Source: a virus (taxonomy: Duplodnaviria; Heunggongvirae; Uroviricota; Caudoviricetes). Taken from it: a stretch of DNA of 5,293 nt. Under the pieces are notes generated by a model. It was not told the DNA's origin and did no database searches. It was given only the letters and a program-made list of their open reading frames with translations. The stretch lies in the IMG/VR virus record IMGVR_UViG_2645727562_000005; one strand, 5' to 3'. Positions 1 through 5,293 of the stretch are shown here, piece by piece; position 1 is the first letter of the stretch, and every line of letters begins with the position of its first letter. The position numbers were made by a program, and so were the translations under genes.

Positions 1-1
1 C

Positions 2-418
2 GCTGTGATTCATATTGTTCCCAGAGTCGCCGGGGCCAAGTCAGGTGGCGTATTCCAGATTGTCCTGGGGGCTGCCGCCATTGCCGGATCATTCTTTACC
101 GCCGGAGCCACCCTTGCAGCATGGGGGGCAGCCATTGGGGCCGGTGGTATGACCGGCATCCTGTTTTCTCTCGGTGCCAGTATGGTGCTCGGTGGTGTGG
201 CGCAGATGCTGGCACCGAAAGCCAGAACTCCCCGTACACAGACAACGGATAACGGTAAGCAGAACACCTATTTCTCCTCACTGGATAACATGGTTGCCCA
301 GGGCAATGTTCTGCCCGTTCTGTACGGTGAAATGCGCGTGGGGTCGCGGGTGGTCTCTCAGGAGATCAGCACGGCAGACGAAGGGGATGGTGGTCAGGTT
401 GTAGTGATTGGTCGCTGA
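2..418 (+). CDS. I: Tail assembly protein I, C-terminal portion (5'-partial; start lies upstream of the window)
   Basis: The frame read from position 2 gives AVIHIVPRVAGAKSGGVFQIVLGAAAIAGSFF...EISTADEGDGGQVVVIGR, ending at TGA 416-418. From memory this matches the C-terminus of phage lambda gpI almost residue for residue, including the Gly/Ala-rich hydrophobic segment. The 'M' at position 5 in the ORF track is an internal GTG valine, not the true start. Confidence 0.9.
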   Translation, partial: AVIHIVPRVAGAKSGGVFQIVLGAAAIAGSFFTAGATLAAWGAAIGAGGMTGILFSLGASMVLGGVAQMLAPKARTPRTQTTDNGKQNTYFSSLDNMVAQGNVLPVLYGEMRVGSRVVSQEISTADEGDGGQVVVIGR

Positions 419-436
419 TGAAAAACGTTTTATGTG

Positions 437-456
437 AAACCGCCTCCGGGCGGTTT
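437..456 (+). promoter_or_regulatory. Intergenic GC-rich hairpin between I and J (8-bp stem AAACCGCC / GGCGGTTT, 4-nt loop TCCG) followed by a T-rich tract
   Basis: Perfect inverted repeat read directly from the sequence, 437-444 pairing with 449-456, then TTGTCGTTT. It lies in the 60-nt I-J spacer just upstream of the J ribosome-binding site. Function (partial terminator, RNA stability or translational element) is not established from sequence alone. Confidence 0.35.
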
Positions 457-478
457 TGTCGTTTATGGAGCGTTAGGA

Positions 479-3400
479 ATGGGTAAAGGCAGCAGTAAGG
501 GGCATACTCCGCGCGAAGCGAAGGACAACCTGAAGTCCACGCAGTTGCTGAGTGTGATCGATGCCATCAGCGAAGGGCCGATTGAAGGTCCGGTGGATGG
601 ATTAAAAAGCGTGCTGCTGAACAGTACGCCAGTGCTGGACACTGAGGGGAATACCAACATCTCCGGCGTCACGGTGGTGTTCCGGGCAGGTGAGCAGGAG
701 CAGACACCGCCGGAGGGATTTGAATCCTCCGGCTCCGAGACGGTGTTGGGTACGGAAGTGAAATACGACACGCCGATCACCCGCGCCATCACGTCGGCAA
801 ACATCGACCGACTGCGCTTTACCTTCGGTGTGCAGGCACTGGTGGAAACCACCTCAAAGGGGGACCGGAATCCGTCGGAAGTCCGCCTGCTGGTTCAGAT
901 ACAGCGTAACGGTGGCTGGGTGACGGAAAAAGACATCACCATTAAGGGCAAAACCACCTCGCAGTATCTGGCCTCGGTGGTGGTGGATAACCTGCCGCCG
1001 CGCCCGTTTAATATCCGGATGCGCAGAATGACGCCGGACAGCACCACAGACCAGCTGCAGAACAAAACGCTCTGGTCGTCATACACCGAAATCATCGATG
1101 TGAAACAGTGCTACCCGAACACGGCACTGGTCGGCGTGCAGGTGGACTCGGAACAGTTCGGCAGCCAGCAGGTGAGCCGTAATTATCATCTTCGCGGGCG
1201 CATTCTGCAGGTGCCGTCGAACTATAACCCGCAGACGCGGCAATACAGCGGTATCTGGGACGGAACGTTAAAACCGGCATACAGCAACAACATGGCCTGG
1301 TGTCTGTGGGATATGCTGACCCATCCGCGCTACGGCATGGGGAAACGTCTTGATGCGGCGGATGTGGATAAATGGGCGCTGTATGTCATCGGCCAGTACT
1401 GCGACCAGTCAGTGCCGGACGGTTTTGGCGGCACGGAGCCGCGCATCACCTGTAATGCCTACCTGACCACGCAGCGTAAGGCGTGGGATGTGCTCAGTGA
1501 TTTCTGCTCGGCGATGCGCTGTATGCCGGTATGGAACGGGCAGACGCTGACGTTCGTGCAGGACCGACCATCAGATAAGGTGTGGACCTATAACCGCAGT
1601 AATGTGGTGATGCCGGATGATGGCGCGCCGTTCCGCTACAGCTTCAGCGCCCTGAAGGACCGCCATAATGCCGTTGAGGTGAACTGGATTGACCCGAATA
1701 ACGGCTGGGAGACGGCGACAGAGCTTGTGGAGGACACGCAGGCCATTGCCCGTTACGGTCGTAACGTCACGAAGATGGATGCCTTTGGCTGTACCAGCCG
1801 GGGGCAGGCACACCGCGCCGGGCTGTGGCTGATTAAAACAGAACTGCTGGAAACGCAGACCGTGGACTTCAGCGTGGGTGCCGAAGGGCTTCGCCATGTG
1901 CCGGGCGATGTCATTGAAATCTGTGATGATGACTATGCCGGTATCAGCACCGGCGGGCGCGTGCTGGCGGTAAACAGCCAGACCCGGACGCTGACGCTCG
2001 ACCGTGAAATCACGCTGCCATCCTCCGGTACCACGCTGATAAGCCTGGTTGACGGAAGTGGCAATCCGGTCAGCGTGGAGGTCCAGTCCGTCACCGACGG
2101 CGTGAAGGTAAAAGTGAGCCGTGTTCCTGACGGCGTTGCCGAATACAGCGTATGGGGGCTGAAGTTGCCGACGTTGCGCCAGCGCCTGTTCCGCTGCGTG
2201 AGTATCCGTGAGAACGACGACGGCACGTATGCCATTACCGCCGTGCAGCATGTACCCGAAAAAGAAGCCATCGTGGATAACGGGGCGCACTTTGACGGCG
2301 ACCAGAGCGGCACGGTGAATGGCGTCACGCCGCCCGCGGTGCAGCACCTGACTGTCGAAGTCACCGCAGACAGCGGGGAATATCAGGTGCTGGCGCGCTG
2401 GGACACGCCGAAGGTGGTGAAGGGGGTGAGCTTCCTGCTTCGCCTGACCGTGGCAGCGGACGATGGCAGTGAGCGGCTGGTCAGTACGGCAAGGACGACG
2501 GAAACCACATACCGCTTCACGCAACTGGCGCCGGGGAACTACAGGCTGACTGTCCGGGCGGTAAATGCGTGGGGACAGCAGGGCGATCCGGCATCGGTAT
2601 CGTTCCGGATTGCCGCACCGGCAGCGCCGTCTCGGATTGAGCTGACACCGGGCTATTTTCAGATAACCGCCACGCCGCATCTTGCGGTTTATGATCCGAC
2701 GGTACAATTTGAGTTCTGGTTCTCGGAAACGCGGATTACCGATATCAGGCAGGTTGAAACCACAGCCCGCTACCTTGGCACGGGGCTGTACTGGATAGCC
2801 GCCAGTATCAATATCAAACCGGGCCATGATTATTACTTTTATATCCGCAGTGTGAACACCGTTGGCAAATCGGCATTCGTGGAGGCCGTCGGTCGGGCGA
2901 GCGATGATGCGGAAGGTTACCTGGATTTTTTCAAAGGCAAGATAACCGAATCCCATCTTGGTAAAGAGCTGCTGGAAAAAGTCGACCTGACGGAGGATAA
3001 CGCCAGCAAACTGGAGCAGTTTTCGAAAGAGTGGAAGGATGCTAACGATAAGTGGAATGCCATGTGGGGCGTCAAAATTGAGCAGACCAAAGACGGCAAA
3101 CATTATGTCGCGGGTATTGGCCTCAGCATGGAGGACACGGAGGAAGGCAAACTGAGCCAGTTTCTGGTTGCCGCCAATCGTATCGCGTTTATTGACCCGG
3201 CAAACGGGAATGAAACGCCGATGTTTGTGGCGCAGGGCAACCAGATATTCATGAACGACGTGTTCCTGAAGCGCCTGACGGCCCCCACCATTACCAGCGG
3301 TGGAAATCCACCGGCATTTTCCCTGACACCGGACGGAAAGCTGACTGCTAAAAATGCGGATATCAGTGGCAGTGTGAATGCGAACTCCGGGACGCTCAAC

Positions 3401-3874
3401 AACGTCACGATTAATGAGAACTGTCAGATTAAGGGGAAACTGTCAGCCAACCAGATTGAAGGCGATATAGTCAAAACAGTGGGTAAGGCTTTTCCGCGGG
3501 ACTCCCGGGCACCGGAGCGGTGGCCATCAGGGACCATTACCGTCAGGGTTTATGACGATCAGCCGTTTGACCGGCAGATTGTTATTCCGGCGGTGGCATT
3601 CAGTGGCGCTAAGCATGAGAGAGAGCATACTGATATTTACTCCTCATGCCGTCTGATAGTGCGGAAAAACGGTGCTGAAATTTATAACCGTACCGCGCTG
3701 GATAATACGCTGATTTACAGTGGCGTTATTGATATGCCTGCCGGTCACGGTCACATAACGCTGGAGTTTTCGGTATCAGCATGGCTGGTGAATAACTGGT
3801 ATCCCACAGCAAGTATCAGCGATTTGCTGGTTGTGGTGATGAAGAAAGCCACCGCAGGCATCAGTATCAGCTGA
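479..3874 (+). CDS. J: Central tail fiber / host specificity protein J (tail tip), 1131 aa
   Basis: Uninterrupted ORF ending at TGA 3872-3874. The start is placed at ATG 479 ([38 protein letters not shown]...), which matches the lambda gpJ N-terminus from memory and has a GGAG Shine-Dalgarno at 467-470, 8 nt upstream. The GTG at 434 used in the ORF track would add 15 residues with no RBS. The protein is near-identical to lambda J over roughly the first 970 residues, then divergent at the C-terminus. Confidence 0.95.
3398..3871 (+). other. J: Divergent C-terminal receptor-binding region of J (about 158 aa)
   Basis: From about ...[30 protein letters not shown]... to the C-terminus ...[17 protein letters not shown] the protein departs from the lambda gpJ C-terminus as I recall it (…SNVTIAENCTINGTLRAEKIVGDIVKAASAAFPR…VMVIKKQALGISVV). 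Short conserved islands remain (WPSGT, FDRQIV, VDMPAG.G, KK..GIS), so it is a homologous but different receptor-binding domain. The exact boundary is approximate. Confidence 0.7.
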
Positions 3875-3893
3875 ATTTTATAACCCATATACG

Positions 3894-3917
3894 GGCGCCA
3901 GAAATGGCGCCTTTTTT
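3894..3917 (+). terminator. Rho-independent terminator downstream of J
   Basis: GGCGCC (3894-3899), loop AGAAAT, GGCGCC (3906-3911), followed directly by TTTTTT (3912-3917). It starts 20 nt after the J stop codon. Confidence 0.7.
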
Positions 3918-3941
3918 ATTGCAGAAAAGCGAGAGGTAATT

Positions 3942-4013
3942 ATGCGTAAACTTTATGCCGCCATTTTGTCCGCAGCCATTTGTCTGGCCGTATCCGGTGC
4001 GCCTGCATGGGCG
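3942..4013 (+). other. lom: Predicted Sec signal peptide of Lom (about 24 aa, cleavage after AWA)
   Basis: Positively charged N-terminus (MRK), a hydrophobic core (LYAAILSAAICLAV) and an A-x-A motif (AWA|SEHQ). The cleavage position is inferred, not computed. Confidence 0.65.
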
Positions 4014-4541
4014 TCTGAACATCAGTCCACGCTGAGCGCGGGGTATCTTCATGCCCGGACCAACGTTCCCGGCAGTGATGATCTTAACGGGATTAACGTG
4101 AAATACCGTTATGAGTTTACGGATACGCTGGGGCTGGTGACGTCATTCAGCTATGCAGGAGACAAGAATCGCCAGCTGACCCGTTACAGCGATACCCGCT
4201 GGCATGAAGATTCCGTGCGTAACCGCTGGTTCAGCGTGATGGCGGGGCCGTCTGTGCGCGTGAATGAATTGTTCAGCGCGTATGCGATGGCGGGTGTGTC
4301 TTACAGCCGTGTGTCGACTTTCTCCGGAGATTATCTGCAGGTGACCGACAACAAGGGGAAAACGCATGATGTGCTGACCGGAAGTGATGACGGTCGCCAC
4401 AGCAACACGTCTCTGGCGTGGGGAGCTGGCGTGCAGTTTAACCCGACCGAATCCGTGGCCATTGATATTGCTTATGAAGGCTCCGGCAGTGGCGACTGGC
4501 GCACTGACGGTTTCATCGTGGGTGTCGGTTATAAGTTCTGA
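3942..4541 (+). CDS. lom: Lom outer membrane protein (Ail/Lom/PagC/OmpX family 8-stranded beta-barrel), 199 aa
   Basis: ATG at 3942 with a GAGAGG Shine-Dalgarno at 3931-3936; stop TGA at 4539-4541. The translation MRKLYAAILSAAICLAVSGAPAWASEHQSTLSAGYLHA...GSGSGDWRTDGFIVGVGYKF matches lambda Lom from memory, with an N-terminal signal peptide and a C-terminal aromatic residue (…GYKF) typical of outer-membrane beta-barrels. Confidence 0.95.
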   Translation: MRKLYAAILSAAICLAVSGAPAWASEHQSTLSAGYLHARTNVPGSDDLNGINVKYRYEFTDTLGLVTSFSYAGDKNRQLTRYSDTRWHEDSVRNRWFSVMAGPSVRVNELFSAYAMAGVSYSRVSTFSGDYLQVTDNKGKTHDVLTGSDDGRHSNTSLAWGAGVQFNPTESVAIDIAYEGSGSGDWRTDGFIVGVGYKF

Positions 4542-4568
4542 TTAGCCAGGTAACACAGTGTTATGACA

Positions 4569-4594
4569 GCCCGCCGGTTCAGGCGGGCTTTTTT
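4569..4594 (+). terminator. Rho-independent terminator downstream of lom
   Basis: GCCCGCC (4569-4575), loop GGTTCA, GGCGGGC (4582-4588), followed by TTTTTT (4589-4594). It starts 28 nt after the lom stop and ends 11 nt before the stf start codon. Confidence 0.75.
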
Positions 4595-4605
4595 GTGGGG
4601 TGAAT

Positions 4606-5293
4606 ATGGCAGTAAAGATTTCAGGTGTACTGAAAGACGGCACAGGAAAACCGGTAGAGAACTGCACCATTCAACTGAAAGCCAGACGGACCAGCAGCAC
4701 GGTGGTGGTGAACACGCTGGCCTCAGAAAATCCGGATGAAGCCGGGCGTTACAGCATGGACGTTGAGTACGGTCAGTACAGAGTCATTCTGTTGGTGGAA
4801 GGAGTCCCGCCGTCACATGCCGGGACCATCACCGTGTATGAAGATTCTCAACCCGGTACGCTGAATGATTTTCTCGGTGCCATGACGGAGGAGGACGCCC
4901 GGCCGGAGGCACTGCGCCGTTTTGAACAGATGGTGGAAGAGGTGGCGCGTCACGCTGAGGAGGCGAAGAAGAATGCCGGAGAGGCGGAGACGTCAGCGAG
5001 GAATGCCGGCATATCAGCCAGTCAGGCAGAAGAGAGCGCTGCAAATGCTGACACTTCAGCAGGGGAGGCATCGGAGTCAGCCCGGCAGGCGGCAGAAAGT
5101 GCAGCCTCAGCAAAGCAGTCAGAGGATGCGTCCTCGTCCTCGGCTTCTGCGGCCGCTCAAAAAGCCAGTGAGTCATCACAAAGTGCAGCAGAAGCTGAAT
5201 TGTCAAGAAAGACGGCAGAAAGTGCAGCCGGTAATGCAGCCAGGGATGCAACGACCGCAACAGAAAAAGCCCGGGAGTCAGCAGAAAGCGCAC
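4606..5293 (+). CDS. stf: Side tail fiber protein Stf, N-terminal portion (3'-partial; runs off the window end)
   Basis: ATG at 4606 preceded by a G-rich Shine-Dalgarno-like GTGGGG (4595-4600). I translated the frame by hand: MAVKISGVLKDGTGKPVENCTIQLKARRTSSTVVVNTLASENPDEAGRYSMDVEYGQY...TITVYEDSQPGTLNDF..., with no stop codon to the end of the window. It matches the lambda Stf (orf-401) N-terminus from memory and is followed by an Ala/Ser/Glu-rich repetitive segment. It is missing from the ORF track only because it has no stop in the window. Confidence 0.88.
   Translation, partial: MAVKISGVLKDGTGKPVENCTIQLKARRTSSTVVVNTLASENPDEAGRYSMDVEYGQYRVILLVEGVPPSHAGTITVYEDSQPGTLNDFLGAMTEEDARPEALRRFEQMVEEVARHAEEAKKNAGEAETSARNAGISASQAEESAANADTSAGEASESARQAAESAASAKQSEDASSSSASAAAQKASESSQSAAEAELSRKTAESAAGNAARDATTATEKARESAESA

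Follow-up and report, generated by a model that had tools for sequence, protein, structure and literature searches.

Organisation of the locus

The window, i.e., the whole stretch of 5,293 nucleotides that we analysed, carries a lambdoid tail module with the gene order I - J - lom - stf (Table 1). The open reading frame of J could be prolonged to a GTG at position 434 in the program-made list of reading frames, but lambda J and the J annotated in RefSeq in a prophage of Escherichia coli CD45 both start at the equivalent of the ATG at 479, and we therefore placed the start there (stop codon at 3872-3874). The CD45 copy is called gpJ in RefSeq and has the same coordinates. Six Pfam families match the protein above their curated cutoffs and in the order found in lambda (Phage-tail_3, FNIII-A_GpJ, Ig_J, Ig_J_second, Phage_Tail_Tip, and Ig_GpJ_C), so that the lambda-type TipJ series is complete: hub, FNIII-A, two Ig/FNIII domains, tail tip fibre, and C-terminal receptor-binding domain.

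The partial gene I shows 93-100% DNA identity to lambda. Relative to this phage, the divergence that begins within J continues past its end and through lom, whose product is 96% identical to that of phage 434, 87% to that of VT1-Sakai, and 46% to that of lambda. The backbone is thus better called 434/lambda-like. The visible part of Stf is 93-94% identical to the Stf of 434 and Sakai; that of lambda aligns over the first ~153 residues only, at 74%.

Table 1. Features of the window, with coordinates in nucleotides from its first letter
Feature	Position	Strand	Basis or remark
Tail tip assembly gene I, 3' part (start outside the window)	5..418	+	ORF; synteny with lambda/434/CD45
Gene J, tip attachment / central tail fibre protein	479..3874	+	ORF, 1131 aa, intact frame
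Lambda/434/21-like J body, residues 1-973	479..3398	+	4.3% DNA mismatch to lambda
Last part of the central straight fibre, residues 974-1000	3399..3478	+	A8/phi330-like, not Sakai-like
Ig-like C-terminal receptor-binding domain, residues 1001-1131, 1A2 / VT1-Sakai type	3479..3871	+	PF12421
Variable loop A, DSRAPERW, residues 1008-1015	3500..3523	+	Alignment
Variable loop B, EREHT, residues 1047-1051	3617..3631	+	Alignment
Variable loop C, VNNWYP, residues 1104-1109	3788..3805	+	Alignment
Terminator-like hairpin followed by a T run, just 3' of J	3893..3912	+	Sequence; 434 terminator annotated at the equivalent place
lom, Ail/Lom outer membrane protein, 199 aa, 434-type	3942..4541	+	PF06316, E = 8e-119
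Side tail fibre gene stf, 5' part (runs off the window)	4606..5293	+	PF08400 phage_tail_N

A lambda-type J body with a different tip

This is the J of a lambda-like E. coli prophage in which a lambda-type body carries a different and very common receptor-binding tip. The body includes the hub domains, the FNIII domains, the helical shaft, and most of the beta-prism fibre, and its DNA is 86-100% identical to lambda per 100 nt, with similar values for 434. At the protein level, J is given as 96-100% identical to lambda J up to about residue 973; in bins of 50 residues, identity is 0.88-1.00 up to residue 950 and 0.80 in residues 951-1000, and falls to 0.48, 0.40, and 0.32 in the three bins after residue 1000. 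The sequence-only reading had described a J that is lambda-like for about 970 residues, with the last ~158 residues divergent except for a few islands. This is borne out: identity to lambda is 45% over residues 974-1131 and 42% over 1005-1131, which excludes that the C-terminus is more than 90% identical to that of lambda, and the islands WPSGT, FDRQIV, DMPAG, and KK..GIS are all found in the alignment.

The transition is demonstrably sharp. There is not a single mismatch to lambda between nt 3347 and 3398, and mismatches are dense from nt 3399 on. A maximum chi-square scan of J against lambda places the best breakpoint after nt 3398, with 125 mismatches in 2920 nt (4.3%) on its left and 201 in 473 nt (42.5%) on its right (Fisher p = 6e-104); the chi-square is 684, and the maximum among 200 permutations was 14. 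As nt 3398 is the first base of codon 974, the interval 3398-3871 given earlier for the divergent block was exact, its start coinciding with the breakpoint. Relative to phage 434, the divergence runs from ~3399-3435 to ~3877-3908, i.e., to just past the stop codon of J, where the last cluster of mismatches marks the 3' edge of the cassette. A GC shift across the cassette, sought as a sign of foreign origin, is not notable (0.48-0.53, against ~0.53 upstream).

The divergence from lambda begins within the last part of the central straight fibre, before the receptor-binding domain proper. In this short segment (residues 974-1004) the protein is 94% identical to A8/phi330, 87% to Sakai, and 58% to lambda, and the DNA of nt 3389-3468 has no mismatch to phi330 and ~11 to Sakai. 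The following residues, 1001-1131, match PF12421 (Ig_GpJ_C) over its entire length (profile positions 1-135 of 135, E = 1.4e-37; 129.2 bits against a curated cutoff of 26.2). An AlphaFold2 model of the monomeric tip (pLDDT 82.8) has 9wca, 9wcb, 8xck, and 8xcj as its top Foldseek matches (TM 0.76-0.79, E = 2e-20 to 4e-18), so that, as modelled, its beta-sandwich is superposable on the solved gpJ receptor-binding domains. The divergent block is thus the receptor-binding end of J, as had been proposed from the sequence alone.

The domain has three variable loops. Loop A has the length of that of lambda and is four residues longer than in A8, phi330, and phage 21; its counterpart in phi330 is T918-Y921 (described in PMC12502783). 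Loop B corresponds to a hairpin of phi330 that, by prediction, projects into the OmpC barrel; the loop has five residues fewer here. The WPSGT motif is common to this tip and lambda, and is not found in A8 or 21.

An allele of the 1A2 / VT1-Sakai type

Comparison with J proteins of known receptor, a check that had been suggested with the original observation, assigns the tip to a defined allele. Residues 1005-1131 are 98% identical to the J of VT1-Sakai (Sp15), and by sequence the domain belongs to the 1A2 / VT1-Sakai type. It is distinct from the lambda LamB-binding allele (at the 42% identity given above), from the 434-type OmpC-binding allele (41%, with different loop lengths), and from the A8/phi330 type, to which it is 61-62% identical and which it approaches at 94% only over the preceding residues 974-1004; identity to phage 21 is 64%. 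The 1A2 sequence was read from the supplement of PMC11338833 as OCR-damaged, recoded DNA. Direct DNA comparison of the window with this printed, damaged gene gave no match, and the 1A2 DNA has therefore apparently been recoded. We thus compared 1A2 at the protein level with a frameshift-tolerant alignment and took the Sakai sequence as its clean copy: 151 of the 162 codons at the published 3' end match Sakai, and the remainder lie at OCR-damaged sites. Within the domain, the allele studied here differs from 1A2 by R1048, in loop B (K in 1A2), I1093 (M), and S1129 (T), and the fibre segment has five further changes.

This tip is among the commonest in E. coli prophages. Complete E. coli genomes contribute ~1,170 records in which the cassette is present at 95% identity or more, and the tip protein is 95-96% identical over its last 161 residues in 52 phage records. 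The matches of a protein database search were all fragments below 300 aa and hence provide no census of full-length J proteins. The J of the CD45 prophage is near-identical to the one in the window, and identical over nt 901-4000. PhiR55_1 and PhiR5_1, which are propagated on E. coli C, also carry the allele; a literature search on these two phages found no publication.

Some of these relatives raise the question of whether the gene is in use. It is possible, if rather improbable, that it lies in a decaying prophage whose J no longer serves infection, which would be compatible with an exchanged cassette. The head protease gene of the CD45 prophage is interrupted by an internal stop, in the strains E2 and TUM3755 the same cassette sits on a J pseudogene with an internal deletion, the J of VT1-Sakai is split by mutation, and many database fragments are frameshifted inside the tip. 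Against this, the window, itself a short part of the phage, shows J, lom, and as much of stf as it contains intact and free of frameshifts.

The probable receptor

The C-terminal domain of lambda gpJ binds the LamB maltoporin and sets the host range. The sequence-only reading had argued that a swapped domain implies another receptor, and had considered that this receptor could not be read from the sequence. The first point is supported by analogy and the second has to be revised, because the tip is near-identical to an allele that was tested experimentally. 1A2 is an engineered lambda gpJ chimera, joined at lambda residue 964, whose tip made lambda particles use OmpC in place of LamB (Brödel et al., Nature 2024, PMC11338833). 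In a delta-lamB delta-ompC host it gave at least 76% GFP-positive cells at the top MOI with 20 of 23 natural OmpC variants, and at most 2% with the variants G1, G2, and G40; delivery to delta-lamB cells with permissive OmpC variants was 94-99% (PMC11338833). We take G1 to be the K-12 OmpC, since its values are those of the OmpC-MG1655 panel. Wild-type MG1655 received ~5% delivery with 1A2, against 98% with wild-type lambda gpJ, and 1A2 did not enter via K-12 OmpC, K-12 LamB, or OmpF (PMC11338833). The source-data sheet of Extended Data Fig. 2c repeats the numbers of panel b (1A2 at 2% on OmpC-EDL933), in conflict with the text of that paper, with G17 in Extended Data Fig. 1, and with Extended Data Fig. 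8a (98%); we treated these values as a duplication in the sheet.

From 1A2, three domain residues apart, we infer that the J studied here uses OmpC. By this analogy, its receptor is most likely OmpC in the variants of most natural E. coli, e.g., that of EDL933, rather than K-12 OmpC or LamB. More distant relatives also use this porin: A8 and phi330 are OmpC users according to knockout, complementation, and structure. From entry titles and chain lists, which are our source for 9wca and 9wcb, the latter is the 'Open state of A8 gpJ 713 central tail fiber with OmpC G17 from E. coli EDL933' and has three OmpC chains. Phage 21 was considered as a further natural OmpC user and dropped, because the papers give LamB as its native receptor, OmpC being gained by one mutation and OmpF also only after mutation. 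Its J is 80% identical to those of the OmpC users A8 and phi330, so that receptor choice in this family is labile and relatives at 60-70% identity inspire less confidence.

Such lability bears on two alternatives to a 1A2-like use of OmpC. The first is that R1048, I1093, and S1129, with or without the A8-like end of the fibre, change the specificity, either towards another set of OmpC variants (e.g., one with K-12 OmpC) or towards an additional porin, e.g., OmpF. Single or few mutations in J add OmpC or OmpF in lambda and phage 21, R1048 sits in the counterpart of the hairpin predicted to enter the barrel, and natural alleles vary continuously in exactly the loops concerned. Yet the three substitutions (R/K, I/M, S/T) are all conservative, a large cluster of sequences (P0001, 1,940 members) already mixes these residue states, and nowhere is a functional effect of these substitutions indicated, all of which makes a shift unlikely. 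Slightly less probable still is the version in which it is the combination of an A8-like fibre end with a 1A2-like domain bearing these residues that would recognise an OmpC set other than that of 1A2, e.g., one with the K-12 variant, or a second porin. If this were true, the junction near nt 3469-3508 would be a second, finer point of exchange inside the specificity cassette and a case of natural tip reshuffling.

The second alternative, that the tip still uses LamB and the host range is unchanged despite the divergence, is very improbable. Phage 21 shows how it could be, since its domain is natively LamB-using at 48% identity to that of lambda and 64% to the one studied here, and loops A and B have lambda-like lengths and the WPSGT motif is shared with lambda. 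However, the domain is only 42% identical to that of lambda, and the 98%-identical 1A2 tip delivers poorly to the LamB-positive MG1655 and efficiently to delta-lamB cells with permissive OmpC.

Probable exchange of the tip and its significance

Alongside the demonstrated breakpoints, domain identity, fold, allele identity, and distribution, we consider it highly probable that nt 3399-3871 are a horizontally exchanged specificity cassette of the 1A2 / VT1-Sakai allele, with OmpC as the most likely receptor. The cassette comprises the last turns of the trimeric beta-prism fibre and the Ig-like receptor-binding domain of J, and was probably acquired by homologous recombination inside a conserved stretch, onto a lambda/434-like body. 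The modular boundary proposed earlier is supported by its sharp edges relative to lambda and 434 and by the presence of the same cassette, at 95-98% DNA identity, on the dissimilar J of VT1-Sakai, the body of which has 60-87% identity over most of its length and exceeds 90% in short stretches. The strains E2 and TUM3755, whose cassette is 100% identical, were tried as cases of unrelated backbones and rejected: both harbour one and the same prophage lineage, its J having lost an internal part, and hence are not independent evidence of mobility, which comes instead from the Sakai and Stx phages. A divergence in situ, driven by diversifying selection through faster point mutation and without recombination, is hardly credible even though J tips are known targets of such selection and the variable positions cluster in loops, because mismatches jump from 4% to 43% within a few bases, strands and not loops alone are replaced, synonymous sites are saturated, the cassette is far closer to that of Sakai than the body is, and 434-like sequence resumes directly after the stop codon.

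By analogy with the solved lambda-LamB and A8-OmpC complexes, the tip, in three copies, would reach with its bottom loops into the trimeric porin from the extracellular side, and binding would spread the three domains apart and trigger the opening of the tail tip.

Ever since lambda h434, host-range hybrids have been explained in textbooks by the exchange of J tips among lambdoid phages. The tip swap is thus correct but ordinary, an instance of textbook lambdoid mosaicism with an allele that was already characterised, and given how common this allele is, it carries little weight as a discovery. Its use lies in annotation: by analogy with 1A2, a lambda-like J with this tip can be annotated as binding OmpC and as probably unable to plate on K-12. 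Such a reading bears both on host-range predictions for Stx-type and effector-carrying lambdoid prophages and on the choice of tips when delivery particles are engineered.

Comparison with known systems

The closest counterpart is 1A2, in which a lambda-type body meets the same tip allele, with the junction inside the same conserved stretch (at lambda residue 964, against codon 974 here). It is engineered and its body is that of lambda, whereas the J described here is natural and its body is ~96% identical to lambda DNA; furthermore, the last fibre turns have Q983, I984, K985, and I997, which are A8-like and unlike 1A2. Among natural phages, the same tip allele is carried by VT1-Sakai (Sp15) and by the long-tailed Stx2a, PPompW, and JLK-2012 phages (95-98% DNA identity over nt 3500-3900), on J bodies that are mostly 60-87% identical to the window. 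The J of VT1-Sakai is annotated as truncated by mutation and the one studied here is intact. For long-tailed Stx phages bearing this tip, a literature search for direct receptor studies turned up phi330 alone, a phage of the A8 type.

A8 and phi330 share the fold and the domain family, and the end of their fibre is identical (exact for phi330 over nt 3389-3468), but the domain itself is only 61-62% identical, with loop A four residues shorter and loop B five longer, and they accept K-12 OmpC, which 1A2 does not. Phage 21 has a J of the same family and uses LamB natively. The lambda gpJ-LamB complex (8xcj/8xck; Ge and Wang 2024) has the same architecture, Ig-like fold, and bottom loops (TM 0.78-0.79), and presumably the same trigger mechanism, with a domain of low identity and LamB as the receptor. 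Finally, phage 434 resembles the window in the body of J, lom, and stf, but its tip is another allele, and the lambda h434 hybrid provides the classical precedent in which a swap of the J tip moves the receptor from LamB to OmpC.

Mosaic structure of the J gene

In the window lie distal tail genes of a phage or prophage that resembles lambda. An open frame of 510 aa lies antisense to J (minus strand, 1571-3103), and is presumably a by-product of J codon usage.

Features of the distal tail region
Feature	Coordinates	Length
Gene I, 3' part	5-418	
J (tip attachment protein)	479-3874	1131 aa
Terminator-like hairpin	3893-3912	
lom	3942-4541	199 aa
Second hairpin	4568-4589	
stf, 5' part	from 4606	

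We aligned the window with the GenBank records of lambda, 434, VT1-Sakai, 21, and phi330. Up to residue 950, the 50-residue bins of J are mostly 96-100% identical to lambda J (minimum 88%), and the last three are 48, 40, and 32% identical. The DNA shows zero mismatches to lambda at 3347-3398, and from 3399 on about every second base differs. A maximum chi-square scan set the breakpoint after nt 3398, with 4.3% mismatch to the left vs 42.5% to the right (Fisher p = 6e-104); the observed chi-square was 684, and no permutation exceeded 14. The sequence-only reading had placed the divergent end at 3398-3871, and both limits are correct according to the scan and the alignment to lambda; the alignment with lambda J also bears out the ~158 divergent C-terminal residues and all four conserved islands that it had listed.

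Relative to 434, divergence starts at ~3399-3435 and the sequence is 434-like again at ~3877-3908, directly past the J stop codon. VT1-Sakai J carries this tip too (95-98% DNA identity), although its body mostly shares only 60-87% identity with the window and exceeds 90% only in short stretches. The divergent end of J is an exchangeable cassette, and the modular recombination boundary proposed earlier is supported by the breakpoint and by the presence of the tip on VT1-Sakai J. The cassette shows no shift in GC content. At a finer scale, nt 3389-3468 have no mismatch to the phi330/A8-type sequence and ~11 to Sakai, and Sakai-type sequence begins only at ~3509. This mosaic in 3389-3508 suggests that there is another exchange point where the fibre meets the receptor-binding domain.

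The stretch without homology to lambda continues past the end of J and through lom (nt 3399 to ~4450), because the lom of the window is of the 434 type: its product is 96% identical to 434 Lom vs 46% to lambda Lom (206 aa). The N-terminus of Stf (4606-5293) is 93-94% identical to those of 434 and Sakai, and its alignment to lambda is limited to the first ~153 residues (74%). The rest of the visible stf encodes an Ala/Ser/Glu-rich low-complexity stretch (…AEEAKKNAGEAETSARNAG…).

Residues 1001-1131 give a full-length match to Pfam family PF12421 ([quoted passage not shown]). In the terms of Ge and Wang (PMC11101478), the divergent block therefore comprises the final turns of the central straight fibre (974-1000) and the Ig-like receptor-binding domain, including the bottom loops. 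For residues 961-1131, an AlphaFold2 model (pLDDT 82.8) has its best solved-structure matches, with TM scores of 0.76-0.79, in the A8 gpJ fibre, closed (9wca) or open with OmpC G17 of EDL933 (9wcb, three OmpC chains), and in the lambda fibre, closed (8xck) or with LamB (8xcj). The J of the window belongs to both the lambda TipJ family and the PF12421 family. The Pfam match, the breakpoint, and the lambda-like body support the earlier view that a receptor-binding domain was swapped on a conserved scaffold.

Receptor of the exchanged tip

Over residues 1005-1131, the window is 98% identical to VT1-Sakai J, 64% to phage 21, 62% to phi330, 61% to A8, 42% to lambda, and 41% to 434. Its tip is the 1A2/Sakai allele, and not that of lambda, 434, or A8/phi330. 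1A2 is an engineered lambda gpJ chimera (Brödel et al., PMC11338833) with its junction in the same conserved stretch as the natural junction of the window. The supplement prints its 3' end as DNA that is recoded and OCR-damaged, and the translation is that of the VT1-Sakai tip (...HEKEHT...GHGHMTLEF...AGITIS): 151 of 162 Sakai codons are matched in a frameshift-tolerant alignment, and the remainder fall at damaged sites.

In a delta-lamB delta-ompC host with plasmid-borne OmpC, 1A2 gave 76-99% GFP-positive cells at the top MOI with 20 of 23 OmpC variants, including G17 (EDL933), and at most 2% with G1, G2, and G40 (PMC11338833). We take G1 to be the K-12 OmpC because its numbers are the same as in the OmpC-MG1655 panel. 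On wild-type MG1655, where LamB, OmpF, and K-12 OmpC are all present, 1A2 reached ~5% vs 98% for wild-type lambda gpJ (PMC11338833). In the source data of Extended Data Fig. 2 of that study (supplementary file 10), the 1A2 and A8 numbers of panel C (OmpC-EDL933) are those of panel B (OmpC-MG1655). This sheet contradicts the text, Extended Data Fig. 1 (G17), and Extended Data Fig. 8a; since these three agree with each other, it looks like a duplicated spreadsheet block.

The use of OmpC by 1A2 supports the claim of a non-LamB receptor. The claim that the sequence does not reveal the receptor has to be amended: the tip is nearly identical to a tested allele, so its receptor is most probably OmpC. 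We built this on the 98%-identical 1A2, and not on relatives at 60-70%, because receptor choice in the J family is labile. Phage 21 (OL657228, 1007-4489) has a tip 80% identical to those of the OmpC binders A8 and phi330, yet its reported native receptor is LamB; a single J mutation leads to OmpC, and OmpF came later. Sequence similarity of 60-80% is no predictor of the porin in this family.

The window differs from 1A2 by R1048K, I1093M, and S1129T in the domain (window residue first), and the fibre segment holds five further differences. R1048 sits in loop B (1047-1051, EREHT), and the corresponding phi330 hairpin lies inside the OmpC barrel in an AlphaFold3 model (PMC12502783). Relative to phi330/A8, loop B lacks five residues and loop A (1008-1015, DSRAPERW) has four extra, so docking must differ in detail from that in 9wcb. 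The three substitutions, together with the A8-like end of the fibre, could alter which OmpC variants are recognised.

Distribution and relation to known systems

The tip is among the commonest J tips of E. coli. The phage collection holds 52 records of this type at 95-99% protein identity, including long-tailed Stx2a phages, PPompW phages, JLK-2012, and PhiR55_1, and its nearest relative among phage records is VT1-Sakai. Among records of complete E. coli genomes, 188 carry the 476-nt cassette at ≥99% identity and 981 carry it at 95-99%. VT1-Sakai J (AP000400, 2098-5570) consists of two ORFs, split "by a mutation", and several database fragments (P0034, P0036, P0040, P0100) have frameshifts inside the tip. 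E. coli E2 and TUM3755 (1540-3976) carry a 100%-identical cassette on a J that lacks ~1 kb internally and has a pseudogene annotation; both represent the same prophage lineage in decayed form.

Prophages of E. coli CD45 and ECO2947 are 98.7% identical to the entire window. In the CD45 prophage (NZ_CP182220, 1-29222), nleA, a type III effector gene, adjoins the tail fibre genes, with nleA and a DUF1076 gene immediately downstream of them, and the S49 head protease gene has an internal stop. This prophage is an effector-carrying lambdoid that may be defective. Its copy is identical to the window at nt 901-4000 and its gpJ is in the RefSeq annotation, so that a near-identical J had already been recorded. 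The tip allele is widespread and has already been used and tested, and lambda h434 is the classical product of such a tip exchange (PMC11101478). This kind of exchange, the allele, and a near-identical J were all known already.

Follow-up and report, generated by a model that had tools for sequence, protein, structure and literature searches.

In bacteriophage lambda, Q-dependent antitermination yields a modified late transcription complex that ignores terminators. Receptor-blocking outer-membrane genes lie beside tail genes in a number of phages, such as cor in phi80, HK022 and N15, and llp in T5, and members of the Ail/PagC family such as pagC are regulated through PhoP-, SlyA- or RpoS-type control. 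Morons, as defined from HK97 and HK022, possess their own promoter and terminator and have a deviant GC content (Juhala et al. 2000, reviewed by Cumby et al. 2012, PMC3594210).

Reports of lom expression in lysogens cover only alleles other than the one described here, and are mixed. Lambda lom is listed in reviews as expressed in lysogens (PMC7067206), and the lom gene of the Stx phage phi24B has been described as constitutive, being expressed from the repressed prophage (PMC4651098); in those phages, at least, lom must then have a start site of some kind. Osterhout et al. did not detect lom expression in a lysogen, and suggested possible repression under laboratory conditions (PMC2147009). 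Overexpressed lambda Lom was found in a 2025 study to block lambda-vir and not T7, with the level of Lom in lysogens being too low for exclusion and rising dramatically late in infection, and a late-phase anti-adsorption role was suggested (PMC12366544).

The window, the whole 5293-nt stretch of DNA analysed here, is the I-J-lom-stf part of the late tail operon in a lambda-like prophage of E. coli, with all the genes found in it on the + strand. Its features are as follows:

5-418, + strand: C-terminal part of a gpI-like open reading frame
434/479-3874, + strand: J, tail tip/host-specificity gene (open reading frame and Pfam)
3878-3886, + strand: motif TTATAACCC, between the J stop codon and the terminator 1 hairpin
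3893-3920, + strand: predicted terminator 1, comprising a hairpin (3893-3912) and T-run (3912-3917), then ATT (consensus scan)
3921-4593, + strand: presence/absence unit (~673 bp) of a 21-nt leader with Shine-Dalgarno sequence, lom and the terminator 2 hairpin (homology breakpoints)
3931-3936, + strand: Shine-Dalgarno sequence GAGAGG, 5 nt before the lom ATG
3942-4541, + strand: lom, 199 aa (Pfam PF06316 Ail_Lom, E = 8e-119)
4414-4955, + strand: stretch in common with lambda at 88.6% nucleotide identity (last ~130 nt of lom, terminator 2, start of stf)
4568-4594, + strand: predicted terminator 2, comprising a hairpin (4568-4589) and T-run (4589-4594) (consensus scan)
4606-5293, + strand: 5' part of stf, side tail fibre gene, leaving the window (PF08400 phage_tail_N, 9e-68)

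The glycine/alanine-rich open reading frame that enters from the window start, of which 137 aa are present, had no Pfam match at E <= 0.001 although its position would lead one to expect the C-terminal end of tail assembly protein I. The J reading frame opens at GTG 434, although from its resemblance to lambda J we take ATG 479 (MGKGSSKGH...) to be the likely start, and it has eight gpJ-type Pfam matches that include the C-terminal receptor-binding domain, with Phage-tail_3, FNIII-A_GpJ, Ig_J, Ig_J_second, Phage_Tail_Tip and Ig_GpJ_C all at E <= 1e-34. The segment is very common in E. coli prophages: positions 3600-4800 match 4891 of 5426 complete E. coli genomes (best identity 98.7%), at a median of two places per genome with any match, and the filled J-lom-stf layout, with at least 80% of this query covered, is present in 3554, these and the following locus counts being biased by sampling through similarity to the window and through one exact empty-site pattern. 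Megablast likewise placed positions 3700-4700 in 222 phage records, with identities as high as 96.3%; most of these records are of Stx-converting phages or other lambda-like phages of E. coli.

The product of lom is an eight-stranded outer-membrane beta-barrel of the Ail/Lom family, in agreement with the first-pass annotation of this DNA, which had assigned the gene between J and stf to the Ail/PagC/OmpX family. It matches positions 1-199 of the 199-position PF06316 profile at 395 bits (cut-off 23), and the solved chains of Lom (PDB 9wso_C, 5.8e-49), Ail (3qra) and OmpX (1orm), the latter two at ~1e-17. Judged by eye, the first 24 aa, which end in AWA (MRKLYAAILSAAICLAVSGAPAWA, followed by SE), resemble a Sec signal peptide; the C-terminus, inspected in the same manner for the C-terminal aromatic residue of a beta-signal, reads ...GVGYKF. 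Chain C of 9wso is titled 'Outer membrane protein lom' and has 206 aa, the length of lambda Lom; with the example chain being C, the entry probably contains further chains, and a binding partner could bear on the function of Lom.

The lom locus of lambda (J - lom - orf-401/stf; NC_001416 18965-19585) has the same position and gene order. There too J and lom are separated by a hairpin resembling an intrinsic terminator, the GAGAGGT Shine-Dalgarno sequence of lom lies in a short leader, and terminator 2 and the beginning of stf are the same as in the window. By contrast, the 5' two-thirds of lambda lom represent a different allele (46% amino acid identity; 199 aa in the window and 206 aa in lambda), and the C-terminus of J also differs. 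The hairpin upstream of lom in the window is GGGCGCC-AGAAAT-GGCGCC(T), with 8 pairs, of which 6 are GC, and a GAAA loop, followed by TTTTTTATT, and folds at -15.7 kcal/mol (z = -3.2 relative to shuffles), whereas that of lambda is CGTCCG-GGAA-CGGGCG followed by T4ATTAT, at about -9.7 kcal/mol; the lambda leader also has a TATAAA/TATTAT string that is lacking in the window. A recombination breakpoint is found inside lom at 4414, and alleles of lom have therefore been exchanged within the gene, besides the gain or loss of the whole cassette.

Such gain or loss is evident from junctions at which J and the tail-fibre gene are adjacent. In the lambda-like phages ev207 and ev017, the tail-fibre gene begins 58-60 nt after J, with no lom between them, and the junction has the form J-stop ... 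GGGCGCCAGAAATGGCGCC TTTTTT ATT TGTGGAGTGAAT ATG(stf). The corresponding sequence in the window is GGGCGCCAGAAATGGCGCC TTTTTT ATT GCAGAAAAGCGAGAGGTAATT ATG(lom) ... AGCCCGCCGGTTCAGGCGGGC TTTTTT GTGGGGTGAAT ATG(stf). When the window was compared by BLAST with seven empty-site loci, the left homology stopped at 3920 and the right restarted at 4589 in every case (7/7), with a 5-nt overlap in the subject sequences that corresponds to the T-run. The unit present or absent therefore spans approximately 3921-4593, its ends being ambiguous by ~5 nt of T-run, and terminator 1 stays in the empty site. An exact-pattern scan found the empty junction in 86 IMG/VR contigs, and a 141-nt junction-spanning query, at least 80% covered, found it in 1226 of 5426 complete E. 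coli genomes, including Nissle 1917 and ATCC 11775; in RefSeq, among the matches listed, a gene with a tail-fibre N-terminal domain directly follows J. From these comparisons lom is an accessory presence/absence gene, and either an insertion of lom or a deletion between the two T-tracts could underlie the polymorphism.

The lom allele of the window is found behind four J C-terminal receptor-binding types, which have 32-81% amino acid identity to each other, and three of these four also occur with the empty site. The upstream DNA shared by all lom-bearing loci is therefore only the short stretch from the J stop codon to the leader. Every retrieved copy of this allele with intact upstream sequence follows J and terminator 1, and hence a search of the retrieved copies for another genomic context, in which an ancestral promoter might have been preserved, found no alternative. 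The C-terminal third of J (~2976-3920) is itself strongly mosaic, with breaks in homology at ~2976/3061, 3435, 3790, 3836 and 3857.

Terminator 1 is an element of J and the phage backbone and lies outside the lom unit, since junctions without lom retain the same hairpin, T-tract and ATT. Twenty-four distinct versions of the hairpin were recovered from filled and empty junctions, with the stems GGCGCC/GGCGCC, GGCGTC/GACGCC, GGCACC/GGTGCC and GGCACCTC/GAGGTGCC, and both the GGCGCC and GGCACC stems were seen with and without lom. Across the alignment, 97.9% of cells are paired and compensatory changes are present in three of the eight stem pairs; the resulting covariation score was reached by none of 500 shuffles and by no slid register, which points to a stem kept under selection. 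The first-pass annotation had described lom as a terminator-bracketed cassette, and this now applies to one side only: the downstream terminator lies within the unit, while the upstream one persists in empty junctions. It is puzzling that a terminator should be kept by compensatory substitutions at the J-stf junction of an operon transcribed by Q-dependent read-through, even where lom is missing. The hairpin, at 3893-3920 in the window, is at 2541-2566 in locus L001 and 2669-2696 in L002. In one IMG/VR contig (L112, ~1000-2500), the terminator 1 hairpin that closely precedes lom is interrupted by a ~1.4-kb insertion sequence of the IS4 family, with a transposase matching the Pfam families Nterm_IS4 and DDE_Tnp_1, and the hairpin segment CACCAGAAATGGTG flanks this insertion on both sides. 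The motif TTATAACCC, or a close variant of it (TTATTAACCC, TTAAAACCC), is found in nearly all junctions, filled and empty; it is conserved across otherwise differing J alleles, although lambda lacks it, and no function is apparent for it.

Terminator 2, by contrast, is, by the breakpoints, the one that travels with lom. Its hairpin, AGCCCGCC-GGTTCA-GGCGGGCT, has 8 pairs (7 GC) and a 6-nt loop followed by TTTTTT, folding at -18.6 kcal/mol (z = -2.9 relative to shuffles), and is almost invariant, being identical in 96 of ~150 loci, such that covariation is uninformative. A variant lom-stf spacer of 157-158 nt, found in loci L053 and L025, has a different terminator in its place (GAAGCCCG...CGGGCTTTTTTT) as well as a different stf leader; the lom allele of L025 is 84% identical to that of the window. 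In the contig IMGVR_UViG_2690316273_000018 (L027/L017), two stf N-terminal starts are situated ~1.4 kb apart, with the 3' end of lom and terminator 2 repeated before the second, representing either a local duplication or an assembly artefact.

Lom compares only in part with the morons of HK97 and HK022. Like these, it is an extra gene between genes that are adjacent in relatives, J and stf, has its own downstream factor-independent terminator inside the indel, and codes for a host-surface protein that is dispensable for virion assembly. Unlike these, the unit has no promoter detectable by sequence scans in or next to the insert, its upstream terminator belongs to the backbone, and its base composition is not deviant: GC content is 55.7% in lom, 56.8% in J and 56.9% in stf, the correlation of relative synonymous codon usage between J and lom is 0.76, and neither base composition nor codon use of lom is anomalous.

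As the first-pass annotation had observed, lom has its own Shine-Dalgarno sequence, and 24 nt lie between the upstream terminator, with its T-run ending at 3917, and the ATG at 3942. The DNA inserted before this ATG amounts to only 21 nt, too little to accommodate a promoter; this leader, GCAGAAAAGCGAGAGGTAATT, hardly varies between loci that have the window's lom allele. As that one allele is found behind unrelated J 3' ends, there can be no conserved promoter in the 3' end of J either. A sigma70 consensus scan of the whole window found no match on the + strand. A position-weight scan of 3600-3945, containing the 3750-3945 interval in which the first-pass annotation had proposed promoter prediction, reached at best 8.74, against a median shuffle maximum of 8.5, with lacUV5, PR and PL scoring 12.5-14.4 on the same matrix, which is crude and was built on consensus frequencies from the literature. 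Nothing exceeded chance, which bears out the earlier failure to see a convincing sigma70 promoter here, and the same was true of 89 distinct 400-nt upstream contexts from related loci (maximum 9.15, median 8.74). Both types of scan miss weak, activator-dependent or alternative-sigma promoters. A literature search found no paper mapping the transcription start of lom.

Individual candidates fared no better. CTGATA-17-TGAAAT (3653/3676; score 8.74), TTGATA-16-TCACAT (3729/3751; 6.83) and CAGGCA-18-TATAAC (3855/3879; 4.65) were rejected as sigma70 promoters, all being at chance level. TATAAC at 3879-3884, taken alone as a -10 element, has no -35 and has C at its last position, is equally present in junctions without lom, and would give a transcript opening with the terminator hairpin. 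An Rfam search found no element at or above its gathering score, and the match to Trp_leader (21 bits, against 41) was the terminator 2 hairpin itself. An antiterminator or riboswitch-like alternative structure was also rejected, the J 3' ends being too variable to conserve a partner strand.

We consider it probable, on this evidence, that lom rides in the late operon as a passenger without a promoter, transcribed mainly through Q-antiterminated read-through, and that its expression in the prophage would be at most weak. What the sequences show is the anatomy, with the limits of the indel, the covariation of terminator 1 and the lack of a consensus promoter; the anatomy is more certain than this reading as a whole, and the mode of transcription, which we infer, is less so. 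During lytic growth, Q-modified RNA polymerase would pass both terminators and co-transcribe lom with J and stf, and translation from the gene's own Shine-Dalgarno sequence would give high late expression. In the repressed prophage the late operon would be silent, with terminator 1 blocking stray tail-gene transcripts from lom and stf, and terminator 2 keeping transcripts that enter lom from reaching stf. Any lysogenic expression would then be low, and would come from a weak or factor-dependent start not visible in the sequence.

The first-pass annotation had instead regarded lom as a classic moron, independently transcribed in the lysogen from a constitutive promoter of its own that would overlap terminator 1 or the 3' end of J, and insulated by its own terminators. 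This would conform to the classic definition, in which a moron has both promoter and terminator (PMC3594210), and would fit the inclusion of lambda lom among lysogen-expressed genes (PMC7067206), the constitutive phi24B lom (PMC4651098) and the terminator found on each side of the gene. We nevertheless regard it as unlikely here. The upstream terminator also occurs in lom-less junctions; the indel provides only the 21-nt leader before the ATG; no promoter-like site rises above chance in either the window or the 89 related contexts; copies of one lom allele follow J 3' ends of unrelated sequence; the GC content shows no anomaly; and a transcript started upstream of terminator 1 would run into an 8-bp GC-rich hairpin followed by U6. 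The sequence favours the promoterless passenger over a promoter-gene-terminator moron.

Still less probable is a non-consensus promoter in the terminator/leader region that depends on a factor such as PhoP, SlyA or RpoS and is active only under host-associated conditions, although other members of the family, such as pagC, are regulated in this manner. The laboratory repression suggested by Osterhout et al. (PMC2147009) would be in keeping with such a promoter, as would the near invariance of the segment formed by the T6, ATT and leader across loci; the latter, however, is accounted for by the terminator T-tract and the Shine-Dalgarno sequence. PhoP-box matches in the window occur no more often than expected by chance, and the sole one upstream of lom (3712-3728) has 3 mismatches, lies ~214 nt before the ATG and is upstream of terminator 1. 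Likewise a sigma54-like string, TGGCGC-N8-TTGCA (3905-3923), has a spacing that is 3 nt too long and, by eye, loses its GG in the common GACGCC stem.

Both hairpins appear by sequence criteria to be genuine intrinsic terminators, as the first-pass annotation had proposed and at the positions given there, the consensus scan, folding and the counts that follow being in agreement; their strength is predicted. A loose scan found 5 sites in the window against 5.4 in shuffles and, because this was no excess, a strict definition was applied (at least 7 perfect pairs, at least 5 of them GC, a loop of 3-8 nt, then T6), under which terminators 1 and 2 are the only sites in the 5293 nt, both on the + strand and one in each of the J-lom and lom-stf gaps, with just 1 of 1000 dinucleotide shuffles containing any such site (0.001 expected per window). 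That the hairpins are instead chance inverted repeats, as the loose scan might suggest, or mRNA-stabilising 3' structures with no terminator function, is hardly credible given this strict count, their placement on the coding strand on either side of lom, the compensatory evolution of terminator 1, the exchange of terminator 2 for another terminator in the variant spacer, and the annotation of a terminator on each side of lom in the GenBank record of phage Ayreon (MF807953).

Lom resembles cor and llp in being a small outer-membrane protein gene directly after, and co-oriented with, a receptor-binding tail gene, an arrangement that would fit a late-infection function against non-productive adsorption; it differs in that Lom is a beta-barrel rather than a lipoprotein. 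The occurrence of one lom allele with four J receptor-binding domains, three of which also occur without lom, argues against a tight J-specific pairing. It is with some reserve that we suggest, as a possibility, that this passenger has a mainly lytic-phase job rather than being an independently transcribed lysogenic-conversion gene, and that the J terminator may have a role of its own. The former may, for instance, consist of coating the outer membrane of the dying cell against unproductive adsorption of progeny or kin phage, as the 2025 study proposed for lambda Lom (PMC12366544), while the latter might, in the prophage, shield stf/tfa and any cargo from transcription that does not depend on Q. 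A different arrangement is found in short-tailed Stx phages of the 933W/phi24B type (e.g. NC_049922 gp58), in which an Ail/Lom protein with ~40% identity to that of the window is encoded in another gene context, downstream of tail-fibre genes. Instead of a terminator and 21-nt leader, these genes have an AT-rich spacer of 90-118 nt upstream (1144-1233 in locus L251; 1384-1500 in L252), and this layout looks, from its sequence, more like an independent transcription unit.

The J-lom-stf arrangement is already known and ubiquitous, and its description as a backbone terminator with promoterless cargo is a modest refinement. Lom is a textbook prophage moron, a virulence-associated cargo gene that about two-thirds of complete E. 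coli genomes contain in this layout, and it is this stereotype that is corrected: the mobile unit consists of a Shine-Dalgarno sequence, gene and terminator with no promoter, docked on the T-tract of an existing terminator, so that the expression of lom probably follows the late operon rather than lysogeny. While this is no new kind of system, it bears on whether Lom is to be viewed as a factor of lysogenic conversion or as one of exclusion in the lytic phase.

Follow-up and report, generated by a model that had tools for sequence, protein, structure and literature searches.

A two-allele segment on the predicted second extracellular loop of a lambdoid prophage Lom protein

The lom gene in this stretch of viral DNA raises the question of whether the segment encoded at positions 4155-4190 is a locally divergent, surface-exposed loop of an otherwise lambda-like Lom protein, as had been predicted by reading the letters alone, and, if it is divergent, from which relative. 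What Lom does has been asked ever since the 'moron' concept was put forward. The window analysed here is the whole stretch of 5,293 nucleotides from IMG/VR virus record IMGVR_UViG_2645727562_000005.

Organisation of the window and identity of its Lom

The ORF list and comparison with phages lambda and 434 identified the window as a + strand tail module of lambdoid type, with the following features:

5-418, + strand: end of gene I (ORF list, comparison with lambda and 434)
479-3874, + strand: gene J, from the ATG at 479, a start common to lambda and 434
3400-3874, + strand: C-terminal, presumed receptor-binding part of J, type 'J0' (about 55% nucleotide identity to lambda and to 434)
3893-3920, + strand: terminator-like hairpin with T tract in the J/lom intergenic region (consensus scan; the 434 counterpart is annotated 'terminator')
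3942-4541, + strand: lom (ORF of 199 aa; full-length Pfam PF06316)
3942-4013, + strand: signal peptide, residues 1-24, with a probable cleavage site between AWA and SEHQ (read from the sequence)
4568-4599, + strand: terminator-like hairpin with T tract 3′ of lom (consensus scan; annotated 'terminator' in 434; near-identical in lambda)
from about 4606, + strand: start of stf, the side tail fibre gene (comparison with lambda and 434)

In the mechanical ORF list J begins at a GTG at 434 and has 1146 aa; the ATG start at 479 (MGKGSSKGH...) gives 1131 aa. The lom gene is bracketed by the terminator-like hairpins (3893-3912 and 4568-4589, or 3893-3920 and 4568-4599 with the T tracts), and a gene lying between such hairpins has the classic 'moron' layout. 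No sigma-70-like promoter was found in a simple consensus scan of window positions 3700-4750. A reverse-strand ORF of 85 aa at 4143-4400, which overlaps the segment, was rejected as a mechanical ORF within the well-supported lom.

The product of lom matched Pfam family PF06316 (Ail_Lom) over residues 1-199 of 199, with a score of 395 bits against a cut-off of 23 and an E value of 8e-119. The family signature could also be read in the protein: a Sec signal peptide (MRKLYAAILSAAICLAVSGAPAWA, followed by SE) and, in ...GVGYKF, the C-terminal aromatic residue that serves as an outer-membrane insertion signal. The solved mature chains of Ail and OmpX align to the window's Lom from residue 26-29 onward, and AlphaFold2 gave the leader region as a helix at residues 2-18 followed by a low-confidence stretch at 19-25. 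At the nucleotide level, lom is 98.2% identical to an Stx2-phage lom and 96.2% to that of phage 434; RefSeq E. coli genes, which carry the annotation Ail/Lom family, reach 99.5%. In phage 434 and Stx prophages the same gene occupies the same slot between J and stf; the 434 protein differs from that of the window at seven amino acids, none of them in the variable patch (residues 73-81), which reads GDKNRQLTR in both. Given its length of 199 aa, indel-free alignment, identity of at least about 85% and place in the J-stf slot, we assign the window's Lom by sequence to the 199-aa clade of phage 434 and E. coli prophages, not to the lambda clade. The gene and its exact cassette are already present in public annotation, in phage 434 and in thousands of E. 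coli genomes.

Of 5426 complete E. coli genomes, 4697 (about 87%) carried lom of this clade, with a median of 2 copies and a maximum of 14. Three residues of the window's Lom are rare among the 156 unique clade proteins: L110 (W in 152; window 4269-4271), S120 (A in 146; 4299-4301) and Q133 (R in 141; 4338-4340). Residue 110 lies within the predicted periplasmic turn T2.

Lambda Lom (NP_040601, UniProt P03701; PDB 9wso chain C) has the same family, genomic slot and fold class as the window's Lom, and the original prediction took the two to be near-identical outside the segment. Pairwise alignment, which had been proposed as a check, showed that premise to be wrong: lambda Lom is 46% identical over 187 aligned residues, and nucleotide identity is about 55% at window 3900-4460. 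The sequence that had been given for lambda, SFSYANAEDEQKTHYSDT, is not lambda's, which reads SLGFAASKKSSTVMTGEDTFHYES at this place (NC_001416, lom at 18965-19585); it is, however, a genuine common allele of the 199-aa prophage Lom clade (P0028, P0042, P0059). The corresponding arm of lambda Lom, AASKKSSTV, is neither of the cassette alleles described below, and the protein, of 206 aa, is of a different clade. A difference of seven residues in total length was correctly foreseen (199 versus 206 aa), but it does not arise in the segment: loop 1 has an 8-residue gap past about residue 41, partly balanced by one additional residue in the signal peptide. These findings chiefly correct the earlier assignment: the protein is a Lom of the 434 and E. 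coli prophage clade, and its patch is one of two common alleles.

The lambda-like surroundings of the gene were probably the source of the earlier assignment. Identity of the window to lambda is 91-99% at positions 1-3300, 83% at 3301-3450, about 55% at roughly 3450-4350 (the C-terminal end of J and the 5′ 85% of lom), 67% by 4500 and about 90% at 4500-4950, and the sequences have diverged past 4950. The 3′ end of lambda lom (about 100 nt) and the downstream intergenic region are near-identical to those of the window, and the last 25 or so residues of lambda Lom (from D175) show one difference from the window's. A mosaic junction relative to lambda thus lies within lom at about 4460-4500 (codons ~173-186), with about 55-67% identity upstream of it and 90-100% from about 4470 across the lom stop and the intergenic terminator to ~350 nt into stf. 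Past about 4950 (window 4950-5293), stf has about 50-60% identity to lambda, yet 94-98% to phage 434. Junctions of the window relative to lambda or 434 were located near 3400, 3900, 4460 and 4950.

Predicted fold and position of the segment

Positions 4155-4190 do encode AGDKNRQLTRYS, residues 72-83 of Lom, within ...SFSYAGDKNRQLTRYSDT... AlphaFold2 was run from 29 homologues, and one of the five models was confident (pLDDT 80.8, 53, 33, 31 and 31). In that best model, strands were predicted at residues 29-40, 47-58, 63-81, 87-106, 111-135, 141-166 (with a short break), 172-181 and 188-198, forming the eight-stranded antiparallel beta-barrel of the Ail/OmpX type. Foldseek searches with the model returned Y. 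pestis Ail (3qrc, TM 0.86) and OmpX (1qj9, TM 0.84), and the entire mature part of the window's Lom can be aligned with the solved chains of Ail (3qra) and lambda Lom (9wso_C). Ail, PagC/Rck and OmpX (3qra/3qrc, 2n2l, 1qj8/1qj9) likewise have an eight-stranded barrel with four extracellular loops; they are about 30% identical to the window's Lom, in which extracellular loops 2 and 3 (EL2 and EL3) are longer.

In the model, residues 63-81 are beta3 and residues 87-106 beta4, joined by a turn at 82-86. Ten of the 23 residues at 73-95 are charged, and they lie beyond Y71 and W96, which are likely the aromatic girdle. Over 56 distant family members, the strands had entropies of 1.3-1.8 bits and EL1-EL4 of 2.8-3.4 bits, with 3.33 bits at residues 73-81, 3.44 at 82-86 and 3.23 at 87-95; indels occurred in EL1, EL2 and EL3, with insertions of up to 14 residues directly after the patch. 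The 56 representatives of PF06316 thus have conserved strands and hypervariable extracellular loops, and divergent loops on conserved barrels have been described for the family (PMC3417512). We take the loop terms from the literature on Ail and PagC (PMC3417512, PMC11322160); EL2 and EL3 of the Ail/OmpX group are extended hairpins, as is Lom EL2, and bear functional and LPS-contacting residues (PMC3417512, PMC11322160).

The modelled strands and turn, the match to Ail and OmpX, the charged residues past the girdle, and the family entropy and indels together support the placement of residues 73-81 on the exposed ascending arm of EL2, in the distal half of beta3. The surface location proposed for the segment was borne out in this respect, and the AlphaFold model, suggested with it as a check, puts the patch on that arm, as an extended beta-strand and not as coil. 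The features of this region are as follows:

4050-4088, + strand: extracellular loop 1 region, residues 37-49, the second variable block (residue entropy, lambda Lom alignments, AlphaFold2 strands 29-40 and 47-58)
4151-4181, + strand: hyperdivergent dimorphic cassette, gene nt 210-240, codons 70-80 (15 near-fixed class differences in 31 nt)
4182-4184, + strand: codon 81, Arg in the window, an R/H polymorphism partly independent of the cassette (four gametes between nt 218 and nt 242; allele table)
4185-4199, + strand: EL2 hairpin tip, residues 82-86, YSDTR (AlphaFold2 turn; near-invariant in the 199-aa clade)

If the alternation of L63, L65, F69 and Y71 continues into the patch, positions 73, 75, 77, 79 and 81 would face outward; such in/out assignments come from sequence alternation, the register of which could be shifted by a beta-bulge.

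Variation within the 199-aa clade was determined from 238 lom genes of exactly 600 nt and free of indels, taken from IMG/VR proviral contigs; the samples of contigs used here were picked by similarity or by cassette string. It falls in three blocks, the signal peptide (residues 4-25), loop 1 (37-49) and the patch (73-81), and the long loop 3 region (130-155) and all transmembrane strands are near-invariant. Entropy within the clade is at most 0.10 bits at residues 82-98. The descending arm (87-98) does not vary in the clade, so that variation of the EL2 hairpin is limited to one face. Judged from the strand registry, the tip of loop 1 would adjoin the ascending arm, and both variable blocks of the mature protein may thus belong to a single continuous surface.

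The signal peptide is also dimorphic in the 199-aa clade (window 3951-4016, codons 4-25), reading LYAAILSAAICLAVSGAPAWAS or LCAVILSAVVWLVAAGTPASAA, with about a dozen differences between them. The signal-peptide types reassort with the loop alleles, and such variation is unusual for a cleaved leader.

Two alleles of the cassette and their exchange

In the 238 genes, residues 73-81 read GDKNRQLT(R/H) in about 90, referred to as the basic allele, which is that of the window and of phage 434, and NA(E/K)DEQKTH in about 148, the acidic or neutral allele; these counts come from the IMG/VR samples described above and are not population estimates of frequency. Few single-residue variants of either allele were found among the 238 genes. 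Two exact-string scans of IMG/VR gave at least 120 matches each. The 199-aa homologues in protein databases split in two at the same place, with ...SFSYAGDKNRQLTRYSDT... in one group and ...SFSYANAEDEQKTHYSDT... in the other. The net charge of the nine residues is +2 for GDKNRQLTR, 0 for NAKDEQKTH and -2 for NAEDEQKTH. On the outward face, as read from the alternation pattern, a swap would replace a basic stripe (K75, R77 and R81) by E/K75, E77, K79 and H81.

The two alleles are of equal length and differ at about 16 nt of the 27-nt patch, and divergence between the classes drops to 0.02-0.08 just outside window 4151-4181. Even where the residue is conserved, as at A72, Q78 and T80, the allele classes use different codons. 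When the window was compared with the nearest gene of acidic type, L221, 19 of the 46 nucleotide differences fell within a 33-nt island (hypergeometric P = 5e-15). The local divergence that had been predicted is therefore real with respect to the alternative allele, but not with respect to lambda.

By the Nei-Gojobori method, pS was 0.95 and pN 0.50 in the patch, as against 0.20 and 0.031 in the remaining mature protein, giving pN/pS of 0.53 and 0.15, respectively. The cassette alleles are old, since their synonymous sites are saturated, and for the same reason dN/dS is uninformative for positive selection. With an uninformative ratio and a patch pN/pS below 1 (0.53), the diversifying selection invoked in the original prediction is no more than plausible. 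The pattern reads as that of an old two-allele cassette moved by recombination, and not of recent selection on point mutations. In Citrobacter and other relatives of 70-75% identity the corresponding residues are GG(N/K)DR(K/Q)MTY, which is nearer to the window's allele, and this hints that the window's allele type is the older of the two. As to the origin of the NAEDEQKTH cassette, neither a similar string nor a donor lineage was found among the 56 distant family representatives.

The cassette reassorts with the signal-peptide and loop-1 haplotypes. Between the basic gene L159 and the acidic/neutral gene L145 there are 16 differences within the island and 4 in the 566 nt outside it, and the pairs L153/L129 and L159/L100 have zero differences within 100 nt on each side of the island. 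All four gametes were observed between the island and sites 12-14 nt upstream and 2 nt downstream. Both alleles were found within one genome in two cases, L017/L185 and L033/L158 (IMG genomes 2541047934 and 2534681627). From the confinement of the differences to the island on near-identical backgrounds and the co-residence of both alleles, short-tract homologous recombination appears to move the cassette between near-identical lom genes, and co-resident prophage lom copies are a plausible donor pool.

A cassette so sharply bounded, in a surface protein of a phage-derived element, also recalls programmed hypervariation, either as the target of a diversity-generating retroelement (DGR) or as an antigenic-variation cassette fed from silent donors. 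Direct comparison of the cassettes showed substitutions of all types, not adenine-specific ones, and there are two main alleles and no cloud of variants. Within the 5.3-kb window no second copy of the cassette was found even with 3 mismatches allowed, and no reverse transcriptase was evident among its ORFs. On these grounds (two alleles, mixed substitutions, no second copy and no reverse transcriptase ORF in the window) the mechanism was rejected, and we give it hardly any chance of being correct.

In the reading that we prefer, and hold to be probable as a whole, an old two-allele cassette on the EL2 arm is swapped by recombination and kept as a surface determinant. On this reading the segment at 4155-4190 forms the membrane-distal part of beta3, the ascending arm of EL2 in the 199-aa eight-stranded Ail/Lom barrel; the cassette of about 31 nt (4151-4181) segregates as two alleles among E. 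coli lambdoid prophages; short-tract homologous recombination shuffles it between otherwise near-identical lom genes; and the dimorphism is most likely kept by balancing or diversifying selection on a surface determinant. Candidates for the trait under selection are what Lom binds, what binds Lom, and how Lom sits in the LPS. From its predicted position, the cassette would be well placed to alter contacts with LPS or the way in which ligands, antibodies or phages recognise Lom.

Mosaicism is notorious in lambdoid phages, and the island could instead be a neutral relic of recombination with a divergent lom lineage, kept by drift or hitch-hiking. The window is itself a mosaic, with the junctions near 3400, 3900, 4460 and 4950 given above, and the synonymous sites of the island are as diverged as the non-synonymous ones (pS 0.95), as expected of imported old sequence. 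However, the position of the island matches the exposed EL2 arm, with conservation resuming at its edges; variable blocks are otherwise found in the signal peptide and EL1, the transmembrane strands being conserved; and a swap shifts the net charge by up to four units. Moreover, both alleles are abundant, co-resident and repeatedly re-exchanged onto near-identical backgrounds. We therefore regard a neutral origin as unlikely and the selected surface cassette as the better account. What results is a natural charge swap (+2, 0 or -2) on an exposed EL2 arm, in a gene carried by about 87% of complete E. coli genomes and often in several copies.

Association of the cassette with the tail protein J

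A further possibility, which we judge to be improbable, is that the EL2 arm is co-adapted with the J end of its own phage, Lom acting against adsorption or superinfection by phages of its own kind. Both adhesion and defence against lambda have been reported for lambda Lom (10.1101/2025.02.28.640651). According to this 2025 preprint, its expression gives strong protection against lambda-vir but not against T7, and the authors proposed that Lom prevents superinfection or non-productive adsorption (bioRxiv 10.1101/2025.02.28.640651). This anti-phage activity is known for over-expressed lambda Lom only, a protein of a clade other than the window's.

To relate J to the cassette, J types were defined by clustering the last 160 residues of the J upstream of each lom, in a sample picked by cassette string alone. 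Among the matches listed, J0, the type of the window, was found with 15 basic and 78 acidic/neutral cassettes, J1, the 434 type, with 42 and 4, and J2 with 23 and 1. The association was not monotonic along the gene: among the matches listed, Cramer's V between J type and lom sites was 0.72 in the island, 0.37 in every lom segment nearer to J, and about 0.2 downstream. A first sample showed this pattern as well. In the other clades, all 9 cases of lambda-type Lom came with the lambda J end (although the 9 may be lambda itself), and the 207-aa Lom clade was found mostly with another J type.

A peak of this kind, in which association with J is stronger in the island than in the sequence between them, is what co-selection would produce, and it is no more than suggestive of a closer link of the receptor-binding end of J with the cassette allele than with the lom sequence in between. 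J and lom are, however, adjacent, and linkage and shared ancestry would give an association without function; the statistics were also computed on non-independent samples with kinship ignored. Recombinants between J and cassette were found in both directions, the window itself being a 'mismatched' one in which J0 stands with the basic cassette. The association of J type with the cassette, about twice as strong as with the lom sequence between the two, does raise the more specific idea of EL2 as a specificity determinant matched to its own J end, and of Lom as a self-directed anti-adsorption or superinfection-exclusion protein; we think this quite doubtful. If the cassette did set phage specificity, this would explain why lom adjoins J, and the two alleles would be a ready-made pair for experiments. 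The selected, recombination-swapped surface cassette is still the explanation that we favour.

The J end of the window (3400-3900, codons ~975-1131) differs from those of both lambda and 434, and the remaining J is 90-99% identical to both. J0 is thus a third type of J end, and the most common one among the sampled E. coli proviral contigs; its breakpoints lie near 3400 and near 3900, the latter in the J-lom intergenic terminator region. The 207-aa proteins (IMG/VR loci L490-L525) form a third Lom clade, whose identity is about 61% with lambda Lom and about 46% with the Lom of the window; this clade is frequent in E. coli proviral contigs, and its usual J end is about 78% identical to type J2. 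A literature search found no paper on PDB 9wso, in which lambda Lom is apparently held in a complex. The lambda Lom structure is solved there as chain C of a multi-chain entry, and its partner chains might show the ligand of Lom.
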